Source of the DNA: a virus | Reading direction: 5' to 3' (one strand) | UHGV virus genome: UHGV-0287771 | Length of the DNA: 25,755 nt | Shown: positions 1-25,755 of the stretch, piece by piece | Position numbering within the stretch: the first letter of the stretch is position 1 | Layout of the letters: each line of letters starts with the position of its first letter | Notes under the pieces: model-generated | Databases searched by the model: none | Told to the model about the DNA's origin: nothing | The model's input: the letters and a program-made list of their open reading frames with translations, nothing else | Position numbers and translations under genes: made by a program

Positions 1-176
1 AGGCGACAGCGACGAAGTTTCACCGACATCATCTGCGAAAACTGCAAATACCTTCCAACGAAACGCTCCAGAAATAAACGCAAGCCAATCCCAAAAGAAT
101 CTGACGTAAAAACCTTCAACTACACGGCTCACCTGTGTGATATCCGGTGGCTAAGACATCGTGCGAGGAAATGACA

Positions 177-536
177 ATGGATTATTCACAGTTAAGTGAT
201 TTTGAAATTAACGTGGCGGTATTCGAAGCCATTCATAACGGATCACCGGATTACAAAGAAGGTGAGAATGGCGATATGGTGTTTGTCTCATTTGAGGGAG
301 ACATTGTAAACGGAGACGCAGTTGAAGTAGAAGTTGAGCGCGGATCCTTTAACCCATGCGCAAACCCAGCAGACGCATGGCCGATTATTGGAAAATACAG
401 GATTAGCATTATCAATCTCGATGAAGACGAGTGGGGTGCACGCGGTGTGGCCTACTGTAAATCTAAGCGAGCTATACATGAAAATCCCCTCCGCGCCGCC
501 ATGATTGTCTTTCTCATGATGCAGAGAATCCAATAA
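177..536 (+). CDS. hypothetical nin-region protein (119 aa from ATG 177; frame is open from GTG 147)
   Basis: Long ORF in the six-frame track; GAGGAA at 164-169 sits 7 nt before ATG 177; lies upstream of ninG/ninH in a lambdoid nin arrangement. Function not recognised. Confidence 0.5.
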   Translation: MDYSQLSDFEINVAVFEAIHNGSPDYKEGENGDMVFVSFEGDIVNGDAVEVEVERGSFNPCANPADAWPIIGKYRISIINLDEDEWGARGVAYCKSKRAIHENPLRAAMIVFLMMQRIQ

Positions 537-721
537 TGCTTAGCCCATCCCAATCCCTTCAATACCAGAAAGAAAGCGTCGAGCGGGCTTTAACGTGCGC
601 TAACTGCGGTCAGAAGCTGCATGTGCTGGAAGTTCACGTATGTGAGCGTTGTATATATGAATGCTTAAATATGGTGGAACATAATGAGAAATATAAGCAA
701 CATAGACGAATTAAGAAATAA
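536..721 (+). CDS. small Cys-rich (CxxC...CxxC, zinc-ribbon-like) nin-region protein, 61 aa; C-terminal codons run into the AT-rich insertion
   Basis: ORF with two CxxC pairs (CANCGQ...CERC); start overlaps the stop of the previous ORF; its last ~12 codons overlap the HNH gene start. Confidence 0.4.
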   Translation: MLSPSQSLQYQKESVERALTCANCGQKLHVLEVHVCERCIYECLNMVEHNEKYKQHRRIKK

Positions 722-1190
722 ATTATCATATGATGATGTTTTAGGTGTACTTAGATGGAAAGTGTCTCCTTCTAATAATGTTAAGGTTGGCAGTGTTGCT
801 GGTTACATTAGGAGTGATGGTTATAGGATGTTAACTATCGATGGTGTAATTACTTATGCTCACCACGTTATATGGATGATAAATAATGGTGAGATTCCAT
901 TAGGGTATAAAATTGATCATATAAATGGAGTAAGGTCAGATAATAGGCTATCTAATCTTCGATTGGTTACACACCAACAGAATGCACAGAACCAAAAGAG
1001 AAAAATAACCAATTCGTCAGGAGTGACTGGAGTATATTTCAATAAAGAGAGATGTAAGTGGATTGCGAATATATGCGTAGATGGGCGCACCAAATATCTT
1101 GGAATATTTGCTAGCATCATTGACGCTATTGCAGAAAGGAAGAGGGCAGAAAAAGAACTGGGTTTTCATGAAAACCATGGTAGACCATAA
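684..1190 (+). CDS. HNH-AP2 family homing endonuclease (free-standing, AT-rich insertion)
   Basis: Translation carries an HNH motif (GYKIDHINGVRSDNRLSNLRLVTHQQN) followed by an AP2-like DNA-binding segment (SGVTGVYFNKERCKWIANICVDGRTKYLGIF); marked AT-rich composition against GC-balanced neighbours. Confidence 0.8.
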   Translation: MRNISNIDELRNKLSYDDVLGVLRWKVSPSNNVKVGSVAGYIRSDGYRMLTIDGVITYAHHVIWMINNGEIPLGYKIDHINGVRSDNRLSNLRLVTHQQNAQNQKRKITNSSGVTGVYFNKERCKWIANICVDGRTKYLGIFASIIDAIAERKRAEKELGFHENHGRP

Positions 1191-1243
1191 CTGTACAGAA
1201 CTGATGAGCGATCCGAATAGCTCAATGTACGAGGAAGAAGACG

Positions 1244-1513
1244 ATGAGTGATTTCTCTGAGCTTATTTCCTTCAAAAAAGACAGAGAAGAAATGCGGACT
1301 GAATCTGTCTATTACGTTCAACACCGGAATAAACGCTCGGTGCTTGATCAGGAGCTGGTTATTACCGGAGACCTGGCATTCAGAACATATAAGGCCAGCA
1401 TGGAAATGAAGGATTTCCCTAAATGTGGTTCTGAAAGAGAAGCCGCGTTAAAGCTGGCTGAGTGGATGCAGAGAATGGCTGCTGCAATTGAGAATTACTG
1501 GAGCGAACCATAA
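1244..1513 (+). CDS. hypothetical nin-region protein, 89 aa
   Basis: ORF ending at 1513 with the ninG ATG at 1513-1515 (overlapping stop/start); no family recognised. Confidence 0.5.
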
Positions 1514-2124
1514 TGGCTAAACAAGCGCGAAGACGATGTAAAAACGAAGAATGTCGGGAATGGTTTCACCCTGCATTCGCTAATCAGTGGTGGTGCTCTC
1601 CAGAGTGTGGAACAAAGATAGCACTCGAACGACGAAGCAAAGAACGCGAAAAAGCGGAAAAAGCAGCAGAGAAGAAACGACGACGAGAGGAGCAGAAACA
1701 GAAAGATAAACTTAAGATTCGAAAACTCGCCTTAAAGCCCCGCAGTTACTGGATTAAACAAGCCCAACAAGCAGTAAACGCCTTCATCAGAGAAAGAGAC
1801 CGCGACTTACCATGTATCTCGTGCGGAACGCTCACGTCTGCTCAGTGGGATGCCGGACATTACCGGACAACTGCTGCGGCACCTCAACTCCGATTTGATG
1901 AACGCAATATTCACAAGCAATGCGTGGTGTGCAACCAGCATAAAAGCGGAAATCTCGTTCCGTATCGCGTCGAACTGATTAACCGGATCGGGCAGGAAGC
2001 AGTAGACGAAATCGAATCAAACCATAACCGCCATCGCTGGACTGTCGAAGAGTGCAAGGCGATCAAGGCAGAGTACCAACAGAAACTCAAAGACCTGCGA
2101 AATAGCAGAAGTGAGGCCGCATGA
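1513..2124 (+). CDS. ninG: NinG/Rap recombination-associated protein (Holliday-junction/branched-DNA endonuclease family)
   Basis: 203 aa with Cys-rich N-terminus (CKNEEC...CSPEC), basic linker and conserved CISCG...CVVCNQHK motifs as recalled for lambda NinG (204 aa); position just upstream of ninH. Confidence 0.85.
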
Positions 2125-2327
2125 CGTTCTCAGTAAAAACCATTCCAGACATGCTCGTTGAAGCATACGGAAACCAGACAGAAGTGGCACGCAGACTGAA
2201 ATGTAGTCGCGGCACGGTAAGAAAATACGTTGATGATAAAGACGGGAAAATGCACGCCATCGTCAACGACGTTCTCATGGTTCATCGCGGATGGAGTGAA
2301 AGAGATGCGCTATTACGAAAAAATTGA
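2121..2327 (+). CDS. ninH: NinH (small DNA-binding nin protein)
   Basis: 68 aa, same size and recalled sequence character as lambda NinH ([40 protein letters not shown]-like); ATGA overlap with ninG stop. Confidence 0.8.
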
Positions 2328-2976
2328 TGGCAGCAAATACCGAAATATTTGGGTAGTTGGCGACCTGCACGGATGCTACACCAACCTGATGAAACGGCTG
2401 GACGCTGTCGGGTTCGACCCTGCACAGGATCTGCTGGTTTCGGTTGGCGACCTCATCGACCGCGGCACCGAGAACGTCGAATGCCTAGACCTGATTAATC
2501 AGCCATGGTTCCGCGCGGTGCGCGGCAACCATGAGCAGATGATGCTGGATGCTGTGATGGGTGCCGGAAGTATCCTGCACTGGATGCAGAACGGTGGTAG
2601 TTGGTTCTACAACCTCAATGCCGAACAGCAGATCCTTGCGAAGTCACTGGTCAGCAAGGCGGCAGCACTTCCGCTCATCATCGAGGTGGAGAAGGGCGGC
2701 AAGAAGTTCGTCATCTGCCATGCAGACTATCCTCACGACGAATATGCGTATGGCAGGCCCGTCGATGCAGAACAGGTGATCTGGAATCGTGAGCGAGTGA
2801 GCGCGGCTCAGAATGGGATTGTGAATGAAATATCCGGTGCATACCTGTTTATTTTCGGGCATACCCCGGAGCGCCAGCCTCTCAAATACGCTAACCAGAT
2901 GTATATCGATACCGGCGCAGTGTTCTGCGGAAACCTCACATTGATTCAGGTACAGGGAGAAGGCGCATGGGCATAA
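2305..2976 (+). CDS. ninI: Ser/Thr protein phosphatase, lambda-PPase type (metallophosphoesterase)
   Basis: Metallophosphatase motifs GDLHG, GDLIDRG and GNHE present; start placed at ATG 2305 ([24 protein letters not shown]), which matches the recalled lambda PPase N-terminus, rather than the upstream ATG 2230. Confidence 0.85.
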
Positions 2977-3455
2977 GAGAACTAAAACTCACCAAAGAGC
3001 AGCACGAGTGGCTGAATGGCTGGCTTGAACTGTGGGGCGCATGGGTTTATTCAGGTCGTCTGGAAAAGCGCATGAGCAGCGTAATAGCGAAGTTCATGGA
3101 GAGCGTAGAGCCGGGAAGAGTTATGACAAGGCCAATGTGTAATGATGATGATGGAATGTTGATTTCTCAGGTCGTCGATTCCGTCATGTGCATTGACAAG
3201 AAAGCCTTTGGCATCCTCCTCAGCTACTACGCTCATGGCTCTTCCAAGCACGCCATTGCATCTTACTATCATTGCGTCGCAAGACCTCGCAAGATGTTAT
3301 GCCGTGGCGGCGGGCGCATTCAAAAACCATCGCTCGCAACCTGTCGACGGGAAGTTGACGAAATCCTTAATGCCTCGTTGTTTATGATTTACCCGGTTCT
3401 GGATAGTGCGTTTAAAAATCGGAAACGTGTAGAGAAAATTAAACATGTAGCATAG
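2967..3455 (+). CDS. Q: late-gene antiterminator Q (Q82/QuuD-like family rather than lambda-Q type)
   Basis: 162 aa; occupies the Q position between the nin/PPase gene and the late promoter plus lysis genes; [12 protein letters not shown] and CNDDDGM segments resemble recalled QuuD/Q82-family proteins. Confidence 0.6.
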
Positions 3456-3500
3456 AACGTGTTGACATCATTGAGCAAATGAGCAACACTATTCGCATAA
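3456..3500 (+). promoter_or_regulatory. candidate late promoter (pR'-like) with Q-utilisation region
   Basis: Consensus -35 hexamer TTGACA at 3462-3467 immediately after the Q stop; no clean -10 could be assigned by eye (candidates AACACT, CATAAG). Placement is by analogy with lambdoid late operons. Confidence 0.4.
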
Positions 3501-3545
3501 GCTGCCGTTAGTGACTCTTAAGTTGCAACGGTGGCTTTTTTATTT
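3501..3545 (+). terminator. intrinsic terminator-like hairpin plus U-tract (possible tR'-type early stop)
   Basis: GCUGCCGUU (3501-3509) pairs with AACGGUGGC (3527-3535) allowing two G-U pairs, followed by TTTTTTATTT (3536-3545). Confidence 0.45.
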
Positions 3546-3812
3546 GCACAACAGGTAAGAGCATTGAACCCGCAGGCCTCGCAGGATTGGTGAAAGGTGC
3601 CGCGCAGTGCTCTTATCGTTGTGGTGAATGCGCAGGCTGATGCGCTAACGCTCAGAGGTGAGCACCTAGCTTCGGGCTAGGATGGGTAGCCTCAAGTTGG
3701 AGTTCAGCACCAACCACCGCAACCCAAACTGAGCCGTAGCCACTGGCTATCCTGAATTCATCAGTGATAGTTACGCTGCGGCCTTCTACACATGATCTTC
3801 GTGAAAGCGGGT

Positions 3813-3850
3813 GGCAGGAGGTTGTTAGCGCGACCTCCTGCCGTTTTGCC
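3813..3850 (+). terminator. terminator-like hairpin (10-bp perfect stem) with short U-tract
   Basis: GGCAGGAGGT (3813-3822) / ACCTCCTGCC (3833-3842) with 10-nt loop, followed by GTTTTGCC. Confidence 0.4.
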
Positions 3851-3967
3851 CGTGCATATCGGTCACGAACAAATCTGATTACTAAACACAGTAGCCTGGA
3901 TTTGTTCTATCAGTAATCGACCTTATTCCTAATTAAATAGAGCAAATCCCCTTATTGGGGGTAAGAC

Positions 3968-4291
3968 ATGAAGATGCCAGAAAAACATGACCTGTTAGCC
4001 GCCATTCTCGCGGCAAAGGAACAAGGCATCGGGGCAATCCTTGCGTTTGTAATGGCGTACCTTCGCGGCAGATATAATGGCGGTGTGTTTACAAAAACAG
4101 TAATCGACGCAACGATGTGCGCCATTATCGCCTGGTTCATTCGTGACCTTCTCGACTTCGCCGGACTAAGTAGCAATCTCGCTTATATAACGAGCGTGTT
4201 CATCGGCTACATCGGTACTGACTCGATTGGTTCGCTTATCAAACGCTTCGCTGCTAAAAAAGCCGGAGTAGAAGATGGTGGAAATCAATAA
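3968..4291 (+). CDS. S: class I holin, lambda S type (dual-start antiholin/holin)
   Basis: 107 aa beginning [27 protein letters not shown] with Met1-Lys2-Met3 dual-start motif; near-identical to lambda S as recalled; three hydrophobic segments. Confidence 0.9.
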
Positions 4292-4751
4292 TCAACGTAA
4301 GGCGTTCCTCGATATGCTGGCGTGGTCAGAGGGAACTGATAACGGACGGCAGAAAACCAGAAATCATGGTTATGACGTCATTGTAGGCGGAGAGCTATTT
4401 ACTGATTACTCCGATCACCCTCGCAAACTTGTCACGCTAAACCCCAAACTCAAATCAACAGCCGCCGGACGCTACCAGCTTCTTTCCCGTTGGTGGGATG
4501 CCTACCGCAAGCAGCTTGGCCTGAAAGACTTCTCTCCGAAAAGCCAGGACGCTGTGGCACTGCAACAGATTAAAGAGCGTGGCGCTTTACCGATGATTGA
4601 TCGCGGTGATATTCGTCAGGCTATCGACCGTTGCAGCAATATCTGGGCTTCACTGCCGGGCGCTGGCTATGGCCAGTTCGAGCATAAGGCTGACAGCCTG
4701 ATTGCAAAATTCAAAGAAGTTGGCGGAACGGTCAGAGAGATTGAGGTATGA
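4275..4751 (+). CDS. R: endolysin, lambda R type (lytic transglycosylase)
   Basis: 158 aa beginning [39 protein letters not shown]; near-identical to lambda R as recalled; overlaps the S stop. Confidence 0.9.
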
Positions 4752-5185
4752 GCAGAGTAACCGCGATTATCTCAGCTCTGGTTATCTGCATCATCGTTTG
4801 CCTGTCATGGGCTGTTAATCATTACCGTGATAACGCCATGACCTACAAAGAGCAGCGCGATAAGGCCACATCCACAATCGCTGACATGCAGAAGCGTCAA
4901 CGTGATGTAGCAGAACTTGACGCCAGATACACAAAGGAGCTTGCTGATGCTAACGCGACTATCGAAAGCCTCCGTGCTGATGTTTCTGCTGGGCGTAAGC
5001 GCCTGCAAGTCGCCGCCACCTGTGCAAAGTCAACGACCGGAGCCAGCAGCATGGGCGATGGAGAAAGCCCAAGACTTACAGCAGATGCTGAACTCAATTA
5101 TTACCGTCTCAGAAGTGGAATCGACAGGATAACCGCGCAGGTTAACTACCTGCAGGAATACATCAGGACGCAATGCCTTCGATGA
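4748..5185 (+). CDS. Rz: i-spanin Rz
   Basis: 145 aa with N-terminal transmembrane anchor ([30 protein letters not shown]) and coiled-coil periplasmic domain; ATGA overlap with the R stop; lambda Rz-like N-terminus. Confidence 0.85.
4947..5132 (+). CDS. Rz1: o-spanin Rz1 (lipoprotein), embedded in the +1 frame of Rz
   Basis: Strong SD AAGGAG 4934-4939, 7 nt before ATG 4947; signal peptide with lipobox (LLGVSAC), Pro-rich mature part; lies wholly inside Rz. Confidence 0.65.
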
Positions 5186-5360
5186 TAGCGATAATTTTAC
5201 TCATCATCCTTCACATCTGGCTCTGTAGACAGGGTGATGATCACTTCTGGAGTGAATCCAGATTAAACATCTCATTGCTGATGCTTGATATTGAGCATCT
5301 GGCGCGCGGTAAGGGGCTGCGTTGAGATAAGAGCCAGTCATCACAAACACCAGGATTTAG

Positions 5361-5384
5361 CCTCGCATTCGCGGGGTTTTTTAT
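5361..5384 (+). terminator. candidate intrinsic terminator downstream of the lysis cassette
   Basis: CCTCGC (5361-5366) / GCGGGG (5371-5376) stem with one G-U pair and short loop, followed by TTTTTTATT. Confidence 0.4.
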
Positions 5385-5406
5385 TCCCAACTCCATAGGT
5401 AATTTT

Positions 5407-5886
5407 ATGACTCAGCATATTGGCGTAAAATTGATTAACGCCTTTCCGATGACGAGACAGGCATATAACGATTTTCGTGGCTGGCAGCTTCCTGCCGGAG
5501 AAAACGGCGAGGACGAAGGCTATCTGGTTGAATATCTGGATGGCGGAAAACCTAACACCGATCGCTTTGATGGCTACGTTAGCTGGAGTCCAAAAGAAGT
5601 ATTCGAAAAGGCTTATCGTCCGGTATCAGGGTTAAGTTTCGGCCTTGCCATGGAAGCGTTAAAACAGGGCAAAAGTTTGCAGCGGGCAGGATGGAATGGG
5701 AAAGACCAGTTTGTTTATCTCGTGAAAGGGGAAAAATTAGCGTCTGCGTTGGGTTATGGCTTTGGCGAATATGTTGGCGAGCCAACTTTCAATGACACGC
5801 TTGTATTGAAAAACTCACAGAACCGCCTTGCTACATGGGTTCCATCCATTGGCGACCTGATGGCTGAAGACTGGCAAATCATTTAA
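5407..5886 (+). CDS. DUF2829-like (Tad2-like) domain protein with ~70-aa N-terminal extension
   Basis: C-terminal two-thirds carries the pattern recalled for DUF2829 (LSFGLAMEALKQGKSLQRAGWNGK ... WVPSIGDLMAEDWQII). Confidence 0.55.
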   Translation: MTQHIGVKLINAFPMTRQAYNDFRGWQLPAGENGEDEGYLVEYLDGGKPNTDRFDGYVSWSPKEVFEKAYRPVSGLSFGLAMEALKQGKSLQRAGWNGKDQFVYLVKGEKLASALGYGFGEYVGEPTFNDTLVLKNSQNRLATWVPSIGDLMAEDWQII

Positions 5887-6189
5887 CCATGTAGGCATTA
5901 CAAAGCCTATCTACGGGTGGGCTTGATAATGAAACCGGAGTTAATTTCTGGTCACTAATTAACGACAGTACAGCGAAACAACCCAAGCCAGTAAGTGGGG
6001 AAATAACACTGGCAGCCACTGAAAGATGAACCTCCAGCCTTATGGCAAAAAAGATTCTTTGTGGTGGCGGACTGATGGAAAGACATCGGTTATTGCAGAG
6101 GCCATTCAATGAATGGTCTCGACAATGGCTTATACCCTACACGGGATAACTTAACTGATATCCCTTTTAACGGATAAACAGAGCCAACA

Positions 6190-6432
6190 ATGGCAGAGAT
6201 TATTCCCATGACTGAAGAACAGAAATTCCAGTTAGAGCTTTACAAGCTGGTCATGAACCAGAACGCAGCCGCAGAGGAAGCATTTCAATTCATCGGCACT
6301 GACGCGTTGAAGCTTGAGCTATTCAAAATTCACTTCCAGTCAGGCGGCGCTAATTCAGATATCACGACCCGCACAATCGAAGCGGTGCGTAAATCGAAGG
6401 AAGCGTTAGACCTGTTCACCACCGGAGCATAA
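6190..6432 (+). CDS. hypothetical 80-aa protein immediately upstream of small terminase
   Basis: ORF whose stop at 6430-6432 is 2 nt before the TerS ATG; predicted helical, no family recognised. Confidence 0.5.
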   Translation: MAEIIPMTEEQKFQLELYKLVMNQNAAAEEAFQFIGTDALKLELFKIHFQSGGANSDITTRTIEAVRKSKEALDLFTTGA

Positions 6433-6434
6433 AC

Positions 6435-6875
6435 ATGGCGCGCCCAACAAAGTATCAAGAGGCGTATGCCGAACAGGCACGCAAACTGTGCTTGCTGGGC
6501 TACACCGATGCAGAGCTTGCTGATTTCTTCGAAGTCAGTGAGTCAACTATTAACAAGTGGAAGCTTGATTATCCTGAGTTTTCGGAGTCCATAAAAAAGG
6601 GTAAGGCCGTCGCTGATGCAGAAGTTAGTGACCGTCTTTATCAACGCGCTATGGGCTTCGTGGCTCCAGACATCGATATTCGTGTTATTGAAAACAGAAT
6701 TGTCGAAACTCCGCTTGAGAAGTATTACCCGCCTGATACAACTGCCGCCATCTTCTGGCTTAAGAACCGACAGAAGGATAAATGGCGCGACAAGGTTGAT
6801 CACGAGCTAACAGGCAAAGACGGCGGCGCAATCCAGATTGAAACATCACCGATGAGCACTCTATTCGGAAAATGA
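6435..6875 (+). CDS. terminase small subunit
   Basis: 146 aa with N-terminal HTH-like segment (YTDAELADFFEVSESTINKWK); ATGA overlap with the large terminase start; position. Confidence 0.7.
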   Translation: MARPTKYQEAYAEQARKLCLLGYTDAELADFFEVSESTINKWKLDYPEFSESIKKGKAVADAEVSDRLYQRAMGFVAPDIDIRVIENRIVETPLEKYYPPDTTAAIFWLKNRQKDKWRDKVDHELTGKDGGAIQIETSPMSTLFGK

Positions 6876-8287
6876 CCTCGATTAATCCTATCTTTGAACC
6901 GTTCATTGAGGCGCATCGCTACAAAGTCGCCAAAGGCGGTCGAGGTAGCGGTAAATCATGGGCAATTGCGAGGCTGCTTGTTGAGGCGGCGCGTCGGCAG
7001 CCTGTGCGTATTCTCTGCGCTCGTGAACTGCAAAACAGTATCAGCGATTCGGTAATCCGGTTGCTTGAAGACACCATAGAGCGTGAAGGGTATTCGGCTG
7101 AGTTTGAAATTCAGCGTTCAATGATTCGTCATCTCGGAACGAATGCTGAATTCATGTTCTACGGCATCAAAAACAACCCTACGAAGATTAAATCGCTCGA
7201 AGGCATTGATATCTGCTGGGTGGAAGAAGCGGAAGCGGTAACGAAGGAATCATGGGATATCCTGATACCAACCATCCGTAAGCCATTTTCCGAAATATGG
7301 GTGAGCTTTAACCCGAAGAACATCCTCGACGATACCTATCAGCGATTCGTTGTAAATCCTCCCGATGATATTTGTCTGCTGACGGTGAACTACACCGACA
7401 ACCCGCATTTTCCTGAAGTTCTCCGTCTGGAGATGGAAGAGTGTAAACGCAGAAATCCGACACTGTATCGTCACATCTGGCTTGGTGAGCCAGTAAGCGC
7501 AAGTGATATGGCAATCATCAAACGTGAATGGCTTGAAGCCGCAACCGATGCGCACAAGAAACTCGGATGGAAAGCGAAAGGCGCGGTTGTTTCTGCACAT
7601 GACCCGTCAGATACAGGGCCAGATGCTAAAGGTTATGCATCGCGCCACGGTTCGGTAGTTAAACGCATTGCCGAAGGTCTGCTGATGGACATCAACGAGG
7701 GCGCTGATTGGGCTACTTCGCTAGCGATTGAAGACGGCGCTGACCATTACCTGTGGGATGGTGATGGTGTTGGTGCCGGGCTACGCAGACAGACAACGGA
7801 AGCGTTCTCCGGCAAGAAAATCACCGCCACGATGTTCAAGGGCAGCGAATCGCCATTCGATGAAGATGCTCCGTATCAGGCCGGAGCATGGGCTGATGAA
7901 GTCGTACAGGGTGACAACGTTCGCACTATTGGTGATGTGTTCCGCAATAAGCGAGCGCAATTCTATTACGCGCTGGCTGATAGGCTGTATCTGACATATC
8001 GGGCGGTTGTTTACGGTGAGTATGCAGACCCCGACGACATGCTGAGTTTCGACAAAGAAGCGATAGGCGAGAAGATGCTGGAGAAGCTGTTTGCAGAACT
8101 GACGCAGATTCAGCGCAAATTCAATAACAACGGGAAGCTGGAGCTTATGACTAAGGTCGAAATGAAGCAGAAGCTCGGTATTCCATCTCCTAACCTGGCT
8201 GATGCGCTGATGATGTGTATGCATTGCCCGGAGTCGGCTGCGCAACCCGACTATTCCAGTTACTCAATTCCTTGTGGTGTAGGTTGA
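6872..8287 (+). CDS. terminase large subunit (ATPase + nuclease), Sf6/P22-like size
   Basis: 471 aa; Walker A motif KGGRGSGKS near the N-terminus; Walker B-like ICWVEEAE; followed directly by the portal gene. Confidence 0.9.
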   Translation: MTSINPIFEPFIEAHRYKVAKGGRGSGKSWAIARLLVEAARRQPVRILCARELQNSISDSVIRLLEDTIEREGYSAEFEIQRSMIRHLGTNAEFMFYGIKNNPTKIKSLEGIDICWVEEAEAVTKESWDILIPTIRKPFSEIWVSFNPKNILDDTYQRFVVNPPDDICLLTVNYTDNPHFPEVLRLEMEECKRRNPTLYRHIWLGEPVSASDMAIIKREWLEAATDAHKKLGWKAKGAVVSAHDPSDTGPDAKGYASRHGSVVKRIAEGLLMDINEGADWATSLAIEDGADHYLWDGDGVGAGLRRQTTEAFSGKKITATMFKGSESPFDEDAPYQAGAWADEVVQGDNVRTIGDVFRNKRAQFYYALADRLYLTYRAVVYGEYADPDDMLSFDKEAIGEKMLEKLFAELTQIQRKFNNNGKLELMTKVEMKQKLGIPSPNLADALMMCMHCPESAAQPDYSSYSIPCGVG

Positions 8288-8288
8288 T

Positions 8289-10487
8289 ATGGCAGAAAAA
8301 AAGATGACTGACTGGCATCGCAAGGTGCTGTGCAACTTTGATAATGCCTGGTCAGCAACGCAGGATATGCGTGAGCAGATTATTGAGGCTCAACGTTTCG
8401 TCCGGGTGTCCGGCGCACAGTGGGAAGGCAGCACAAACGCTGGTTACTCATTTGATGAAGGCAGGTTTGAGCATTACCCGCGCTTTGAACTGAATAAGAT
8501 TGCCCGTGAATGTGATCGCATCATTGGCGAGTATCGACAGAATCGCATCAGCGTTAAATTCAGGCCGAAGGACGATAAGGCATCGGAAGCGTTAGCCGAA
8601 AAGATGAACGGCAAATTCCGCGCTGACTATCAGGAAACATCCGGTGGCGAAGCGTGTGATAACGCATTTGATGATGCTGTAACGGGCGGATTCGGTTGTT
8701 TCCGCATGTGTGCCGATTACGAAGATGAAATGGATCCGAGTAACGAGCAGCGACGCATCAGCCTTCTTCCTGTTTACGACCCAGCGACATGCGTCTTCTT
8801 CGATCAGGACAGCAAGCAATATGACCGCTCTGATGCTATGTGGGCTATGGAAATGTTCTCCATGACGCCCAAAGCGTTCGAGGCTGAATACCCTGATTCC
8901 ATCGCTGCAAGCCTTTCTCGTGATGACACTGGCACTCAATATGACTGGTCAACGCCTGACGCCATCTATGTTGGACGTTACTACGAAGTCCGCATAGAGA
9001 AGGTGAAGCTCACGGCGTGGCGTAACCCTGTTAGCGGAGAAACGGCAATCTATGATGAAGAGCAAATCAAAGATATTGTCGACGAGCTGACCGATGGTGC
9101 ATTCGAACTGATTGGCGAGCGAACGGTGAAGAAACGCCGAGTTTATTGCGGTCTTCTGTCTGGCGCTGAATGGCTGGAAGAACCGAAGCGTATTCCGGGC
9201 GAACATATTCCTCTCATCCCGGTATATGGGCGTCGTTCATTTGTTGATAATCAGGAGCGAATCGAAGGCCACGCAGCAAAAGCGATGGATGCACAGCGTC
9301 TTGAGAACCTGATGGTTTCCATGATTGCAGATAATGCTACTCAGGCTGGCGGTGATGGCATTCCTATCGTGGATGTTGATTTCATTCCCGGTCCATTAAT
9401 GAATCACTGGGCAGAGAGGAATAAGAAAAGACCTGCAGTTCTTCCCATGACCAGCAAGAAGGACAAAAACGGAACGGTCATTTCAGAAGCTCAGGTTGCT
9501 GGCTGGACACCTCCGACACAAATGCCTCCTGCTCTTGCCGGGCTATTGCAGTACACCGGAACTGCTATTCAGCAAATTACAGGCGCGTCGCAGCTTGAGA
9601 ACATGCCGAGCAACGTCGCTACTGATACCGTTGATAGCATCTTTAACCGGATGGATACGCAGTCCTATATCTACATGGACAACATGGCTAAATCCATGCG
9701 TCGCGCTGGCGTTGTGTGGCTTTCTATGGCGCGTGAAGTCTATGGCAGCGATACGCCGATGCGTATCGTTAATGAGGACGGCAGCGATGACGTGGCGCTG
9801 ATGACTGGTGAAGTGATTGACCGTCAGACAGGGCAGGTTATCGCGCTTAACGACCTTTCGCAGGGTAACTATGAAGTGACTGTCGATGTTGGTCAGTCGT
9901 TCGCTACTCGCCGTGATGCAACGGTTAAGTCGTTACTTTCCATGCTGGCACTTATCCCGCCAGGAACGCCGAAGCATGACCTTGTATCGTCGATGATTCT
10001 CGACAATATGGACGGCGAAGGGATGGAGGACCTTAAAGAATACAACCGCAATCAGTTGCTTCTGTCTGGCGTTATCAAGCCGAGAACGCCAGAAGAGCAG
10101 CAAATGGTTGAGCAGGCGAAACAACAACAGGCCAGTCAGCCAGATCCGGCTATGGTTGCTGCGCAAGGTCAGCTTCTTGCTGGTCAGGCTGAATTGCAGA
10201 AAGCGCAGAACGAACAGGCAGCCATTCAGGTTAAAGCATTCCAGGCACAGACTGATGCTCAGGTTGCAGCGGCAAATGTTGTGAAAATCCTCGCATCTGC
10301 CGATAGCCAGCAGAAATCTGATATCCGCGAGGCTCTGAAACTGCTCGGACAGTTCCAGCAACAGCAAGGAGACAATGCCCGTGCTGATGCAGAGCTTGTC
10401 CTGAAAAGTCAGGCACAGGGCCATGCGCAGCGCATGGACATCAGCAGCATCCTGCAAAAACCAACTCAGCAACAACCACAGCAGTAA
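8289..10487 (+). CDS. portal protein (P22 gp1-like)
   Basis: 732 aa; segments VKKRRVY...GEHIPLIPVYG and the C-terminal Gln-rich helical barrel (AMVAAQGQLLAGQAELQKAQNEQ...QRMDISSILQK) match recalled P22 portal. Confidence 0.9.
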   Translation: MAEKKMTDWHRKVLCNFDNAWSATQDMREQIIEAQRFVRVSGAQWEGSTNAGYSFDEGRFEHYPRFELNKIARECDRIIGEYRQNRISVKFRPKDDKASEALAEKMNGKFRADYQETSGGEACDNAFDDAVTGGFGCFRMCADYEDEMDPSNEQRRISLLPVYDPATCVFFDQDSKQYDRSDAMWAMEMFSMTPKAFEAEYPDSIAASLSRDDTGTQYDWSTPDAIYVGRYYEVRIEKVKLTAWRNPVSGETAIYDEEQIKDIVDELTDGAFELIGERTVKKRRVYCGLLSGAEWLEEPKRIPGEHIPLIPVYGRRSFVDNQERIEGHAAKAMDAQRLENLMVSMIADNATQAGGDGIPIVDVDFIPGPLMNHWAERNKKRPAVLPMTSKKDKNGTVISEAQVAGWTPPTQMPPALAGLLQYTGTAIQQITGASQLENMPSNVATDTVDSIFNRMDTQSYIYMDNMAKSMRRAGVVWLSMAREVYGSDTPMRIVNEDGSDDVALMTGEVIDRQTGQVIALNDLSQGNYEVTVDVGQSFATRRDATVKSLLSMLALIPPGTPKHDLVSSMILDNMDGEGMEDLKEYNRNQLLLSGVIKPRTPEEQQMVEQAKQQQASQPDPAMVAAQGQLLAGQAELQKAQNEQAAIQVKAFQAQTDAQVAAANVVKILASADSQQKSDIREALKLLGQFQQQQGDNARADAELVLKSQAQGHAQRMDISSILQKPTQQQPQQ

Positions 10488-10577
10488 TTAACCCATAACG
10501 TGCAATGGCTGTCTTTATGAGGCCTGGCAACCTATTGCCTTCCGATGGGCTGAACATCGAGTAAACAGGGGTAACAA

Positions 10578-11471
10578 ATGGACCAGATGGCAGAAAACAC
10601 ACCAGAAGTTGAAATCGAAACCGACGCGTCAGAGCAGATTCCTGATGATGCCGAACTGGCTGAAGAAGTCGAAACAGAAGATGGCAGTGAGTCCTCCGGC
10701 AATGATGCAGAGGAAGCTACTGAAACTGATGACGACGAATCAGAACAGGAATTCTACTTTGGTGACGAAAAGCTGGATTCGCCAACCAGCGAAGATGGCG
10801 CAGAGCATGGACTGGTAAAACACCTGCGCAAGACGATTAAAGAGAAAGACCGCGAGCTGAAAGAGCTGATGCGTCAGTCTCAGAAACCCGTCGAGCAGCA
10901 GCCGGTAATCACTCAACCACCGCGAATGCCAAAACTGGATGATGAGGACATCGGTTTCGATGAAGAAATCTACCAGCAACGCATGGCTAAGTGGGCAGAG
11001 GATAACGGCAAGTACCAGCAACAGGAGATGGCTCGCAAGCAGAAGGAGCAGGAGCTTCAGGCTGCCTATCAAGAGCGATTATCCAAATATCAGCAACGTG
11101 TTAAGGCTCTCAAAGTTCCTGGCTATCAGGAAGCTGAGCAGGCCGTACTCGAGGAAATCCCCATCGAGACACAAAACGCGATCTTGTTTGAGTCAGAGAA
11201 GCCGGAAATCGTTGTTCTGGCACTCGGTCGCAACGCTGAACTGCGCAAGCAACTGGCAGAAGCTACCAACCCCGTAGCAATTGGTCGTCTGCTGGAACGT
11301 ATCGAATCGAAGGCCAGAATCATGCCAAAAGCAAAAACCACGGCAGCCACAACCCCGACAGTTAAGGGGAGCAACGGCGCAGTAATCAACAACCTCGACA
11401 AACTGAAAGCCAAGGCGCTGGAAACTGGTGACTGGACGCCGTATTTCGCCGCCAAAAAGGCAAAAAAATAA
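10578..11471 (+). CDS. scaffolding protein
   Basis: 297 aa, very acidic N-terminus, extended coiled-coil character, basic C-terminal tail (AAKKAKK); between portal and coat as in P22 gp8. Confidence 0.75.
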   Translation: MDQMAENTPEVEIETDASEQIPDDAELAEEVETEDGSESSGNDAEEATETDDDESEQEFYFGDEKLDSPTSEDGAEHGLVKHLRKTIKEKDRELKELMRQSQKPVEQQPVITQPPRMPKLDDEDIGFDEEIYQQRMAKWAEDNGKYQQQEMARKQKEQELQAAYQERLSKYQQRVKALKVPGYQEAEQAVLEEIPIETQNAILFESEKPEIVVLALGRNAELRKQLAEATNPVAIGRLLERIESKARIMPKAKTTAATTPTVKGSNGAVINNLDKLKAKALETGDWTPYFAAKKAKK

Positions 11472-11489
11472 CCTATCGGAGCATTAAGC

Positions 11490-12755
11490 ATGCCTAACCA
11501 ATTAGCAAAAGACCTTGAAATCATGTTCGAAAACTACGTTGAAGGCTTTGAGGCCGCCTGCGTAGTTTCCCGTAACGCTAAAAAATTCCGTCCCGGTGAT
11601 ACAGCAATGCAGCGAGCAGGTGATGTTCTGTATCGTCCGCAGCATTACCACATGAACATTGAGGAAGGCCTCGACCTCAGCGGAAAAACGCCTACAGCAC
11701 TGGTTCAGCGCCTTGTTCCTTCTGTGTTCAAGGAGCCGAAAAACATTCTGTACACTCTGGATGCGCGTGAAATGCGTGACCCGGAACATAAAACTGAAGC
11801 TGGTCGCGCCGCAGGTATGCGCCTTGCTGCACAGATTGACTCTGACCTGATTTCCATGGTTACGCAGCGTGCTACTAACGTGATCACAATGTCTGACTCA
11901 ACCACAGGTACGCAGGGCCGTGATTTGTGGAACTGTGCGGCAGGTATTGATGCCACCATGACGGCGATTGGTGTACCGCAGGGTATCAACCGTCGCTCTT
12001 TCTGGAACCCCTTCAACTACAAAGACCTTGCTGGCGAGCTTGGTCACCGTGCCTACGCTCAGGGCGCAACCCTGACAGCATACGAAAAAGCGCAGATCCC
12101 TCCGGTTGCTTCCTTTGATAGCTACAAGACCGATATTTCCGGTCGATTGCCGAAGGCTGCAACAGTTGAAAATACCATTACGCTGGCAGAAGCACCCGCG
12201 CACAAGGTTGAAGCGAAAGATGTTAACGGCATGCCAGTTGATAACCGACAGGGCACGATTAAGATATCTGCTAAATCCTTGCAGGTTGGCGATGCGTTTA
12301 CCATCGCAGGTGTGAATTCCGTACACCAGATCACCAAAGATACCACCGGGCAACCGCAGGTATTCCGCGTTCTGGCAGTAGACACAGCAGGAACCACCGT
12401 AACAATCTCTCCGAAAATTCTGCCGCCTAACAACACGGATGAAGCCAGCCGTCCATATGCAAACGTCGATGCTAATGCGGCAAGTGGCGCAGCAATCACC
12501 GTTCTCAACAAGAATGCCGCACCGGCTAACCTGTTCTGGGCTGATGGTTCTGTTGAGCTGATGTACGGCAAACTGGCGTTCCCGACTGGTCAGGGTCCAC
12601 AGGTAATGACAGCAACCACCGAGCAGGGCGCTACGCTGATCATGTCTTACGCCTTCGACCACATCAAAGGTGTAACCACTGCGCGTTTCACCACCCTGTA
12701 CGGTTGCTCTGTACTTGTTCCTGAATATACGGGCATCGTTATTGCCGGGCAGTAA
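11490..12755 (+). CDS. major capsid (coat) protein, P22 gp5-like
   Basis: 421 aa; segments resembling recalled P22 coat (KKFRPGDTAMQRAGDV vs KKYTPPAASMQRSS; NLFWADGS vs NVFWADDA); strong terminator directly downstream. Confidence 0.85.
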   Translation: MPNQLAKDLEIMFENYVEGFEAACVVSRNAKKFRPGDTAMQRAGDVLYRPQHYHMNIEEGLDLSGKTPTALVQRLVPSVFKEPKNILYTLDAREMRDPEHKTEAGRAAGMRLAAQIDSDLISMVTQRATNVITMSDSTTGTQGRDLWNCAAGIDATMTAIGVPQGINRRSFWNPFNYKDLAGELGHRAYAQGATLTAYEKAQIPPVASFDSYKTDISGRLPKAATVENTITLAEAPAHKVEAKDVNGMPVDNRQGTIKISAKSLQVGDAFTIAGVNSVHQITKDTTGQPQVFRVLAVDTAGTTVTISPKILPPNNTDEASRPYANVDANAASGAAITVLNKNAAPANLFWADGSVELMYGKLAFPTGQGPQVMTATTEQGATLIMSYAFDHIKGVTTARFTTLYGCSVLVPEYTGIVIAGQ

Positions 12756-12762
12756 TTTTGGT

Positions 12763-12785
12763 GGGGCTTCGGCCCCATTTTTATT
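12763..12785 (+). terminator. intrinsic terminator after the coat gene
   Basis: GGGGC-TTCG-GCCCC hairpin (12763-12776) followed by TTTTTATT. Confidence 0.6.
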
Positions 12786-12796
12786 GGGAGAAGACA

Positions 12797-12985
12797 ATGG
12801 CACGAACAATGCTCTATAAGCCTGGCAACATGATCACCTGTGGTCAGTTTGTTGTCGATTACATCATTGTTGATGACGAAGAAGTTAAATCTCACCTGAA
12901 AAAAGGTTGGGTAAAAACTCCTGAAGAAACCGCAACGAAGCAAAAAGTGGCTAAGGCGGAAGAAGATGGCGAAAACGAAGGGTGA
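12797..12985 (+). CDS. hypothetical small protein (62 aa from ATG 12797)
   Basis: SD GGGAGAAG 6 nt upstream of ATG 12797; overlaps the gp4-like start; the ORF-track start at 12758 falls inside the terminator hairpin and is rejected. Confidence 0.4.
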   Translation: MARTMLYKPGNMITCGQFVVDYIIVDDEEVKSHLKKGWVKTPEETATKQKVAKAEEDGENEG

Positions 12986-13427
12986 TCTCGTTCTAAAGGC
13001 TTTACGAAAAGCCGGGCTGTATTCCAATGCCACGTTGACAGATGCTGACCCTCAGGAAATTGAAGATGCCATTAATGACCTCGAAGACATGATGGCAGCA
13101 TGGCAGGCGAAAGGCATCGAACTTGGATATCAGTTTGCTGATACAGAAAACGGCATCATGCCGTTACCTGATGATGATTCCGGTATCCCTGCATGGGCAA
13201 ATGATGGCGTCGCTTTGAAACTCGCTGTGCAAGTGTGCATGGATAACGTCATTCAGCCGTCAGACGCTCTCCTTACCGCTGCTGACAGTGCATATCAGAC
13301 AATCTGCATCGTTTTAACCAAAATACCACCACTTGAGCGGCGAAATGACATGCCTCGCGGTAGTGGTAACAAAAGCGCGTTTACGTGGAATCGGTTTTAC
13401 ATCGAGAAAGATGATCCGAGTACGTGA
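12966..13427 (+). CDS. head completion / tail accessory factor, P22 gp4-like
   Basis: 153 aa; N-terminus TKGDLVLKALRKAGLYSNATLTD...EIEDAINDLEDMMAAW resembles recalled P22 gp4; correct position after coat. Confidence 0.75.
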   Translation: MAKTKGDLVLKALRKAGLYSNATLTDADPQEIEDAINDLEDMMAAWQAKGIELGYQFADTENGIMPLPDDDSGIPAWANDGVALKLAVQVCMDNVIQPSDALLTAADSAYQTICIVLTKIPPLERRNDMPRGSGNKSAFTWNRFYIEKDDPST

Positions 13428-13436
13428 GGTGAATAA

Positions 13437-14855
13437 ATGCCGATTCAGCAACTTCCACTCATGAAAGGCGTCGGCAAAGACTTTCGAAACGCCGACTATA
13501 TCGACTATCTGCCAGTGAATATGCTGGCTACACCCAAAGAAATCCTGAACAGCAGCGGATATCTTCGCTCATTCCCGGGCATAGCCAAACGTTCTGATGT
13601 GAACGGCGTATCGCGAGGCGTCGAGTACAACATGGCGCAGAATGCTGTTTATCGCGTGTGTGGTGGCAAGCTGTATAAGGGCGAAAGCGAGGTTGGTGAT
13701 GTTACCGGAAGTGGTCGCGTATCAATGGCGCATGGTCGAACATCACAGGCGGTAGGCGTTAATGGTCAACTGGTCGAGTATCGCTATGATGGCACGGTTA
13801 AAACCGTCTCAAACTGGCCTGCAGATAGCGGATTCACTCAGTATGAGTTAGGTTCGGTTCGTGACATTACGCGCTTACGTGGGCGTTATGCGTGGTCAAA
13901 AGACGGAACTGATTCATGGTTTATCACTGACCTTGAAGACGAATCGCATCCTGACCGTTACAGCGCACAATATCGTGCCGAGTCTCAGCCGGACGGTATC
14001 ATCGGTATCGGGACATGGCGAGACTTCATCGTCTGCTTTGGTTCATCGACGATTGAATATTTTTCCCTGACTGGCGCAACCACCGTTGGTGCTGCTTTGT
14101 ATGTCGCACAGCCATCACTGATGGTGCAAAAAGGCATCGCCGGGACTTACTGCAAAACGCCGTTTGCTGATTCGTATGCGTTCATCAGCAATCCGGCAAC
14201 GGGTGCGCCGTCTGTATACATCATCGGCTCCGGTCAGGTGTCACCAATCGCCAGCGCGAGCATTGAGAAAATCCTCCGCTCCTACACTGCTGATGAACTG
14301 GCTGATGGTGTGATGGAATCGCTGCGATTTGATGCTCATGAGTTGCTGATTATCCACCTTCCGCGCCATGTTCTCGTGTACGACGCATCTTCAAGCGCCA
14401 ATGGTCCGCAATGGTGTGTACTGAAAACAGGCCTGTATGACGATGTGTACCGCGCTATCGACTTCATTTACGAAGGCAATCAAATAACGTGCGGCGATAA
14501 GCTGGAGTCCGTGACCGGGAAATTGCAGTTCGATATCAGCAGCCAGTACGACAAGCAACAGGAACACCTGCTGTTTACTCCACTGTTCAAAGCGGATAAC
14601 GCCAGAGTGTTCGACCTTGAGGTTGAATCGTCAACTGGCGTTGCGCAGTATGCTGACCGCCTTTTTCTCTCTGCAACCACTGACGGCATCAATTACGGAC
14701 GTGAGCAGATGATTGAGCAGAATGAACCGTTCGTTTACGACAAACGCGTTTTGTGGAAGAAAGTAGGGCGCATCAGGAAAAACATTGGCTTCAAATTGCG
14801 CGTTATCACGAAGTCACCTGTCACTCTGTCTGGTGCTCAGATAAGGATTGAGTAA
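13437..14855 (+). CDS. tail accessory factor / tail hub protein, P22 gp10-like
   Basis: 472 aa, same length as recalled P22 gp10 and in the same syntenic position. Confidence 0.75.
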
Positions 14856-15556
14856 TGGCTGATTCGAATCTCAACACCCCTGTTATTGTGCAGGCGACGC
14901 GGCTCGATACATCAATCCTTCCACGCAATATATTCAGCCAGTCTTACCTGCTGTATGTCATTAATCAGGGGGCTGATGTCGGCGCAATTGCCGGGAAGGC
15001 AAATCAGGCTGGTCAGGGCGCTTACGATGCTCAGGTGAAAAACGATGAACAGGACGTCGAACTGGCTGATCACGACGCAAGAATCACCGCAAACACAAAA
15101 GCGATAAATCTACTTGAGGTCAGGTTAACAACTGCCGAAGGGAAGATAGTCGTACTGCGTAGCGATGTTGATTACTTGCTGGATGAGGTTATCGATATTC
15201 AGGCGCATCTGGTCACTGTTGACCAAAGACTGGATGACGTAGAAAACGATGTCTCTGGCATTAAGAGTGATTACGTATCGAAAACCGTAACCGAATTGCA
15301 GTCTCTTGAATCACCGCTGGATGTAAAAACATCATATTCAGTTGATGGAATTCAGGTTGTTGGAGCAAGAAATACCGGATGGACTGCAGCCACAGGTACG
15401 CCACTTCTTGGCTCATTCAACGCTAACCAGTCATACACTGTCGGCACTACGTACACGCAATCCGAAGTCGCAGCTCTCGCTACAGGTTTGCAGCAGGCGC
15501 GGCAGCGTATTCTGGCGCTTGAAACAGCACTTAGATTACATGGGCTGATTGACTGA
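14855..15556 (+). CDS. tail needle protein, P22 gp26-like (trimeric coiled coil)
   Basis: 233 aa; N-terminus [39 protein letters not shown] and C-terminus [23 protein letters not shown] match recalled gp26; heptad-like repeats in the middle. Confidence 0.85.
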
Positions 15557-16011
15557 TGATTACATTCAAACCAACGCGAAACATCGACCTGATCGAAGCA
15601 GTCGGAAATCACCCTGACATTATTGCCGGGAGCAACAACGGTGATGGATACGACTACAAGCCTGAATGCCGTTACTTTGAGGTGAACGTGCACGGGCAGT
15701 TCGGCGGCATTGTTTACTATCAGGAGATTCAGCCGCTGACATTCGATTGCCACGCCATGTACCTGCCAGAGATTCGCGGCTTCAGTAAGGAAATCGGGCT
15801 GACGTTCTGGCGATACATTCTGACTAACACCACCGTTCAGTGCGTCACATCGTTCGCTGCGCGCAAATTCCGCCACGGGCAGATGTACTGTGCAATGATT
15901 GGCCTTAAGCGTGTCGGAACCATCAAGAAATACTTTAAAGGCGTGGATGACGTGACTTTTTACAGCGCCACACGCGAAGAACTAATCGACTTCCTGAAGC
16001 ACGGGAGATAG
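15556..16011 (+). CDS. gp14-like protein (by position)
   Basis: 151-aa ORF between the needle and ejection-protein genes, the slot of P22 gene 14; no sequence recognition. Confidence 0.5.
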   Translation: MITFKPTRNIDLIEAVGNHPDIIAGSNNGDGYDYKPECRYFEVNVHGQFGGIVYYQEIQPLTFDCHAMYLPEIRGFSKEIGLTFWRYILTNTTVQCVTSFAARKFRHGQMYCAMIGLKRVGTIKKYFKGVDDVTFYSATREELIDFLKHGR

Positions 16012-16013
16012 CC

Positions 16014-16706
16014 ATGTTATATGCATTTAAGCTGGGCAGAAAACTGCGCGGCGAGGAACCTTATTGCCCTGAAAAAGGCGGGAAAGGTGGCAGTTCTGAT
16101 AAAAGCGCAAAGTATGCTGCAGAAGCCCAGAAGCATGCTGCAGACCTGCAAAATCAGCAGTGGCAGACGATCATGAAAAACCTTGCTCCGTTTACGCCTC
16201 TTGCGGAGCAGTATGTTAACCAGCTTCAGAACCTTTCCAGTTTAGAAGGTCAGGGGCAGGCACTTAATCAGTATTACAACTCTAAGCAGTATAAAGACCT
16301 TGCAGGGCAGGCGCGTTACCAGAGTCTTGCTGCTGCGGAGGCGACTGGTGGACTTGGTTCGACAGCCACAAGCAATCAACTGGCTACGATCGCGCCGACA
16401 CTCGGTCAGTCTTGGTTATCAAATCAGATGAGCAATTACAACAATCTGGCAAACGTTGGGCTTGGTGCGCTGCAAGGTCAGGCAAACGCCGGGCAGACGT
16501 ACGCCAACAACATGAGCAGCATTGCACAGCAAAGCGCAGCTCTTGCCGCTGCTAATGCCAATAAACCATCAAGTCTTCAGACTGCAATTAGCGGTGGCAC
16601 GTCTGGTGCGATTGCCGGTGCAGGTCTTGCCAGCCTTTTGGGAACATCAACGCCTTGGGGCGCTGGCATTGGTGCTGGTATCGGATTGCTTGGCTCGTTG
16701 TTTTAA
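16014..16706 (+). CDS. DNA ejection/internal protein, P22 gp7-like
   Basis: 230 aa; N-terminus MLYAFKLGRKLRGEEPYCPEKGGKGGSSD and Gly/Ala-rich C-terminal hydrophobic tail as recalled for gp7. Confidence 0.65.
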   Translation: MLYAFKLGRKLRGEEPYCPEKGGKGGSSDKSAKYAAEAQKHAADLQNQQWQTIMKNLAPFTPLAEQYVNQLQNLSSLEGQGQALNQYYNSKQYKDLAGQARYQSLAAAEATGGLGSTATSNQLATIAPTLGQSWLSNQMSNYNNLANVGLGALQGQANAGQTYANNMSSIAQQSAALAAANANKPSSLQTAISGGTSGAIAGAGLASLLGTSTPWGAGIGAGIGLLGSLF

Positions 16707-16715
16707 GGGGTAATC

Positions 16716-18047
16716 ATGGCTACTTGGCAAGGATCAAATGGCGGATTGTTGGCTGGTATCGGCGGCGTCAACTCAAACGCTCCGAGCGTAAATGACATCG
16801 GCAATACGCTTCAGCTTATCAGGCAGAACAATGATATTGAGCGTTCAGGCGCTAACAATGTTGGGCTGACTGCTTTGCAAGGCCTTTCAGGTATTGCGGG
16901 GGTGTTTCAGCAGGAAAAGCAGGCTCAGCGGCAGAAAGAATTTCAGCAGGCATACGCTAATGCTTATGCGTCTGGTGATCGCGGTGCTTTGCGTCAGTTA
17001 GCTACTCAATATCCAGACCAGATTGAATCCGTTCGTAAAGGCATGGGATTCATTGATGAAGAGCAGCGTAATTCTATCGGCACCTTAGCGGCTGGCGCAC
17101 GCCTTGCGTCATCGTCTCCAGAAGCAATGCAATCATGGCTGCAAAACAACGCCGGTGAGTTAGCTCGTGTTGGCGTTAATCCTCATGACGTCGCTCAGAT
17201 GTACCAACAGAACCCGCGGCAGTTCGGCGAATTTGTCGATCACCTGGGGATGAACAGTCTCGGGCCCGAAAAATACTTTGACCTACAGGATAAAATGCAG
17301 GGTCGCCAGGTTACCATGCGCGGTCAGGATCTGGATTCGCAAACCGCCGCTCGGAATCAGGCAATCACAATGCGCGGACAAGATATCCAGGCGAATTTAG
17401 GTCAGCAGCGCATTAATCTGGACGCAGAAACAAACCGCATTAACAACGAAAATAAGCGCCTTGACCGGATGCTATCAGCAGAAACTAACGACCTGAAGCG
17501 CCAGGAAATACAGAGCCGCATAGCAGCCAACAACCAGCAGTTGCAGCAGAAGCAGCAAGCGCTAAATGATGGCTACAAAGACGGCATCAACACCCTCACA
17601 ACCAGCATGTTCACTCTGAACGATATCGTTAGTTCTCCTTCACTTAAGAGCATTACAGGCTTACGTGGAGTAATCCCCAACGTTCCAGGCTCACAGGCTG
17701 CAGACACTCAGGCACGACTTGATACCTTTAAATCACAAGCATACCTGACAGCGGTTCAGGCCATGCGAGGCATGGGCGCACTTTCTGATGCCGAGGGCAA
17801 AAAGCTCGACCAGGCTGTTGGTTCGCTGCAGAACTCGCAGAGCGAGGAGTCCTTTCGTCGCAACGCTGGCGTCATCCTGAACACGCTCAACCAGAAGCGT
17901 AATGAGGCGGTTGGTAAGTACGTTCAGCAAAACGGTATCAAGCGAGTGGAAGCGCCTCAGGCTTCTATAGATTACCTGAAGCAGCACCCAGAGCTGTCAA
18001 TCGACTTCATTAATCGCTACGGATATCTTCCATCTTTGGGGCAGTAA
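16716..18047 (+). CDS. DNA ejection/internal protein, P22 gp20-like
   Basis: 443-aa ORF following gp7-like; Gln-rich helical composition; position. Confidence 0.6.
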   Translation: MATWQGSNGGLLAGIGGVNSNAPSVNDIGNTLQLIRQNNDIERSGANNVGLTALQGLSGIAGVFQQEKQAQRQKEFQQAYANAYASGDRGALRQLATQYPDQIESVRKGMGFIDEEQRNSIGTLAAGARLASSSPEAMQSWLQNNAGELARVGVNPHDVAQMYQQNPRQFGEFVDHLGMNSLGPEKYFDLQDKMQGRQVTMRGQDLDSQTAARNQAITMRGQDIQANLGQQRINLDAETNRINNENKRLDRMLSAETNDLKRQEIQSRIAANNQQLQQKQQALNDGYKDGINTLTTSMFTLNDIVSSPSLKSITGLRGVIPNVPGSQAADTQARLDTFKSQAYLTAVQAMRGMGALSDAEGKKLDQAVGSLQNSQSEESFRRNAGVILNTLNQKRNEAVGKYVQQNGIKRVEAPQASIDYLKQHPELSIDFINRYGYLPSLGQ

Positions 18048-20441
18048 ATGGCTAATTACCGTGATTTGTTAGAGCAGGCTGGCGCACGTTACGGTGTGCC
18101 AGAAGGGTTGATGACTGCACTGGGTGCCAAGGAGTCTTCTTACAACCCTGCCGCAGTAAGCTCCGCCGGGGCTGTAGGATTGACTCAGGTCATGCCTGGG
18201 ACATGGCGTGATATGGGTTATACCGATGAGCAAATGCAAAACCCCGAATATCAGGCTGACGCTGGCGCGCGCTATCTGGCAAAGATGTACCAGCAGTTTG
18301 GTAACTGGCGTGACGCTCTTCAGGCTTATCATGACGGTCCCGGCAACGTTATGAAGGCAAAGCGTGGTGAATATACGCCAGGACCTGAAGGCCGCGGTTA
18401 CGTTGATGATCGCTTTGCTCAATGGGCGGGTGACCCGGTGACAGACTCAACAGTCGAACAGCGCGCCACCTCTGCAAAGGTACATCCTCAGCAAGACCCT
18501 AACAACCCGTTTGCACAACTGGAAGCACAGTCATCCGAACAAGTATCGGCATCAGGCGTGCAGTCAGACCCAAATAATCCATTTGCTCAGATTGAGCAGC
18601 AGGCAGCCAGTCAGCAGCCACCTCAACCCGTAAGTTCTGTCGCACCGAAACCTGTTCAGCAGCAAGGCGGAATAATGTCTGACCTTGGTAATGGACTTGC
18701 TGAAACCGGGCGCGGCTTACTACAGGCAGGAATCAACGTAGCGAACATACCTGCTGAACTCACTGATGCTGTAACAAGCGCGGCGGCTTGGGCTGGCGGT
18801 AAACTCGGCATTGGCGATGGTACATATCAACCAGCACCACGAGTAACAACGCAGGGATTAGAGCAGGACTTTGGCCTTCAGCAAGGCGCGCTGACTCCAC
18901 AAACGACAGAGGGAAGGGTATTTGCCGAAGCATTGCCTTACCTCACTCCTGCTGGCGTTGAGAGAGCGGCAACACAGGCACCAACACTTGCTGGTCGAAT
19001 TGCTCAGGGGGCAACTCGCCTTCTAGCAGAAAACGCAGTTGGTTCACTTGCTGCAAACAGTGCGAAAGATGATGCGGAAGCACTCGCCACCGATTTAGGC
19101 GTTGGTGTGCTGGCTGGCGGTGCTATTAACGCTGCCGGACGTGGATTAGGTGCTGCTTATCGTGGTGTTCGTGGTTCGATAGCACCAGAAGCTCAACAGG
19201 CTATCAGGTTTGCAGAGCGTGAAGGAGTTCCTCTGCACACCACAGACCTGTTACAGCCTACTTCCCGCGCCGGGAAAATGGCGCAGACTACAGCAGAAAA
19301 TATCCCCCTGGCTGGCACAAGCGGAATGAGAGCAACGCAACAGGAAGCGAGAATCCAGTTGGTGCAGAGATTTGCCGATAAATTCGGTGAGTATGATCCA
19401 GCGGTTGTTATTGACAGCCTTAAAGCGAAAACATCAGGAATTCGTCGTGCCGCCGGTAATCGACTGGAGCAGGTTCAGAATGCTATGGCTGGAGTAAACA
19501 TTCAGCCTGCGCGAGCAATTCAGCAGATTGATACAGAAATATCTAATCTGCAGAAGCTTGGTAAGGTCGCCGATAACGAGACTATTTCAAAACTTCAGTC
19601 CTATCGTGATGAGCTTGTTCGCAATGCTGGTCCTGATGGTCCGGTAAATCTGGATTTGAAGCAATTAAGCGATCTGCGCAGCCAGTTCAGAATGGACGTG
19701 AAGGGGGAACGACCAGTGTTGCCAAACCGTTCCGATGCTGCCATTCAGCGCGTTTACAAGGCGATGACAGACGATATCAATGGTGCCATTGGTCAGAATC
19801 TTGGCAACGATACTCTCCGTAAATATCAGCAGGCCAATGCCGTCTACGCTGACGAAGCGGCGAAACTAAAGAATACCAGGCTGAAGAATGTTCTCATGAA
19901 AGGCGACCTGACGCCGGAAGTTGTCAACAACATGCTATTCAGCAAGAACAAATCGGAAATTAAGACGCTGTATAACTCAGTTGGTCGTGTTGGCAGGGCG
20001 CAAATGCGCAATGGCATCATTGGAAAGGCGATGGAGAAATCAGGTGGTTCCCCTGACCAGTTCCTTCGGCAGCTTAACATCCTGCAAAACCAGACTGGCA
20101 TCACATTTAAGGGGCAGGACGCTGCTTATCTGAAAGGATTAAAAAACTATCTGCAATCCACGCAGCAGGCTGCAAAAGCAGCAGTAACAACACCCACAGG
20201 GCAGCAAACTATCCCGTTCATTATTGGGTATGGGACGGCAATGAACCCGGCGACAACTGGCGCAGCAGTAAGCTACGGACTTCTTACTCGCGCCTATGAG
20301 AGCGAGCCATTCAGAAATGCAATGCTCCGAATGGCAAACACCCCACGCGGATCTACAGCGTTTGAGAAAGCCATGCAGCAAGCGCAAAAAGCGATTAATG
20401 CACTGACGCAGGGTGCTAAGTCTGATTCGTTGTCAGAATAG
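18048..20441 (+). CDS. DNA ejection/internal protein gp16-like with N-terminal lytic transglycosylase (SLT) domain
   Basis: 797 aa; N-terminal SLT signature (GLMTALGAKESSYNPAAVSSAGAVGLTQVMPGTW...YHDGPG); last gene of the ejection-protein trio. Confidence 0.75.
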   Translation: MANYRDLLEQAGARYGVPEGLMTALGAKESSYNPAAVSSAGAVGLTQVMPGTWRDMGYTDEQMQNPEYQADAGARYLAKMYQQFGNWRDALQAYHDGPGNVMKAKRGEYTPGPEGRGYVDDRFAQWAGDPVTDSTVEQRATSAKVHPQQDPNNPFAQLEAQSSEQVSASGVQSDPNNPFAQIEQQAASQQPPQPVSSVAPKPVQQQGGIMSDLGNGLAETGRGLLQAGINVANIPAELTDAVTSAAAWAGGKLGIGDGTYQPAPRVTTQGLEQDFGLQQGALTPQTTEGRVFAEALPYLTPAGVERAATQAPTLAGRIAQGATRLLAENAVGSLAANSAKDDAEALATDLGVGVLAGGAINAAGRGLGAAYRGVRGSIAPEAQQAIRFAEREGVPLHTTDLLQPTSRAGKMAQTTAENIPLAGTSGMRATQQEARIQLVQRFADKFGEYDPAVVIDSLKAKTSGIRRAAGNRLEQVQNAMAGVNIQPARAIQQIDTEISNLQKLGKVADNETISKLQSYRDELVRNAGPDGPVNLDLKQLSDLRSQFRMDVKGERPVLPNRSDAAIQRVYKAMTDDINGAIGQNLGNDTLRKYQQANAVYADEAAKLKNTRLKNVLMKGDLTPEVVNNMLFSKNKSEIKTLYNSVGRVGRAQMRNGIIGKAMEKSGGSPDQFLRQLNILQNQTGITFKGQDAAYLKGLKNYLQSTQQAAKAAVTTPTGQQTIPFIIGYGTAMNPATTGAAVSYGLLTRAYESEPFRNAMLRMANTPRGSTAFEKAMQQAQKAINALTQGAKSDSLSE

Positions 20442-20531
20442 CCTTTCAAACACCAGGAACGTGCAAAAACCAAATATGTAGAACGCGAGGTTTATCGTAT
20501 CCCTCTGCATAGGCGATACCTTTGCTGATTG

Positions 20532-21017
20532 TTATCTGATGTTACTGCTACTGTTGCATGTTACCGTGTTTTCAAATCCTGAATTGCAGTTTGTATATGT
20601 GTCAACGCGTGTTGGGTAAGGTTGAGTTATAACAGGCTGGCGCGCTTTTTGCTCAATTGCTTGCATAGTGTTTACAGCCTGATAATTCAATAAAGCCTGC
20701 TGGAATGCTTGGCTTTGTGCTATTTGTTGGGCTTGTTCTTGGCTTTGTAATTGAACATAAAGATTCTGAAGCTCAAGTCTTGCCTGTGCGTCACTTATCT
20801 TGCCTTCATCGACACCTTGCCCGAGCATCTTTGCAGCAAGGACATACAGCTTAGGTGTTGGTGCTGATGCCATGCGTGAGTCGTTTTTCACACTGGCATC
20901 AAGGCAATTAGCCATATCGCTAAGCTTTTGATAGCGTTGTTCGCAACTTGCTTGATAGTCACTTACTTTTGCGCATCCAACCAGCAGAATCGGGATAATT
21001 AACAGTGATTTTTTCAT
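20532..21017 (-). CDS. lipoprotein (candidate superinfection-exclusion/moron protein), 161 aa
   Basis: Strong SD AAGGAGAG 8 nt upstream of ATG (minus strand, 21017); signal peptide with lipobox MKKSLLIIPILLVGC; Gln-rich helical body; in the slot of the P22 sieA/immI region. Confidence 0.7.
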   Translation of the reverse strand: MKKSLLIIPILLVGCAKVSDYQASCEQRYQKLSDMANCLDASVKNDSRMASAPTPKLYVLAAKMLGQGVDEGKISDAQARLELQNLYVQLQSQEQAQQIAQSQAFQQALLNYQAVNTMQAIEQKARQPVITQPYPTRVDTYTNCNSGFENTVTCNSSSNIR

Positions 21018-21087
21018 ATGGTTAACTCTCCTTAGTTTTTCACAGGATATCATGAAGGCAATACCATTTTAGCCGGAAACTAGATTT

Positions 21088-21357
21088 CTATGTTTCCTTT
21101 TTATTATTGCTATACATGGTCTTAAGCGTATCAAAGACAATTTTCTTAACTATCTCAGATTGTTGTTCTGCCATACGCTCTGCATCGTCAATGTAAACAG
21201 ATGCAGAGCTTTGTTTAGCCAATGATTCTTCAATCGCTGCAATTATCTCTGAGTTCAGAGACCTGTTATTCATCTTCGCACGCTGTTTAATTTTCGCGTG
21301 GAGTTCATGCGGAAGTCTCAAGTGAAACTGCGCCTCGTCGTATTTGCTGTACATCAT
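21088..21357 (-). CDS. mnt: Mnt-like ribbon-helix-helix repressor (Arc/MetJ family)
   Basis: Translation matches recalled P22 Mnt along its length (RSLNSEII ... DDAERMAEQQSEIVKKIVFDTLK vs RSMNSELL ... NDAERLADEQSELVKKMVFDTLK); start placed at the Met preceded by an SD-like GTGAGG. Confidence 0.8.
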   Translation of the reverse strand: MMYSKYDEAQFHLRLPHELHAKIKQRAKMNNRSLNSEIIAAIEESLAKQSSASVYIDDAERMAEQQSEIVKKIVFDTLKTMYSNNKKET

Positions 21358-21489
21358 TGATGCCTCACCAGTTGGGTGGAATGGCATCGTAAAACCTACT
21401 GGATAAATCAACAATCGTACCACTTCGGTATGTAACTATAGCTTACCGCAGCTCTGCTGTGGGGATTAATTTCGCCTGGAGCACATCAA

Positions 21490-23763
21490 ATGACTGATAC
21501 CAATTACCTGGTCTCTATGCCGTCCACTCCTTTTTCGGCGCCACGAGCATTTAAGTCAGTGGCGAACGGGAAAATCTACATCGGAAACCCTGACACTGAT
21601 CCGGTAAATCCTGCCAACCAAATCCCGGTATATGTCGTTAATGAGGATGGCTCCGAGGTTCAGGTTTCACAGCCAATCATCATTAACGCCGGCGGCTTTC
21701 CGGTCTATAACGGCCAGATTATGAAGTTCATCACGAAACAGAACTTCAGTATGGCGGTCTATGACGCATATGGAGCGCAGCAATTTTATTGGCCCGATTT
21801 ATCTCGCATAGATCCAGATACAGCATACAACACCATCATAAATAATATTGGCGCACAAGATGGACTGAAGTATGTTGGTCAGTGCTCAGATTTAACAGCT
21901 CTCAGGGCTATTGAGCCAACCGTTTCTAACCAGCGAATTAGTGTCGCTGCATACGCTCCCGGGTGGGCCTCGCTGACAGGTGCGCCTGTTGGCGGTGGTG
22001 AGTTTTATTATGACCCCAATGATACGACATCTTCTGATGACGATATTTTTATTTTTGTAACGGCTGGCGGTAAGCGCTGGAAGCGTGCTTGCTCCGGCAA
22101 AAAAATCTGCCTGGAATGGAAAGGGGTAAGGCCTGGTGATGATGCAGCTCCGGCATTAAATGCTATCGGCACTTACCTGAATAACAAGGCCATCGCAAAA
22201 GGTACTGTTTCCGGGCTTCCTCGAGTGCATGTCGGCGCAGGCGTTTACCCCCTGTCAGATACTGTCAACCTCACATACGCATTTCGCATAAAGGCGGTTG
22301 GTAATGTAGAATTTACGACAACGGACTGGGATAGCACGGTTGCAAAAGATATTTTCACTATCGCTAACCCTGCAAATATGCCTGCAGTTCCTGACAAGGG
22401 GTATGCAAGCGGTGACCCGTGGCTTAATGGTTCTGATGGCACCATTTTAATCACTGGTCCCGTCTATGATGCTGCGGTCACAAACAATGTGGTTGGCGTT
22501 GGTGTGGGAAACCTCGTCACCGGGCGGACGCCCGTTCGTGGTAATGTGATGCATGGCGTTTCAATCCGTTACTGTGGCAGTGCGATTTACCTGCGCATGC
22601 GTCGTCTGTACCTGACGTCATTTAGTCATGTTCACTGCGAGCTTAATAACACACATATTACCTGTCCTAACCAGTCAGGCACCGAAGACTCCGGGGAGCG
22701 TATTGCATTTCATGAGTGCGTTTTTGGCGGGTGCAGGAATCAGCACGTTTATGTATATATGACACCGGCTCTGCATTTTGAATCATGTTCATTCGACTTT
22801 GCTCAGGGGAGCGGTATTTATCTGGATGGGATATCTGAGTATGGTCTTTTTTCATTCACAAACTGCCATTTTGAGAACTTCAATAACTACCTTATTAATG
22901 CCCAGACCGGTTCTCGGGTCACTCTTCTGATTACTAATTGTGATGTATTCAATAACAGCCAGACTACGCCGGTTACCGCAGCATCTGCTTCATCCCCTTC
23001 CCGTCCTATGTTTAATCTTGCCAACGGCGGGAATGTGGTTATTAACGGATTTAAACTGAACTATTCATATCGACCTCTTGGTTCATTGAATATGCTGGTT
23101 TCGCCCGAGACACAAACTGCAGATACAAGAACACGAGTATCAGTTAACGGACTGACGGCGGGTGATAAGTCAATGACACCGTGCCCCGCAGCAGCGCATA
23201 TCATGAACCGATCAAATGATTTTAGCGGGGAAACTGTGGGTTCCACAATTACCAGCAAAATCGCATACACAACAACACATGTTCAGCCAGTACAGGACAT
23301 TGCAAGTTCGTGGGGCTCAGGGATGTCCGCATCTGTTGTCGCTGACGGTAGCACAAAGGGTTTGCAGATGGTGTCAGCAGACAATACTAACTTCGGTTAC
23401 ATTCAGCCAAAAACTGCGATTCCTGTTTCGCCAGGGCGCGCCTACTCAGCATATTTCAGTATCCAGAAGTTGCTGGCGGCTGGCGGAATCAACTGGTCTG
23501 TGAGCTATCTGTGGTACGACAAAGACGGGAACCTGTTATCTAACGATAGAGCTCTGTCAGGTCGGTTTTCCAGTGTATATAACGACACGACATTGCCGGG
23601 ATATTCAACAGATGCTACAGCAAACGGTAATAGAAAGTTGAGCACAACCATGTGCGTACGCATTGCGCCCCCCGGCGCTGCTTACTGTCGCCCATACTTT
23701 AGTGTGTCGTCGTTTACTGGAACTATAAATATCGTCAATTTTTTGATGTGGGAGTATCAGTAA
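21490..23763 (+). CDS. tailspike protein (P22 gp9-type N-terminal head-binding domain with divergent receptor-binding body)
   Basis: First ~110 aa resemble recalled P22 tailspike N-terminus ([35 protein letters not shown]...); remainder is beta-rich (Asn/Gly/Thr/Ser-rich) without recognised identity. Confidence 0.85.
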
Positions 23764-23981
23764 TGAATATCTATCTTGAGCCAGGCACCAGCAATGTGTT
23801 TGTTCTCTCCCCGGAATCTCCGGGGGAGGCGTACGAACACATTGGCGAGGTCAGTGATGATGTATCGCTGTCCCCTGTCATTCCTGATGAAATCTATGAA
23901 GTAATAGCGGCGTATAACGAAAGCCTTTTATCTACTGGGCTTGAGCTGAACATGAGAGGGTCATATTCCTCCTCCAATTGA
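23763..23981 (+). CDS. hypothetical acidic protein, 72 aa, translationally coupled to the tailspike
   Basis: ATG 23763 overlaps the tailspike stop (TAATG); acidic composition; no family recognised. Confidence 0.45.
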   Translation: MNIYLEPGTSNVFVLSPESPGEAYEHIGEVSDDVSLSPVIPDEIYEVIAAYNESLLSTGLELNMRGSYSSSN

Positions 23982-24019
23982 TAGATATAACCTGTCTTGA
24001 TCAGTCAATTCACAACATA

Positions 24020-24039
24020 TACTGTATATAAAAACAGTA
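24020..24039 (+). promoter_or_regulatory. LexA operator (SOS box) overlapping a likely promoter
   Basis: TACTGTATATAAAAACAGTA: CTGT-N8-ACAG with AT-rich spacer, a near-perfect match to the E. coli LexA box consensus TACTG(TA)5CAGTA; 15 nt upstream of the next start codon. Confidence 0.75.
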
Positions 24040-24054
24040 TTGTCGGGTGTGGAT

Positions 24055-24294
24055 ATGATAAGACGTAACGCCATAGCGGAGGCTTTCAGAGCCTCCATTT
24101 CTATAAATCCTAAAGGTTATCAATACCTTTACACGGATTCTTTCATCTCCGAACTACAGCGGAGGGGTATCCATTTCTCAGAGAAGGAGGCTAACAACTG
24201 GATATCGAGAGAGCAGACGTACTTTGTCGACAAGACGCCGGACCATAGCGAAAACAGGTTGTGGATGCTGGCGAATATGGGGAGGGTGATCTAA
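24055..24294 (+). CDS. hypothetical protein, 79 aa, first gene of the LexA-box operon
   Basis: ORF directly downstream of the LexA box; stop overlaps the start of the next gene (TAATG); function not recognised. Confidence 0.5.
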   Translation: MIRRNAIAEAFRASISINPKGYQYLYTDSFISELQRRGIHFSEKEANNWISREQTYFVDKTPDHSENRLWMLANMGRVI

Positions 24295-24611
24295 TGGGCT
24301 TTCCTTCACCCGCGACGGATTACGTTGAGCAGCGACTGTCCGTTAACTCGATCTGCAATGTCGGCCCTAACACCCGCGTTTTCGAAAGGGATGGCGGTTA
24401 TGTTGTGCTGGATATTTCCCTGAAGCCAAAGCAGGGTAGTCAGGTTCTGATCCAGCACGGCGGCGGTACGGAGCTTGCCACGCTGAGAGGAAAGTCACTG
24501 ATAACCGAAGACGGCGAAGCGATCGAGGGAGATGCTCTCGACGATGTCACTGTCATCGGTGTCGTGACGTTTACTATCTGCGATGTTCGTTCTGATAATT
24601 CTATTATTTAA
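24294..24611 (+). CDS. UmuD'-like (S24 LexA/UmuD-family fold) protein, apparently lacking the catalytic Ser
   Basis: Starts M-GFPSPATDYVEQR, matching the UmuD/MucA motif GFPSPAADYVEQR just after the UmuD self-cleavage site; GGGGAGGG SD 7 nt upstream; no G-D-S-M serine motif seen by eye, Lys retained in RGKSL. Confidence 0.6.
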   Translation: MGFPSPATDYVEQRLSVNSICNVGPNTRVFERDGGYVVLDISLKPKQGSQVLIQHGGGTELATLRGKSLITEDGEAIEGDALDDVTVIGVVTFTICDVRSDNSII

Positions 24612-24622
24612 CTGGGGTATAT

Positions 24623-25288
24623 ATGGCGCTGAAGCTATTAGCCAATAATAACGCAAAGAGTGTTCTCGCTGCGGGTATTAGCGCGTCCGCTACCGTTATT
24701 ACCGTGGGGTCGGGTGCAGGTGCTTTATTCCCCGCGCCGGTATCGGGAGAAAGCTATTTCAAATTAACGGTAACCGACGCCGCAACGAAAACAATCAACG
24801 AAATTATGCATGTCACATCTGTATCTGGTGACGTGATGACGGTAATTCGTGGTCAGGAAGGAACCACGGCGCGCGTATGGTCAACGAATGACATTGTCGC
24901 AAATTTAATGACCGCCGGCTCATTGTTATCGTTCCTGCAGATCAGCAATAACCTGTCAGAAATTAAAGATGCCGGTGAGGATGCGGTAAATGAAGCCCGT
25001 TATAACCTCGGAATATCTGATTCCTCTGGTTTTGTCGGGCGTTCTCTTGGCGCTCCAAAAGCGTTCTATGCAAACGGCACCTATACGCGCTCTCCTCTGG
25101 CCCGTTATGCAAAAGTAACGTTGGTCGGAGGTGGCGGCGGCGGTGGCCGGGCGGGTTCTCAGGCCGGTATTGCTGGCGCAGCTCCCGGATCCGGTGGTGG
25201 TGGCGCGTATGACCTTGGGTTTACCGGTACGGCATTTACCGGTGGTGATGGTGCTACTGGCATGGCGATCGTGGAAGAATTCGCGTAA
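24623..25288 (+). CDS. Gly-rich protein, 221 aa; N-terminal part reminiscent of phage fibre N-termini; possibly a truncated gene
   Basis: ORF 11 nt after the UmuD'-like gene; C-terminal poly-Gly/Gly-X stretch (VGGGGGGGRAGSQAGIAGAAPGSGGGG...); followed by ~430 bp without a convincing ORF before the att core. Confidence 0.5.
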   Translation: MALKLLANNNAKSVLAAGISASATVITVGSGAGALFPAPVSGESYFKLTVTDAATKTINEIMHVTSVSGDVMTVIRGQEGTTARVWSTNDIVANLMTAGSLLSFLQISNNLSEIKDAGEDAVNEARYNLGISDSSGFVGRSLGAPKAFYANGTYTRSPLARYAKVTLVGGGGGGGRAGSQAGIAGAAPGSGGGGAYDLGFTGTAFTGGDGATGMAIVEEFA

Positions 25289-25717
25289 TGGCTTACACTC
25301 CTGCACGACCATCGATGTAATCAGCCCACCACTGCATCATCTACCTGCGCTTATCGAGATACTGAGCATGGTTGTAAATCCCACGCACAGATCCGCCGTT
25401 GGCATGAGCGAGTTGCACTTCGATAGTTTCGTGATGCACCAAGTGATCAAAGTCATGAAATTTAACATCCAAGCCTCCATCGATCGATACTTGCGGTAGT
25501 TGATAAGGAAAAACTATGGTACACAAAGCGTTGCACTGGATTGCAAGGCTTTGTGCTCTTCTGTGGATGTGTGGCTACATGTTTGAAGATCGTTGTGCCG
25601 CATTTGTGACATACACATGACAACATCATGCATCAACTTTCTGTTTGTGCCATCAACTATAGCTTAGTGAATGCGGTTAATGCTTGCTAAAACAGATAGT
25701 TATGATTGGTGCTACAG

Positions 25718-25755
25718 ATTCGTAATGCGAAGGTCGTAGGTTCGACTCCTATTAT
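25718..25755 (+). other. 3' portion of a tRNA-Thr(CGU)-like gene (anticodon loop, T-arm); candidate attR core, truncated by the window end
   Basis: ATTCGTAATGCGAAGGTCGTAGGTTCGACTCCTATTAT contains the anticodon-loop sequence with CGT and a canonical T-arm GGTTCGACTCC; the 5' half of a tRNA is absent upstream (sequence diverges before 25718). Confidence 0.6.

Follow-up and report, generated by a model that had tools for sequence, protein, structure and literature searches.

Endonuclease genes of the HNH-AP2 type, which come from phages, cyanobacteria and ciliates, are an established family (Magnani, Sjolander and Hake 2004, cited in PMC10448857). They encode an N-terminal His-Me finger nuclease and a C-terminal AP2 domain that binds DNA, as do the 'IPA-HNH' genes of ICP1 (PMC10448857). 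HNH-AP2 genes, including those of Vibrio phage ICP1 (Barth et al. 2023, PMC10448857), code for about 170 aa, are AT-rich and free-standing, and occur sporadically in phages. Those of ICP1 are located in virulent phages, between genes, and are too divergent for Pfam HNH_3 (PMC10448857). That free-standing endonucleases bring about intronless homing and marker exclusion is established for T-even phages, and free-standing phage endonucleases often cut hundreds of bases away from their own gene (PMC2988022). The Seg and Mob genes of these phages are not carried by an intron or intein and are present or absent between collinear phages; they usually lie between genes, cut at a distance and produce long co-conversion tracts (Belle 2002; Edgell, Gibb and Belfort 2010, PMC2988022). 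Endonuclease genes inside phage reading frames are known as well, namely mobE, a free-standing gene that splits nrdA of Aeromonas phage Aeh1 ('genes-in-pieces'; Friedrich et al. 2007), the homing endonuclease gene splitting nrdD in FelixO1-like phages (PMC4837284), and the eaE::HNH fusion of the P22-like phage epsilon34, according to which HNH endonuclease genes do invade P22-like temperate phages (PMC2629481).

The locus described here belongs to this known kind of element; it is a clear but ordinary example and not a new kind. It was found in a P22-like E. coli prophage, within a stretch of 25,755 nucleotides that was analysed as a whole and is called the window in the following. Positions 652-1190 are probably a free-standing HNH-AP2 homing endonuclease gene inside ninF, for which we infer cleavage and homing. 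ninF belongs to the nin region and codes for a small zinc-ribbon protein; the gene is conserved but dispensable. With the HNH-AP2 genes the element has the order of the two domains, the size, the AT-rich composition and the free-standing, sporadic occurrence in common; it differs from the ICP1 genes by its canonical HNH_3 motif and by its location in temperate lambdoid prophages, inside a host ORF (PMC10448857). Like Seg and Mob (PMC2988022) it is carried by no intron or intein, occurs in some phages while it is missing from otherwise collinear ones, and is predicted to spread by break repair with a bias in the inheritance of nearby markers; in contrast to them it is intragenic, and polymorphisms of its flanks recur on empty alleles as close as 4-6 nt to the junction. 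The features of the locus are the following, with positions given for the window.

536..651, + strand: 5' part of ninF in its native form, with codons 1-38 complete and codon 39 up to its second base
536..721, + strand: chimeric NinF ORF of 61 aa, from the ORF list and its translations
648..649, + strand: AC>GT change of two bases that accompanies the cassette and lies 2 nt upstream of it (codon 38 CAC>CGT, H38R)
652..1190, + strand: inserted cassette of 539 bp between TG and C of ninF codon 39, ending with the HNH stop codon
652..683, + strand: leader of the cassette, 32 nt, read directly from the sequence
684..1190, + strand: predicted HNH-AP2 endonuclease gene, 507 nt encoding 168 aa (Pfam HNH_3, family profile, AlphaFold, Foldseek)
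residues 1-57 of its product: N-terminal beta region
residues 58-102: HNH_3 catalytic motif, with D78, H79, N91, N100 and N103
residues 112-159: AP2-type domain
1191..1251, + strand: displaced native 3' end of ninF, from the third base of codon 39 to the stop codon

The original prediction had placed an AT-rich block exactly over a gene in this region, and the sliding-window calculation agrees with it. In 200-nt windows the GC content is 0.315-0.36 at about 650-1100 and 0.45-0.50 on either side. The donor-specific segment 648-1190 (543 bp), which coincides with the HNH_3 gene, has a GC content of 34.8% (z = -4.5 against the forty-seven non-overlapping 543-bp windows across the 25.7-kb window, which average 49.3% with a standard deviation of 3.2%). 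It is the segment of lowest GC content in the whole window, and no 548-bp window lies below it. The GC3 of the HNH ORF is 0.28, while that of the neighbouring genes is 0.45-0.65. The cassette is of foreign origin, as indicated by the GC content of 34.8% versus 49% and by this GC3 value.

The Cys-rich ORF located upstream encodes NinF (Pfam NinF, E = 6.4e-12; PHROG 672). Its 5' part encodes the zinc-ribbon cysteines C21, C24 and C36 and is 97-99% identical to ninF of the phages Huey, HK446 and lambda, and positions 1191-1251 are 98-100% identical to the ninF 3' ends of other phages. The junctions were set by direct comparison of filled and empty sequences, using the majority of 29 aligned loci. 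In the empty site, as given by the majority empty-site sequence and by lambda, GAGCACTG directly abuts CTGCGCAGAA; the majority filled sequence reads GAGCGTTG, then the insert (TATATATG...CCATAA), then CTGCGCAGAA. All aligned copies (29 loci) have identical junctions. The insertion is precise and lies in the codon of the fourth zinc-ligand cysteine of NinF, which refines the earlier claim of an insertion within the nin region: the location stands, yet the gene interrupts codon 39 of ninF and is not merely adjacent to it, with the 3' end of ninF at 1191-1251. A replacement of 9 bp by 548 bp was considered and rejected, as it had been read from the window alone and the 29-locus majority gives a clean 539-bp insertion. 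Diverged 18-bp target duplications at both ends were rejected too, since native sequence resumes right after the HNH stop codon. At 1194-1195 the window itself has two rare substitutions.

Upstream of the insertion point, codon 38 reads CGT in 29/29 aligned element-bearing loci. In empty sites it is CAC or CAT, and in the 85%-identical relative L006 it is AAA. A search of IMG/VR for uninterrupted ninF with CGT, which might represent a scar of loss or a resistant allele, gave 0 matches. The AC>GT change is either the start of the donor-specific DNA or a mark of immunity or co-conversion.

The first base of the insert, T652, completes a TGT triplet and so restores the Cys codon 39 of NinF. The chimeric NinF consists of 37 native residues, R38, C39 and then 22 residues translated from insert DNA (IYECLNMVEHNEKYKQHRRIKK), and its ORF overlaps the start of the HNH gene by 38 nt. 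Both the overlap and the rewriting of the C-terminus of the upstream ORF had been anticipated, and both could be verified. Native NinF has a length of 58 aa, of which the original tail of 19 residues is stranded downstream; the new tail is basic and the original one acidic. An in-frame ATG at 1177, within the C-terminus of the HNH ORF, opens a possible 24-aa ORF (1177-1251), and the stop codon of this ORF and the start codon of the following gene overlap (ATGAGTGA). This ATG, which overlaps the HNH stop, is also present in L006, and no clear ribosome-binding site precedes it. Both pieces of ninF are open, and the 5' piece of 61 aa retains all four zinc cysteines. Start and stop overlaps form an unbroken chain from ninX through the ninF 5' piece, the HNH gene and the ninF 3' remnant to the next gene. 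In E. coli genomes PGAP annotates the 5' piece as 'protein NinF' and the 3' piece as a second 'protein NinF', and the insertion explains this oddity of two fragments around an 'HNH endonuclease signature motif containing protein' (E. coli E2348/69, B7A). The HNH pseudogene annotated in strain B7A is an annotation artefact, as its DNA is 100% identical to the intact ORF of the window.

The enzyme that is split in Aeh1 is essential, and its two halves are both produced and reassemble; NinF, in contrast, is tiny and non-essential, and the 24-aa remnant ORF is putative. A parallel to the exchanged tail is provided by mobile endonuclease ORFs of fungal mitochondria that bring a replacement 3' end for the invaded gene, as reportedly described for atp6 of Allomyces by Paquin, Laforest and Lang in 1994. 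There, as in ninF, the invaded gene receives a new C-terminus from the insert, and its old 3' end stays behind as a downstream remnant. The new tail in the fungal cases, however, is a homologous copy of the 3' end, whereas the ninF insert restores a single Cys codon and the rest is run-on translation of the leader and the HNH start.

The HNH nuclease motif of the original prediction is clearly recovered by the HMM search. Pfam HNH_3 matches residues 58-102 with E = 1.2e-19 (70.1 bits versus a cut-off of 24.8), PHROG 99 'HNH endonuclease' matches with E = 3.4e-70, and HNH_3 is matched by all 44 homologues. Across these homologues D78, N91 and N103 are invariant, and H79, N87 and N100 are at least 90% conserved. 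The AlphaFold model of the protein has a pLDDT of 88.6. I-HmuI from Bacillus phage SPO1 (1u3e) is the best structural and profile match: the family profile reaches it with E = 3e-10, with the catalytic Asp-His (general base) and Asn (metal-binding) residues aligned to its DH...N motif, and it is the top PDB match of the model in Foldseek (E = 4.7e-4, probability 1.00), followed by AP2 domains. Sequence profile and predicted fold, which is of the beta-beta-alpha-metal type, place the protein in the HNH_3 / I-HmuI-like His-Me finger endonuclease family, with predicted nuclease activity. I-HmuI is a strand-specific nickase. Both enzymes have an N-terminal beta DNA-binding region followed by the HNH motif, with an Asp-His...Asn active site. 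They differ in that I-HmuI is encoded by a group I intron and has a helix-turn-helix domain at the C-terminus, where the ninF enzyme has an AP2 domain and no intron match.

The AP2-like domain was recovered by part of the searches. For the window protein by itself Pfam AP2 stays below the threshold (15-17 bits versus a cut-off of 33.3, E = 0.0077-0.024). It is matched, however, by 26/44 homologues at E <= 0.01 (best 3.2e-8), and positions 110-159 of the family profile match the solved AP2 domains of WRI1 (7wq5, E = 4.7e-6) and TEM1 (7et4, E = 0.0033). In the model, strands 117-120, 125-132 and 135-142 form a three-stranded antiparallel sheet, which is packed on a helix (145-159). Foldseek relates this C-terminal fold to 7et5 (rmsd 1.9 A, 50 columns), 1gcc and 7wq5 with a probability of about 1.0. 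A C-terminal AP2-type domain is supported by the homologues, the family profile and the predicted fold. The homologues that share 52% identity or less belong to virulent phages of Klebsiella and E. coli, where they are multi-copy genes with the annotation 'homing endonuclease'.

At 98% identity or more, the element is present in 45/5426 complete E. coli genomes, and NinF pieces flank every copy. Intact ninF occurs in 1343/5426 of these genomes, i.e. about a quarter, which corresponds to an occupancy of about 3% of the ninF-bearing E. coli genomes. IMG/VR contains 30 occupied contigs and at least 120 contigs with an empty site, and the uninterrupted site that had been expected in related phages is intact in lambda, Huey and HK446. 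In lambda the predicted empty target lies between nt 42378 and 42379 of NC_001416. All of the roughly 75 copies are located in ninF. Among 50,697 records of isolated phage genomes the element was not found at the DNA level; all copies found come from prophages and viral contigs. The protein scan of species-representative genomes revealed no relatives, and the junction pattern TGTGAGNNNTGTATATATG gave only chance matches in unrelated taxa there. L006 shows the same insertion point, TG/TATATATG, in a diverged ninF, a case of site fidelity across divergence that comes from one 909-nt contig. A search of metagenome and viral contigs for further relatives of this 85%-identical variant (P0002) turned up nothing but the window type and distant HNH genes. 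No published account of an HNH element in ninF or in the lambdoid nin region was found in the literature.

As is typical of a free-standing homing endonuclease gene, the element is present or absent at one exact site with an intact empty allele in relatives, and its horizontal spread is incongruent with its flanks. The findings that would have refuted the original prediction did not turn up: the GC content varies along the window, HNH_3 is matched strongly, and many relatives lack the gene. The original prediction of a free-standing homing endonuclease that has invaded the phage is supported by the empty sites in relatives and by the sporadic occurrence.

The nucleotide diversity of the insert is 0.0052, while that of its own ninF flanks is 0.030 and 0.020 and that of the flanks of empty alleles 0.026 and 0.022. 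Compared with its immediate flanks, the insert has a diversity that is lower by a factor of 4-6. The occupied loci comprise fifteen flank haplotypes, and 18/29 loci are identical to an empty-allele haplotype; both the 5' and the 3' haplotypes of ninF are also found on empty-site alleles. The gene contexts vary, with at least 5 different ones upstream and at least 8 downstream. As a low diversity of the insert on many haplotypes needs a recent sweep, the element seems to have spread recently among lambdoid prophages. Flank polymorphisms are common to empty alleles up to 4-6 nt from both junctions. Classical homing usually co-converts flanks, so this sharing near the junctions suggests that there was almost no co-conversion tract or that recombination took place later.

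Alternatively, the insert could have entered ninF once by illegitimate recombination and could since have been shuffled passively through the conserved flanks by ordinary Red, Rad52-type or RecA recombination, its nuclease having another role, such as the exclusion of competing phages or defence, or being neutral. The nin region is indeed highly mosaic, homologous recombination in the conserved ninF flanks could move the insert, and orf89, a KilAC antirepressor, YbcO and DUF1364 alternate at the ninF-ninG boundary. Recombination of flank polymorphisms within a few bases of the insert and the low occupancy fit such a history as well. However, the other alternative genes swap at gene boundaries with overlaps of the ATGA type, whereas the HNH element lies within a codon. 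The low diversity of the insert on many haplotypes, the multi-copy homing endonucleases that are its closest homologues and the identical insertion point of the 85%-identical relative in a diverged ninF argue against passive shuffling too, and we consider it unlikely.

Far less probable is a dead relic, i.e. an inactive endonuclease that is drifting to loss at a late stage of the homing cycle. One IMG/VR copy (L035) has a 1-nt frameshift in the ORF, some database proteins are partial, and the occupancy is low. Against this, the ORF is intact in 29/29 aligned loci and in 29/30 copies overall, its variants in the 29 aligned loci are 14 synonymous and 7 non-synonymous ones, and the catalytic residues are conserved, all of which points to an ORF under functional constraint. 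The very low diversity moreover speaks for a recent origin rather than for old decay.

The cassette is minimal and consists of the 32-nt leader with a ribosome-binding site and the 507-nt ORF. A Shine-Dalgarno-like GGTGGA (673-678) precedes the HNH ATG by five bases. Part of the leader is conserved in L006, with AGGAG ahead of the ATG. The promoter/terminator scan revealed neither a + strand promoter for the cassette nor a terminator belonging to it. Introns and inteins typically lie, as this insert does, at a conserved functional residue within a coding sequence, and in such a case the insert would be spliced out at the RNA or protein level and NinF would be restored. That is hardly conceivable here. 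When positions 400-1600 were compared by cmscan with 4227 Rfam families (E <= 1), there was no match, and the ORF takes up 507/539 nt (94%), so that the 32 non-coding nt leave no room for a ribozyme core. An intein is impossible because the ninF 5' part, the HNH gene and the ninF 3' part lie in three different frames and 539 is not a multiple of 3. A transposable element or insertion sequence carrying the nuclease would likewise appear as a discrete AT-rich insert within a gene, but its probability is negligible, as there is no transposase, neither terminal inverted repeats nor a target-site duplication of the cassette could be found, and all copies are in ninF.

For a free-standing homing endonuclease gene the following course may be proposed. 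The cassette would be transcribed together with the delayed-early nin operon, in lytic growth or upon induction. Through its AP2 and N-terminal DNA-binding parts the enzyme would recognise uninterrupted ninF around GAGCACTG/CTGCGCAG, a target site guessed from the insertion point, and the I-HmuI-like His-Me finger active site would nick or cut it. Recombinational repair off an element-bearing genome would then copy the cassette into the empty allele. The occupied allele would be immune since its site is split, possibly also owing to the linked H38R change. In mixed infections, or between co-resident lambdoid prophages, the inheritance of the cassette and its immediate flanks would be biased. 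Marker exclusion and gene conversion, which the original prediction had suggested, are inferences of this kind, backed by the low diversity of the insert on diverse flank haplotypes.

An extension of this proposal, which we regard as doubtful, concerns NinF and the main target of the enzyme. The fourth Cys is kept, the tail is swapped and the start/stop chain is preserved, so that a functional re-tailed or two-piece NinF may have arisen. As uninterrupted ninF is found in about a quarter of the E. coli genomes, the enzyme may in addition act mainly on resident prophages, at induction or infection of its own phage. If true, homing would proceed from prophage to prophage and would damage rival lambdoid prophages in cells carrying several of them.

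Elements of the free-standing homing type are little studied in temperate phages and prophages in comparison to T4-like phages. Among temperate phages the lambdoid ones are the best studied, and the locus provides in them a precisely mapped, naturally polymorphic site that is predicted to be one of a homing endonuclease. Since the predicted empty target is present in lambda itself, homing, co-conversion and marker exclusion become directly testable in a temperate-phage and prophage setting.

GC content falls from 0.45-0.50 to 0.315-0.36 at ~650-1100 (200-nt windows), close to the start of the window. The sequence is from a P22-like prophage and begins in its nin region, with NinX, NinF, NinG, NinH, NinI and a Q-like antiterminator in this order; the genes for lysis, terminase, portal, coat, ejection proteins and tailspike come after them. 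The features discussed are:

147-536: NinX
536 onwards: NinF
536-721: chimeric NinF, 61 aa, its basic tail newly encoded by cassette leader and HNH gene start
684-1190, + strand: HNH endonuclease ORF, 168 aa, Pfam HNH_3, PHROG 99
1191-1251: native acidic NinF tail, stranded
1513-2124: NinG
21490-23763: tailspike gene
beyond the tailspike, in region 24040-25755: 84-aa ORF, PHROG 3893
24261-24611: UmuD-like ORF
24623-25288: 221-aa tail-fibre-like ORF

The genes at 24040-25755 are not what one expects after the tailspike, where a P22-like late region ends, and may represent cargo or the border of another element.

The donor-specific segment 648-1190 has 34.8% GC (z = -4.5) against a mean of 49.3% (sd 3.2%) over 47 non-overlapping windows, and is the GC minimum of the whole 25.7 kb. 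This block coincides with ORF 684-1190, whose third codon positions have a GC of 0.28 compared to 0.45-0.65 in the neighbouring genes. The ORF matches Pfam HNH_3 (E = 1.2e-19) and PHROG 99 'HNH endonuclease' (E = 3.4e-70), so that the AT-rich block spanning an HNH gene, as claimed in the original prediction, is confirmed. The AP2-like domain which had also been claimed is sub-threshold for Pfam AP2 in this single protein (15-17 bits vs a cut-off of 33.3), but AP2 is matched by 26 of 44 homologues (best E = 3.2e-8). The family profile finds two AP2 domains of solved structure, WRI1 (E = 4.7e-6) and TEM1 (E = 0.0033), and its nuclease half finds I-HmuI (E = 3e-10). The AlphaFold model (pLDDT 88.6) places three strands plus one helix in residues 117-159; Foldseek returned I-HmuI on top and the AP2 domains 7et5, 1gcc and 7wq5 with a probability of ~1.0. 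Homologues, family profile and predicted fold thus support an AP2 domain. The catalytic Asp78-His79 and Asn residues are conserved in the homologue alignment and in the profile comparison with I-HmuI. Due to HNH_3, the AP2 evidence and these residues the protein is assigned to the HNH-AP2 endonucleases, an already described family (Magnani 2004, as cited in PMC10448857), with nuclease activity predicted.

The gene does lie in the nin region as proposed; what had been missed is that it sits inside ninF, and that the Cys-rich ORF upstream is NinF (Pfam NinF). In phages Huey, HK446 and lambda, ninF is uninterrupted (58 aa) and ninG comes directly after it. Window 1196-1260 is 98-100% identical to the ninF 3' end of many phages, and two 'protein NinF' fragments flank the HNH gene in the PGAP annotation of E. 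coli genomes. The junctions were set by comparing 29 occupied loci with 118 aligned, listed empty loci, in which ninF is uninterrupted. The empty site reads GAGC AC TG/CTGCGCAGAA and the occupied site GAGC GT TG/TATATATG...CCATAA/CTGCGCAGAA, with the insert between the slashes. This is a clean 539-bp insertion (652-1190) between bases 2 and 3 of ninF codon 39, the fourth Cys of the zinc ribbon C21-x2-C24...C36-x2-C39; the equivalent point in lambda is nt 42378/42379. The first base of the insert, T, restores the Cys codon, and its right end is exactly the HNH stop codon. Linked to the insert is an AC>GT change (H38R, 648-649), found in every aligned occupied allele and with 0 hits among uninterrupted ninF alleles in IMG/VR. 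The window copy has TGT ACA at 1194-1195, a rare or private variant; TGC GCA is read in 27-28/29 other occupied loci and in the majority of empty sites. Both substitutions fall in the stranded remnant of ninF, 4-5 nt away from the right junction.

As predicted, the C-terminus of the upstream ORF was rewritten, its new tail being derived from the insert. An ATG at 1177 is in frame with the ninF remnant and could yield a 24-aa peptide; the stop of this putative ORF overlaps the start of the next gene. For E. coli B7A (1785-2291) RefSeq gives only a 150-nt 'incomplete' HNH pseudogene, and the start codon of the second 'NinF' fragment varies by genome annotation (75 nt vs 153 nt). Both are annotation artefacts instead of decay; in B7A the DNA matches the window's intact 507-nt ORF at 100% identity.

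Between the ninF remnant and ninG lies an 89-aa ORF (1244-1513, + strand; PHROG 1258, no Pfam match), joined to its neighbours by ATGA and TAATG overlaps and missing in Huey, HK446, lambda and B7A. Since it occurs downstream of ninF in 18/119 listed empty-site loci and 2/30 occupied loci, it is a separate optional gene independent of the endonuclease.

The insert is not universal. Among 5426 complete E. coli genomes, 45 carry it at an identity of at least 98%, every time with NinF pieces around it, compared to 1343 genomes with intact ninF, which gives an occupancy of ~3%. IMG/VR contains 30 contigs with the insert and at least 120 with the empty site. No insert was detected at the DNA level among 50,697 isolated phage records; the nearest phage proteins are at most 52% identical, often multi-copy, annotated as 'homing endonuclease' and encoded by virulent Klebsiella and E. 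coli siphophages. The conserved unit consists of ninF and the insert only (roughly 536/570 to 1246-1254), in at least five upstream and at least eight downstream gene contexts, the latter including ninG, orf89, a KilAC antirepressor and DUF1364.

Some element-bearing genomes, such as NZ_CP148466.1, show up to 6 ninX-ninF-ninG query matches and only one endonuclease copy; the element may share a chromosome with further lambdoid nin regions. In phage Louie (1554-2331) two adjacent ORFs of 510 and 276 nt, both annotated as HNH endonuclease, lie directly downstream of intact ninF, and an HNH endonuclease beside ninF is also listed in some E. coli prophages, e.g. PK8217 (H198) and 14EC007 (H103). 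Other nuclease genes may land repeatedly at the ninF-ninG/rusA junction.

A diverged relative, P0002 (85% protein and 79.5% DNA identity), is encoded downstream of a diverged ninF-like 5' end (...IHVCEKC), shares the TG/TATATATG junction, and is succeeded by a diverged ninF tail (MADPNGQMLEKDDG, then stop) and a YbcO gene instead of NinG. At its right junction (525-600 of its contig) the HNH gene lacks its final 6 nt and ninF ~20 nt, the HNH ORF is extended by 8 codons into out-of-frame ninF sequence, and the ATG in the conserved ...ENHG motif keeps the reading frame of the ninF tail. No further P0002-like relatives were found in metagenome and viral contigs, and the same-site evidence across divergence comes from this one contig of 909 nt.

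Nucleotide diversity is 0.0052 in the insert, compared to 0.030 (5') and 0.020 (3') in the ninF flanks of the same loci and 0.026 (5') and 0.022 (3') in those of empty alleles. The occupied loci comprise 15 flank haplotypes, and 18 of the 29 loci have one identical to an empty-allele haplotype. The endonuclease ORF is intact in all 29 aligned loci, with 14 synonymous and 7 non-synonymous variants. A young, constrained insert on old, diverse flanks is what recent horizontal spread by homing would be predicted to leave. Flank polymorphisms are common to occupied and empty alleles up to 4-6 nt from the junctions, so co-conversion tracts would be very short or have been lost through subsequent recombination. 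As the main alternative, the insert may be passive, with ordinary recombination between conserved ninF flanks carrying it from locus to locus in a very mosaic region. What is shown is the precise intragenic insertion, the intact catalytic and DNA-binding architecture, the sporadic distribution and the low diversity on diverse flanks; the original interpretation is supported with refinements. An intron or intein is ruled out by the lack of any Rfam match in 400-1600 even at E <= 1, by the ORF filling 507 of 539 nt, by the three different frames of the ninF 5' piece, HNH and the ninF 3' piece, and by a length not divisible by 3, and a transposon by the lack of terminal inverted repeats or a target-site duplication around the insert.

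One copy beyond the 29 aligned (IMGVR_UViG_3300023488_000025, ~2750) carries one extra nucleotide near window position 936, which shifts the reading frame within the HNH motif; it is the sole clearly inactivated copy seen.

No promoter-like site was found on the + strand in 300-1700, and the cassette is probably expressed from the delayed-early nin transcript. A consensus scan revealed a weak terminator-like hairpin at 632-660 (+ strand, GTTCACGTATGTGAGC) with 6 pairs, including 3 G-C. The start of the insert provides the T-rich tail GTTGTATATA, and the hairpin therefore exists in occupied alleles only; it is probably non-functional.

By analogy with known families (PMC2988022), the endonuclease gene would be expressed in lytic growth, and the enzyme would recognise uninterrupted ninF and nick or cut it like I-HmuI. 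Repair templated by the occupied genome would copy the cassette into the empty allele, and the split site would be immune. Cutting far from their own gene is frequent in free-standing endonucleases (PMC2988022).

In working mode the element would resemble the T-even Seg and Mob genes (intronless homing), while structurally the enzyme belongs to the HNH-AP2 family. Its effect on the host gene is similar to that of mobE splitting nrdA in phage Aeh1, of the homing endonuclease gene splitting nrdD in FelixO1-like phages (PMC4837284), and of the eaE::HNH fusion in the P22-like phage epsilon34 (PMC2629481). Literature searches turned up no account of an HNH endonuclease gene within ninF. The ninF element is conceptually unsurprising; what gives it practical interest is the presence of the predicted target in lambda.

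Follow-up and report, generated by a model that had tools for sequence, protein, structure and literature searches.

Positions 3546–3850 of the window, the whole stretch of 25,755 nucleotides analysed from the viral genome UHGV-0287771, comprise three modules: a long 5′ hairpin, a cloverleaf-shaped core and a lambda-like tail that ends in a hairpin. All features described here lie on the plus strand. The core (3616–3726) belongs to a large, highly conserved class of cloverleaf RNAs from phages of Proteobacteria, termed subtype A, and the three modules reassort independently between phages. It is proposed that this segment of the late leader carries an “RNA moron”, with transcripts from the late promoter being processed so that the core becomes a stable, trans-acting scaffold RNA. 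This reading is given a probability of about one in two.

The late leader and its boundaries

The segment is preceded by the genes for NinG, a Metallophos phosphatase and the Q protein (PF06530, 2967–3455) and is followed by those for the S holin (3968–4291), R and Rz, as identified through Pfam. The Q protein contains 162 amino acids, in comparison to 207 in lambda. The locus matches the lambdoid late leader (PR′–tR′–leader–S) in its placement between Q and S, its tR′-type hairpin and its sequence homology to lambda, where PR′, the 6S RNA, tR′ and the untranslated region before S occupy the same position in the same order. A preliminary description of the segment had noted the absence of open reading frames (ORFs), and none of 60 amino acids or more overlaps positions 3546–3850; the sole ORF is a 50-amino acid GTG ORF located at 3764–3916. 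The GC-rich character noted at the same time is true but modest, with a G+C content of 0.52–0.59 versus 0.38–0.46 in the flanks.

Just past the stop codon of Q, the sequence TTGACA at 3462–3467 reads as a candidate −35 box and, by analogy with lambdoid PR′, probably belongs to the late promoter. A convincing −10 box is lacking. A promoter/terminator scan, which uses narrow rules for loop length and spacing, flagged no promoter and missed both of the hairpins that bound the segment. The first of these, proposed earlier as a tR′-type structure at 3501–3545, is real. It forms an intrinsic terminator at 3499–3545 in which a hairpin (3499–3537; −20.5 kcal/mol, z −3.6) is followed by the U-run CUUUUUUAUUU up to 3545. 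Its position is that of lambda tR′, which is likewise directly followed by GCACAACAGGTAAGAGC.

At the other end of the segment, the 3′ tail (3727–3812) contains a long hairpin at approximately 3733–3782 and is homologous to lambda 44938–45068. Identity to lambda across 3720–3850 reaches 89%, and the region 3727–3850 folds with −58.7 kcal/mol (z −6.0). The tail leads into a second terminator-like hairpin (3813–3848), composed of a perfect 10-bp stem with a 10-nt loop and a subsequent GUUUUG. This stem-loop had been recognized previously at 3813–3842 and is confirmed (−28.5 kcal/mol, z −4.3). With only four U residues after it, this hairpin might terminate weakly and serve poorly as an Hfq site. 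Relative to lambda, its loop is reverse-complemented, the lambda orientation being present in all 65 exact viral-contig matches; the two loop patterns are reverse complements of each other, and orientation was read from the flanks.

Taken as a whole, the plus strand of 3546–3850 folds with −135.5 kcal/mol (z −5.0), a value attained by none of 100 shuffled sequences, while the minus strand reaches a z of only −2.0. This strand-specific stability, together with covariation, supports the original description of a structured non-coding RNA. A lack of covariation among homologues had been named beforehand as grounds for refutation; covariation is in fact strong across hundreds of them. The suggestion of a small RNA or an extended Q-dependent leader holds as regards structured RNA in general, but the segment is not a single 300-nt fold. 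A search of Rfam with the whole window at the gathering threshold, and with 3400–4000 at E-values up to 10, returned only a chance snoRNA fragment. ARAGORN and the Rfam tRNA model detected no tRNA or tmRNA in the window.

Fold and covariation of the core

The covariance model of the core, R1, matches 3616–3726 over its full length (model positions 1–111 of 111) with 85.2 bits and an E-value of approximately 3e-21. The model was trained on 47 sequences, 46 viral or phage loci and the present window. Though the window is thereby a training sequence, it independently contains the exact conserved 22-mer of the class and all of the helices. The minimum free energy structure of the isolated core recovers the consensus structure.

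The core is laid out as a four-way junction, as in the tRNA cloverleaf, with P1 equivalent to the acceptor stem, P2 to the D-arm, P3 to the anticodon arm (here variable) and P4 to the T-arm. The 5′ strand of P1, GUUGUGGUG (3618–3626), pairs with its 3′ strand, CACCGCAAC (3715–3723), a pairing backed by covariation and RNAalifold. A 3-nt linker, the junction AAU (3627–3629), separates P1 from P2. The P2 hairpin, GCGCA-GGCUGA-UGCGC (3630–3645), forms part of the 22-mer. The variable arm P3 (3646–3695) holds two small hairpins, GCUCA-GAGG-UGAGC (3650–3663) and CCUAGCU-UCG-GGCUAGG (3665–3681). The P4 hairpin, GUUGG-AGUUCAGCA-CCAAC (3696–3714), continues into the 3′ strand of P1 with no linker. Two of these hairpins had been reported before, at 3630–3645 and, as CCTAGC-ttcgg-GCTAGG, at 3665–3681, and both are present as given. 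The longer-range pairing put forward with them, of GTGCTC (3607–3612) with GAGCAC (3660–3665), is not the one supported: 3607–3612 is part of the 3′ strand of the long 5′ hairpin, where its partner is 3559–3564, and 3659–3663 pairs locally with 3650–3654.

The helices P1, P2 and P4 are maintained by compensatory changes. The observed covariation score was reached by none of 500 shuffles and collapses once the pairing partners are slid, and RNAalifold independently predicts the same three helices. Double changes occur in seven of the nine P1 pairs (alignment A2). The P2 stem variants GCACA/UGUGC, GCGUA/UACGC and GCUAA/UUAGC are all compensatory. Three of the five P4 pairs covary family-wide, and the window itself departs from the P4 consensus GCCGG...CCGGC by two compensatory pair changes (CG to UA).

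In tRNA, the elbow is formed through contact between the D-loop and the T-loop. The loops of P2 (GCUGA, 3636–3640) and P4 (UCAGC, 3704–3708) display a complementarity of 5 bp that recalls this arrangement, and it is proposed from their sequences that the two loops kiss. The complementary positions are paired in 97.1% of cells, in a sample enriched for P4-loop variants. Changes between the loops are mostly G-U-compatible; compensatory replacement of U-A by C-G (L145, L152 and L153) and of G-C by A-U (L134 and L136) also occurs, such independent events being few and some variants being mismatched.

The core is preceded by the long 5′ hairpin (3546–3623; −35.8 kcal/mol, z −3.6), which consists of strand A (3547–3566), an apical “cargo” (3567–3604) and strand M (3605–3623). 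Its outer 6 bp (CACAAC/GUUGUG) overlap the 5′ strand of P1. As the two helices share six bases, they are mutually exclusive. In the window, the state with the 5′ hairpin and the state with P1 differ by 0.5 kcal/mol, and the median difference in the family is 2.1 kcal/mol. Of 117 homologous loci, 116 are predicted to have an equivalent hairpin 5′ of the core. The sequences of these hairpins diverge strongly, and the best A–M duplex has a median of 17 bp. RNA truncated at the 5′ end is predicted to fold into the consensus cloverleaf. A boxA-like sequence in strand M, UGCUCUUA, was considered as a Nus-factor site and rejected, since it is found in 37 of 207 distinct M strands, is lineage-bound and is buried in the helix.

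Lambda possesses the same long hairpin directly after tR′ (GCACAACAGGTAAGAGCATTG ... CAGTGCTCTTTCCGTTGTG) and keeps the P1 helix with a compensatory change (GUGCUG/CAGCAC). It lacks P2 and the consensus P4, leaving a degenerate core. Lambda is not regarded as a full homologue, as the covariance model fails to detect a core in it. According to the title of a 1988 paper (cited in PMC7547250), the late transcript of lambda contains RNase III processing sites.

Relatives, variable modules and tRNA linkage

The 22-mer GTGAATGCGCAGGCTGATGCGC is found, as exact matches, in at least 120 viral contigs and 115 bacterial species genomes, the named ones among the latter being mostly alpha-, beta- and gammaproteobacteria. 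This 22-nt core is unchanged between phages infecting enteric bacteria, those of soil and water Pseudomonadota and phages P1 and HK620, so that selection on the element must be very strong. Stability alone leaves the near-invariance of 22 + 23 nt, from alpha- to gammaproteobacterial hosts, unexplained, which points to a specific partner. Rfam 15 has no model for the subtype A element, RefSeq annotates nothing at its location and a literature search with the core sequences found them in no paper. A catalogue of 10,006 candidate structured RNAs of viruses has been published (PMC10690425) and might include the subtype A motif.

The nearest known family is that of STnc100 (RF02076) and PasD1/PasD2, prophage small RNAs (sRNAs) of Salmonella and pathogenic E. 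coli whose genes occupy the late part of lambdoid prophages, close to Q or downstream of stx2. They share with the element a closing helix (...UGGUG / CACCA...), an AAU junction, a 5-bp P2 hairpin, internal variable hairpins, a CCGG(G)-loop-(C)CCGG hairpin that runs straight into the 3′ strand of P1 and a subsequent tail with a terminator hairpin. The closing helix, AAU junction, P2 hairpin and abutting terminal hairpin of the RF02076 consensus are all present in the window core in the same order, and PasD1 has the same P1/AAU/P2 start. A set of “subtype B” copies (phage P1, L084, L087, L098 and L100) is matched by both R1 and RF02076, scoring 30–43 bits against the latter, for which the gathering score is 47 bits. 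RF02076 itself has no match in 3400–4000 at E-values up to 10, and none window-wide at the gathering threshold.

STnc100 and PasD differ from the element in the sequences of P2, P4 and both loops, and PasD has lost the 3′ strand of P4. PasD starts approximately 10 nt past its own PR′-like promoter, whereas the element sits after tR′ and behind the long 5′ hairpin. The host range of subtype A is also far wider. Hfq dependence has been reported for the Pas sRNAs, including the stability of PasD; in the window, a terminator-like hairpin with a short U-run lies approximately 90 nt past the core. STnc100 has been detected in vesicle RNA by RT-PCR, its function being described as “unclear”. PasD was rejected as the same RNA, being a distant relative only. 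PasA and PasC are encoded on the opposite strand and represent different RNAs; PasA runs antisense to the genes beside it, and the fragment of its sequence that has been published is unlike the segment. The P22 sRNA P22E, located upstream of gene 13, is unrelated in sequence.

Around the invariant core, the other modules are highly variable: 214 instances comprise 160 types of P3, 174 upstream types and 166 tail types. Across the family, P3 arms measure 24 to 166 nt. The P3 arm of the window is shared with no other sampled locus and resembles no known RNA in Rfam. One other locus (L015) carries the 5′ hairpin and tail of the window together with another P3 arm.

The preliminary description had called the interval between Q and the lysis genes a moron/tRNA hotspot. 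This remark is apt, since members of the RNA family elsewhere are physically associated with tRNA genes. The element is found inside or beside tRNA arrays in other phages, always co-oriented with the tRNAs in the viral set; in bacterial genomes 16 are co-oriented and three opposed. The tRNAs frequently begin approximately 10 nt past P1. Three copies occur in phage P1, immediately past tRNA-Asn and tRNA-Thr. A complete tRNA-Gly occupies the tip of the 5′ hairpin in Massilia (L166), and P3 contains a tRNA-Pro in L119 and a truncated tRNA in L083, with recognizable tRNA-like pieces present in only ~10% of instances. An arm that resembles 16S rRNA is present in L121, and L091 and L101 carry arms almost the same as it. 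In L111 the core is immediately followed by an abiF RNA motif, and in L073 an int-alpA RNA motif is located 40 nt past the core. At 23 loci and in Stx2a_WGPS2, the element resides downstream of cI.

The element resembles tRNA in its cloverleaf topology, the linkerless passage between P4 and P1, the contact proposed between the loops of the first and third arms, the variable middle arm that tolerates insertions and the tRNA-like spacing inside tRNA arrays. It differs in having a P1 of 9–10 bp, in the Watson–Crick kissing proposed for the elbow contact and in lacking the T-loop/D-loop consensus, an anticodon and a CCA end. The bacterial Y RNA YrlA combines a long stem with a tRNA-like domain, and the pairing of the same two parts here recalls it; YrlA, if included in the Rfam release, was not matched by the window at E-values up to 10. 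Engineered “tRNA scaffolds” are grouped with these tRNA-like RNAs.

Proposed role and competing explanations

In the proposed scheme, transcription would start from PR′ and extend into the segment when tR′ is read through in the lysogen and when Q causes antitermination upon induction. Cleavage of the long 5′ hairpin by RNase III or by tRNA-maturation nucleases would then remove the competing 5′ strand and allow P1 to close. The RNase III sites of the lambda late transcript are presumed here to reside in this hairpin. The product would be a compact, nuclease-resistant scaffold with exchangeable payloads in the P3 arm, in the apical part of the 5′ hairpin and in the ~90-nt 3′ tail ending in the hairpin at 3813–3842. 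It would function as a stable trans-acting RNA, as proposed for STnc100 and PasD, instead of being a signal on which late transcription depends. It counts against the scheme that lambda, which no longer has the P2/P4 core, is fully viable, so that the element is dispensable for late-gene expression.

More tentatively, subtype A may represent a distinct, undescribed class of tRNA-shaped, kissing-loop RNA in phages of alpha-, beta- and gammaproteobacteria. The near-invariant face formed by P2 and P4 might bind a universal host machine, such as RNA polymerase, the ribosome, a tRNA-processing enzyme or a defence nuclease. The three variable positions might then constitute a natural “tRNA scaffold” for exchangeable payloads, with the competition between the 5′ hairpin and P1 as a folding switch triggered by processing.

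The analysis defines the 5′ domain of the STnc100/PasD prophage sRNAs structurally and places it in a far larger family, and ties a conserved RNA fold to old observations of the processed lambda late leader. HK620, P1 and lambda hybrids are tractable phages for testing. Should the scaffold-and-payload or conserved-partner reading be true, it would represent a new phage route to express or protect small RNAs, and a ready-made scaffold for RNA engineering. If the element is merely a stable leader, an annotation gap affecting more than one-tenth of complete E. coli genomes is still filled.

The two competing helices could also belong to a regulatory leader that acts in cis, although this is considered unlikely. 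The core would be aptamer-like or bind RNA polymerase, in the manner of a riboswitch or the HK022 put RNA, and whichever of the 5′ hairpin and P1 forms would set read-through of the hairpin at 3813–3842, and hence expression of S, R and Rz or of other downstream genes. It is consistent with this that the mutually exclusive helices both covary and have close predicted energies, and that riboswitches usually combine invariant junction nucleotides with a variable peripheral arm. The element always faces downstream genes, tRNAs or terminators. Some loci have a strong terminator 33–43 nt past P1 (frequencies are qualitative only, as the strict terminator finder under-called these) and others a ribosome-binding site and start codon at 24–36 nt. 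Conservation throughout the Proteobacteria would fit a universal partner, e.g., RNA polymerase or a common metabolite. However, the competing strand precedes the aptamer-like core and is not part of a downstream expression platform, and by eye the 3′ strand of P1 has no consistent pairing with downstream terminators or ribosome-binding sites. The downstream genes are mutually unrelated, including lysis genes, tRNAs, small basic ORFs and an RdgC-like protein, and RNA polymerase at this locus is already terminator-resistant through Q. In PasD and STnc100, the terminator behind the related fold is effective, given that these are discrete sRNAs.

A trans-acting RNA might instead serve as an anti-defence decoy, which is judged quite improbable. 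Here the tRNA-shaped core and the displayed fragments of stable RNAs would mimic host tRNA or rRNA, so that a nuclease, toxin or tRNA-binding factor of the host is sequestered in the lysogen or upon infection. The tRNA-like topology, the tRNA- and 16S-like inserts in P3 and the 5′ hairpin, the abiF motif fused to the L111 tail and the several copies in the phage P1 genome are in keeping with such a role. So are the classic moron/defence positions of the element, downstream of cI and between Q and S, and the diversity of payloads, which suggests an arms race. Nonetheless, the idea is wholly inferential: tRNA-like pieces are seen in just that tenth of instances, and the P3 arm of the window is unlike any known RNA. 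No consistently linked defence system or partner protein was found, the genes adjoining the element being those for Q, CI, lysis proteins and others. It is very unlikely that the conserved blocks are relics of mosaic boundaries, i.e., DNA-level “boundary sequences” for recombination of lambdoid modules with a functionless RNA fold. The CUS-3 record does annotate “boundary sequence” features in the Q–S interval, the modules flanking the invariant core reassort, as between the window and L015, and the lambda core is degenerate. Against this, the pairing of P1, P2 and P4 is kept by compensatory changes, stability is strand-specific with G-U pairs in use, and the element is strictly co-oriented with tRNA genes and present in unrelated virulent-type phages and across bacterial classes, none of which is expected of a recombination linker.

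The structured core between Q and the holin

The window is a lambdoid phage in which NinG, a Metallophos phosphatase and then the Q antiterminator (162 aa, PF06530, 2967-3455) lie upstream of the segment, with the lambda-type S holin (3968-4291), R and Rz downstream. The preliminary description of 3546-3850 as a GC-rich, structured non-coding segment bounded by two terminator-like hairpins is confirmed. It overlaps with no ORF of at least 60 aa, and its G+C content is 0.52-0.59 compared with 0.38-0.46 in both flanks. The bounding hairpins, one at 3499-3537 with a U-run to 3545 and the other a perfect 10-bp stem at 3813-3842, are both far stabler than shuffled sequences. For 3546-3850 as + strand RNA the folding energy is -135.5 kcal/mol (z -5.0, equalled by 0 of 100 shuffles), whereas the - strand reaches a z of only -2.0.

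Within this segment lies a four-way-junction RNA (core, 3616-3726) that is conserved and strand-specific, shows covariation and has loops complementary to each other. Direct reading of homologous phage loci reveals a common layout. A closing helix, P1 (7-10 bp, usually ...GUUGUGGUG / CACCACAAC...), is separated by the junction AAU from P2 (GCGCA-GGCUGA-UGCGC), which is followed by a variable arm of 24-166 nt, P3, and by P4 (GCCGG-AGAUCAGCA-CCGGC), which abuts the P1 3′ strand without a linker. In the window, P1 pairs 3618-3626 with 3715-3723, P2 occupies 3630-3645, P3 forms two small hairpins (3646-3695) and P4 lies at 3696-3714. The window P4 (GUUGG/CCAAC) differs from the consensus by two compensatory changes, and the predicted fold of the isolated core is exactly the P1-P4 structure.

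Covariation was assessed in two alignments. In a MAFFT alignment of 47 sequences, pairing is present in 95.7% of cells and drops to 23-52% when partners are slid as a control; both sides have changed in six of nine P1 pairs and three of five P4 pairs, and the covariation score is reached by none of 500 column shuffles. RNAalifold recovers P1, P2 and P4 independently, and R1, a covariance model built from 47 sequences including the window, matches the window at full length with 85.2 bits. A model-based alignment of 106 sequences gives double changes in 13 pairs, including three compensatory variants of the P2 stem, with a score again reached by 0 of 500 shuffles. Conserved, covarying structure is therefore present among the homologues.

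The P2 loop GCUGA is complementary to the P4 loop UCAGC (3636-3640 with 3704-3708 in the window). A scan for P4-loop variants, with P2 left unconstrained, found that the commonest, C-to-U and A-to-G, keep G-U pairs. Watson-Crick pairing is restored by two independent double changes, U-A to C-G (L145, L152 and L153) and G-C to A-U (L134 and L136). Other variants (C to A, G to A, A to U) create mismatches, and the loop-loop contact is likely but not proven. The extreme conservation of the P2/P4 face goes beyond what stability alone explains.

A competing 5′ hairpin and the exchangeable modules

Of 117 loci, 116 have a predicted long hairpin of 70-135 nt before the core. Its sequence varies widely: 105 sequences yield 81 different versions of the 3′ strand. 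This 3′ strand, M, shares bases with the 5′ strand of P1, so that M is complementary both to the hairpin's 5′ strand, A, and to the 3′ strand of P1, C; each of these two covaries with M. In the window, A lies at 3547-3566, the cargo at the tip at 3567-3604 and M at 3605-3623, and the overlap of M with P1 amounts to 6 bp. The full-hairpin state (-75.0) and the P1-closed state (-74.5) are separated here by 0.5 kcal/mol, the family median being 2.1 kcal/mol. Window RNAs truncated at the 5′ side at 3556 or further 3′ are predicted to be mostly cloverleaf. Within M, 3608-3615 reads UGCUCUUA, which resembles the boxA of nut and rrn antitermination sites. The motif [CT]GCTCTT[TA] is present in 37 of the 207 different M strands, compared with about 0.5 expected from shuffling; these strands share common descent, and the motif lies buried inside the helix.

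Lambda has this same hairpin directly after tR′, and in it the RNase III sites described for its late transcript in 1988 presumably lie. It keeps P1 with a compensatory change, but P2 and P4 are lost and the covariance model finds no match. The 1988 paper (cited in PMC7547250) reports, by its title, sites at which RNase III processes the Q-dependent late transcript of lambda.

BLAST against phage genomes shows the segment to be a mosaic. Its final 130 nt align with lambda 44938-45068 at 89% identity, most of it is covered by only 17 phage records, and a stretch of about 45 nt (3603-3649) is also present, 90-95% identical, in unrelated phages: P1, HK620, a Stx2 phage, Erwinia phiEt88, Escherichia phage IME11 and Klebsiella phages of ~46-50 kb (assigned here as T1-like) and ~158 kb. 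The 214 instances that have the invariant 22-mer comprise 160 types of P3, 174 of upstream sequence and 166 of tail, and the modules reassort. The window has its 5′ hairpin and tail in common with locus L015, and its P3 arm is unique within this sample. A leader of ~150 nt upstream of the 5′ hairpin is common to the lambdoid HK620 (L002, ~1255-1410) and the unrelated Klebsiella phage DP01, assigned here as T1-like (L004, ~1235-1385), so the complete RNA cassette has been transferred from one phage type to another, unrelated one.

The 22-mer itself, GTGAATGCGCAGGCTGATGCGC, is found without mismatch in at least 120 viral contigs and in 115 bacterial genomes of a species-representative set. The named bacteria are mostly Enterobacterales, Pseudomonadales, Xanthomonadales and Burkholderiales, with some Alphaproteobacteria, and a few metagenome bins under other labels also carry it. 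Among 5426 complete E. coli genomes, 712 match some or all of 3546-3726, just 2 of them near-fully, and RefSeq places no annotation over these matches.

Relatives and genomic company

A second subtype, GUGGUGAAUGCGGCUAAGCGCA...CACCGGGAGGCACCCGGCACCAC, is present at some loci and scores 25-30 bits by R1 and 30-43 bits by Rfam STnc100 (RF02076), below the gathering score of 47. The STnc100 consensus is laid out in this way too: UGGUG, AAU, a 5-bp hairpin, internal hairpins, CCGGG-AGGCA-CCCGG, CACCA, a tail and a terminator. PasD1 of EPEC opens, ~10 nt past a PR′-like promoter, with the P1/AAU/P2 arrangement, but has lost half of P4. PasD and STnc100 are presented as structural homologues in a 2026 preprint; in the literature, Pas sRNA stability is Hfq-dependent and the role of STnc100 is called unclear. 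The element is akin to both, as a distinct and far more widespread variant of a kind of RNA that is known but little understood. It falls outside RF02076 by Rfam's own test, and no Rfam family was assigned to the segment, whether by gathering thresholds or with E values as high as 10. It shares the cloverleaf topology of tRNA, yet it is no tRNA by Rfam or by ARAGORN, which finds none in the window. The element is absent from Rfam 15 and lacks RefSeq annotation; its sequence was not found in the searchable literature, and large catalogues of candidates may contain it without a name.

tRNA genes near the element are co-oriented with it in 38 of 38 cases (18 viral loci), and in bacterial genomes 16 are co-oriented and 3 opposed. 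The tRNA often starts ~10 nt past P1, as though the element itself served as a unit in an array of tRNAs. In phage P1 (L003), three copies lie just 3′ of tRNA-Asn and tRNA-Thr (1514-1653, 1943-2049 and 2204-2333), the second with a compensatory P2 variant and the third of the STnc100-like subtype. In Massilia sp. (L166), a complete tRNA-Gly forms the cargo at the 5′ hairpin tip, ~80 nt upstream of the core, and its leader and trailer (CACACAGC / GCTGTGTG) are here A and M, paired in the P1-competing helix. This case suggests that the cargo hairpins found in enteric phages arose from tRNAs by decay. T-arm-like pieces occur in cargo or P3 in ~10% of instances. Stable RNAs, or parts of them, can also occupy P3, the variable arm: a whole tRNA-Pro (L119), a truncated tRNA (L083, 3978-4026, 34 bits) and a 16S-rRNA-like helix (L121, Rfam SSU match) with near-identical arms in L091 and L101. 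An abiF RNA motif (RF03085, 55 bits) lies directly 3′ of the core in L111 (1269-1305), and an int-alpA RNA motif (RF02996) 40 nt 3′ of it in L073 (264-330). A Sib antitoxin RNA is seen ~220 nt upstream of the core in L045 (1709-1862).

A second recurrent position is just 3′ of the cI repressor gene, co-oriented (L126, Stx2a_WGPS2, 1389-1652, and 23 viral loci). As this position in lambda is that of rexAB, the element RNA may be expressed in the lysogen. Among the neighbour genes of sampled loci, no protein family consistently adjoins the element.

Possible function

The earlier suggestion of a small RNA or Q-dependent leader is partly supported: the conserved, covarying RNA structure stands, and an origin in PR′ transcripts is what we infer. 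The RNA would derive from PR′ transcripts reading past tR′. The 5′ hairpin would be a nuclease processing site whose cleavage frees M, allowing P1 to close. The compact core would then stabilize and present variable payloads, including the ~90-nt tail and the 3813-3842 hairpin, and the final product would work in trans. This reading, which joins the covarying core, competing hairpin, tRNA linkage, swappable modules and STnc100/PasD kinship to the proposed PR′ origin, processing, payload and trans steps, is given a probability of about 0.5, the uncertainty lying almost entirely in those proposed steps.

A cis-acting switch, riboswitch- or put-like, is an unlikely explanation of the same RNA, though the foremost of the alternatives. 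A decoy or anti-defence RNA is somewhat more doubtful still, and a relic of a recombination boundary is improbable.

The 3727-3812 tail, which lambda also has, contains a predicted long hairpin of its own (~3733-3782), and 3727-3850 folds with a z of -6.0. The loop of the 3813-3842 hairpin (TGTTAGCGCG) is the reverse complement of the lambda loop, with the stem unchanged. All 65 viral contigs with the exact 30-mer of the hairpin have it in the lambda orientation relative to the downstream flank; therefore the window carries a rare inversion of the whole hairpin. Elsewhere, in the nin region, a 168-aa ORF (684-1190) with HNH-type motifs (DHINGVRSDNRLSNLRLVTHQQN) looks, from its sequence, like a homing endonuclease that has entered the nin gene set by insertion.

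Follow-up and report, generated by a model that had tools for sequence, protein, structure and literature searches.

The gene at positions 5407-5886 of the viral genome UHGV-0287771 (25,755 nucleotides, one strand; this whole stretch is referred to as the window) encodes a protein of a known kind, a Tad2 sponge, which is an ordinary and already annotated member of its family in an under-studied two-domain form. A C-terminal Tad2-like domain is preceded by an N-terminal module (Table 1) that recurs in phages in fusion with immune-signal sponges of six unrelated families. We consider it likely, with a probability of roughly 0.7, that the C-terminal domain sequesters 3'cADPR in pockets between the protomers of a Tad2-type oligomer and disarms type I Thoeris. 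Judging from our comparisons, the best-supported role of the N-terminal module would be to self-associate as an accessory and thereby to pair or bridge the subunits of a sponge, perhaps alongside a second anti-signalling activity. With both the family and the annotation already on record, the Tad2 assignment by itself contributes little. Rather, the N-terminal module is the most informative part of the protein: it represents a large, unnamed and highly conserved family in which the only characterised partners are immune-signal sponges.

Table 1. Coordinates of the gene, its two domains and its surroundings in the window
Feature	Position	Strand	Basis or remark
Holin	3968-4291		upstream lysis cassette
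GH24 endolysin	4275-4751		upstream lysis cassette
Rz with embedded Rz1	4748-5185		upstream lysis cassette
Terminator-like hairpin (8-bp stem, 4-nt loop) with T-run, ending 20 nt 5' of the start codon	5359..5386	+	consensus scan
AGGT, probable Shine-Dalgarno sequence, 5 nt before the ATG	5398..5401	+	read from the sequence
Complete gene, N-terminal module plus Tad2-like domain, 159 aa	5407..5886 (including stop codon)	+	ORF list, sequence
N-terminal module, residues 1-74	5407..5628	+	folds independently in the model; conserved; repeatedly fused to sponge domains
C-terminal Tad2-like domain (DUF2829, PF11195), residues 75-159	5629..5883	+	Pfam and SPO1 Tad2 alignment; predicted gcADPR (3'cADPR) sponge
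Empty cassette site	6087..6089		413-bp Acb4-family segment lies here in Sf6 (gp66) and Huey (CDS0066); missing in the window
DUF2560	6190-6432		downstream of the gene
Small terminase	6435-6875		downstream
Large terminase	6872-8287		downstream
Portal	8289-10487		downstream

The C-terminal domain retains the ligand contacts of SPO1 Tad2

The initial annotation had placed the C-terminal region in the DUF2829/Tad2 family on the strength of two motifs. Both motifs are present (EALKQGKSLQRAGWNGK, residues 83-99, and WVPSIGDLMAEDWQII, residues 144-159), and the profile search agrees with the assignment: PF11195 (now 'Tad2-like') matches residues 77-159 over positions 2-73 of its 73 positions with 78.3 bits (E = 6.4e-22), well above the cutoff of 25. 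When we compared the protein with PDB sequences using phmmer, SPO1 Tad2 (Gp34.65; 8sme/8wje) scored E = 3e-26 and MoTad2 from a Myroides prophage (9eib) E = 2e-18, values far beyond what chance would give. AcrIIA7/HgmTad2 (8KBI and others), a member of the same family, gave weak and partial matches confined to residues 76-111 (8kbi, E = 4e-6; 9kzr, E = 2e-5). The alignment of residues 75-159 with SPO1 Tad2, the founding Tad2 sponge (8SME/8SMF/8SMG, 8WJE), is free of gaps, with 41 of 85 positions identical (~48%). In line with this, the AF2 model of the full protein (mean pLDDT 88.6, pTM 0.63) places the secondary-structure elements of the C-terminal domain (pLDDT 79-94) in the sequence H78-86, E91-93, E102-106, H108-114, E131-135, E141-143, H148-152 and E156-158, an order that agrees with the published Tad2 topology (bioRxiv 10.1101/2023.05.01.538930).

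The correspondence extends to the binding pocket. SPO1 Tad2 contacts gcADPR directly through W25, N26, W73 and D79, and S76, T78, I63, T65, D67 and H71 have secondary or water-mediated roles (bioRxiv 10.1101/2023.05.01.538930). All four direct contacts are conserved in our protein as W96, N97, W144 and D150, as is S76 (S147), and the five remaining positions have changed (T78 to G149, T65 to N136, D67 to Q138, H71 to A142 and I63 to L134). Across 38 two-domain homologues, W96, W144 and D150 are invariant, and N97 and S147 nearly so. The loop between β2 and β3 has the length of that in SPO1 Tad2 and lacks the insertion of ~40 amino acids (β2 to β5) with which HgmTad2 builds its cyclic-dinucleotide pocket. 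SPO1 Tad2 bound gcADPR but no cyclic oligonucleotides; with a short loop of this type in place of the HgmTad2 insertion, our protein is not expected to bind cyclic dinucleotides.

SPO1 Tad2, which acts on type I Thoeris, is also the closest characterised homologue (48-49% identity), followed by MoTad2 (type II Thoeris and Pycsar; 44%) and Tad2_68 (types I and II; 36%). By sequence, the C-terminal domain is best read as a putative 3'cADPR sponge. Its ligand could differ, since five secondary SPO1 contacts have changed and the specificity of Tad2 homologues is known to vary, extending to His-ADPR, N7-cADPR and cUMP/cCMP. Because of this drift in specificity, His-ADPR may plausibly be bound instead of, or in addition to, 3'cADPR.

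In the mechanism that we favor, the Tad2 domain would assemble into a Tad2-type homotetramer, the pockets between its non-dimeric protomers would sequester the Thoeris TIR-derived signal 3'cADPR (1''-3' gcADPR) without degrading it, and the ThsA effector would consequently not be activated. The tetramer interface of SPO1 Tad2 is formed by helix α1 (bioRxiv 10.1101/2023.05.01.538930), the very element to which the N-terminal module of our protein is directly joined. By contrast, SPO1 Tad2 is a single domain of 89 amino acids with no such 74-residue module ahead of helix α1, and our protein differs further in belonging to a temperate P22-like podovirus of a Gram-negative host. The module is likewise missing from every one of 18 Tad2 homologues assayed in a recent study (bioRxiv 10.1101/2025.08.24.671296).

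The N-terminal module is small, conserved and mobile

The initial annotation had pointed out an extra N-terminal region of ~70 amino acids, and this region proved to be real. Residues 1-74 have no match in Pfam, NCBIfam, PADLOC or the PDB, the latter searched by sequence and by fold, and residues 1-75 find nothing in Pfam even at E<=10. The module folds alone in AF2 (pLDDT 94.4). In the model of the full protein its elements follow the order β-β-α-β-β-α, and the N-terminal strand (E2-5) could be the element exchanged in a domain swap. We rejected the idea that the module repeats the Tad2 domain in diverged form, as hhalign gave the pairing of the N- and C-terminal domains a probability of 0.1%.

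The module carries the motif GYLVEY.DGG..N....GY.SWSP and is better conserved than the Tad2 domain: mean pairwise identity is 67% versus 54%, and invariant columns make up 20 of 74 versus 10 of 85 positions. Among 144 divergent representatives, Y20, G38, N50, Y57 and W60 are invariant and R17, N21, R24, W26, E42 and D45-G47 nearly invariant. In the model, the invariant aromatic, arginine and asparagine residues map to the helix formed by residues 17-24 and to two long loops, outside the core of the sheet. The two domains have also had different histories: in several proteins from Klebsiella, Raoultella and E. coli (P0019, P0026, P0030, P0039 and P0043) the N-terminal module is 95-97% identical and the C-terminal domain just 44%, a sign of recombination where the two domains meet.

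When we searched 1.84 billion cluster representatives with a profile of the module, 2,568 members of its family were found at E<=1e-3 and 1,279 at E<=1e-10. Among the best 144 of these 2,568, the module sits at the N-terminus with a C-terminal extension in 110, internally in 17 and at the C-terminus in 11, and makes up essentially the whole protein in the remaining six. A word-indexed search added further stand-alone module proteins of 73-80 amino acids from unrelated phages. One such stand-alone module (78 aa), in Erwinia phage phiEaP8, lies beside the vRNAP gene in an N4-like anti-signalling hotspot. When we looked for a separate Tad2 gene next to stand-alone modules (a split-gene, or Rosetta stone, test) in two contexts, that of phiEaP8 and that of an uncultured phage, none was found.

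In the uncultured phage, the stand-alone gene (73 aa, locus 4001-4222) is located between genes for a class II ribonucleotide reductase and for glutaredoxin, PhoH and ClpP; this is a nucleotide-metabolism neighbourhood and not an obvious anti-defence island. A protein of 215 amino acids (P0069) joins the module to half a Tad2 domain and a P22-portal-like fragment, and is most likely a frameshift or assembly chimera rather than a real architecture.

The module is joined to six unrelated families of sponges

Upon scanning the best 144 representatives with Pfam, we noticed that the partners of the module are mostly immune-signal sponges: Tad2 (45 proteins), Sequestin (PF21825; 42), Acb4 (PF13876; 15) and the Acb2/Tad1 hairpin (2), besides one each of WDGH, AP2 and HNH. 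The architectures include Acb4-module-Sequestin, Tad2-module, Sequestin-module and Acb4-module. Sequestin is a 3'cADPR sponge that was itself found through its fusion to Tad2 and Acb4 (Tal et al.), and the supplementary tables of that study contain the string GYLVEY 85 times, unremarked, in the Sequestin table. Also listed there are two homologues of Lockin whose module has diverged (GYLVRYKDGY[L/V]SWSPK). Our module profile detects these Lockin fusions at 31.9 bits, and it matches the N-domain of gp68 of Pectobacterium phage CB1 at 31.5 bits over profile positions 2-73 (E = 6e-6 for a nominal database of 1e6); the top score among 300 composition-matched shuffles was 4.5 bits. Taken together with the Pfam partners, these matches show that the module is joined, in any order, to six unrelated sponge families: Tad2, Sequestin, Acb4, Acb2/Tad1, Lockin and RyR Tad. 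The module itself is none of the known small anti-signalling domains that we considered. Its profile does not match Sf6 gp66, LockinA, Acb5A or SPO1 Tad2, and we rejected its identity with Lockin, Acb5 or Sequestin for want of profile hits.

CB1 gp68 ('RyR Tad'), described in a 2026 preprint, provides what experimental knowledge there is of the module. Its C-terminal sponge is a helical domain resembling RyR Repeat12 and not a Tad2 domain; its crystal structure shows the N-domain as a domain-swapped dimer, in which β1 is exchanged and completes a five-stranded sheet (bioRxiv 10.64898/2026.06.04.730250). In the same study, type I Thoeris was inhibited by the RyR-like C-terminal domain on its own but not by residues 1-86 of gp68 on their own. 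Both observations were made on a diverged form of the module. The gp68 copy lacks the canonical RGW..P and DGG..N loops, and because both of these near-invariant loops are missing, its failure to act on one system is a poor guide to the canonical module. The same study, which calls the N-domain 'of unknown function, often a single ORF' and lists Tad3 in the same hotspots, holds the sole remark that we found in a literature search for N4 gp49 or for an N-terminal accessory domain common to sponges (bioRxiv 10.64898/2026.06.04.730250).

The architecture of our protein recurs in gp49 of phage N4 (ABK54417.1, 160 aa), which combines the same N-terminal module with PF11195 and is 44% identical over its full length (E = 9e-45). 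As in Huey, the N4 gene adjoins an Acb4-family gene. Unlike our gene, it belongs to a lytic phage and lies in the N4-like anti-signalling hotspot next to the vRNAP gene rather than in the P22-like slot, and its Tad2 domain has a shorter loop and is of a different subtype. We had considered that the module might be Acb4 itself, prompted by the Pfam name of PF13876 ('N4 Gp49/Sf6 gene 66') and a tblastn hit to N4 gp49 at 54%. The GenBank record (EF056009.1, 33632-34485) ruled this out: gp49 consists of the module and Tad2 and has no match to PF13876, and the Acb4-family protein, 45% identical to Sf6 gp66, is encoded by the neighbouring gp48.

Fusions in which both halves are sponges offer a further comparison. 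Acb4-Tad2 of Pasteurella phage Pm86 and Acb4-Sequestin of Pseudomonas phage Ab09 (gp59) likewise unite small anti-signalling domains in one polypeptide, and the N-terminal module combines with these partners by the same kind of shuffling. There, however, both halves are proven sponges, whereas the module half of our protein has no known activity.

These observations show the module to be a mobile unit in its own right, which phages join to sponge domains of many kinds. In our working model, by analogy with gp68, the canonical form would self-associate as a domain-swapped dimer and so pair or bridge the subunits of sponges. About 2,570 clusters share this module, and its characterised partners are six unrelated immune-signal sponges. 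It occurs in tractable model phages, among them N4 (gp49) and P22-like E. coli phages such as Kapi1, Huey and HZ41, so that its action as an inhibitor, as an avidity or dimerisation device, or as a shield against sponge-sensing systems is directly testable.

The gene occupies one of two cassette sites between lysis and packaging genes

The window derives from a P22-like (Lederbergvirus) E. coli phage or prophage, and the DNA of the region is 96-98% identical to that of phages HZ41, Huey and Kapi1. Genes follow one another in the order NinX, HNH endonuclease, NinG, metallophosphatase, Q antiterminator, holin, GH24 endolysin and Rz/Rz1, then an ORF of 50 amino acids, the gene studied here, DUF2560, small and large terminase and portal, and on to Mnt and the tailspike. 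The location between the lysis cassette and the packaging genes is thus as the initial annotation had described it. The ORF is intact, with an ATG start and 159 codons, and its product matches phrog_872 over the full length (E = 1.9e-69). At >=90% identity, the gene is present in 45 of 5,426 complete E. coli genomes and is chromosomal in all of them. The corresponding DNA of E. coli HB37 is 99.6% identical and carries the annotation 'DUF2829 domain-containing protein'; as RefSeq WP_000191869.1 bears the same name, the assignment to the Tad2 family is already public.

The gene had also been described as following a terminator. The hairpin and T-run are present at 5359-5378, but the scan that found them counted one terminator-like site in 1.5 kb against a mean of 1.6 in shuffled sequences, so that such sites are not enriched; from its sequence, the hairpin might act as a terminator. 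We found no sigma-70-like promoter upstream of the gene on the + strand and reject an own promoter of the kind expected for a moron-type gene. The gene is probably transcribed with the Q-antiterminated late operon. For a gene directed against host defences, a place in the late operon without such a promoter is late.

Most related phages match just 54-70% of a 1.35-kb query around the gene, and related P22-like phages carry Rha, GIY-YIG or HNH nuclease genes in its place. Others hold Acb4-family cargo, and the proposal of an accessory slot at this location fits the data well. The slot of phage Huey contains two genes, one for a module-Tad2 protein (CDS0064) and one for a protein of 126 amino acids (CDS0066), and that of Sf6 contains gp66 alone, without a module-Tad2 gene. 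By profile (120.8 bits), both Sf6 gp66 and Huey CDS0066 belong to PF13876, a family that has been equated with the anti-CBASS sponge Acb4 (Tal et al.). In both phages this gene lies ~200 bp downstream of the slot's Tad2 site, and it is absent from the window. Upon aligning positions 5800-6250 with the Huey and Sf6 loci by blastn, we observed flanks of 90-98% identity interrupted by a clean 413-bp gap at ~6088. The missing segment (790-1202 of the Sf6 locus, 2510-2922 of the Huey locus) corresponds exactly to the Acb4-family gene, and no acb4 remnant was found in the 303 nucleotides between our gene and the next (5887-6189). This clean indel indicates two independent cassette sites, the first occupied and the second vacant in the window. 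Because Sf6 and Huey carry an Acb4-family gene there, we recognize a hotspot of anti-signalling genes in the gap between the lysis and terminase genes of P22-like phages, with one site for module-Tad2 and one for Acb4. The hotspot can help in the search for further counter-defence genes and in the prediction of Thoeris and CBASS evasion by therapeutic or temperate phages.

Alternative readings of the protein

The most substantial alternative to a sponge with a self-associating accessory is a bifunctional protein, in which the N-terminal module would act against signalling in its own right, as a seventh family of sponges that binds a different immune nucleotide or by directly inhibiting a signalling enzyme or effector, such that two signals or two steps are blocked. 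We regard this as possible but lean against it. The 'guilt by fusion' reasoning behind Sequestin (Tal et al.) applies to the module more strongly, with six sponge families in any order; the module escaped that Pfam-based fusion screen, plausibly because it has no Pfam entry. It also exists as a stand-alone ORF of ~73 amino acids, including the copy beside the vRNAP gene in the N4-like hotspot of phiEaP8, and it is short and has a homo-oligomeric relative in gp68, as sponges are. Its conservation exceeds that of the Tad2 domain to which it is joined, its invariant aromatic, arginine and asparagine residues lie outside the modeled sheet core, and Acb4-Tad2 and Acb4-Sequestin set a precedent for activity in both halves. 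On the other side, the gp68 N-domain was negative on type I Thoeris, and no ligand or target of the module has been identified. The accessory role that we prefer has difficulties of its own: the evidence for a dimer comes from the diverged gp68 copy, and dimerisation alone leaves the near-invariant loops and the stand-alone modules unexplained. We therefore keep in view, as a tentative idea with the odds somewhat against it, that the module is a Pfam-invisible family of phage anti-signalling proteins, acting as a sponge for an immune nucleotide without an assigned phage sponge or as a direct inhibitor of an enzyme or effector. Tad3-Tad8 are reportedly inhibitors of the latter sort, binding ThsB or ThsA directly. 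If the idea is true, a module used alone or on sponges widens the range of a single small protein, and both our protein and N4 gp49 are dual inhibitors.

Two further readings are far less probable. It is very unlikely that the protein is a nucleotide binder with a phage-internal or host-manipulating role, such as the buffering of c-di-GMP or of an NAD-derived metabolite, or else a decaying, functionless moron. HgmTad2 does bind c-di-GMP with picomolar affinity, and the rarity of the gene (only 45 of the 5,426 E. coli genomes), its dispensability in many P22-like phages and its place in the late operon would suit such a role. The c-di-GMP site, however, requires the long insertion that our protein lacks, and every characterised partner of the module is an immune-signal sponge. 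Nor is the gene decaying, as its ORF is intact and 99% conserved across hosts and its ligand residues are invariant. An anti-CRISPR function of the AcrIIA7 type, which the annotation of the Huey homologue (CDS0064, 'anti-CRISPR protein') would imply, is less probable still and can virtually be dismissed. AcrIIA7 is a DUF2829 protein and 8kbi and 9kzr are among the PDB matches, yet these matches are far weaker than that of SPO1 Tad2 and cover the first third of the domain only, and AcrIIA7 (HgmTad2) itself is an established sponge for gcADPR and cGG. The CRISPR systems of E. coli are of types I-E and I-F, and AcrIIA7 was scored against a type II-A Cas9. The authors of the Tad2 work likewise consider DUF2829 proteins to be anti-Thoeris rather than anti-CRISPR.

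Labels in public records and neighbouring reading frames

Two labels in public records deserve mention. Both Huey genes of the slot, the Tad2-like gene (locus 1808-2308) and the PF13876/Acb4-family gene (locus 2543-2923), are annotated 'anti-CRISPR protein'. That the PF13876 gene bears the same label points to an automatic category name, and the label is almost certainly a category artefact. PF13876, in turn, is named 'N4 Gp49/Sf6 gene 66' though the Acb4-family gene of N4 is gp48; this looks like a mismatch in gene numbering between records and could mislead annotation.

Three other reading frames on the + strand of the window drew our attention. The ORF of 50 amino acids at 5173-5325 overlaps the end of Rz and has a hydrophobic N-terminus; its annotation reads hypothetical protein in E. 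coli HB37 and, in phage Kapi1, signal-peptide protein (Kapi1_042). The ORF at 684-1190, between NinX and NinG in the nin region, encodes an HNH endonuclease (PF13392, 70 bits) and is probably a homing-endonuclease insertion. The ORF at 2230-2976 encodes a calcineurin-like Ser/Thr phosphatase with, as listed, a TTG start; it is intact in the window, in contrast to the frameshifted annotation in E. coli HB37.

Follow-up and report, generated by a model that had tools for sequence, protein, structure and literature searches.

In phage P22, the immI region fills the slot between gene 16 and gene 9 and carries mnt, antisense to the late operon, and Pmnt and Pant with the Mnt and Arc operators, along with arc, sar, ant, an ant terminator and sieA. 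The role of Mnt in P22 lysogens is to silence the antirepressor; His6, Asn8 and Arg10 are its contact residues, and Mnt stimulates Pmnt. Reduced forms of this region have been on record since 2008: mnt-only ant morons were described in ST64T, ST104 and Para1, together with late read-through into gene 9, and E. coli B7A was named in the legend to figure 3 of the same paper as a source of prophage sequence (Villafane 2008). The same orphan mnt was noted in the phage L genome paper, which raised a functionless remnant as one possibility. The arrangement reported below is of this described kind and is common in E. coli prophages: it is found in 101 of 5,426 complete E. coli genomes, and the mnt gene is kept in 486 of the 5,426.

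Organization of the locus

We analyzed a 25.7-kb stretch of a P22-like prophage (25,755 nucleotides; hereafter the window), in which an mnt-like gene and a lipoprotein gene lie on the minus strand between a gp16-like ejection gene, which has a Pfam SLT domain and ends at 20441, and the tailspike gene. As in the mnt-only ant morons, a variable, non-morphogenetic segment containing mnt and a gene of unassigned function is inserted between the homologues of gene 16 and gene 9. Its genes and hairpins are:

20532-21017, minus strand: lipoprotein gene, 161 aa from MKKSLL, with a predicted signal peptide and the lipobox LVGC (Cys15, Ala at +2)
21075-21108, plus strand: hairpin GGAAACTAG-ATTT-CTATGTTTCC with TTTTTATTATT after it, overlapping the mnt stop codon; resembles a terminator in the late-operon sense only
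21088-21357, minus strand: mnt-like gene, 89 aa from an MMYSK start, predicted RHH repressor with an Mnt tetramerisation domain
21446-21462, plus strand: gene-9 leader hairpin CCGCAGC-TCT-GCTGTGG, homologue of P22 CCGTAGC-CAT-GCTGCGG, about 25 nt upstream of gene 9
21490-23763, plus strand: tailspike gene, with a P22 head-binding domain and a beta-helix receptor domain (Pfam Head_binding and Beta_helix)

A preliminary description of this DNA had recognized an immI-type region with mnt present and arc and ant missing, an adjoining lipoprotein gene, the antisense orientation of both genes to the late genes, and a 132-bp spacer between mnt and the tailspike gene (21358-21489). We arrive at the same layout: Pfam recovers the Mnt domains, both genes are on the minus strand with the tailspike gene on the plus strand, and the search for ant and arc elsewhere that had been proposed, run here by tblastn within the window, returned neither arc nor ant, the latter with P22 and CUS-3 Ant and JEP4 Rha and KilA as queries. 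None of the other open reading frames in the window contains an ANT, Bro-N or KilA domain by Pfam, and no sar or other Rfam family was found in 20300-21800 at E <0.8, a result to be read with the reservation that Rfam may hold no sar model. The window excludes the early half of the prophage, where an ant-like target may lie.

The hairpin at the 3′ end of mnt folds with a dG of -8.7 kcal/mol (z -2.5) and has no U-tract after it in the mnt sense; P22 and epsilon34 have a stronger hairpin with a T-run at this position. No convincing intrinsic terminator was found 3′ of mnt or of the lipoprotein gene in their own sense. Both genes are on one strand, 70 bp apart, and no mnt-sense terminator intervenes, so that the mnt transcript probably enters the lipoprotein gene. 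The gene-9 leader hairpin is found in ST64T, JEP4, Gally and VSe13 as well; its G-U pairs hold on the plus strand only, and it is not the MFE fold of the local RNA. Homology of the tailspike module begins at 21444, and the hairpin is part of that module and not of mnt. The tailspike of the window itself has no match among the 5,426 complete E. coli genomes.

The locus resembles P22 immI in its slot between gene 16 and gene 9, the antisense mnt, an Mnt with both domains, a candidate operator at the same offset from the mnt start and the Pmnt -35, the gene-9 leader hairpin, and a late-sense hairpin with a T-run at the mnt 3′ end. Unlike P22, it is without arc, sar, ant, the ant terminator and sieA, its Pant hexamers are degenerate, its Mnt reads Q-H-R rather than H-N-R, and its candidate operator has the core GGTA in place of GGAC and lower symmetry. 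The mnt-only morons of ST64T, ST104, L and ST160 likewise have an orphan mnt divergent from the tailspike gene across a spacer of ~135 bp, one extra gene of unassigned function, the same gene-9 leader hairpin, and a candidate operator at the same place. However, theirs is the Q-N-R class of Mnt with a near-perfect palindromic operator, the accompanying gene is a different one, and these are Salmonella phages, from a different host genus. The E. coli B7A prophage, Shigella phage Sf101 (gp14) and phage IME10 carry an mnt of the same class as the window (class III) that is 90-95% identical. The lipoprotein is shared by B7A too, with a 95% match over window positions 20447-21432, whereas Sf101 and IME10 are without the lipoprotein, and the gene-9 leader and tailspike differ in most of this group.

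The Mnt-like repressor is intact and constrained

Judged by its domains, the product of 21088-21357 is a tetrameric RHH repressor of the Mnt family. Pfam Arc (PF03869, 6.8e-15) covers the N-terminal RHH region at residues 8-50 and Repressor_Mnt (PF11423, 6.6e-13) the C-terminal tetramerisation domain at residues 58-82; the best solved relatives are P22 Mnt (1MNT, 2.4e-19), to which the protein is 49% identical, and the tetramerisation domain of P22 Mnt (1QEY, 4.6e-07). Weak Pfam matches to HicB and FitA were also seen. Most relatives and RefSeq start the gene one codon later than MMYSK. The PHROG/RefSeq name "partition protein ATPase" is a mis-annotation, as the protein has 89 aa and is without an ATPase domain. 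Its other RefSeq/PHROGs name is only "Arc family DNA-binding protein". The recognition strand A-Q-F-H-L-R-L-P places it in class III, with the residues Q-H-R.

The mnt reading frame is intact in all 81 copies compared. Its dN/dS is 0.059 in the RHH domain and 0.115 over codons 1-75, values that place mnt under strong purifying selection, and the conserved part of the spacer diverges by 0.052 per site versus a dS of 0.12-0.14. An R to I change in the recognition strand occurs at two loci. Together with the lipoprotein gene (dN/dS 0.056), mnt is clearly kept by selection.

A candidate operator and promoter in P22 geometry

Alignment with the annotated operator and Pmnt of P22 points to two elements in the spacer:

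21416-21432, no strand: candidate Mnt operator CGTACC-ACTTC-GGTATG, 17 bp, from its position as in P22 and covariation
21386-21414, minus strand: inferred Pmnt, -35 TTGTTG (21414-21409), 17 nt, -10 TACGAT (21391-21386)

The center of the candidate operator is 67 bp from the mnt ATG, versus 66 bp in P22, and the element lies 2 bp from the -35, as in P22. Its TACC-N5-GGTA core occurs once in the window, with 0.07 copies expected, and neither the window nor the whole Sf101 genome holds a second copy of the operator pattern. In a survey of 251 loci, the half-site core GGAC, GGTC or GGTA covaries with the recognition residues H-N-R, Q-N-R or Q-H-R, respectively: the operator AGGTCCAC-N-GTGGACCT goes with H-N-R Mnt, AAGACCAC-N-GTGGTCTT with Q-N-R Mnt (class II), and CATACCGA-A-(A/G)TGGTAC with Q-H-R Mnt (class III). 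The class II orphan operators are symmetric at 7-8 of 8 positions with a free central base, which shows that selection can preserve the operator of an orphan Mnt. The 17-mer of the window is symmetric at 5 of 8 positions (class III operators, 4-6 of 8); taken by itself, this symmetry is no better than chance. Polymorphism affects the distal arm in ~10 of the 85 class III loci. The class III loci are closely related, so that conservation inside the class carries little weight alone.

The operator that had first been proposed is an inverted repeat, GGTATGTAACTATAGCTTACC, which does exist at 21427-21447 and does not hold up in that role. Only 6 of its 10 arm positions pair, 91% of spacer shuffles hold an inverted repeat at least as good (mean 2.3 per spacer), and a repeat search of the sequence did not report it. 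Homology with the ~100 E. coli prophages sharing this mnt stops at 21432-21436, inside the repeat; most class III spacers lack its right arm, ATAGCTTACC, and in VSe13 this arm is broken. The repeat overlaps only the right arm, GGTATG, of the element at 21416-21432, which by position and covariation is the better operator candidate.

The inferred Pmnt is the positional homologue of the annotated P22 Pmnt, TTGAGA-17-TATCAT, and the ATCGTA within it is invariant in 27 unique spacers. By consensus it is weak and below the scan threshold, and the best hexamers of most relatives are separated by 15 nt. A consensus scan found no sigma-70 promoter on either strand of the spacer. The stretch homologous to Pant is degenerate, reading ATGGCA-16-ATAAAT in the window, with 14-bp spacing in most class III loci, and the corresponding class II hexamers are TCGGCA-17-TATATC or TGCATC. 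No tailspike promoter is evident in the spacer, and the earlier suggestion that Mnt regulates one finds no positive support in the degenerate Pant homologue and the empty promoter scan.

The lipoprotein

Two minus-strand elements precede the lipoprotein gene:

21026-21033, minus strand: Shine-Dalgarno sequence AAGGAGAG, 8 nt before the ATG at 21017, kept in VSe13 and Gally
21044-21052, minus strand: TG-extended -10-like element TGA-TATCCT, in VSe13 as TGG-TATCCT and not in Gally

The Shine-Dalgarno sequence and lipobox of the preliminary description are both borne out. The N-terminus, MKKSLLIIPILLVGC, is a signal peptide ending in a lipobox, [LVI][ASTVI][GAS]C, here L-V-G-C with Cys15, and in 29 homologues G14 is nearly invariant and C15 invariant; by this motif the product is a predicted lipoprotein and signal peptidase II substrate. 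The -10-like element was not found by the consensus scan; it is a possible, weakly evidenced, promoter of the lipoprotein gene itself. The protein has a helical N-terminal domain, a Gln-rich helix and a C-terminal beta-hairpin. Cys25, Cys38 and Cys154 are invariant, and most homologues have a further Cys near residue 144.

The protein belongs to phrog_6067 (6.5e-110), to which no function is assigned, and its 94 homologues across Enterobacterales are nearly all named "hypothetical". It matched no Pfam or PADLOC family, no NCBIfam above cut-off and no known toxin family, so that it does not form a recognizable type II toxin-antitoxin pair with the RHH protein, and Foldseek with an AF2 model (mean pLDDT 62) returned no PDB or BFVD match at E <=0.001. 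The superinfection-exclusion proteins T5 Llp and phi80/N15 Cor are likewise small lipoproteins. The gene resembles P22 sieA in encoding a prophage-orientated envelope protein directly after the ejection-protein genes, in the same slot; SieA, however, is an inner-membrane protein and not a lipoprotein, and there is no sequence or fold similarity between the two. A search for SieA gave no match at the lipoprotein locus and only a spurious tblastn match elsewhere in the window (E 0.068).

Spread of mnt and the lipoprotein among relatives

Neither arc nor ant is carried by any of the 168 class II or III loci (0/83 and 0/85), and ant is present at 82 of the 83 class I loci. The mnt gene is divergent from the tailspike gene at 78 of 79 class III and all 80 class II loci. 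Orphan mnt genes are found in the functional phages Sf101, ST64T and L as well; the complete phage Sf101 has the same mnt and no annotated ant. The lipoprotein gene is absent beside this mnt in 34 of 80 close relatives, and the junction between lipoprotein-carrying and lipoprotein-free forms falls inside the 3′ end of mnt. Morganella has the lipoprotein gene without mnt, and in Gally and Yersinia the gene accompanies a class II Mnt; in a Yersinia prophage, the gap between the two genes is 15 bp. Regulation of the lipoprotein, which had been suggested earlier, can therefore not be why mnt is kept. The two genes may be co-transcribed in the window.

The inserts between mnt and the tailspike gene in six related loci are HNH homing endonuclease genes, IS2 and an AT-rich insert rather than hidden ant genes. 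The VSe13 "antirepressor" is a fragment of 96 aa that does not significantly resemble P22 Ant, JEP4 Rha or KilA. In JEP4, a class III mnt shares its moron with Rha and KilA genes, which lie beside a C2-like repressor gene, convergent with mnt and not downstream of the operator.

Discussion

This locus is the mnt-only form of the P22-like ant moron, and we lean towards reading it, from its sequence and that of its relatives, as one in which Mnt, its operator and Pmnt would form a self-contained, autoregulated cassette and the lipoprotein gene would be an independent moron. Relative to P22, the segment with arc, sar, ant and the ant terminator is missing, and the operator would now lie ~12 bp from the conserved gene-9 leader hairpin. 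The repressor would have kept its own promoter, TTGTTG-17-TACGAT, as homology and covariation suggest, and its cognate 17-bp operator in P22 geometry, centered at about -45 from the inferred Pmnt start and abutting the -35. In the lysogen, Mnt made from Pmnt would bind the single operator and autoregulate Pmnt, with either sign, and the transcript would probably run on into the lipoprotein gene, for which an extended -10 promoter of its own may exist as well. The product of that gene would be a prophage-expressed envelope protein; since its position matches that of P22 sieA, superinfection exclusion is a reasonable guess, and only a guess. The tailspike would be expressed, as in P22, from late-operon transcripts that are antiterminated and read through the antisense cassette, with no promoter in the spacer.

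Autoregulation alone fails to explain why mnt is kept, as mnt has no moron downstream to drive in 34 of 80 relatives. We consider it possible, although somewhat doubtful, that the orphan class II and III Mnt proteins and their matching operators are a stand-alone module selected for some role other than antirepressor control. Such a role could be to gate or insulate the antisense moron-tailspike junction, with late read-through controlled by roadblock or collision, or it could be direct positive autoregulation from -45, which would drive prophage-expressed morons.

Several other explanations address what Mnt does here. Mnt could repress a rightward spacer promoter, a remnant of Pant, that reads into the tailspike gene, and so silence it in the lysogen or tune its level. 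Pant transcripts reportedly read through into gene 9, the operator sits where that of P22 covers the Pant start, and mnt is almost always divergent from the tailspike gene. The ant moron has also been noted to affect the amount of late transcription reaching gene 9, possibly with Mnt and Arc involved (Villafane 2008). However, the Pant-homologous hexamers are degenerate in the window and in both orphan classes, the scan found no plus-strand promoter in the spacer, and the HNH endonuclease genes and IS2 at the six related loci would separate such a promoter from the tailspike gene, which makes this account unlikely. We hold it equally unlikely that Mnt acts in trans, either silencing an antirepressor gene elsewhere, in its own or another prophage, or protecting the lysogen against ant-bearing superinfecting phages that share the operator. 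This would be Mnt's P22 role, antirepressor cross-talk between prophages is documented, strong purifying selection on mnt needs a reason, and JEP4 does combine Rha and KilA genes with a class III mnt. Yet these JEP4 genes do not lie downstream of the operator, arc and ant are missing from all 168 orphan-class loci, and the window and the whole Sf101 genome each have a single copy of the operator pattern.

A functionless mnt, left over from a lost immI region and now decaying, would fit the loss of arc, ant and sar, the degenerate Pant homologue, the poorly symmetric class III operator with its polymorphic distal arm, and the R to I change at two loci. We regard it as improbable given 81 intact frames out of 81, a dN/dS of 0.06 in the DNA-binding domain, retention in 486 of 5,426 E. 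coli genomes and in the functional phages Sf101, ST64T and L, and the near-perfect palindrome with a free central base in class II orphans. A dedicated two-gene unit, with Mnt and the lipoprotein as regulator and cargo or as RHH antitoxin and toxin, seems very improbable. The genes are adjacent on one strand with no terminator between them and only 15 bp apart in Yersinia, RHH proteins are commonly antitoxins, and there are the weak HicB and FitA matches; but the lipoprotein is absent beside the same mnt in 34 of 80 relatives, stands alone in Morganella and is paired with a class II Mnt in Gally and Yersinia, and the junction of the two forms lies inside the mnt 3′ end. Its signal peptide and conserved disulfide cysteines are moreover unlike cytoplasmic toxins, and PADLOC gave no match.

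The locus is an ordinary one, with its arrangement present in hundreds of sequenced E. coli prophages, and deserves modest weight. What our comparison adds is that the orphan mnt genes are not decaying but are intact and strongly constrained, that the Salmonella-type orphans keep a near-perfect palindromic operator, and that there are three Mnt specificity classes, with operator changes that track changes at two recognition residues. As a widespread, constrained and wholly uncharacterised prophage envelope protein in the slot of a known exclusion gene, the lipoprotein is a reasonable choice for phage-exclusion screens. The three natural classes form a one-residue-to-one-base RHH series, in which H to Q accompanies GGAC to GGTC and N to H accompanies GGTC to GGTA. 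They provide natural variants for studying DNA recognition by a beta-strand, and the question of why Mnt is kept without Ant can now be tested directly.

Gene content and distribution of the locus

The window comes from a P22-like (Lederbergvirus-type) prophage and covers its late region, running from nin genes through a Q-type antiterminator, lysis, terminase, portal, scaffold, coat and tail-accessory genes to the ejection genes; a few small genes and then the integrase end lie downstream of the tailspike. The interval between the gp16-like gene and the tailspike contains two ORFs, both on the opposite strand, and a 132-bp spacer separates mnt from the tailspike.

18048-20441, plus strand: gp16-like protein with an SLT domain, last of the ejection genes
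20532-21017, minus strand: 161-aa ORF, lipoprotein
21088-21357, minus strand: 89-aa ORF, Mnt
21490-23763, plus strand: tailspike, Head_binding and beta-helix

The 89-aa protein is an Mnt: it shares 49% identity with P22 Mnt and matches both Pfam Arc (6.8e-15) and the C-terminal domain specific to Mnt (6.6e-13), and its best solved relatives are P22 Mnt (1MNT, 2.4e-19) and the tetramerisation domain of Mnt (1QEY). No Arc or Ant homologue was found in the window by tblastn, and no Rfam family occurs around the mnt locus. The preliminary description of the genes (Mnt, a lipobox protein, the spacer length and the absence of Arc and Ant from the window) is confirmed as an observation, and its interpretation is supported in part. 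PHROG phrog_795 and RefSeq phage records name Mnt homologues ‘partition protein ATPase’, a propagated mis-annotation that P22 mnt itself bears in NC_002371.

The locus is of an ordinary type that is already in the literature: in Villafane et al. 2008 (PMC2629481), “ant moron” is the name given to the variable insert that separates genes 16 and 9. The 1,048-bp region has matches in 486 of 5,426 complete E. coli genomes, at least 80% of it being covered in 101 of these 486, and the match in E. coli B7A, which carries a related prophage, is 95% identical. RefSeq names the two genes “Arc family DNA-binding protein” and “hypothetical protein”. The same mnt adjoins the tailspike of Sf101, a temperate Shigella phage whose 38.7-kb genome has no annotated antirepressor.

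A candidate Mnt operator

With the mnt operator, Arc operator, Pant and Pmnt annotated in the P22 record as reference, we compared the sequences upstream of several Mnt genes by alignment. The position homologous to the P22 operator is occupied by:

21416-21432: candidate Mnt operator, CGTACC-ACTTC-GGTATG

Its centre lies 67 bp from the mnt ATG (66 bp in P22), and 2 bp separate it from a -35-like hexamer. The putative mnt-sense promoter reads TTGTTG-17-TACGAT, compared with TTGAGA-17-TATCAT for annotated P22 Pmnt. For each of 251 Mnt loci from IMG/VR and GenBank, we recorded the recognition strand, the divergent neighbour and the 17-mer found where the operator would lie.

Table. Mnt specificity classes: recognition strand; loci; operator-position 17-mer; partners
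Class I: PHFNFRMP; 83 loci; AGGTCCAC-N-GTGGACCT; ant in 82/83, arc as divergent neighbour in 75
Class II: PQFNLRLP; 80 loci (83 including recognition-strand variants); AAGACCAC-N-GTGGTCTT; mnt directly divergent from the tailspike in 80/80, arc or ant in none
Class III (window): AQFHLRLP; 79 loci (85 including recognition-strand variants); CATACCGA-A-(A/G)TGGTAC; mnt divergent from the tailspike in 78/79, arc or ant in none

The half-site core changes from GGAC to GGTC to GGTA as the strand residues change from H-N to Q-N to Q-H. Because N-terminal residues set the specificity of Arc and Mnt (Knight and Sauer 1989, as cited in PMC3325190), this covariation supports the candidate operator at 21416-21432. 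The class II 17-mer is symmetric at 7-8 of 8 positions with a free central base. Class III loci are close relatives of one another; their 17-mer is symmetric at just 4-6 of 8, by itself a chance level, and about 10 of 85 loci show variation in its distal arm. Across the 25.7-kb window there is a single copy of the core TACC-N5-GGTA, against 0.07 expected, and the fuller pattern is confined to the mnt locus in both the window and Sf101. In one related prophage, the target duplication of an IS2 element, GTATG, is the distal operator arm.

This candidate replaces the operator proposed in the preliminary description, an inverted repeat at 21427-21447 (GGTATGTAACTATAGCTTACC). Only 6 of the repeat’s 10 arm positions pair, 91% of shuffled spacers do as well or better, and its right arm is not conserved: the window shares it with just one near-identical locus, and phage VSe13 has it in broken form. 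Homology shared with E. coli prophages carrying the window mnt stops at 21432-21436, within the repeat, and tailspike-module homology starts at 21444. In an alignment of 27 distinct spacers, conservation extends from the mnt start up to ...GGTATG, with variable sequence past that point.

Putative promoters and hairpins in the spacer

P22 Mnt stimulates Pmnt. The candidate operator is centred about -45 from the putative Pmnt start, a geometry that fits autoregulation, whichever its sign. Control of a tailspike promoter by Mnt, as had been suggested, finds no positive evidence, since the Pant homologue is degenerate, a consensus scan detects no promoter in the mnt-tailspike spacer, and the spacer hairpin is a conserved gene-9 leader element. 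The Pant-homologous stretch reads ATGGCA-16-ATAAAT in the window, has a 14-bp spacer in most class III loci, and reads TCGGCA-17-TATATC or TGCATC in class II. The hairpin (21446-21462, plus strand, CCGCAGC-TCT-GCTGTGG), rejected as an Mnt feature, also lies just upstream of P22 gene 9; its pairing is kept with differing bases in P22, ST64T, JEP4 and VSe13, and its G-U pairs are valid on the plus strand only. Most class III relatives have ATGCAA-N11-TTGCAT in its place.

Homing endonuclease genes, IS2 or other DNA, none of it ant-like, lie between mnt and the tailspike in six related loci. HNH homing-endonuclease genes are inserted just within the tailspike 5′ end in related prophages, and another carries the IS2 insertion:

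L010, L044 and L058: 1772-2501
L015: 1831-2501
L046: 1025-2501

In phage JEP4 (L091, 2134-5066), a class III mnt shares the moron with Rha, KilA, a C2-like repressor and a small ORF; this moron may be a distinct second module of immunity type occupying that slot. In E. coli ZF8-1 (L003, 23917-36932), a P4-like element with integrase, HTH regulator, AntA/AntB antirepressor, Icd-like and DUF927 primase genes lies directly past the P22-like prophage.

The lipoprotein gene

The lipobox LVGC closes the signal peptide of the 161-aa protein, and AAGGAGAG precedes its gene. The protein falls in phrog_6067, a group annotated as of unknown function, and Pfam, NCBIfam and PADLOC assign it no family. Homologues occur across the Enterobacterales (Escherichia, Citrobacter, Serratia, Klebsiella, Cronobacter, Yersinia, Pectobacterium, Morganella and Providencia), with an invariant lipid cysteine, conserved Cys 25, 38 and 154, and a Cys near residue 144 in most; dN/dS is 0.056. 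In the AlphaFold model (mean pLDDT 62), which has no match in PDB or BFVD, the N-terminal domain is helical, with a long Gln-rich helix and a beta-hairpin at the C terminus.

The lipoprotein is modular relative to mnt: among 80 close relatives of this mnt, 34 are without it, and the junction between lipoprotein-bearing and lipoprotein-free forms falls within the 3′ end of mnt. In Gally and a Yersinia prophage it is paired with a class II Mnt (gap of 15 bp in Yersinia), and in a Morganella prophage it adjoins the tailspike without mnt. The gene always directly follows the gp16 homologue, the slot of P22 sieA, and from this position we would guess at a role in superinfection exclusion. Since the window has no mnt-sense terminator between mnt and the lipoprotein gene, co-transcription from the putative Pmnt is plausible. 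A TG-extended -10-like element at 21044-21052 is common to the window and VSe13. Over the mnt stop codon lies:

21075-21108, plus strand: hairpin and T-run, dG -8.7, z -2.5

It is terminator-like in the late-operon direction only; P22 and epsilon34 have a stronger hairpin and T-run at the matching position.

Other genes of the window

At the place where Sf101 carries a Rha-like gene, flanked by the lysis genes and DUF2560/terminase, the window has a 159-aa ORF (5407-5886, plus strand) that contains a Pfam Tad2-like (Thoeris anti-defence 2) domain (E 6.4e-22). An HNH_3 endonuclease gene (684-1190, plus strand) sits among the nin genes, with NinX and NinG on either side. The tailspike (21490-23763) combines a head-binding domain of the P22 type with a receptor domain that shares just 28-33% identity with Klebsiella phage capsule depolymerases (K11 gp17, K64-1 S1-1). 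This tailspike is absent from the 5,426 complete E. coli genomes; the host may therefore be encapsulated or other than E. coli. Four ORFs separate the tailspike from the integrase end (23748-25755): one of 77 aa, one for a phrog_3893 protein of 84 aa, one for an S24/UmuD/HumD-like peptidase with no DNA-binding domain (24261-24611) and one that is glycine-rich and tail-fibre-like (24623-25288).

Retention of the orphan repressor

The phage L genome paper, describing the same orphan mnt, left both a new function and a remnant possible. Each of the 81 ORFs of class III mnt is intact, the ribbon-helix-helix domain hardly varies (dN/dS 0.059; 0.115 over codons 1-75), and the conserved part of the spacer has diverged by 0.052, less than synonymous sites (0.12-0.14). 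Together, these sequence comparisons argue against class III orphan mnt being a decaying remnant.

Follow-up and report, generated by a model that had tools for sequence, protein, structure and literature searches.

Phage-encoded lipoproteins such as Llp of T5, Cor of φ80, N15 and HK022, and Ltp of the Streptococcus phage TP-J34 exclude phages at the cell envelope. Llp and Cor are lipoproteins that inactivate FhuA, while Ltp is a lipid-anchored, all-helical protein, expressed from the prophage and encoded next to the repressor, which binds an ejected phage protein and so blocks DNA injection. Phage P22 possesses sieA, in the gene order 16 (+), sieA (-), PsieA, mnt terminator, orf59a (-), mnt (-), arc, ant and gene 9 (+). 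Its product is a polytopic inner-membrane protein with 3-4 predicted transmembrane helices and a cytoplasmic motif, FxRYPxEAxxFNK (PMC10883804), and SieA proteins, which fall into types A, B and C, block the passage of DNA at the inner membrane (Leavitt et al. 2024, PMC10883804).

Here we study a lipoprotein gene that lies at the place of sieA in the window, i.e. the whole analysed stretch of 25,755 nucleotides, which is a P22-like (Lederbergvirus-type) prophage. The features referred to in the following are, in coordinates of the window:

Lysis cassette: holin 3968-4291, λ-R-type endolysin 4275-4751, Rz 4748-5185 and embedded Rz1 4917-5132.
18048-20441, plus strand: ejection protein of the gene-16 type, bearing an SLT domain at its N-terminus; its gene converges on the lipoprotein gene.
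20532-21017, minus strand: lipoprotein gene, 161 aa plus stop, a member of PHROG 6067.
20973-21017, minus strand: signal peptide and lipobox MKKSLLIIPILLVG-C15, with the Cys15 codon at 20973-20975 (PS51257 pattern).
21018-21056, minus strand: leader common to P22 sieA (TTCATGrTATCCTG...AAAACTAAGGAG), with the Shine-Dalgarno sequence TAAGGAG at 21028-21034.
21057-21087, minus strand: junction to the mnt stop, without a hairpin terminator.
21088-21357, minus strand: mnt (Arc and Mnt Pfam domains), the lysogeny-maintenance repressor gene and probable head of the transcript.
21490-23763, plus strand: tailspike with a head-binding domain of the P22 type, bordering the slot on the right.

Several traits of this prophage deserve mention in their own right. 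Its immI region (21088-21490) is reduced: mnt is kept, but arc, ant, sar, orf59a and the mnt terminator are missing, and mnt directly abuts the tailspike gene. The gene-16-type protein (797 aa) has an SLT lytic-transglycosylase domain (Pfam E = 2.9e-25), and the rest of it is 94-100% identical to many 666-aa versions without the SLT module; its appearance is that of a mosaic, an ejection protein to which a murein-cleaving head was added. Rz1 has a lipobox of its own (GVSAC) and a Pro-rich body. Finally, part of the segment 23700-25755 matches sequence in 5100 of 5426 E. coli genomes, where the annotations name a glycine-rich domain protein, hypothetical proteins and an integrase. The segment may be the prophage end or integration region, or a widespread element.

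The lipoprotein ORF is a real gene under strong constraint, because pairwise dN/dS against orthologs (dS 0.16-0.62) is 0.04-0.10 over the whole length, and because the protein matches PHROG 6067 ("unknown function") over residues 1-161 of 161 (E = 6.5e-110). The low dN/dS is shared equally by the head, the Gln-rich helix and the C-terminus. Mechanically, the ORF extends to an upstream ATG at 21053. This extension is not conserved, and the 161-aa start at 21017 was therefore taken: the homologs begin with MKK, the RefSeq annotation has the 161-aa form, and the sequence of phage Gally diverges from the window just 5' of the lipoprotein ribosome-binding site. The strong ribosome-binding site of the original prediction is indeed present, as a 7-nt Shine-Dalgarno sequence, TAAGGAG (21034-21028), 10 nt 5' of the ATG at 21017, and the gene lies on the minus strand, opposite, as was also claimed, to the late operon; it is convergent with the gene-16-type gene.

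In the N-terminus, MKKSLLIIPILLVGCAKV, a pair of basic residues precedes a hydrophobic core of 10 residues and the lipobox L-V-G-C15. A PROSITE PS51257-type pattern ([LVI][ASTVI][GAS]C) is matched by the window protein, at MKKSLLIIPILLVG|C15-AKV, and by 74 of 74 close homologs. Position +2 is occupied by Ala in the window protein; in the 74 homologs it is Ala in 68, Val in 4 and Thr in 2, and never Asp. Under the Lol sorting rule a +2 residue other than Asp directs a lipoprotein to the outer membrane, and Ala at this position thus predicts outer-membrane sorting. The signal peptide is the only hydrophobic segment of the protein.

The mature protein would consist of 147 aa, including 21 Gln, and is organised as follows:

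20733-20972, minus strand: conserved N-terminal helical head (residues 16-95) with the invariant C25 and C38, a putative disulfide; the superfamily core.
20640-20732, minus strand: Gln/Ala-rich extension (residues 96-126) of a long helix, of variable length across the superfamily.
20604-20639, minus strand: Pro-rich linker (residues 127-138), after a recombination junction 'ARQP' (~125-128).
20535-20603, minus strand: C-terminal β-hairpin (residues 139-161), with a conserved pair of cysteines, C144 and C154, in positions suited to stapling it.

With the 74 close homologs, AlphaFold was confident for residues 18-95 only; with a 100-sequence alignment that includes distant relatives, the model has a mean pLDDT of 91.4 and a pTM of 0.67. 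It contains helices 18-28, 32-45, 47-50 and 53-70 and one continuous 51-residue helix (76-126), followed by the Pro-rich linker (127-138) and the C-terminal β-hairpin, modelled at 139-159. The description of the product as a lipoprotein with a Gln-rich helical body thus holds: besides the PS51257 lipobox, 15 of the 51 residues between 76 and 126 are Gln, and this segment is modelled with high confidence as a single helix. Exactly four Cys occur in the mature protein of 75 of the 85 lipobox-bearing superfamily members, and the placement of the four conserved Cys in the model fits two periplasmic disulfides.

Proteins that are nearly identical up to about residue 128 continue with one of two unrelated Cys-hairpin C-termini, ...TNCNSGFGNTVTCNSSSNIR or ...TTNCTTYGNQTRCQSY. 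For example, P0007 and P0036, both from Citrobacter, differ in this manner, with the junction at the ARQP motif (residues ~128-161 of the window protein, 20535-20636). This swap at ARQP suggests that the C-terminal hairpin is a separable module, which possibly sets specificity.

A lipid anchor at the N-terminus of a 51-residue helix, together with a spacer whose length varies across the family, would also be compatible with a structural or periplasm-organising stalk similar to Braun's Lpp, which would alter the spacing between outer membrane and peptidoglycan or the mechanics of the envelope and affect phages, secretion or vesicles only indirectly. We consider such a role quite improbable, however, since the protein has no Lpp Pfam match, ends in Arg (...SSSNIR) and not in the Lys that Lpp uses for peptidoglycan cross-linking, and does not display a clear heptad pattern. 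Moreover, head and hairpin are conserved and the stalk is not.

A protein search returned 94 homolog clusters from Enterobacterales, with hosts including E. coli, Citrobacter, Serratia, Klebsiella aerogenes, Cronobacter, Yersinia, Pectobacterium, Morganella, Providencia and Tatumella. All cluster names read "hypothetical protein" except one "lipoprotein" and one spurious "GspK". In the profile scans of the window protein itself a match to GspK (E = 0.001) covers the Gln-rich helix only and was not regarded as meaningful. Among 5426 complete E. coli genomes the gene occurs in 186 (~3.4%), always on the chromosome, and a P22-like gp10 gene in 917, so that roughly one fifth of the E. coli genomes with a P22-like prophage carry the lipoprotein gene. 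Only five records of a phage collection encode the lipoprotein (Gally, vB_EcoP-720R6, VSe13, MS2 LVA and Proteus phage Brookers).

When 1.84 billion representative proteins were searched with a profile, the family grew to 234 clusters at E<=1e-3. Members of this superfamily are mostly 116-190 aa long (median 139) and share a plan of signal peptide or lipobox, a C...CE...C(L) head, a very variable spacer and a C-terminal TTxC...G...C hairpin. The lipobox pattern is missing in 15 of 100 members, several of which have an ordinary signal peptide, and the module accordingly works in the periplasm. No Pfam or NCBIfam family is shared across the 100 members scanned; weak matches to TraV, RcsF and similar proteins in 1-7 of the 100 were treated as lipobox or Cys noise. 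The window protein matched no defence family of PADLOC-DB 2.0 at E<=1, Foldseek against BFVD gave no match at E<0.5, and a sequence-profile search of the PDB found no relative. A literature search by accession and keyword did not find a paper describing the family. The gene thus falls into a so far undescribed superfamily of periplasmic lipoproteins, and homology to any characterised family is absent.

Most of the distant superfamily members are metagenomic and without names, and the distant relatives lie mostly outside recognisable phages. Their contexts are heterogeneous, including glycosyltransferase/Wzt genes, TIR and nSTAND genes, an outer-membrane efflux gene and one phage immunity region, and no conserved neighbour gene was found among them. 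In two of the loci (L091 8001-10329, L092 512-6956) the distant relative P0169 is located directly upstream of genes for a TIR-domain protein and for a large NTPase of the nSTAND/WD40 kind, a neighbourhood that looks like a defence island. Two IMG/VR sequences of an unrelated temperate phage (L094 6609-7354, L095 3913-4658) contain a PHROG 6067 member (E = 2.8e-17) whose reading frame overlaps, at the stop codon, the gene for a CI-like HTH repressor, to which it is translationally coupled. A Cro-like gene and replication genes are transcribed divergently from it. A position adjoining the repressor, as found there, is the classic site of prophage-expressed exclusion genes. Likewise, in Pectobacterium the lipoprotein gene is the last of a four-gene operon headed by Arc/Mnt. 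Taken broadly, the window gene could be a founding member of a superfamily of two-disulfide periplasmic lipoproteins that has repeatedly been placed in lysogeny-maintenance operons of phages, here as a non-homologous SieA replacement that would stop DNA delivery from the side of the outer membrane and periplasm, with the swappable hairpin as specificity module; we put this composite proposal forward as tentative and rather doubtful as a whole.

Within P22-like prophages the position of the gene is constant. In 87 loci with the lipoprotein gene, it lies, wherever the contig is long enough to judge, between a gene-16 homolog, with which it is convergent, and mnt or the tailspike gene, in the orientation of mnt and sieA. 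The same slot is occupied in Tatumella, Providencia, Morganella, Pectobacterium and one metagenome-assembled genome. In the window the gene is on the strand opposite to the late genes and 70 nt downstream of mnt, and the presence of mnt alone between lipoprotein gene and tailspike gene is the commonest arrangement (37 of 84 loci).

The relationship to sieA is most apparent in locus L071, where a stretch of 934 bp that spans mnt, orf59a and the annotated PsieA matches P22 at 92% identity. This match ends 7 nt before the sieA start codon, and from there the lipoprotein ORF replaces sieA, so that the slot is the sieA slot in the strict sense, as the original prediction had it. The gene orf59a was found in 18 of the lipoprotein loci, and the block TTCATGrTATCCTG...AAAACTAAGGAG is common to the P22 sieA leader, L071, VSe13 and the window. 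Of the sieA leader the window retains only the proximal ~40 nt (21056-21018); P22 orf59a, the mnt terminator and the -35 region of PsieA are absent between mnt and the lipoprotein gene.

A tblastn search with P22 SieA against the window and all lipoprotein loci gave a match only in P22 itself, and none of the ORFs between the lipoprotein gene and the tailspike gene in 84 loci encodes a polytopic membrane protein. As neither a SieA match nor a polytopic ORF is present in the slot, the lipoprotein gene and sieA behave as alternative cassettes for one site in the sequences compared. It is strongly supported that the lipoprotein gene is an accessory gene (moron) of the P22-like prophage and that it represents a cassette replacement in which the leader and ribosome-binding site of sieA were kept.

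As regards transcription, no terminator-like hairpin was found between mnt and the lipoprotein gene and no convincing sigma-70 promoter for the latter; neither the promoter scan nor the terminator scan rose above chance, and the RNA of the two flanks folded no better than shuffled sequences did. Because PsieA and the mnt terminator are missing in the window, the gene is most likely co-transcribed with mnt as the distal gene of this transcript and not expressed from a strong promoter of its own.

Expression data exist for the ortholog in the prophage Gally of E. coli LF82 (LF82_138/GALLYPH_13), which is 96% identical to its counterpart in the window. In overnight LB cultures LF82_138 had 70 normalised reads, the median for the prophage being 15.6 (PMC9928086, tables S1/S4), which is 4.5-fold above background; with the 5-fold cut-off of the authors it was not scored as a moron (PMC9928086). 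Its log2(fpkm+5) values in samples of bacteria only were 6.29/5.96 in LB and 7.87/8.15 and 8.02/8.22 in the B1 and B6 samples, and in macrophages 10.29/10.30 at 1 h and 8.70/8.54 at 6 h, the latter corresponding to a log2FC of 2.55 against LB (q = 4.7e-27; PMC9928086). The adjoining ejection genes of Gally remained at 2.3-4.2 under all conditions (PMC9928086). Since LF82_138 is transcribed while the ejection genes are silent, its transcription in the lysogen is independent of the late operon. We extend this result to the window by inference, because the upstream regions of the two genes differ. Expression from the prophage, as originally proposed, is thus borne out by a 96%-identical ortholog transcribed in a lysogen; the window gene is most likely on the mnt transcript.

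Gally and 9 further loci possess, in addition, a second, divergent lipoprotein gene (GALLYPH_14, L002 3753-4172; MKRIIGVVAGAILLSGC..., 139 aa), which is absent from the window. In LF82 it reaches log2(fpkm+5) values of 9.4-11.0 outside LB, compared with 4.8-6.2 in LB. Outside LB it is thus expressed above LF82_138, and it was likewise not flagged as a moron by the authors of the LF82 study.

The immediate neighbourhood of the gene also raises the question of a role in the lytic cycle, either as a lysis or release accessory resembling an o-spanin or as self-protection against the phage's own SLT-bearing ejection protein. Indeed, the gene adjoins that for the SLT-domain ejection protein, and o-spanins are likewise small outer-membrane lipoproteins with Cys and Pro-rich regions. 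Yet the gene runs against the late operon and its transcription takes place when late genes are off, the phage has a complete lysis cassette of its own (holin, endolysin, Rz and Rz1), and the lipoprotein gene co-occurs with gp16 without the SLT module, which is present in only 9 of the 87 loci. A lytic-cycle function is therefore very improbable. As specific candidates, an o-spanin of the Rz1 type was rejected because the window gene is on the other strand, 15 kb from Rz/Rz1, and has no i-spanin partner, and an inhibitor or immunity protein for the neighbouring SLT domain because of the same rarity of the module.

The data from LF82 are relevant to another explanation as well, according to which the gene is a lysogenic-conversion factor that, like Bor/Iss, confers on the host a benefit unrelated to phages, such as resistance to serum and complement, survival within macrophages or tolerance of envelope stress. 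LF82_138 is induced ~16-fold at 1 h in macrophages compared with LB, and it is also higher in the other samples of bacteria only. The predicted outer-membrane location, the strong purifying selection, which fits a conserved target on the host side, and the many superfamily members outside phages point in the same direction. On the other hand, the protein has no similarity to Bor (Pfam, E<=1), curing of the Gally prophage left the survival of LF82 in macrophages unchanged (PMC9928086), and the clade is limited to one slot of one phage type, which otherwise holds an exclusion gene. We regard a host-benefit factor as the main, if rather unlikely, alternative to exclusion.

Exclusion of incoming phages at the envelope is the candidate function that we favour, with a probability of about 40%, given the position of the gene, its expression and the predicted localisation of its product. 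Export of the product and its lipidation at Cys15 are strongly supported; it is then predicted to be anchored in the outer membrane, on the inner leaflet that borders the periplasm, where it would display the small helical head, a helix of ~75 Å and the β-hairpin, with four Cys placed for two disulfides. The lysogen would then be protected after adsorption from the side of the outer membrane and periplasm, as a counterpart of SieA at the inner membrane. As to the target, interference with the gp7/gp20/gp16 conduit, through which ejection across the periplasm proceeds, is conceivable and on the unlikely side. The alternative would be a conserved component of the host envelope that incoming phages need; an action of this kind in analogy to Llp and Cor, which would disable a receptor protein of the outer membrane from its periplasmic side, is unlikely.

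Some of the evidence weighs against exclusion. Lipoprotein genes that are 96-99% identical adjoin three or more types of gp16 and many types of gp20, and thus the lipoprotein does not co-evolve with the ejection proteins of the resident phage. This independence and the strong purifying selection argue for a conserved target, and the same two features weaken a direct arms-race model of exclusion; the signature of an arms race, expected of a protein that binds fast-evolving phage proteins, is missing, which counts against the exclusion reading. Its probability is further lowered by the rise of LF82_138 in macrophages, which fits a role in host interaction equally well, by the failure of LF82_138 to reach the moron cut-off of the LF82 study, by the absence of homology to known exclusion or defence proteins, and by the location of the distant relatives mostly outside recognisable phages.

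The lipoprotein is annotated everywhere only as "hypothetical protein". If it does exclude phages, it would represent a new protein family and a new site, the outer membrane or periplasm, at which DNA delivery by podoviruses is blocked, complementing the recently solved mechanism of SieA, and it would bear on the host range of phages for therapy in E. coli, Salmonella, Klebsiella aerogenes, Serratia, Yersinia, Proteus and Morganella. If it is instead a factor of host fitness, its induction inside macrophages in an adherent-invasive E. coli strain would be relevant to pathogenesis.

Comparison with the known systems places the window protein beside several of them and within none. A homology search against the Cor, Llp, Bor and SieA families, as the original prediction had proposed, revealed no membership: the matches to Cor (PHROG 1119, E = 0.039, residues 1-31 only) and Llp (PDB 8a60_B, E = 0.48, residues 2-32 only) correspond to the signal peptide alone and are non-significant, and Pfam Lambda_Bor was not matched at E<=1, where DUF2802 (E = 0.39) is the sole Pfam match. 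With λ Bor/Iss the protein has in common that it is a prophage-expressed moron for a lipoprotein of the outer membrane (a predicted localisation in the case of the window), but its gene belongs to a different phage type and a different slot. Like T5 Llp and the Cor proteins of φ80, N15 and HK022, it is a phage-encoded lipoprotein with putative disulfides and possible action at the envelope; it is, however, more than twice their size and its predicted fold is different.

The likeness to P22 SieA concerns the slot, the leftward orientation, the size class (161 vs 164 aa), the leader with its ribosome-binding site, expression from the prophage and, in some relatives, the presence of the PsieA promoter upstream of the lipoprotein gene. 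By contrast, the window protein is a secreted lipoprotein whose body is helical and soluble and which has no transmembrane segment beyond the signal peptide, whereas SieA is polytopic; the motif FxRYPxEAxxFNK is absent, and there is no sequence similarity to P22 SieA, the sole type compared by sequence. A non-homologous replacement of SieA is the most economical reading of these features. For the favoured mechanism the closest analogue is Ltp of TP-J34, even though that protein differs from the window lipoprotein in its Gram-positive host, its unrelated sequence and its fold of HTH repeats.

Follow-up and report, generated by a model that had tools for sequence, protein, structure and literature searches.

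The tailspike gene in the window (the whole stretch of 25,755 nucleotides analysed, from virus genome UHGV-0287771) probably encodes a functional spike of a P22-like prophage, in which a head-binding anchor is joined to an imported body that would act as a retaining hydrolase on a Klebsiella-type capsule. The fusion is an established lineage rather than a one-off, and mosaic tailspikes built in this way, from an anchor and a body, are already known. The body itself may have a specificity that has been assigned to no enzyme so far.

A chimeric tailspike gene

An earlier note, made from the sequence alone, had described a 757-aa chimeric tailspike whose first ~110 residues resemble the head-binding domain of P22 gp9. 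The ORF was recovered exactly as described, from its ATG start on the + strand, and the head-binding domain was confirmed by Pfam. The gene and its parts upstream of the beta-helix are as follows.

21478..21481, + strand: Shine-Dalgarno sequence GGAG, 8 nt upstream of the tailspike ATG, read directly from the sequence
21490..23763, + strand: tailspike gene including the stop codon (ORF list; ATG start; 757 aa; Pfam Head_binding and Beta_helix)
21499..21819, + strand: P22-type head-binding (virion-docking) domain, aa 4-110 (PF09008, E=1.7e-47)
21818..21858, + strand: recombination junction and interdomain linker, aa 110-123, a gap between two blastn blocks with no nucleotide match to either parent
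21859..23905, + strand: imported cassette, comprising body aa 124-757 and ~47 codons from the start of the linked small ORF (nucleotide homology)
21859..22134, + strand: neck domain, PF27114 Phage_tail_beta region, aa ~124-215, opening with the breakpoint motif DGLK-x-VGQC
23763..23981, + strand: 72-aa ORF, a body-linked accessory gene whose ATG overlaps the tailspike stop codon and which contains the 3' crossover, at ~23905

Window positions 21444-21817 have 94% nucleotide identity to the 5' end of the tailspike gene of the P22-like phage phiKp_30. This homology stops at 21817 (aa 109), and homology to tail-fibre genes of Klebsiella and E. coli prophages begins at 21859 (D124), at a conserved DGLK motif, which bears out the proposed chimera. 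The linker peptide, of 10 residues, occupies aa 114-123 in a residue-level alignment (A3), and aa 109-121 are modelled as a helix by AlphaFold2, which gives the N-terminal domain a pLDDT below 50 (poorly modelled). Residues 1-113 form a chassis-specific head-binding domain that docks the spike, presumably a trimer, onto the tail hub, and that may have co-evolved with the remainder of the virion module.

Recombination at the DGLK-coding neck start is the most likely origin of the fusion. From D124 onwards, the imported cassette consists of the neck (PF27114), a right-handed beta-helix, a C-terminal beta-sandwich and the downstream 72-aa ORF. Its nucleotide identity is 89-91% to the corresponding loci of K. 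variicola (L001), E. coli (L008) and IMG/VR (L006). A small ORF homologous to the 72-aa ORF follows the body in the window and in loci L001, L008, L009 and L011; a different small ORF follows the K60 body described below. No family match to the 72-aa ORF was found in Pfam, PHROGs or NCBIfam.

Precomputed Pfam annotation of an identical protein comprises PF09008, PF27114 and PF13229, the PF27114 entry being listed there without coordinates or score. Many database matches span the neck stretch only, at 40-53% identity; profile matches to the neck include Depo32, DpK2 and the neck of CBA120 TSP2, and residues R139, D183 and R196-R199 are nearly invariant. PHROGs matches fall mainly in the N-terminus and neck, the longest (phrog_4217) reaching aa 437.

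A protein identical to the window tailspike is encoded on two independent contigs. Tailspikes of 757 aa that are 94% identical are present in NCBI assemblies annotated as E. coli, and the same chimera, again 94% identical, lies in a second P22-like prophage at another chromosomal site. The possibility that the chimera is an assembly artefact was rejected, as it recurs on independent contigs.

Prophage and host context

The window covers the right arm of a prophage integrated at thrW, in a chromosome of E. coli type. Lederbergvirus-type phages are ~95% identical to it, and its best nucleotide matches are the clade members CUS-3, vB_EcoP-720R6, Huey and Sf101. The tailspike gene follows the ejection proteins and immI-like genes at the right-hand end of a P22-like virion module, and is flanked by two further features.

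21088..21423, - strand: divergent Arc/Mnt-type repressor gene, the immI-like context of a P22-type tailspike (Pfam Arc E=1.2e-14, Repressor_Mnt E=9.8e-13)
25718..25755, + strand: attR, the 3' part of tRNA-Thr (thrW), where the prophage ends on the right (100% identical to the tRNA-Thr gene of E. coli PM22)

The flank of a related locus (L003) runs on, 100% identical, into the E. coli chromosome (PM22 thrW island), and another (L009) carries homologues of the P22 coat protein, gp4, gp10, gp7 and gp16. Klebsiella was considered as the host, since the best phage match comes from that genus, and was rejected because both attR and the flanking chromosome are of E. coli type. The window has no second tailspike gene, only a 221-aa fibre-like ORF. 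NCBIfam holds no model for the tailspike, the 72-aa ORF or the 221-aa ORF.

Relatives, distribution and fold of the body

Receptor-binding proteins of prophages in Klebsiella and E. coli share 93-95% identity with the body. Its homologues form a 201-member cluster, widespread in Klebsiella lysogens, and are found on at least eight other N-terminal anchors (Phage_T7_tail, Tail_spike_N and others) as well as in anchorless copies. In E. coli it also occurs on a genuine E. coli contig (L008), and IMG/VR contains a single locus with it. No copy was found in 5,426 complete E. coli genomes, two of which matched the first 314 nt only, and the target glycan must therefore be uncommon in E. coli. The GTDB species representatives contained no relative of the body.

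Amongst characterised enzymes, the body is 27.9-28.3% identical to K11 gp17 and K64-1 S1-1 over 98-99% of aa 116-757 (E 1e-46 to 1e-48), and a similarity network groups it with enzymes specific for K11, K56, K60 and K64. No characterised enzyme exceeded ~33% identity to the body, tblastn against cultured phages gave no match of any kind above 33%, and megablast of the gene against cultured phages matched the first 328 nt only, in phiKp_30. DepoCatalog contains no close homologue. The body is essentially that of construct 1723_62, a prophage receptor-binding protein of K. variicola KSB1_10B, recombinant expression of which gave no protein (PMC13123978). This is the sole published construct of the body, which is not among the GWAS predictors in the PLoS Biol 2026 dataset (PMC13123978).

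Sequence matches to P22 and Sf6 in the PDB stop at ~aa 113-124, and the body matches neither tailspike body. The absence of recognisable identity beyond the anchor, as originally reported, thus holds against P22 and Sf6 but not against the prophage homologues. Nor can the body be called unrecognised, given its Beta_helix and PF27114 matches, its cluster of homologues, its similarity to K11 depolymerases and its K2-2-like fold. The spike had also been described as longer than those of P22, Sf6 and HK620; this is so for P22 (666-667 aa in PDB chains) and Sf6 (623 aa), both shorter than the 757 aa found here, while HK620 was absent from all search matches. No characterised tailspike of high identity over the full length was found.

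The predicted domains downstream of the neck are the following.

22207..23169, + strand: right-handed parallel beta-helix, predicted catalytic and receptor-binding domain, aa ~240-560
23281..23760, + strand: C-terminal all-beta domain (beta-sandwich, CBM-like), aa ~598-757 (AlphaFold2 strands 598-755, pLDDT mostly >90)

Asn, Gly, Thr and Ser together make up 34.6% of aa 120-757, in keeping with the composition first noticed, and the suggested beta-helix ending in a probable beta-sandwich was borne out. Pfam Beta_helix matches aa 354-492. The AlphaFold2 model, a monomer, has pLDDT >90 over most of aa 130-757 and consists of a beta-helix followed by an all-beta C-terminal domain. Foldseek matches this last domain to the beta-sandwiches of CBM16 (2zey/2zex) and CBM4-2 (1k42). 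The body shares its fold with K2-2 TSP, Kp7 gp52 and CBA120 TSP2/4, the best structural match being K2-2 TSP, and its beta-helix, neck and C-terminal domains can be superposed on 8IQ5/7XYC. It showed no homology to the endorhamnosidase beta-helix of P22 gp9, with Foldseek TM-scores of 0.16-0.21 to 2xc1 and 8u1o. Direct sequence searching of the PDB gave N-terminal and neck matches only, and a profile search was needed to reach K2-2 TSP.

A predicted invertible switch in Klebsiella relatives

The related Klebsiella loci L011-L014 have the features of an invertible tail-fibre segment of the Mu G / P1 C type: an adjacent serine invertase, inverted repeats at the junction of anchor and body, and a silent alternative body. 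In these prophages the window-type body would be flipped against a K60 depolymerase body by the DNA invertase. Anchorless copies of 629 aa had been considered as deletion relics, which was rejected, since they are the silent halves of invertible segments. The window itself lacks a gix-like site, and in its annotated part, 18048-25755, neither an alternative body nor a recombinase was found. No description of such an invertase-flipped depolymerase system was found in the literature searched.

Substrate

The classic P22-like spikes act on O-antigen and not on capsule, as do those of CBA120, whose TSP2 and TSP4 target LPS O-antigens. The body might target an O-antigen present in both genera, for example the polymannans that E. 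coli O8/O9 and Klebsiella O5/O3 have in common, and the spike would then be an O-antigen endoglycosidase as in P22, Sf6 and CBA120. CBA120 TSP2 and TSP4 are among the top structural neighbours of the body, its presence in both genera requires a shared glycan, and in K. variicola KSB1_10B (KL60, O5) the partner body already covers the K60 capsule. An O-antigen is nevertheless an unlikely target, for the nearest relatives of known activity (K11 gp17 and K64-1 S1-1), like K2-2 TSP, are capsule depolymerases, the similarity network joins the body to capsule-specific enzymes, and related P22-like phages use a Klebsiella-like capsule on E. coli. These phages, phiHS3 and phiHS4, bear tailspikes of Klebsiella type and depend on the K47 capsule of E. 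coli HS, which is Klebsiella-like (bioRxiv 10.64898/2026.05.19.726188).

A capsule is preferred as the target because the closest sequence relatives of the body are K11-specific Klebsiella capsule depolymerases (28% identity, 98-99% coverage). As the same cassette is carried by E. coli and Klebsiella phages, a shared surface glycan is implied, and the most likely substrate is a capsule of Klebsiella type (group 1, Wzy-dependent) found in both. K60 is unlikely to be this capsule, since the body alternates with a K60-type body in the Klebsiella switch. The specificity had been called unpredictable from the sequence and possibly new, and this view stands: the nearest characterised enzymes are at or below the ~33% limit, DepoCatalog offers none that is close, and 1723_62 yielded no protein.

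Candidate active site

Within the beta-helix, three carboxylates stand out.

22696..22698, + strand: codon of E403 (SGER motif), candidate catalytic nucleophile, aligned with Glu267 of K2-2 TSP
22795..22797, + strand: codon of D436 (CSFDF motif), invariant third carboxylate (alignment A2)
22873..22875, + strand: codon of E462 (CHFE motif), candidate general acid/base, aligned with Glu323 of K2-2 TSP

In 38 homologues, down to 22% identity, the sole invariant columns are G402/E403, D436 and E462 (alignment A2). In the profile alignment, E403 and E462 are aligned with E298 and E354 of the K2-2 chain, equivalent to Glu267 and Glu323; K2-2 TSP is a proven retaining glycosidase, and alanine mutants of either residue are inactive. 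The assignment combines this alignment, to a template of ~16% identity, with conservation. The third carboxylate of K2-2 TSP, Asp278, aligns with a Gly ('VFGGC') in the window body. The D436 motif is kept as CSCDY in the K60-type body of L011, a body that matches the K60-active enzyme class in sequence; the catalytic motifs are also found in that body, and the class includes enzymes shown to be active on K60.

This suggests that the beta-helix is a retaining glycoside hydrolase that binds a surface polysaccharide and cleaves it, with E403 as nucleophile and E462 as acid/base across the subunit interface, as in K2-2 TSP, and with D436 assisting. Cleavage would open a path for the virion across the glycan layer. 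The earlier note had regarded enzymatic activity as unpredictable, which appears to be only partly right in view of the aligned Glu pair.

Uronic acids, at which a polysaccharide lyase would act by beta-elimination, are present in many Klebsiella capsules, and the PLoS Biol supplement gives a Pectate_lyase_3 Pfam match for 1723_62 (PMC13123978). A lyase is still quite improbable here, as the only invariant side chains are carboxylates, two of which align with the pair of a proven retaining hydrolase. Among the basic residues of the helix R505 alone is nearly invariant, with no invariant Arg, Lys, His or Tyr seen that could serve as the base, and no lyase family was matched, the local Pfam scan giving generic Beta_helix only and NCBIfam nothing.

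Maintenance of the gene

The tailspike is under purifying selection. The cassette has a dN/dS of 0.07-0.09, despite a dS of 0.37-0.50, and the beta-helix core (aa 300-500) is almost unchanged. A non-functional relic (through mis-assembly after the swap, or in a defective prophage), or a spike that binds glycan without cleaving it, would fit the failure of the anchorless homologue to be expressed in E. coli, the clustering beside the junction (aa 116-150) of a third of its substitutions against the Klebsiella copies and the restriction of the window to the right arm of the prophage, but is most improbable in the face of this selection, an intact ORF with a good Shine-Dalgarno sequence and translationally coupled downstream genes, the retention of every catalytic-motif residue, the recurrence of the chimera in a second prophage and a full virion module ~95% identical to isolated phages.

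Implications

The capsules or O-types open to attack by a phage are set by its tailspike body, and such bodies are being mined as anti-virulence enzymes and to engineer host range. At D124 of the DGLK motif, a natural graft of a depolymerase of Klebsiella type onto a P22 anchor has been mapped precisely, which is the sort of junction used in the design of chimeric spikes. The presence of one receptor-binding cassette in E. coli and Klebsiella phages implies a route for cross-genus phage traffic.

More tentatively, the observations could be drawn together in a single reading, possible rather than probable, in which the body is a depolymerase for a capsule that no characterised enzyme covers, carried in a mobile cassette, and the E. 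coli fusion is a fixed derivative of a phase-variable system. The capsule type would be common to rare E. coli and Klebsiella lineages. A 'universal' cassette, made up of the body and its dedicated small partner gene, would move among at least nine N-terminal contexts in two genera, crossing over at a portable point, the neck start that encodes DGLK. In lambda-like and other prophages of Klebsiella this start would be the site of a Gin/Hin-type invertase, and inversion would switch the phage between K60 tropism and a second tropism. If such a swap operates, K-type predictions based on prophages depend on the orientation that was sequenced.

Comparison with known systems

The spike resembles P22 gp9 and Sf6 gp14 in its head-binding domain (60% and 68% identity, respectively, over aa 4-111), in the position of its gene after the ejection proteins and an Arc/Mnt immI-like gene, near attR, and in its plan of anchor, linker, beta-helix and C-terminal beta domain. 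It differs in having no sequence similarity to them beyond ~aa 124, with full-chain TM-scores of 0.16-0.34, in its length (757 aa versus 667 for P22 and 623 for Sf6), in the additional PF27114 neck and CBM-like C-terminus of its body, and in its substrate, which is probably capsule and not O-antigen.

The closest characterised sequence relatives of the body are K11 gp17 and phiK64-1 S1-1 (DepoCatalog class 1B, 'pouf-like'; E ~1e-47), which have an 11-residue neck motif in common with it. Their anchors are different, being of the T7 gp17 type or part of a jumbo-phage branching system. The K11 specificity is not transferable to the window spike because the identity is too low; within one DepoCatalog class, near-identical folds can differ in K specificity.

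K2-2 TSP (8IQ5/8IQ9) and Kp7 gp52 (7XYC), retaining glycosidases of the K2 capsule, share the catalytic Glu pair aligned with E403 and E462. [quoted passage not shown] Asp278 of K2-2 TSP is replaced by Gly, and the invariant D436 has no counterpart in K2-2 TSP.

Construct 1723_62 (PMC13123978) has essentially the same body, in a 629-aa form, but is an anchorless, silent copy in an invertible segment. The phages phiHS3 and phiHS4 ('Hueyvirus', bioRxiv 10.64898/2026.05.19.726188) are P22-like and temperate, and belong to the same clade as the best nucleotide matches of the window. Their body is presumably another one, given the K47 tropism, and phiHS3 has a second tailspike gene. As proposed for the window spike, their tailspikes cluster with those of Klebsiella phages and target a Klebsiella-like capsule on E. 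coli.

Prophage context

The window corresponds to the right arm of a P22-like prophage. Over nucleotides 1-21817 it shares ~95% identity with the Klebsiella phage phiKp_30 (Lederbergvirus), and it is similarly close to the E. coli phages vB_EcoP-720R6, CUS-3, Huey and Sf101 and to many E. coli prophages. Upstream of the tailspike gene are genes for an SLT-domain ejection protein, a lipoprotein-like product and a divergent Arc/Mnt repressor; downstream are four small ORFs, followed by the 3' part of a tRNA-Thr gene.

18048-20441, +, last ejection protein, 797 aa, with an N-terminal SLT lytic transglycosylase domain (Pfam E=2.9e-25)
20532-21053, -, 173-aa ORF with a lipoprotein-type signal (…LLIIPILLVGC); phrog_6067 (unknown function), E=8.5e-110
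21478-21481, +, Shine-Dalgarno sequence GGAG upstream of the tailspike ATG
21490-23763, +, tailspike ORF, 757 aa (ATG start, ORF call)
23763-23981, +, 72-aa acidic ORF, its ATG overlapping the tailspike stop codon (translationally coupled)
24040-24294, +, ORF, phrog_3893 (unknown function)
24261-24611, +, UmuD-like ORF, phrog_3469, E=7.5e-47
24623-25288, +, 221-aa ORF, residues 1-160 tail-fibre-like (PHROG tail fibre families), C-terminus Gly-rich
25718-25755, attR, the 3' end of tRNA-Thr (thrW), from the match to tRNA-Thr

The metagenomic contig L003 matches window 20235-25755 at 100% identity and then runs on into an island that matches the thrW-proA region of E. coli PM22, again at 100%. 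The prophage therefore occupies thrW, classically the attachment site of P22, in a chromosome of E. coli type. The island just past attR (L003:5484-13529) encodes a PD-(D/E)XK nuclease (Pfam PDDEXK_GAPS4, a family named for an anti-phage system), an MltR-family regulator and HigA; the PM22 version additionally carries tra/trb genes and an integrase.

Between the ejection-protein and mnt-like genes, in the interval that holds sieA in P22, the 173-aa ORF is a candidate for a superinfection-exclusion lipoprotein. The phrog_3893 and phrog_3469 ORFs occupy the moron position between the tailspike cassette and attR; in P22, the gtr O-antigen conversion genes lie between tailspike and attachment site. 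The C-terminus of the 221-aa ORF matches the final ~50 aa of long tail-fibre proteins, and the ORF resembles a fibre that has lost its middle part. It is kept 3' of the spike in L009 (13134-13799), a second E. coli P22-like prophage with the same chimera, in which the counterpart of the 797-aa ejection protein is a 665-aa, P22_gp16-type protein without a listed SLT match.

Domain organization of the tailspike

The earlier note had described a P22-type head-binding N-terminus on a body that is rich in Asn/Gly/Thr/Ser, like beta-helix domains, and ends in a probable beta-sandwich, and the present data bear this out. Residues 4-110 match Head_binding PF09008 (Pfam E=1.7e-47). A PDB sequence search matched Sf6 gp14 and P22 gp9 solely at residues 4-124, with 68 and 60% identity, respectively, across residues 4-111; HK620 was absent from the matches of all searches. 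Asn, Gly, Thr and Ser make up 34.6% of the body, and the generic Pfam Beta_helix model matches residues 354-492. An AlphaFold2 model (monomer, 41 homologues in the alignment) has a mean pLDDT of 83, exceeding 90 across most of residues 130-757, and contains the following elements.

Residues 109-121, linker helix
Residues 129-207, small beta domain
Residues 220-237, capping helix
Residues 245-556, long beta-helix
Residues 598-755, all-beta C-terminal domain

Foldseek matches liken the C-terminal domain to CBM16 and CBM4-2 sandwiches. The head-binding domain (window 21490-21819, residues 1-110) is poorly modelled (pLDDT <50) despite its 60-68% identity to solved structures, probably because a trimer-interdigitated domain was predicted as a monomer from a shallow alignment.

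Chimera junction and imported cassette

The note was right to call the tailspike chimeric, and the chimera can now be mapped to the nucleotide (21817/21859). Homology to the phiKp_30 tailspike gene ends at 21817 (residue 109), and the stretch from 21859 (D124) to 23905 shares 89-91% nucleotide identity with tail-fibre genes of a K. variicola locus (L001), an E. coli contig (L008) and an IMG/VR contig (L006). L008 is genuinely E. coli, its flank being 100% identical to E. coli pdeF-ppx-ppk. The linker is encoded by the ~42 nt that separate these blocks. P0037, a tailspike from Klebsiella, agrees with the window protein in its N-terminus up to 'DPDTAY' (residue 113) and has an unrelated body thereafter.

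The imported block extends 142 nt beyond the tailspike stop codon, which places the 3' crossover at ~23905, inside the 72-aa ORF. A homologous small ORF comes after the body in all contexts examined (window, L001, L008, L009 and the Klebsiella prophage locus L011). No family match was found for the 72-aa product; with Mu U as the analogy, it may serve as an assembly partner specific to the body.

Distribution of the body and of the fusion

A collection of 5.8 billion proteins contains Klebsiella and E. coli proteins, 629-929 aa long and without PF09008, that match the body at 93-95% identity, and the 90% cluster of the window protein has 201 members. Nine forms are listed below; in a tenth, P0026 (816 aa), the body is ~66% identical.

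Forms in which the body occurs (length; anchor; proteins)
757 aa; P22 Head_binding; window protein, P0277, P0280
873/874 aa; Phage_T7_tail; P0007
929 aa; Tail_spike_N-containing; P0272
793 aa; unnamed; P0003
821 aa; unnamed; P0010
847 aa; unnamed; P0001
781 aa; unnamed; P0278
723 aa; unnamed; P0274
629 aa; anchorless; P0271

Further 757-aa versions bear the annotation 'phage tailspike protein [Escherichia coli]'; their overall identity is 94%, and residues 1-301 are essentially the same. One belongs to a P22-like prophage that lies elsewhere in the chromosome, adjoining mlaA and fadL, and has the same ORFs downstream; this recurrence indicates that the fusion is an established E. coli lineage. 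A search of 5,426 complete E. coli genomes did not find the body. Between the window body and the non-P22 copies of Klebsiella and E. coli, dN/dS is 0.07-0.09 and dS 0.37-0.50; the helix core is nearly unchanged, and about one-third of the substitutions fall in residues 116-150, beside the junction.

Predicted chemistry and substrate

The body had been regarded as unrecognised. It is recognisable at the level of family and fold, but no characterised enzyme is close. Among cultured phages no relative exceeds 33% identity, DepoCatalog (129 enzymes) holds no close homologue, and the best characterised relatives, K11 gp17 and K64-1 S1-1 (K11-specific), are ~28% identical over 98-99% of the body. 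The top solved structures in Foldseek are K2-2 TSP (8IQ5/8IQ9; E=3e-22, TMt 0.76-0.78), CBA120 TSP4 and Kp7 gp52.

In an alignment of 38 body homologues, which reaches down to 22% identity, only G402 and E403 (SGER), D436 (CSFDF) and E462 (CHFE) are invariant. The profile from this alignment pairs E403 and E462 with E298 and E354 of the K2-2 chain, where the spacing of E298, D309 and E354 is exactly that of the published triad Glu267/Asp278/Glu323 (offset 31). The retaining glycosidase K2-2 TSP has an intersubunit site, and both E267A and E323A abolish its activity (PMC10936425). Its Asp278 is replaced by glycine in the window body, whereas D436 lacks a K2-2 counterpart. From the K2-2-like fold and the alignment of the invariant E403/E462 with the catalytic pair, we infer that the body is a retaining endoglycosidase; a polysaccharide lyase is unlikely. 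The activity, previously held to be unpredictable, is thus partly open to prediction, in that a hydrolase mechanism can be proposed.

The view that the polysaccharide specificity is unpredictable and possibly new stands. The nearest relatives with known function are capsule depolymerases, and the body circulates in Klebsiella and E. coli alike. Klebsiella-type spikes have recently been described in P22-like phages of E. coli: phiHS3 and phiHS4, of the same clade as the window, need the Klebsiella-like K47 capsule of E. coli HS (bioRxiv 10.64898/2026.05.19.726188). Our best guess at the substrate would be a Klebsiella-type capsule found in rare E. coli strains, the main rival being an O-antigen common to both genera.

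Work on temperate Klebsiella phages included the cloning of precisely this body, as construct 1723_62 (629 aa, KL60 host), from which no protein was obtained; 1723_59, a K60-active enzyme from the same prophage, carries a different body (PLoS Biol 2026, PMC13123978). If the 72-aa product is an assembly partner, its absence might explain the failed expression of the lone body.

Invertible switch in related Klebsiella loci

The anchorless 629-aa copies begin precisely at a Met or Val followed by ten residues (not shown), i.e. at the DGLK boundary that opens the neck domain. Two lambda-like Klebsiella prophages with a GpJ homologue, L011 (7371-12732) and L012, share one layout: a 629-aa copy lies head-to-head with an 803/835-aa receptor-binding protein bearing a K60-type body, and a Hin/Gin-like serine recombinase adjoins. 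A stretch of 4,266 nt is bracketed by a 43-nt inverted repeat (86% complementary) that encodes 'LR-x-NLGSGDGLK' and contains the core TTCnnnTAAACCnnGGTT, which resembles gix and hix sites. The K60-type body has all three motifs, as AGER, CSCDY and CHIE, and its class contains enzymes with demonstrated K60 activity.

L013 (7001-12827) and L014 represent the opposite state, with the same repeat, spacing and recombinase: a 929-aa receptor-binding protein has the window-type body in frame, and a 652-aa K60-type body is silent. Both orientations are thus present in nature, which supports deployment of the body on virions, a specificity other than K60, and the DGLK-coding neck start as a natural exchange point. 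The window has no such inverted-repeat site, and neither recombinase nor alternative body was found in its annotated part (18048-25755); the fusion there is fixed.

Inversion is unmentioned in the paper that cloned the K60-type and window-type proteins (PMC13123978), and a literature search found no account of an invertase switch for Klebsiella depolymerases. That tailspikes can be mosaic and receptor-binding proteins modular is well established; what makes this case valuable is its clean junction, a cassette shared across genera, an orphan specificity and the lead it gives to a depolymerase switch driven by an invertase. The invertible cassette of the Klebsiella prophages resembles the Mu G-segment: each alternative body has its own downstream 65-aa ORF, just as S/U and S'/U' of Mu likewise pair each body with its own small downstream ORF.

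Follow-up and report, generated by a model that had tools for sequence, protein, structure and literature searches.

Between the tailspike gene and the attachment site of a P22-like prophage lies a small cassette behind a predicted LexA operator, and the locus raises the question of which function a temperate phage would place under SOS control at this position. The preliminary description had noted a near-consensus LexA box in front of a 79-aa protein, a UmuD'-like protein and a 221-aa Gly-rich protein. It had taken these for a three-gene cargo operon of unknown function, and it had left three guesses at that function, namely an antirepressor-type induction switch, an SOS/mutagenesis modulator and a defence or toxin module. 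We analysed the whole stretch of DNA, 25,755 nucleotides, which is called the window below. The three genes are referred to as g1, g2 and g3 in their order behind the box, and the coordinates of the box and of all three genes were confirmed.

Position of the cassette in the prophage

The window covers the late-gene half of a P22-like E. coli prophage. At 21490-23763 it encodes a 757-aa protein that combines the Head_binding domain of the P22 tailspike with a beta-helix, an Arc/Mnt-type repressor gene lies just upstream of this tailspike gene, and the last ~250 bases of the window match att sites of the thrW type, as in HK446, mEp213 and related phages. The cassette is located between the tailspike gene and att, at the right end of the prophage, which agrees with the cargo slot assigned to it before. 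In HK140, mEp390, Klebsiella phage RothC and the Erwinia and Pantoea phages, too, the g1-g2 pair has tail genes on one side and att/int on the other. Among the phage and prophage loci examined, g1-g2 comes after tail genes in every case except the short contig L085. Where the sequence continues downstream of the pair, it leads into att and int or, at the prophage end in L086/L087, into the host gene lepA. The cassette is common in temperate enterobacterial phages, and 146 of 5,426 complete E. coli genomes contain cassette-like DNA.

Accessory and defence genes are often carried in the interval between tail genes and att. Considering this position together with the stress induction, one could think of an anti-phage defence or toxin module in the cargo slot of the prophage, but we regard this as very improbable. 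PADLOC-DB gave that guess no support, as there was no significant match and only g3 appeared, at chance level (E 0.023, 11.7 bits). Furthermore, the domain searches revealed nothing of the toxin, nuclease, NTPase or membrane type, and g2 is clearly homologous to UmuD'.

Predicted LexA operator and promoter

The predicted LexA operator, TACTGTATATAAAAACAGTA, is located at positions 24020-24039 of the + strand, and a gap of 15 nt separates it from the ATG of g1 (24055). It has 2 mismatches to the perfect 20-bp palindrome (CTGT-N8-ACAG) and is the sole match in the window within 3 or fewer mismatches of the palindromic consensus; at the same threshold, 100 shuffles gave no LexA-box match. The box opens with TACTGT (24020-24025), which serves at the same time as the -10 hexamer of the cassette promoter, and the -35 hexamer TTGATC (23997-24002, + strand) lies 17 nt upstream of it. 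The LexA operators of E. coli umuD and sbmC are the same 20-mer (PMC3009722, Table 4), and the umuDC operator, when read from the MG1655 sequence, was identical to that of the window. The likeness extends to the promoter: umuD of MG1655 is preceded by TTGATC-N17-TACTGT, with the hexamers and the spacing of the window and with the -10 hexamer inside the box. On the other hand, the spacer and flanking sequences of umuDC are unrelated to those of the window, in which the first downstream gene is g1 rather than a full-length umuD, and umuC is lacking.

The same arrangement is conserved among relatives. At the equivalent place, 71 of 83 non-redundant related loci have a CTG-N10-CAG box, with differing flanks, and TTGATC stands exactly 17 nt upstream of the box in 53 of these 71. 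Related loci with a group II intron inside the LexA box occur as well. When the window was aligned with relatives in a four-way alignment, only TTGATC, the box and the ribosome-binding region were invariant, and the flanks were otherwise unalignable. The TTGATC-N17-TACTGT layout is kept even in the metagenomic contig L085 and in phage HK140, with proteins that are only ~30-50% identical. A generic promoter scan of the window did not call the cassette promoter, because TACTGT is a poor -10 hexamer by consensus. The LexA control that had been proposed for the cassette is thus strongly supported in silico, and LexA would be expected to bind this operator in vivo. Judging from the overlap of the operator with the core promoter, the layout is probably one in which bound LexA blocks RNA polymerase.

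We also looked for other signals around the cassette. A search of 23400-25755 against Rfam gave no RNA elements at E ≤ 1, and tRNA gene calling called none. A terminator-like hairpin lies within g1, at 24078-24096, and amounts to no more than chance expectation. Between the tailspike gene and g1, a terminator-like site was not found, and therefore late read-through probably expresses the cassette in lytic growth too.

A conserved pair of genes and an optional passenger

All three genes lie on the + strand, g1 at 24055-24294 (79 aa), g2 at 24294-24611 (105 aa) and g3 at 24623-25288 (221 aa). The ATG of g2 overlaps the TAA of g1 in TAATG, an arrangement for translational coupling, and 11 nt separate the stop of g2 from g3, both in the window and in the relatives that have g3. 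The description of these genes as a three-gene operon stood for the first two and failed for the third. The conserved unit is the two genes g1 and g2, and g3 is optional, since 18 of the 83 fetched loci, about one third of those extending past g2, have a g3-type gene after it.

The pairing of g1 with g2 reaches far beyond close relatives. We examined the DNA context of seven distant g1 homologues (L085, L086/L087, L088, HK140 gp27-gp28, mEp390, in which g1 is unannotated, Erwinia phage Midgardsormr38 and Pantoea phage AH07), and in all seven a UmuD'-like gene comes next, with a start that overlaps the g1 stop or lies a few bases from it. The long 129-aa HumD form stands behind g1 in HK140 and the short form in mEp390, and therefore the two forms are interchangeable in the cassette. 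The short form is almost always coupled to the uncharacterised g1, a predicted winged-helix protein. However, loci that have lost g1 (L051) or carry a truncated copy of it (L018, L054 and L056) still have an intact g2, and P1 and N15 have g2 homologues and no g1. Accordingly, we consider g2 to be the core gene and g1 to be accessory. Both genes are under purifying selection, with a median dN/dS over 2,262 pairs of 0.12 for g1 and 0.10 for g2.

The product of g3 is Gly-rich and tail-fibre-like; its N-terminal domain is of the fibre-anchor type, and its Gly_rich_2 domain is truncated. Its residues 7-107 match the tail fibre N-terminus in PDB 8jov (E 4e-9), and tail-fibre families of PHROG match both its N- and its C-terminus. 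In relatives, the gene after g2 encodes a 343-aa 'glycine-rich domain-containing protein' that is 96-100% identical to g3 outside a block of 122 aa, which is missing from the g3 of the window. This internal deletion falls inside the Gly_rich_2 domain (PF21722), and the score for the domain is 52.5 bits in the 343-aa relative and 12.2 bits in the window g3, below the cut-off of 24.3. In our view, the tail-fibre-like g3 is an optional passenger of the cassette, and an internal deletion has damaged the copy in the window.

It could be argued that g1, g2 and g3 work as a single unit, with g3 as, for instance, a fibre-like effector or receptor-blocking protein that is induced by SOS and controlled or assisted by g1 and g2. 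Wherever g3 is present it starts at the same short distance from g2, and it travels with the pair behind different sets of tail genes. The set in the window has a P22-type tailspike gene, and those of relatives have DUF2612, SGNH-hydrolase and sialate-esterase genes. Against this, about two thirds of the loci reaching beyond g2 have no g3, nor do HK140, mEp390 and the Erwinia and Pantoea phages, and the copy in the window has lost 122 aa of one domain. A single three-gene function is therefore a highly unlikely reading.

g2 is a short relative of HumD and UmuD'

The 105-aa product of g2 is a short-form HumD/UmuD'-like protein with a predicted S24 fold. It matches the PHROG family phrog_3469, 'UmuD-like protein', with an E of 5e-47. 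Against the NCBIfam model NF051876 ('HumD family') it scores 46.6 bits and does not reach the curated equivalog cut-off of 120. The Pfam search gave no match for g2, which stays below the threshold of PF00717 (Peptidase S24), whereas the long forms from P1 and HK140 pass it. When a profile of the short forms was compared with a profile of UmuD, P1 HumD, N15 gp26 and HK140 gp28, hhalign gave 99.1% over 100 columns. By these comparisons of sequence, g2 belongs to the phage HumD/UmuD'-like lineage that includes P1 HumD, N15 gp26 and HK140 gp28. A protein search of a phage collection found g2 relatives in 114 records, with an identity of 84-97% in Klebsiella phages, ~50% in mEp390, Eeyore and phiES15, and 32-34% in HK140, HK639, N15 gp26 and the HumD of P1/P7. 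One g2 cluster at 90% identity holds 3,207 member sequences, mostly from Klebsiella.

In comparison with solved structures, only residues 2-43 of g2 align, to residues 25-66 of UmuD, and the stretch M-GFPSPATDYVEQR aligns to UmuD 25-37. Therefore, after its Met, g2 begins at Gly25, the first residue of processed UmuD'. The UmuD-specific arm, GFPSPAxDYVEQR, is kept in g2. In all short forms compared, G2, F3, P4, S5, P6, A7, D9 and Y10 are invariant; for S5, P6, A7 and D9 the invariance extends to UmuD and the long forms, and P4 and Y10 differ only in L085. The part that follows the arm has been reduced. In alignments with UmuD, a deletion of 12 residues removes the Ser60 loop (the SGDSMIDGGIS segment), a second deletion removes 6 residues, and the column of Lys97 holds Leu in g2. 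As these alignments show, g2 has lost the Ser-Lys protease dyad. The structural model of g2 has the S24 beta-fold, with moderate confidence (pLDDT 69, shallow alignment), and it resembles non-catalytic C-terminal domains of repressors (186 CI, lambda CI) as well as UmuD'. Because ~20 residues of the HumD/UmuD' globular domain are missing from g2, the binding of UmuC may be lost.

These losses bring up the reading that g2 is a degenerate HumD which has ceased to support lesion bypass and works as a decoy or inhibitor instead. By tying up UmuC, UmuD or RecA*, it would damp the Pol V mutagenesis of the host or the UmuD2C checkpoint during phage replication. The deletion of the active-site loop and 6 further residues and a score far under the family cut-off are consistent with this reading, and the strict conservation of the UmuD-specific arm is what would be expected of a competitor for the same partners. 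In addition, the cassette of HK140 and mEp390 is accompanied by a divergent DinI-like gene, which is a RecA* modulator in its own right. However, the catalytic residues are dispensable once UmuD' has been made, so that their loss is no argument against activity. Also, according to its annotation, the long relative in P1 complements UmuD', and long and short forms fill the same cassette behind the same g1. We therefore consider the decoy role doubtful, although it deserves some weight.

g1 and the possibility of a split regulator

The predicted topology of g1 is that of a winged-helix protein, followed by a conserved C-terminal tail that is predicted to be disordered. In PHROG, g1 matches only phrog_3893, a family of unknown function, and in Pfam there was no match at E ≤ 1 except a weak one to DUF6104. 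Its 275 close clusters all come from Enterobacteriaceae, and none of them has a name. When 1.84 billion representatives were searched exhaustively with a profile, just 129 matches came back, nearly all of ~79 aa. No relatives of g1 with known function were found, and the records of HK140 and mEp390 annotate no function for the g1 homologue. We rejected g1 as a DinI/ImpC-like protein, considering that Pfam gave no match, that hhalign against the DinI-like protein of HK140 gave 0.2%, and that the predicted topology is winged-helix. A relationship to P1 Lxr was rejected as well (hhalign 0.1%). The name 'Putative invertase' and the HTH_7 match attached to g1 homologues have their source in a fused C-terminal extension in P0073, not in g1 itself.

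A winged-helix protein coupled to an S24-type protein recalls a repressor in two pieces. According to this reading, g1 and g2 together would form a LexA/CI-like regulator, with g1 as the winged-helix piece for DNA binding, g2 as the S24-type piece for dimerisation and the split where the autocleavage site lies. Otherwise g2, as a C-terminal domain on its own, would interfere with the dimerisation of S24-type repressors, and in either case the phage would make a transcription switch or antirepressor under SOS control. Besides the pairing itself and the repressor-like structural matches, the junction between g1 and g2, GRVI(M)|G, resembles GRVAA|G of LexA. However, g1 was rejected as an N-terminal domain of LexA, with hhalign probabilities of 0.03-0.15% and nothing significant in the Foldseek search, and it has invariant acidic residues on the putative recognition helix. 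The other branch of g1 has NPNGG instead of the GRV motif, and the g2 homologues of P1 and N15 occur without g1. No genuine unsplit homologue was found either, and the long matches P0329, P0399 and P0402 look like frameshift or gene-call fusions. Moreover, RothC already has a CI with an HTH and a Peptidase_S24 domain, so that the antirepressor switch guessed at in the preliminary description is not needed in at least one carrier. We consider such a two-piece regulator unlikely. Its most specific version, which we regard as quite unlikely, is that a LexA/UmuDAb-like protein has been divided into g1 and g2, with its gene split exactly at the autocleavage site, and that the phage would thus make the equivalent of an already-cleaved repressor under SOS control. 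If this were true, the free winged-helix and S24 pieces would be a new damage-triggered switch on host or phage targets, and not a polymerase accessory factor.

Comparison with known systems

The HumD protein of phage P1 reportedly complements UmuD', as the title of a paper by McLenigan from 1999 states. In the GenBank record of P1, a LexA site is annotated before humD, and HumD carries the remark 'functionally complements E. coli UmuD''. HumD, and also N15 gp26, is a phage homologue of UmuD' that is made without the N-terminal 24 residues and begins M-GFPSPA, and no UmuC gene is adjacent to humD. A lone phage UmuD' without UmuC was therefore already known, and the cassette, with g2 in the HumD/UmuD'-like lineage, cannot be called a module without precedent. 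Likewise, the absence of UmuC, which had appeared to be an oddity, is the normal state of the phage HumD lineage. Several differences from P1 should also be mentioned. HumD has 129 aa and g2 105 aa, with 33% identity over residues 1-100, and g2 is without the Ser60 loop and a second segment and has Lys97 replaced. P1 and N15 have no coupled 79-aa gene upstream, unlike g2 of the window, and humD stands beside lxr/phd-doc, whereas g2 stands at the prophage end beside att. We consider the cassette to be a variant of the known LexA-controlled HumD module of P1, in a short and dyad-less form and with a predicted winged-helix partner.

HK140 gp27-gp28 and the pair in mEp390 (Hendrixvirinae) share more of the arrangement, with the TTGATC-N17-TACTGT LexA promoter, a 79-aa g1 homologue, the TAATG overlap, a UmuD'-like gene, attP and int. 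The UmuD'-like protein is the short form, of 106 aa, in mEp390 and the long form, of 129 aa, in HK140. Both phages differ from the window in the divergent DinI-like gene, which the window does not have, and in lacking g3.

Two further systems offer a likeness in gene order or in protein pairing. The impCAB operon of plasmid TP110 is reportedly an SOS operon with a small-protein gene ahead of a UmuD homologue, like the order g1-g2. ImpC is DinI-like, which g1 is not. ImpA is of full length and is followed by ImpB (UmuC-like), unlike the cassette in the window. In UmuDAb-DdrR of Acinetobacter and in GIL01 gp7-LexA, a small protein binds an S24-family protein and alters its activity (PMC11332147). 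These pairs may be an analogy for g1 acting on g2. On the other hand, there is no sequence relationship, and their targets are DNA-binding repressors, whereas g2 has no DNA-binding domain.

Proposed mechanism

Among the three functions guessed at first, an SOS/mutagenesis modulator fits best. We put at about 0.5 the probability that the cassette provides an SOS-timed surrogate of UmuD' that acts through the Pol V pathway of the host. In the lysogen, LexA on the umuDC-identical operator would cover the -10 hexamer and keep the cassette silent. Since the operator and promoter copy those of umuDC, the cassette would be derepressed on the host umuDC schedule, together with host UmuC. As g2 is made without the N-terminal 24 residues, no RecA*-mediated self-cleavage would be needed. 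The protein retains the UmuD-specific arm and the dimerisation fold of S24 proteins, and its likeliest partners would be UmuC, UmuD and RecA*. By binding host UmuC, or UmuD/RecA*, it could provide or tune lesion bypass on damaged DNA after induction. g1 would be a small winged-helix partner made in a fixed ratio with g2 through translational coupling, and, as a guess, it may serve as an adaptor or stabiliser of g2. In this scheme, we infer that g2 works together with UmuC and that g1 and g2 are in contact, and any direction in which mutagenesis would change is likewise inferred.

Some observations count against a UmuD' surrogate. The score of g2 is far under the HumD cut-off and below the S24 threshold of Pfam, and part of the globular domain, ~20 residues, is missing. 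The model of g2 is of moderate confidence and appears equally like the C-terminal domain of a repressor. Furthermore, nothing here explains why lesion bypass would need a conserved winged-helix partner.

The precedent of P1 HumD does not account for two features of the cassette. On the one hand, the short form drops the protease site yet keeps the UmuD-specific arm under strong purifying selection. On the other hand, its coupling to g1, a predicted winged-helix protein, is nearly constant. Through phage-borne copies of UmuD', among other routes, prophages can alter the SOS response and the stress-induced mutagenesis of E. coli and Klebsiella. Activation of host UmuC by g2 that skips the usual RecA* delay could raise the mutability of lysogens exposed to SOS-inducing antibiotics, and blocking of UmuC by g2 could lower it.

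Divergence within the cassette and its neighbouring genes

We compared the cassette of the window (24055-24611), which consists of g1, coding for a predicted winged-helix protein, and g2, coding for a UmuD'-like protein, with those of four related loci (L002, L003, L025, and L064), and divergence from the common allele proved to be much greater in g1 than in g2. The g1 allele of the window, whose product begins with MIRRNAIAEAF, showed saturated dS (1.5 to >3) and dN of 0.21-0.25 against the common allele, whereas g2 showed dS of 0.4-0.6 and dN of 0.03-0.08. Because the divergence of g1 so far exceeds that of g2, the comparison implies that a recombination junction lies within the cassette.

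On the 3' side of g3, the tail-fibre-like passenger gene, the minus strand carries a short integrase gene remnant (25341-25526), and the equivalent stretch of NZ_AP050512 is annotated as 'integrase, incomplete'. After the remnant lies an att region of about 250 bp (25480-25755), with 95-97% identity to the thrW-type attP regions of HK446, mEp213, and mEpX2. ARAGORN called no tRNA in the window, since only the 3' part of the tRNA is present at the att region.

On the 5' side, a plus-strand ORF of 72 aa (23765-23981) starts 2 nt past the tailspike stop codon and ends 5' of the LexA promoter. It had no family match, and its 90% cluster consists of two sequences only; this ORF may represent a rare orphan gene, or no gene at all. 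Further upstream, a minus-strand ORF of 173 aa (20532-21053) is flanked by the Mnt/Arc gene on one side and by the final long plus-strand ORF of the late-gene block on the other, at the position that sieA occupies in the P22 map. When read from an internal Met, its product begins with MKKSLLIIPILLVGC, which by eye resembles a lipoprotein signal containing a lipobox. The ORF had no Pfam match and may encode a superinfection-exclusion-type lipoprotein.

Operator organization in related loci

In HK140 (L089:1910-2262) and mEp390 (L092:1909-2262), a DinI-like gene diverges from a short intergenic region that contains the LexA box of the cassette. Considering that the DinI-like gene and the cassette share this region, a single operator may control both. 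In mEp390, the g1 homologue (L092:2262-2501) lacks an annotation, whereas an overlapping minus-strand ORF of doubtful status is annotated.

Two other loci have rearranged operators. In L033 (5700-5765), an unrelated insertion has reduced the LexA box to its 3' half, and in L051 (5950-6001), g1 is deleted and a complete TTGATC-N17 LexA promoter lies 39 nt upstream of g2.

A group II intron, roughly 1.9 kb in length and absent from the window, splits the LexA box exactly between bases 19 and 20 in 8 of the 83 related loci (L016 (3797-5765), L019, L026, L036, L040, L079, L080, and L082), leaving the promoter and the LexA box intact upstream of the insertion. The intron has the 5' end GTGCG and matches Rfam RF02005 with 186.6 bits. 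The 3' end of this intron, together with ltrA, was also found directly 5' of a plasmid umuD in K. pneumoniae pKP424-2 (L100:1-150). Operators of the umuDC SOS type appear to be homing sites of this group II intron.

Follow-up and report, generated by a model that had tools for sequence, protein, structure and literature searches.

The window, by which we mean the whole 25,755-nt stretch of UHGV virus genome UHGV-0287771, is late-region DNA from a temperate, P22-like phage of Enterobacteriaceae. It encodes portal, coat and ejection proteins and a tailspike of 757 aa that carries the P22 head-binding domain; the closest phage records are Klebsiella phages. The last ~45 nt of the window resemble the 3′ portion of a tRNA that serves as att core, and neither ARAGORN nor Rfam gave a call for this truncated tRNA-like sequence. 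A match to part of the segment 25690-25755 is present in 5016 of 5426 complete E. coli genomes; 133 E. coli genomes have all 66 nt, and in the one genome examined an integrase remnant adjoins them. The tailspike and the att-like core therefore place a small gene cassette, lying between the two, at the extreme prophage end. Its features are as follows:

23997..24002, plus strand: -35 hexamer TTGATC (cassette promoter); hexamer and the 17-nt spacer after it as in E. coli K-12 umuDC
24020..24039, plus strand: LexA (SOS) box TACTGTATATAAAAACAGTA, 18/20 to the consensus, whose left half TACTGT doubles as the -10
24055..24294, plus strand: first cistron, p79, 79 aa with a predicted winged-helix domain (PHROG 3893)
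24281..24286, plus strand: Shine-Dalgarno GGAGGG of the mini-UmuD′ gene, read from the sequence, inside the end of the p79 gene and 7 nt 5′ of the ATG
24294..24611, plus strand: second cistron, mini-UmuD′, a short HumD-like protein of 105 aa (PHROG 3469 "UmuD-like", E 5e-47; supported by dN/dS)
24297-24335, plus strand: mini-UmuD′ arm, residues 2-14
24393-24398, plus strand: mini-UmuD′ Ser60-loop deletion, between G34 and G35
24477-24479, plus strand: mini-UmuD′ Ala62, in place of UmuD Lys97
24623..25288, plus strand: possible third cistron, 221 aa, with a tail-fibre-like N-terminus and a Gly-rich C-terminus; a putative operon member

The ATG at 24294 is the true start of mini-UmuD′, given its Shine-Dalgarno sequence, its overlap with the p79 stop codon (TAATG), a conserved M1-G2 (nearly invariant among 41 diverse homologues) and a conserved offset, the second gene starting at the identical -1 position in 76 of the 80 loci fetched through p79. 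Translation of 24294-24611 gives the N-terminus MGFPSPATDYVEQR and contains, within the protein, NTRVFERDGGYVV. After the Met, the protein begins GFPSPATDYVEQR, which is the mature UmuD′ N-terminus. Residues 2-43 align with UmuD 25-66 (BLASTP E 3e-10) and nearly every homologue in what we call the short family, the relatives of mini-UmuD′, opens MGFPSPA. These alignments and the conserved M1-G2 bear out the sequence-only reading, according to which the protein starts where mature UmuD′ does. The TAATG overlap indicates that the gene is translationally coupled to the p79 gene. Pairwise comparison with dozens of homologues gave dN/dS values of 0.06-0.19 (dS up to >1) for mini-UmuD′ and similar values for p79, and the length of the short family is uniform (105-108 aa). 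Being under purifying selection, the mini-UmuD′ gene is more than a chance ORF.

Upstream, TACTGTATATAAAAACAGTA is the sole CTGT-N8-ACAG within the window, and a match was obtained in 0 of 100 shuffles. The cassette operator is identical to that of E. coli K-12 umuDC at 20/20 positions, the -35 and the 17-nt spacing being identical too. The same -35, spacer and LexA-box layout is common to the phages RothC, mEp390, HK140 and CobraSix, and a LexA box was found at the same place in every related locus examined. LexA control of the cassette, which had been proposed from the sequence, is plausible in light of the single box, the umuDC-identical operator and the shuffle control. With an umuDC-type, LexA-repressed promoter, mini-UmuD′ should appear only after substantial DNA damage. 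The 221-aa ORF begins 12 nt past the mini-UmuD′ stop, and no terminator-like site was found between the two genes. It matches PHROG tail-fibre families (E 1e-18 to 1e-28) and, weakly, Gly_rich_2; in RothC, a 348-aa Gly_rich_2 homologue is encoded at the same position. No UmuC gene was found in the window, nor within 3 kb in 80 related viral loci, in agreement with the earlier remark that no UmuC homologue is adjacent.

A Pfam scan of mini-UmuD′ returned nothing at E<=1, including PF00717, and PF00717 found 0 of 41 diverse relatives at E<=0.01. The alignment to PF00717 that had been suggested as a check thus left mini-UmuD′ and its 41 relatives all undetected, and the link to the S24 family comes from profile-profile and fold comparison. 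Because Pfam gave no S24 match, we approached homology through hhalign, the NCBIfam HumD model, PHROGs and a fold search. Pairwise and PDB sequence searches reach only residues 2-43, which match UmuD/UmuD′ in PDB at E 1e-4. By contrast, hhalign of the 41-member family profile against E. coli UmuD (the reference sequence used in the alignments was checked against K-12) gave 98.6% and E 1.3e-15 over 113 columns. The NCBIfam HumD model (NF051876) matched mini-UmuD′ residues 1-101 at 46.6 bits (E 3e-12), where the equivalog cut-off is 120 bits and P1 HumD scores 221.5 bits, and in tblastn residues 1-100 matched the HumD-type genes of P1, P7 and N15. The AlphaFold2 model of mini-UmuD′ (pLDDT 85.5) has its best PDB matches in UmuD′ (1ay9/1umu, TM 0.66), followed by the C-terminal domains of LexA, λ CI and 186 CI. 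S24-family similarity is thus detectable, and the profile and fold matches together mark mini-UmuD′ as a genuine S24-fold relative of UmuD′, with a predicted S24 β-fold reduced to a minimal S24 β-core.

Closer inspection of the alignments showed what has been lost from this core. An 11-residue gap in mini-UmuD′ spans UmuD D59-G69, including the nucleophile Ser60, in both the hhalign and the MAFFT alignment, and insertions at this gap were found in 0 of 363 family sequences. The nucleophilic serine is therefore absent, as had been suspected by eye. The accompanying claim that the Lys region (RGKSL) is retained did not survive: UmuD Lys97 aligns with mini-UmuD′ Ala62, in a column that reads A211, G15, V9, T3 and K3 across 247 unique family sequences, and K67 of RGKSL aligns with the R102 turn of UmuD, a variable turn at which phage RothC and most relatives have Arg. 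One 127-aa relative (P0260) keeps the loop and has neither Ser nor Lys. A cleavable (Cys/Ala)-Gly site after an N-terminal segment is also absent in mini-UmuD′; since the protein begins Met-Gly, nothing is removable except Met1. Without the Ser60 loop, Lys97 and the N-terminal tail, mini-UmuD′ is, as judged from the alignments, unable to self-cleave, and its description as a pre-trimmed, catalytically dead UmuD′ homologue stands.

A 12-sequence alignment was the query in the search for related loci. Mini-UmuD′ belongs to a small yet widespread family. The short family comprises 214 representatives at 50% clustering and 735 clusters at 90%, and the 90%-identity cluster of mini-UmuD′ itself has 3207 members, mostly from Klebsiella pneumoniae. 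Family members are carried by phages of Klebsiella, Escherichia, Enterobacter, Cronobacter, Erwinia and Pantoea and also by phage-plasmids. The exact 105-aa and 79-aa proteins have been deposited from E. coli as well, and the family is present in 148 of 5426 complete E. coli genomes (~2.7%). PGAP labels these proteins "S24/S26 family peptidase" or "hypothetical". The short family, HumD and UmuD all have the arm G-F-P-S-P-A-x-D-Y-x-E, with little or no variation. The short family also has a strongly conserved motif of its own, LITxDGExIEGxxLD, and the arm and ITxDGExIEGxxLD remain invariant down to ~30% identity. One relative (P0167) is a natural chimera of a UmuD N-terminal tail and a short-family body. 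Salmonella phage BTP1 carries a HumD-type pseudogene, and two further loci (L065 and L066) carry 68-aa fragments.

The first cistron encodes p79, for which we detected 850 homologues, nearly all exactly 79 aa long and all unannotated. It is assigned to PHROG 3893, in the category "function unknown", and searches of Pfam, NCBIfam and PADLOC linked it to no named family. From its predicted structure, p79 appears to be a stand-alone winged-helix domain. In phages of Klebsiella, Cronobacter, Erwinia, Pantoea and E. coli, p79 is repeatedly followed by a UmuD′-like gene that it overlaps by 1 nt. Among the 80 IMG/VR loci retrieved with mini-UmuD′, p79 is present in ~65, and in about a dozen the LexA box lies directly before the UmuD′-like gene, in place of p79. 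In HK140, p79 precedes a 129-aa HumD-type protein. Two ideas on p79 were set aside. A DinI/ImpC-like RecA modulator is disfavoured by the lack of a Pfam or NCBIfam DinI match and by the predicted winged-helix topology. A candidate natural p79-UmuD′ fusion (P0175), which could have served as a "Rosetta stone", has a middle segment that departs from the p79 consensus like a frameshift product. A literature search found no published study of the short family or of p79.

The residues by which UmuD and UmuD′ contact their partners were compared position by position. In cryo-EM, RecA L2 Phe203 enters a pocket that Y52, residue 54 and F94 form in UmuD, and there is an acidic patch at D91/E93 (PMC9926225). 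In mini-UmuD′, the equivalents of Y52, F94, D91 and E93 are R28, T59, G56 and G58. A 2025 in-silico model of Pol V (PMC11791011) places the N-terminus of one UmuD′ arm beside the UmuC active site. In the same model, the C-terminal carboxylate of UmuC docks on UmuD′ S36, T71, K73 and E69 (UmuD S60, T95, K97 and E93). The two UmuD′ subunits differ in role there, the UmuC C-terminus being bound by one and the arm provided by the other. That paper also cites experiments in which UmuD′ without its arm still dimerises but no longer supports mutagenesis, and in which altering the first, N-terminal residue matters. At the modelled pocket, mini-UmuD′ has S60 deleted and G58, E60 and A62 in place of E93, T95 and K97. 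R28, T59, G58, A62 and the deleted Ser60 loop dominate the short family.

Enterobacter phage CobraSix has a LexA box, then a short-family gene, then umuC (1-nt overlap), and its UmuC is 85% identical to that of E. coli. It is the only phage in the database with a short-family gene adjoining umuC, and its copy is without the GFPSPA arm. As a single phage with a host-like UmuC and an armless short gene, CobraSix was down-weighted as proof of a UmuC partnership.

The reading that we favour, with a confidence somewhat short of even, is that mini-UmuD′ is a HumD-like, pre-activated UmuD′ surrogate for host UmuC. Upon LexA inactivation, the cassette would be expressed and mini-UmuD′ made, translationally coupled to p79. 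Because the residue after Met1 is Gly, methionine aminopeptidase would probably remove Met1 and expose G-F-P-S-P-A, the end that RecA*-stimulated cleavage makes on UmuD. Mini-UmuD′ would then dimerise and offer its arm to host UmuC, supplying UmuD′ function without waiting for the slow RecA*-dependent cleavage of UmuD. Damaged prophage or phage DNA would thereby undergo translesion synthesis when SOS is induced, the role proposed for P1 HumD, and p79 would act in the same pathway, probably as a binding partner.

This surrogate role is consistent with the full-length homology to UmuD′/HumD and the match to the UmuD′ fold, with an arm kept invariant though mini-UmuD′ undergoes no cleavage, with the umuDC-matching promoter and operator and with the strong purifying selection. 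Gene slots shared with HumD-type genes, the occurrence of p79 before a HumD-type gene in HK140 and the gene order of CobraSix, where a short-family gene sits in the umuD slot before umuC, point the same way, as do accounts of HumD as an already-activated UmuD that complements UmuD′. Against this stand a score of 46.6 bits where the HumD model asks for 120, the loss from mini-UmuD′ of the modelled UmuC C-terminus pocket and of the RecA-contact residues, and the scarcity of neighbouring umuC genes: CobraSix is the sole umuC-adjacent case and is armless, and 0 of 80 related loci have umuC nearby. The surrogate role also leaves the near-obligatory partner p79 unexplained.

Since mini-UmuD′ has lost the RecA contacts and the pocket modelled for the UmuC C-terminus, there is appreciable, if lesser, room for a second reading, in which it modulates Pol V or UmuD through the arm and dimer core that it has kept. 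In one version, which corresponds to the decoy idea of the sequence-only reading, it may compete with UmuD′ for UmuC or heterodimerise with host UmuD/UmuD′, damping error-prone synthesis, and so may shield the phage genome from SOS mutagenesis. In the other, it may be an "arm donor" that forms a heterodimer with uncleaved host UmuD and licenses Pol V without RecA*-mediated cleavage. The equivalents of S60, E93, T95, K97, Y52, F94 and D91 are lost family-wide while the arm is invariant, and the HumD-type proteins, of which P1 HumD is reported to complement UmuD′, keep Glu93 and Lys97. The different roles of the two UmuD′ subunits in the Pol V model would accommodate such a protein, and the chimera described above shows exchange between UmuD and short-family gene types. 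However, the pocket argument comes from a computational model and not from a solved Pol V structure, a family member occupies the umuD position before umuC in CobraSix, and the slots, regulation and partner in common with HumD-type genes suggest equivalence.

An extension of this modulator role that includes p79 appears somewhat more doubtful still: instead of being a plain equivalent of HumD, the mini-UmuD′/p79 pair would rewire host Pol V, either blocking its assembly, as an SOS-induced anti-mutator that protects the phage genome, or licensing it via uncleaved UmuD, with p79 as a new winged-helix component of the mutasome pathway. A block of Pol V or a pairing with uncleaved UmuD is suggested because only the arm that lies near the UmuC active site has been kept, while the pocket and the RecA* contacts have been discarded.

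A third reading, which we consider unlikely, is an SOS-triggered prophage switch, in which p79 and/or mini-UmuD′ act on the phage repressor or on LexA/RecA* and promote or tune induction. LexA-controlled antirepressors are known from 186 (Tum), N15 (AntC) and the Gifsy phages. A LexA-boxed cassette of small genes at a prophage end would suit such a switch, as would the predicted winged helix of p79, a fold common in DNA- and protein-binding regulators. S24 domains dimerise CI and LexA, the fold matches include the C-terminal domain of 186 CI, which is non-catalytic, and a degenerate S24 domain may pair with that of the repressor. On the other hand, neither cassette protein matches antirepressor families in Pfam, PHROG, NCBIfam or PADLOC. 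The immunity region lies outside the window; in the related phage RothC, CI is of the ordinary self-cleaving type, with HTH and Peptidase_S24 domains, a GDSM motif and the Lys. The cassette also occurs in P22-like, lambdoid siphovirus and phage-plasmid types from at least 5 genera, and this spread over different phage types and genera favours a conserved host target. Finally, the arm is identical to that of host UmuD′, whose known partner is UmuC. An antirepressor was down-weighted on these grounds, namely the lack of family similarity, the cleavable-type CI of RothC and the unrelated phage backbones.

That mini-UmuD′ is the functionless relic of a umuD or humD gene once captured and now decaying is highly improbable and effectively refuted by the selection analysis: the catalytic loop is internally deleted, the dyad is lost and broken copies exist elsewhere (the BTP1 pseudogene and the 68-aa fragments in L065 and L066), but dN/dS is 0.06-0.19 at dS up to >1, the length is a uniform 105-108 aa, the arm and ITxDGExIEGxxLD are invariant to ~30% identity, translational coupling and operator are conserved, and the 90% cluster has 3207 members.

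Cleavage of UmuD is the timing checkpoint that restrains error-prone Pol V in the SOS response. Mobile elements that bring a pre-cleaved UmuD′ can change the speed and strength with which a damaged cell shifts to mutagenesis. Should mini-UmuD′ act as the UmuD′ surrogate that we favour and activate Pol V, antibiotic-induced mutagenesis in K. pneumoniae could be higher where such prophages are carried; should it be an antagonist of Pol V, the phage would carry a natural anti-mutator. The family is abundant in the prophages of K. pneumoniae, bears on SOS mutagenesis and points to p79 as an uncharacterised partner. It also represents a natural dissection of UmuD′, in which the arm is invariant and the relic active site discarded, and because the family splits the two, the separate roles of the arm and of the Ser60/Lys97 pocket in Pol V are directly testable.

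Compared with known systems, mini-UmuD′ shares with E. coli UmuD′ (PDB 1UMU, 1AY9, 1I4V) the S24 β-fold (TM 0.66) and the arm GFPSPAxDYVEQR (12/13 identical), and the umuDC -35, spacing and 20-nt operator are identical to those of the cassette. UmuD′ is made by RecA*-stimulated cleavage whereas mini-UmuD′ is made directly, and unlike UmuD′ it lacks the Ser-Lys dyad, has no umuC behind its gene and goes undetected by PF00717. The C-terminal domain of coliphage 186 CI (PDB 2FKD) likewise uses an S24-like fold without proteolysis; it belongs, however, to a repressor that binds DNA, lacks an arm of the UmuD′ type and has negligible sequence similarity to mini-UmuD′. In the plasmid impCAB operon, impC is likewise a small ORF before a UmuD-like gene within one SOS-regulated operon. 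The analogy to p79 is positional only, p79 having no similarity to named families and a predicted winged-helix fold. Extra accessory proteins encoded beside plasmid mutagenesis operons are mentioned in PMC7092418.

The closest counterparts are P1 HumD and N15 gp26, which, like mini-UmuD′, start MGFPSPA. Their genes likewise have a LexA box just before them, no umuC partner, and the same locations in the genomes of temperate phages or phage-plasmids. HumD was reportedly found by McLenigan in 1999 to complement UmuD′; among HumD-type proteins, this activity, dimerisation and binding to UmuC and RecA filaments are known only from P1 HumD. The short family occupies the slot after the tail-fibre genes beside att, as do N15 gp26 and the HK140 gene, and in a Citrobacter phage-plasmid a short-family gene lies just before the phd antitoxin gene, as in humD-phd-doc of P1. 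Mini-UmuD′ is homologous to HumD over its full length, and both have an acidic C-terminal tail of the type ...DDxPxI that is missing in UmuD. The differences are as clear. Mini-UmuD′ has 105 aa against 129 aa in HumD, with the 11-residue deletion that removes the Ser60 loop; position 60, which is deleted here, is Ser or Thr in the HumD-type proteins of P1, N15 and HK140. The Glu93 and Lys97 equivalents are kept in HumD-type proteins and lost in mini-UmuD′, and the RecA-contact positions Y52 and F94 are Y/Y in the P1, N15 and HK140 proteins but R28 and T59 in mini-UmuD′. The motif LITxDGExIEGxxLD belongs to the short family, unlike HumD. While p79 usually precedes mini-UmuD′, P1 and N15 are without it and HK140 has it. 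The P1 GenBank record states that HumD "functionally complements E. coli UmuD′", and later papers, with reference to McLenigan et al. 1999, call HumD a shorter UmuD that is already activated. A pre-processed, LexA-regulated UmuD′ homologue without umuC is thus an established type, represented by P1 HumD and N15 gp26, a precedent that the sequence-only reading did not mention. Within it, comparison of the sequences indicates that the mini-UmuD′ family is a short, uncharacterised sister family of HumD, most readily understood as a branch of the HumD lineage that has undergone reduction, and usually accompanied by a conserved p79 partner.

Directly behind mini-UmuD′, the 105-aa HumD-like product of the cassette, lies a further open reading frame on the same strand, and no terminator-like site was found in the 12-nt gap between the two. 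One terminator-like element lies upstream, inside the gene for p79 (the 79-aa predicted winged-helix protein):

24078-24096 (+): terminator-like hairpin GGAGGCTTTCAGAGCCTCC, then a T-rich run, within the p79 coding sequence
24623-25288 (+): 221-aa ORF, starting 12 nt past the mini-UmuD′ stop

With one found against 1.7 in shuffles, the hairpin is within chance expectation, and it has no conserved counterpart in the related phage RothC. The 221-aa ORF could be the third, SOS-controlled cistron of the cassette; such control would be surprising for a protein that resembles tail fibres. Its N-terminal ~110 residues are similar to the N-termini of tail fibres (several PHROG tail-fibre families), its C-terminus is Gly-rich with a weak match to PF21722, and RothC encodes a 348-aa Gly_rich_2 homolog at the equivalent position.

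Elsewhere, genes of the short family (that of mini-UmuD′) or HumD-type sequences were detected behind LexA boxes in other surroundings (coordinates of the extracted loci):

1447-3059, Enterobacter phage CobraSix (L011): LexA box, then short-family gene, then umuC
1966-2351, Salmonella phage BTP1 (L006): LexA box, then frame-shifted HumD-type remnant
~909-1236, phages mEp390 (L007) and HK140 (L012): DinI-like gene, divergent from the p79/UmuD′-like cassette
3873 (L013), 3743 (L018) and 3898 (L033), IMG/VR loci: examples of a second CTGT-N8-ACAG

The CobraSix short-family gene follows the LexA box, encodes 101 aa without the N-terminal GFPSPA arm and overlaps by 1 nt the gene for a UmuC of 422 aa, which shares 85% identity with UmuC of E. 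coli K-12. This arrangement is the sole case among 50,697 phage records, and CobraSix looks like a phage that has captured a host-type umuC behind a mini-UmuD′ of its own. The BTP1 remnant sits between gtrA and int and lacks annotation in the record, overlapping the annotated minus-strand hypothetical gene BTP1_017. The 79-aa ORF of mEp390 (1262-1501) is unannotated, the record having a 129-nt minus-strand ORF there instead. In both mEp390 and HK140, a CTGT-N8-ACAG (LexA-type) site is found between the DinI-like gene and the cassette. Many related IMG/VR loci carry a second such site ~430-580 nt 3′ of the mini-UmuD′ stop, which is absent from the window.

Among related proteins, P0167 is chimeric: its N-terminal tail, which has a Cys-Gly site, is UmuD-like, whereas its body is that of the short family. 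P0260 is a 127-aa intermediate that has kept the loop and lost the Ser and Lys. The fusion of p79 and UmuD′ in P0175 is only apparent and looks like a frameshift artefact.

Three features remain in the rest of the window:

20532-21053 (-): ORF, 172-173 aa, in the interval flanked by the ejection-protein genes and the tailspike
21088-21423 (-): ORF, 110-111 aa, in the same interval
~25709-25755: tRNA 3′ part-like sequence (att core), at the window end

The window end resembles the 3′ portion of a tRNA, which we take to be tRNA-Thr (thrW), serving as att core; ARAGORN and Rfam gave no tRNA call there because the tRNA-like sequence is truncated. Part of 25690-25755 has matches in 5016 of 5426 E. 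coli genomes, and the full 66 nt, present in 133 genomes, adjoins an integrase remnant in the one genome examined. A tRNA-type att core is expected for P22-like integration, and the window end fits. Of the minus-strand ORFs, the shorter is weakly similar to YlcI/YnfO-N and TprA-like sequences (E 1e-6); at the position of the pair, P22 carries accessory genes of the immI/sieA type.

Follow-up and report, generated by a model that had tools for sequence, protein, structure and literature searches.

An internally deleted fibre-like gene beside an apparent module-exchange junction at the right end of a P22-like Escherichia coli prophage

The last gene before the attachment site of virus genome UHGV-0287771 encodes a glycine-rich protein of 221 amino acids (aa) from which 122 codons are missing, in frame, relative to its homologues. 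The gap ends precisely at a short direct repeat of the full-length gene, the same deletion is found in a second allele, and the DNA between the gene and the attachment core is made up of the end of an integrase gene and a phage attachment arm. We consider it probable that the gene is a decaying passenger copy of an accessory tail-fibre gene, lying at a module-exchange junction, and that the arrangement reflects ordinary prophage mosaicism.

Results

The fibre-like gene and its surroundings

The window, by which we mean the whole stretch of 25,755 nucleotides analysed, takes in the late region of a P22-like E. coli prophage of the CUS-3/Sf101/IME10 type and runs to its right end. Its tailspike is 757 aa long and has a P22 head-binding domain. 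An earlier note, made from the letters of the DNA, had described a glycine-rich ORF of 221 aa close to the right end. This ORF, with the N-terminal and polyglycine sequences quoted there, is present as the third gene of a small operon. The features of the region are as follows.

23997-24039, + strand: promoter-like region, with a -35 element TTGATC (23997-24002), a 17-nt spacer and a -10 element TACTGT
24020-24039, + strand: perfect LexA (SOS) box TACTGTATATAAAAACAGTA, read from the sequence, overlapping the promoter -10 element
24055-24294, + strand: first operon gene, 79 aa (PHROG 3893, E 3.1e-38)
24294-24611, + strand: second operon gene, 105 aa, UmuD'/HumD-like, S24-type (PHROG 3469 'UmuD-like', E 7.5e-47)
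24623-25288, + strand: fibre-like gene with ATG start, 221 aa, third operon gene, 122 codons missing in frame; residues 1 to about 135 are the fibre anchor domain and neck helices, and residues from about 141 to 221 are what remains of a TNF-like/glycine-rich head
25136-25147, + strand: deletion junction, the single remaining copy of the 12-nt direct repeat GGCGGCGGTGGC
25293-25427, - strand: fragment of an IntS-type (argW) tyrosine integrase gene, the last 44 of 386 codons plus stop, 134 bp
25428-25509, no strand: junction segment of 82 bp
25510-25717, no strand: P arm of a thrW-type attP, about 210 bp
25718-25755, + strand: att core, made up of the 3' part of the tRNA-Thr gene thrW, incomplete at the window end

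Database searches with the 221-aa ORF gave 249 homologues at E<=0.001, the best at E 5.5e-113, which is far above chance. The family has lengths of 320-385 aa, modally 343, with members in Klebsiella, Yersinia, Enterobacter and Rahnella, and the relatives, typically of 343 aa, carry the name 'glycine-rich domain-containing protein'. For the exact 221-aa protein the database entry reads 'hypothetical protein [Escherichia coli]'. Annotation pipelines label the product in this way and overlook where it came from. The earlier note had said that homologues of full length at about 221 aa would speak against its reading. The family as a whole is longer, yet copies of 221 aa do recur, in 25 contigs.

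An in-frame deletion between direct repeats

Alignment of the 221-aa protein with its 343-aa homologues gave 93-96% identity in two blocks, residues 1-171 and the last 50 residues; the 122 residues that separate these blocks in the homologues were absent. The corresponding gap in the DNA is 366 bp, in frame. In full-length genes GGCGGCGGTGGC occurs twice, at positions 514 and 880 of the gene, a spacing of exactly 366 nt; every other exact direct repeat in the full-length gene is shorter than this 12-mer. BLAST alignments of the two pieces of the window gene with full-length genes overlap at 25136-25150. These are the marks that a slipped-strand or unequal-recombination deletion would be expected to leave, and such an event was presumably the mechanism. 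The suggestion in the earlier note of a truncated fibre-like gene was therefore right in that part of the gene has been lost; however, the loss is an internal, in-frame gap and both ends of the 343-aa protein are kept.

The deletion is on record in 25 contigs, 12 with the window allele and 13 with a second 221-aa allele (P0122). The second allele has the same junction and a different left flank up to the base before the 12-mer. Its left flank is that of the full-length allele of phage PDP110P2, while the left flank of the window allele is that of the full-length allele of E. coli AZ147. Because the flanks of the two short alleles are each identical to those of a different full-length allele, the deletion appears to have arisen at least twice, and two independent deletions at the same repeat pair would be the simplest explanation of the two alleles. 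In a third allele (P0123, 325 aa) the codons missing in frame lie between the second-longest repeats of the gene, a pair of 11-mers at positions 510 and 567. The exact 51-nt deletion junction had no match among the GTDB representatives (one genome per species), a result that carries little weight, since the allele did turn up by protein look-up. Across loci the deletion allele is identical at the nucleotide level, with 0 mismatches, so that dN/dS is uninformative on selection.

The deletion was also considered as a point of recombination between alleles, as the window is 86% identical to one related locus (L001) upstream of the deletion junction and 99.5% identical downstream. Mismatch mapping placed the mosaic boundary, which separates a more divergent 5' part from a nearly identical 3' part, near 24950, about 190 bp before the junction, and this candidate was rejected.

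Other shortened or broken versions of the gene are on record. Frameshifted versions occur in short-read assemblies (P0008 and P0010-P0012). Two of them (P0008 and P0010) were considered as cases of decay specific to P22-like prophages, and were set aside because locus L041 is not P22-like and the assemblies are short-read. Proteins of 272-273 aa (P0014 and P0016) had looked N-terminally disrupted; translation of the AZ147 locus gave an intact 343-codon ORF, and the shorter lengths reflect the choice of start site in annotation.

The intact 343-aa protein

A family profile built from 40 members matched the N-terminus of the 'putative tail fiber protein' of PDB entry 8JOV over residues 8-125 (E 3.4e-15), and the N-terminus also found 8JOV by phmmer (E 2.4e-7). 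Together with matches to PHROG tail-fibre families, this bears out the earlier description of the N-terminus as fibre-like. The same N-terminus was found by tblastn in annotated tail fibres of Ralstonia GP4, Bcep22, Yersinia vB_YenM and Pantoea PdC23 phages. Over residues 135-356 the profile matched fibre gp24 of cyanophage Pam3 (E 2e-8), and it also matched the 'tail wing brush' protein gp33 of Bxb1 (E 0.003). A full-length homologue (P0003) scored 60.6 bits against Pfam family PF21722 (cut-off 24.3), covering model positions 7-223 of 226.

AF2 modelled the head of the 343-aa form with confidence (pLDDT about 90). In Foldseek searches the model matched Pam3 gp24 (7YPX) with E 4.7e-9. Further matches were to tail-tip proteins of Bxb1, to many viral fibre ends of the 'glycine-rich domain' kind and, weakly, to the TNF-like/glycine-rich domains of ALK/LTK (E about 0.01-0.1). 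Judged by these homologies, the intact gene is by descent an 8JOV-type fibre anchor joined to a glycine-rich head of the Pam3 gp24 type. Within the family the N-terminal 135 residues may be kept while the head is replaced by a gp53-like or Collar domain; modularity of this kind in a predicted head is typical of receptor-binding proteins.

The head of Pam3 gp24 is a ten-strand TNF-like sandwich with 12 glycine-rich motifs, in which strands run into six glycine loops, and the loop tips have been proposed as receptor contacts (PMC9608196). In Klebsiella phages, fibres of the Pam3 type bind LPS and trigger DNA ejection (PMC12671077).

What remains of the head

The 221-aa ORF matched no Pfam family at E<=0.1, and thus not PF21722. 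Its model had a pTM of 0.37, with three strands left in the head region, and matched no PDB fold at E<=0.001 (best E 0.7), so that the match to Pam3 was gone. The residual C-terminus was modelled by AF2 with pLDDT 72-90. The retained parts are homologous to members of the PF21722 family, with 93-96% identity on both sides of the gap.

The deletion would join the first glycine strand directly to the opening strand of a late loop. Of the six glycine loops it would remove about four and leave about two, and the beta-sandwich would lose about half of its strands. As the PF21722 match is lost, three strands are left and no PDB fold is matched, we infer that the receptor-binding head is very probably non-functional, although AlphaFold cannot prove misfolding. 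The deletion joins glycine strand to glycine strand, and a minimal fold is possible. From its sequence the anchor domain of the 221-aa protein appears intact.

The DNA between the gene and the att core

From 25289 to the att core at 25718 the window has about 430 bp with short or overlapping ORFs only and no credible gene, as the earlier note had stated, and the 61-aa minus-strand ORF listed there is present at 25341-25526. The short ORFs in 25289-25718 gave no Pfam match, no fibre-gene homology was seen in 25289-25717, and no known RNA was found in Rfam over 23700-25755 at E<=1.

The gene is followed on the minus strand by the end of intS. A tblastn search with an intact 386-aa IntS (from locus L005) placed an internal TAG in the fragment at 25341-25343. 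The fragment is 93% identical in DNA to the int genes of Sf6, CUS-3, IME10 and VT2phi_272, and RefSeq annotates the same fragment in AZ147 and in L001 as 'integrase, incomplete, missing N-terminus'. A complete catalytic domain and an open frame of an integrase are both absent from the window fragment. Sister prophages have a whole intS gene (386 aa) here, which ends 4 bp beyond the same ORF; tRNA-Arg (argW) and yfdC come next. Two other loci, that of PDP110P2 (L003) and L004, contain an intS remnant broken at another point, 25379. The 61-aa ORF is the intS fragment read on into flanking DNA, and its matches are to small PHROGs of unknown function only.

The 82-bp junction segment gave partial matches only, to SfII and SfIV from about 25449 and to SfX from 25480; it matched no Rfam family and contains no credible ORF. 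The P arm that follows is 95-97% identical to thrW-type phages, the match being to the sequence that immediately precedes the annotated attP core in HK446, mEpX2, mEp213, HK75, HK542, ECP1 and SfX. Within the arm there is a conserved hairpin (25522-25555), and a direct repeat beginning CATCAACT occurs at 25631 and 25651. The hairpin was considered as a counterpart of lambda sib/tI. The homologous lambda stretch is 27476-27519, which we take to lie just beyond tI/sib rather than within it, and this assignment was rejected.

The last 38 bases of the window are identical (100%) to the annotated attP core of P22, ES18 and L. The integrase belonging to this attP would be expected at the opposite prophage end, beyond the window. 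A metagenome contig (L007), 100% identical over 5,521 bp, continues with CGGCACCA and then with non-phage DNA. ARAGORN found no complete tRNA, which fits a prophage end that has only the 3' fragment of one. In E. coli AZ147 the full-length gene is present and the DNA from the junction onwards is identical to the window, with 0 mismatches over 25136-25755 (620 bp).

The seemingly non-coding DNA is thus best read as a module-exchange scar followed by a normal attachment arm. The earlier note had offered two other readings. One, that this DNA is the eroded rest of the fibre gene, was not borne out, as it consists of the intS fragment and the phage's own thrW-type attP arm. The other, a remnant of an earlier element at the same tRNA, was correct in that a gene remnant does lie downstream; the remnant is of argW-type intS and not a thrW relic. 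Because the stump is of the argW type and contiguous with the ORF, as IntS is in the sister prophages, and because the rest is an attP arm, the DNA does not appear to be the relic of an older thrW element.

The SOS-box operon

The LexA box, 35 bases upstream of the first operon gene, is the sole match to TACTGTATATAAAAACAGTA in the window, with 0 expected in shuffled sequences. The LexA-box promoter was recognised by eye and by alignment; a scan of 23400-25755 for consensus promoters and terminators found sites no more often than in shuffled sequence. CTGT-N8-ACAG is kept about 20 bp upstream of the 79-aa gene in 16 related loci, among them the ones with other head types, and the -35-like TTGATC is conserved. 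The 79-aa gene is called at the same place in related loci, and its stop codon overlaps the start of the next gene (TAATG). The 105-aa protein scored 46.6 bits against the NCBIfam HumD model, under the cut-off of 120, and its homologues are named S24/S26 family peptidase or HumD family in RefSeq. The fibre gene starts after a gap of 11 nt. On the basis of the predicted LexA site, SOS control of the operon is likely.

The operon adjoins the integrase in prophages of several tail types. No match to PADLOC defence-system models was obtained with the three operon proteins and an upstream 72-aa ORF. Two loci (L018 and L020) have a 494-aa reverse transcriptase between the LexA box and the operon; there is none in the window. 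The gene was considered as the target of a diversity-generating retroelement, and this was rejected, since L018 has no template or variable repeats and the reverse transcriptase is generic or group-II-like.

Distribution of full-length and deleted forms

The gene was found in 78 of 5,426 complete E. coli genomes, and the best 40 matches listed were all full length. The genomic context of the deletion allele was examined in 11 cases, all of them P22-like. The full-length contexts examined (about 14) were all baseplate-J/DUF2612 myovirus-type or lambdoid prophages, an association with tail type that comes from a small and phylogenetically non-independent sample. Variants with a gp53-like or Collar head occur in baseplate-J contexts too. 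In E. coli PK6 a P22-like prophage has the two upstream operon genes followed directly by intS, with no fibre gene. These distributions suggest that P22-like phages can do without the fibre gene and are losing it.

Loci with the window allele share the block 23965-25340 with at most one mismatch to the window, and with none in four of the five loci compared. The same loci differ by 15-30% in the C-terminal half of the tailspike, and are integrated at argW, att-lambda or thrW. No second protein with an 8JOV-type anchor was found in the 25.7-kb window, which covers most of the late region. Chronis and locus L018 have a second, long protein with such an anchor.

Discussion

Origin of the 221-aa form

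The history that we think probable would run as follows. The intact gene would encode an anchor and trimerisation domain, short neck helices, and a TNF-like, polyglycine-rich head of the kind with which Pam3-type fibres bind the host surface. Runs of GGN codons encode this head, and slippage or unequal recombination between the copies of GGCGGCGGTGGC would take out 366 bp in frame. The product would keep the anchor and almost certainly lose the receptor-binding head. P22-like phages adsorb by their tailspike, so that the fibre gene would be dispensable to their virions and could be lost; incorporation of even the full-length protein into virions of these prophages is putative. An argW-type integrase gene would once have followed the fibre gene, and exchange of the integration module would have left its 134-bp 3' stump before a thrW-type P arm and core.

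Against simple decay, the reading frame is intact, and the same in-frame lesion is found twice, in 25 contigs, which selection for the short form would also fit. The 221-aa protein might thus be a functional short form selected in P22-like phages, either with a two-loop head or as an anchor-only protein made in the SOS response. In its favour are a deletion that is in register with the repeated glycine strands, two independent origins, spread over 25 contigs with at least three att sites and different tailspikes, the retention of the LexA box and the tight operon structure, and the pLDDT of 72-90 for the residual C-terminus. However, the site is a mutational hot spot, and any deletion between repeats that share a codon phase must keep the frame. 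The matches to Pfam and to known folds have gone, as have about half of the sandwich strands, the P22-like prophage of PK6 has dropped the gene altogether, and there is no sequence variation from which selection could be measured. We therefore regard a selected short form as unlikely. It is likewise improbable that the cassette is an SOS-induced unit independent of tail type, with a protein that acts outside the virion or as a universal add-on fibre and with the short form selected. A free surface-binding factor or an exclusion factor would be examples of a role outside the virion.

The remaining explanations seem to us much less probable again. Loss of the C-terminus, with the 430 bp as its eroded remainder or as the relic of an earlier element at the same tRNA, would account for an ORF shorter than its relatives and for a gene fragment downstream. 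It is very unlikely, however, since the last 50 residues are present, including the conserved C-terminal ...IVEEFA, and the downstream fragment is of the argW rather than the thrW type, is located on the phage side of the core and directly adjoins the ORF, just as in the sister prophages; the rest is the conserved attP arm of living phages. The 221-aa form could be ancestral, as a head of repeated glycine loops might grow by duplication to give the 343-aa form. There is very little to commend this order of events, because the 343-aa form aligns end to end with PF21722, Pam3 gp24 and Bxb1 gp33, from unrelated phages, the family measures 320-385 aa across Klebsiella, Yersinia, Enterobacter and Rahnella, and the two 221-aa alleles nest inside different 343-aa alleles. 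Collapse of repeats in the GGN tract during assembly or sequencing comes to mind in a repetitive region for which frameshifted versions exist in short-read assemblies. Such an artefact is extremely unlikely: the 12-nt repeat is shorter than assembler k-mers, and assemblies from NCBI, ENA and Logan together show the same junction in 25 contigs and on two allelic backgrounds.

Comparison with known systems

In the full-length family the C-terminal two-thirds resemble Pam3 gp24 (7YPX/7YFW) in having a TNF-like beta-sandwich and a polyglycine-loop lattice, and motifs of the GGGGxGG type are central, as in gp24 and in its Klebsiella relative TFP_Y of SCNJ1-Y. Heads of the Pam3 type recognise the host surface, in the Klebsiella cases LPS (PMC9608196, PMC12671077). 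The differences from Pam3 lie in the N-terminus, which is an 8JOV-type domain where gp24 has an alpha-helical shaft, and in the position of the gene, which is in a LexA-box operon at the prophage end and not among baseplate genes. Because the integrase comes next, there is no adjacent chaperone gene like that of gp25. In addition, the window copy lacks 122 residues of the head.

Residues from about 7 to 120 are homologous to the 8JOV fibre, which was resolved in a virion structure (18 chains), and to the fibres of GP4, Bcep22, vB_YenM and PdC23, and in vB_YenM phages this N-terminus is on a fibre encoded directly after the baseplate genes. Unlike in these fibres, the C-terminal part is unrelated to theirs, and the window has neither a partner nor a second fibre with the same anchor. 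Pam3 gp24 has been related to S16 gp38 (PMC9608196). With the S16 gp38 adhesin and the ALK/LTK domain the family shares a lattice of glycine strands (polyglycine II), a distant structural resemblance only; no sequence-level match to gp38 or ALK/LTK was found.

LexA-controlled accessory operons are familiar from humD of P1, the dinI-antirepressor operons of Gifsy prophages and tum of phage 186. The operon in the window is like these in having an SOS box over the promoter, a small operon with a HumD-like gene and a position at the prophage periphery. It differs in its last gene, which is of the fibre-like, receptor-binding type; we found no description of such an operon (LexA box, 79-aa gene, HumD-like gene and fibre-like gene) in the literature. 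A fibre-type receptor-binding gene behind a LexA box and beside a HumD-like gene is a wider arrangement that could merit a separate look.

The attachment region resembles the exchange of integration modules among lambdoid and P22-like phages, where IntS/argW of Sf6 and CUS-3 stands against thrW in P22, SfX and HK446, with a junction at the 3' end of int. Particular to the window is that only a 134-bp intS stump, containing a stop codon, is left, and this stump would mark a swap of integration modules. Repeated GGN codons would expose polyglycine fibre heads to exact in-frame deletions that recur. Both the repeat-mediated deletion and the integrase stump are features to be expected of temperate-phage mosaicism.

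Predicted SOS operon and its variants

The fibre-like ORF (24623-25288) is the last of three genes, following the 79-aa and HumD-like genes. Just 5′ of the 79-aa gene, a perfect LexA box overlaps a promoter-like region:

23997-24039: LexA box TACTGTATATAAAAACAGTA, with promoter-like TTGATC-17-TACTGT

The box occurs only here in the window and is kept in 16 related loci. Because of this overlap, the single occurrence and the conservation, the three-gene unit looks like an SOS operon.

Two related contigs (L018, 4266-6450; L020, 84-2268) carry additional genes downstream of the LexA box and upstream of the HumD-like gene, one for a reverse transcriptase of 494 aa and one for a product of 106 aa. 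This reverse transcriptase is similar to generic or group-II-type enzymes, and a search for DGR-type repeats found none. The fibre-like gene is absent from the P22-like prophage at argW in E. coli PK6 (L043, 4734-6480), where the 79-aa and HumD-like genes are followed directly by the integrase gene intS.

The fibre gene has a further allele with an in-frame deletion (P0123, 325 aa), found in L033-L036. GGN repeats of 11 nt, at positions 510 and 567 of the gene, bound the deletion, which takes out the tip of glycine loop 1. Frameshifted variants (P0008, P0010-P0012) were seen at the same GGN tract, the majority of them in short-read assemblies. In L014 and L015 (5674-6705) the RefSeq product is 272 aa and starts at an internal Met; an open 343-codon ORF with the usual family start is present, and the shorter annotation looks like a wrong start-site call.

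The attP P arm and the thrW site

Two features were identified in the P arm:

25522-25555: hairpin with a 14-bp stem, from conservation and RNA folding
25631-25669: direct repeat CATCAACTTTCTGTTTGTG / CATCAACTATAGCTTAGTG, copies 20 bp apart

The hairpin is common to HK446 and lambda (27476-27519), with approximately 82-90% identity. As minus-strand RNA it has a folding energy of -24 kcal/mol (z = -3.7), with UUUUU after it. The hairpin may act in the termination or processing of int transcripts. Its lambda counterpart presumably adjoins tI/sib and is distinct from it. The repeats are candidate arm-type integrase sites.

Downstream, the thrW site appears to be adjoined by variable, defence-type islands. 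Past the window end, 3′ of the attR core, the metagenome contig L007 (5530-11054) carries non-phage genes, including one for a PDDEXK_GAPS4-family protein, and the equivalent place in E. coli AZ147 holds an ABC-three-component system.

Tailspike and a second anchor protein

The window is nearly identical to sister prophages L004-L009 in the head-binding half of the tailspike (21490-22400) and in the operon (23965-25340), and diverges from them by 15-30% in the intervening tailspike C-terminal half and next 72-aa ORF (22400-23964). The tailspike has undergone a swap of its receptor-binding region.

Klebsiella phage Chronis (L010, 1466-4015) and L018 (977-4231) encode a second, long protein (849-1084 aa) with the same N-terminal fibre anchor, 59% identical over 101 residues. 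In these two, one anchor is common to two receptor-binding proteins, an arrangement from which the window differs.
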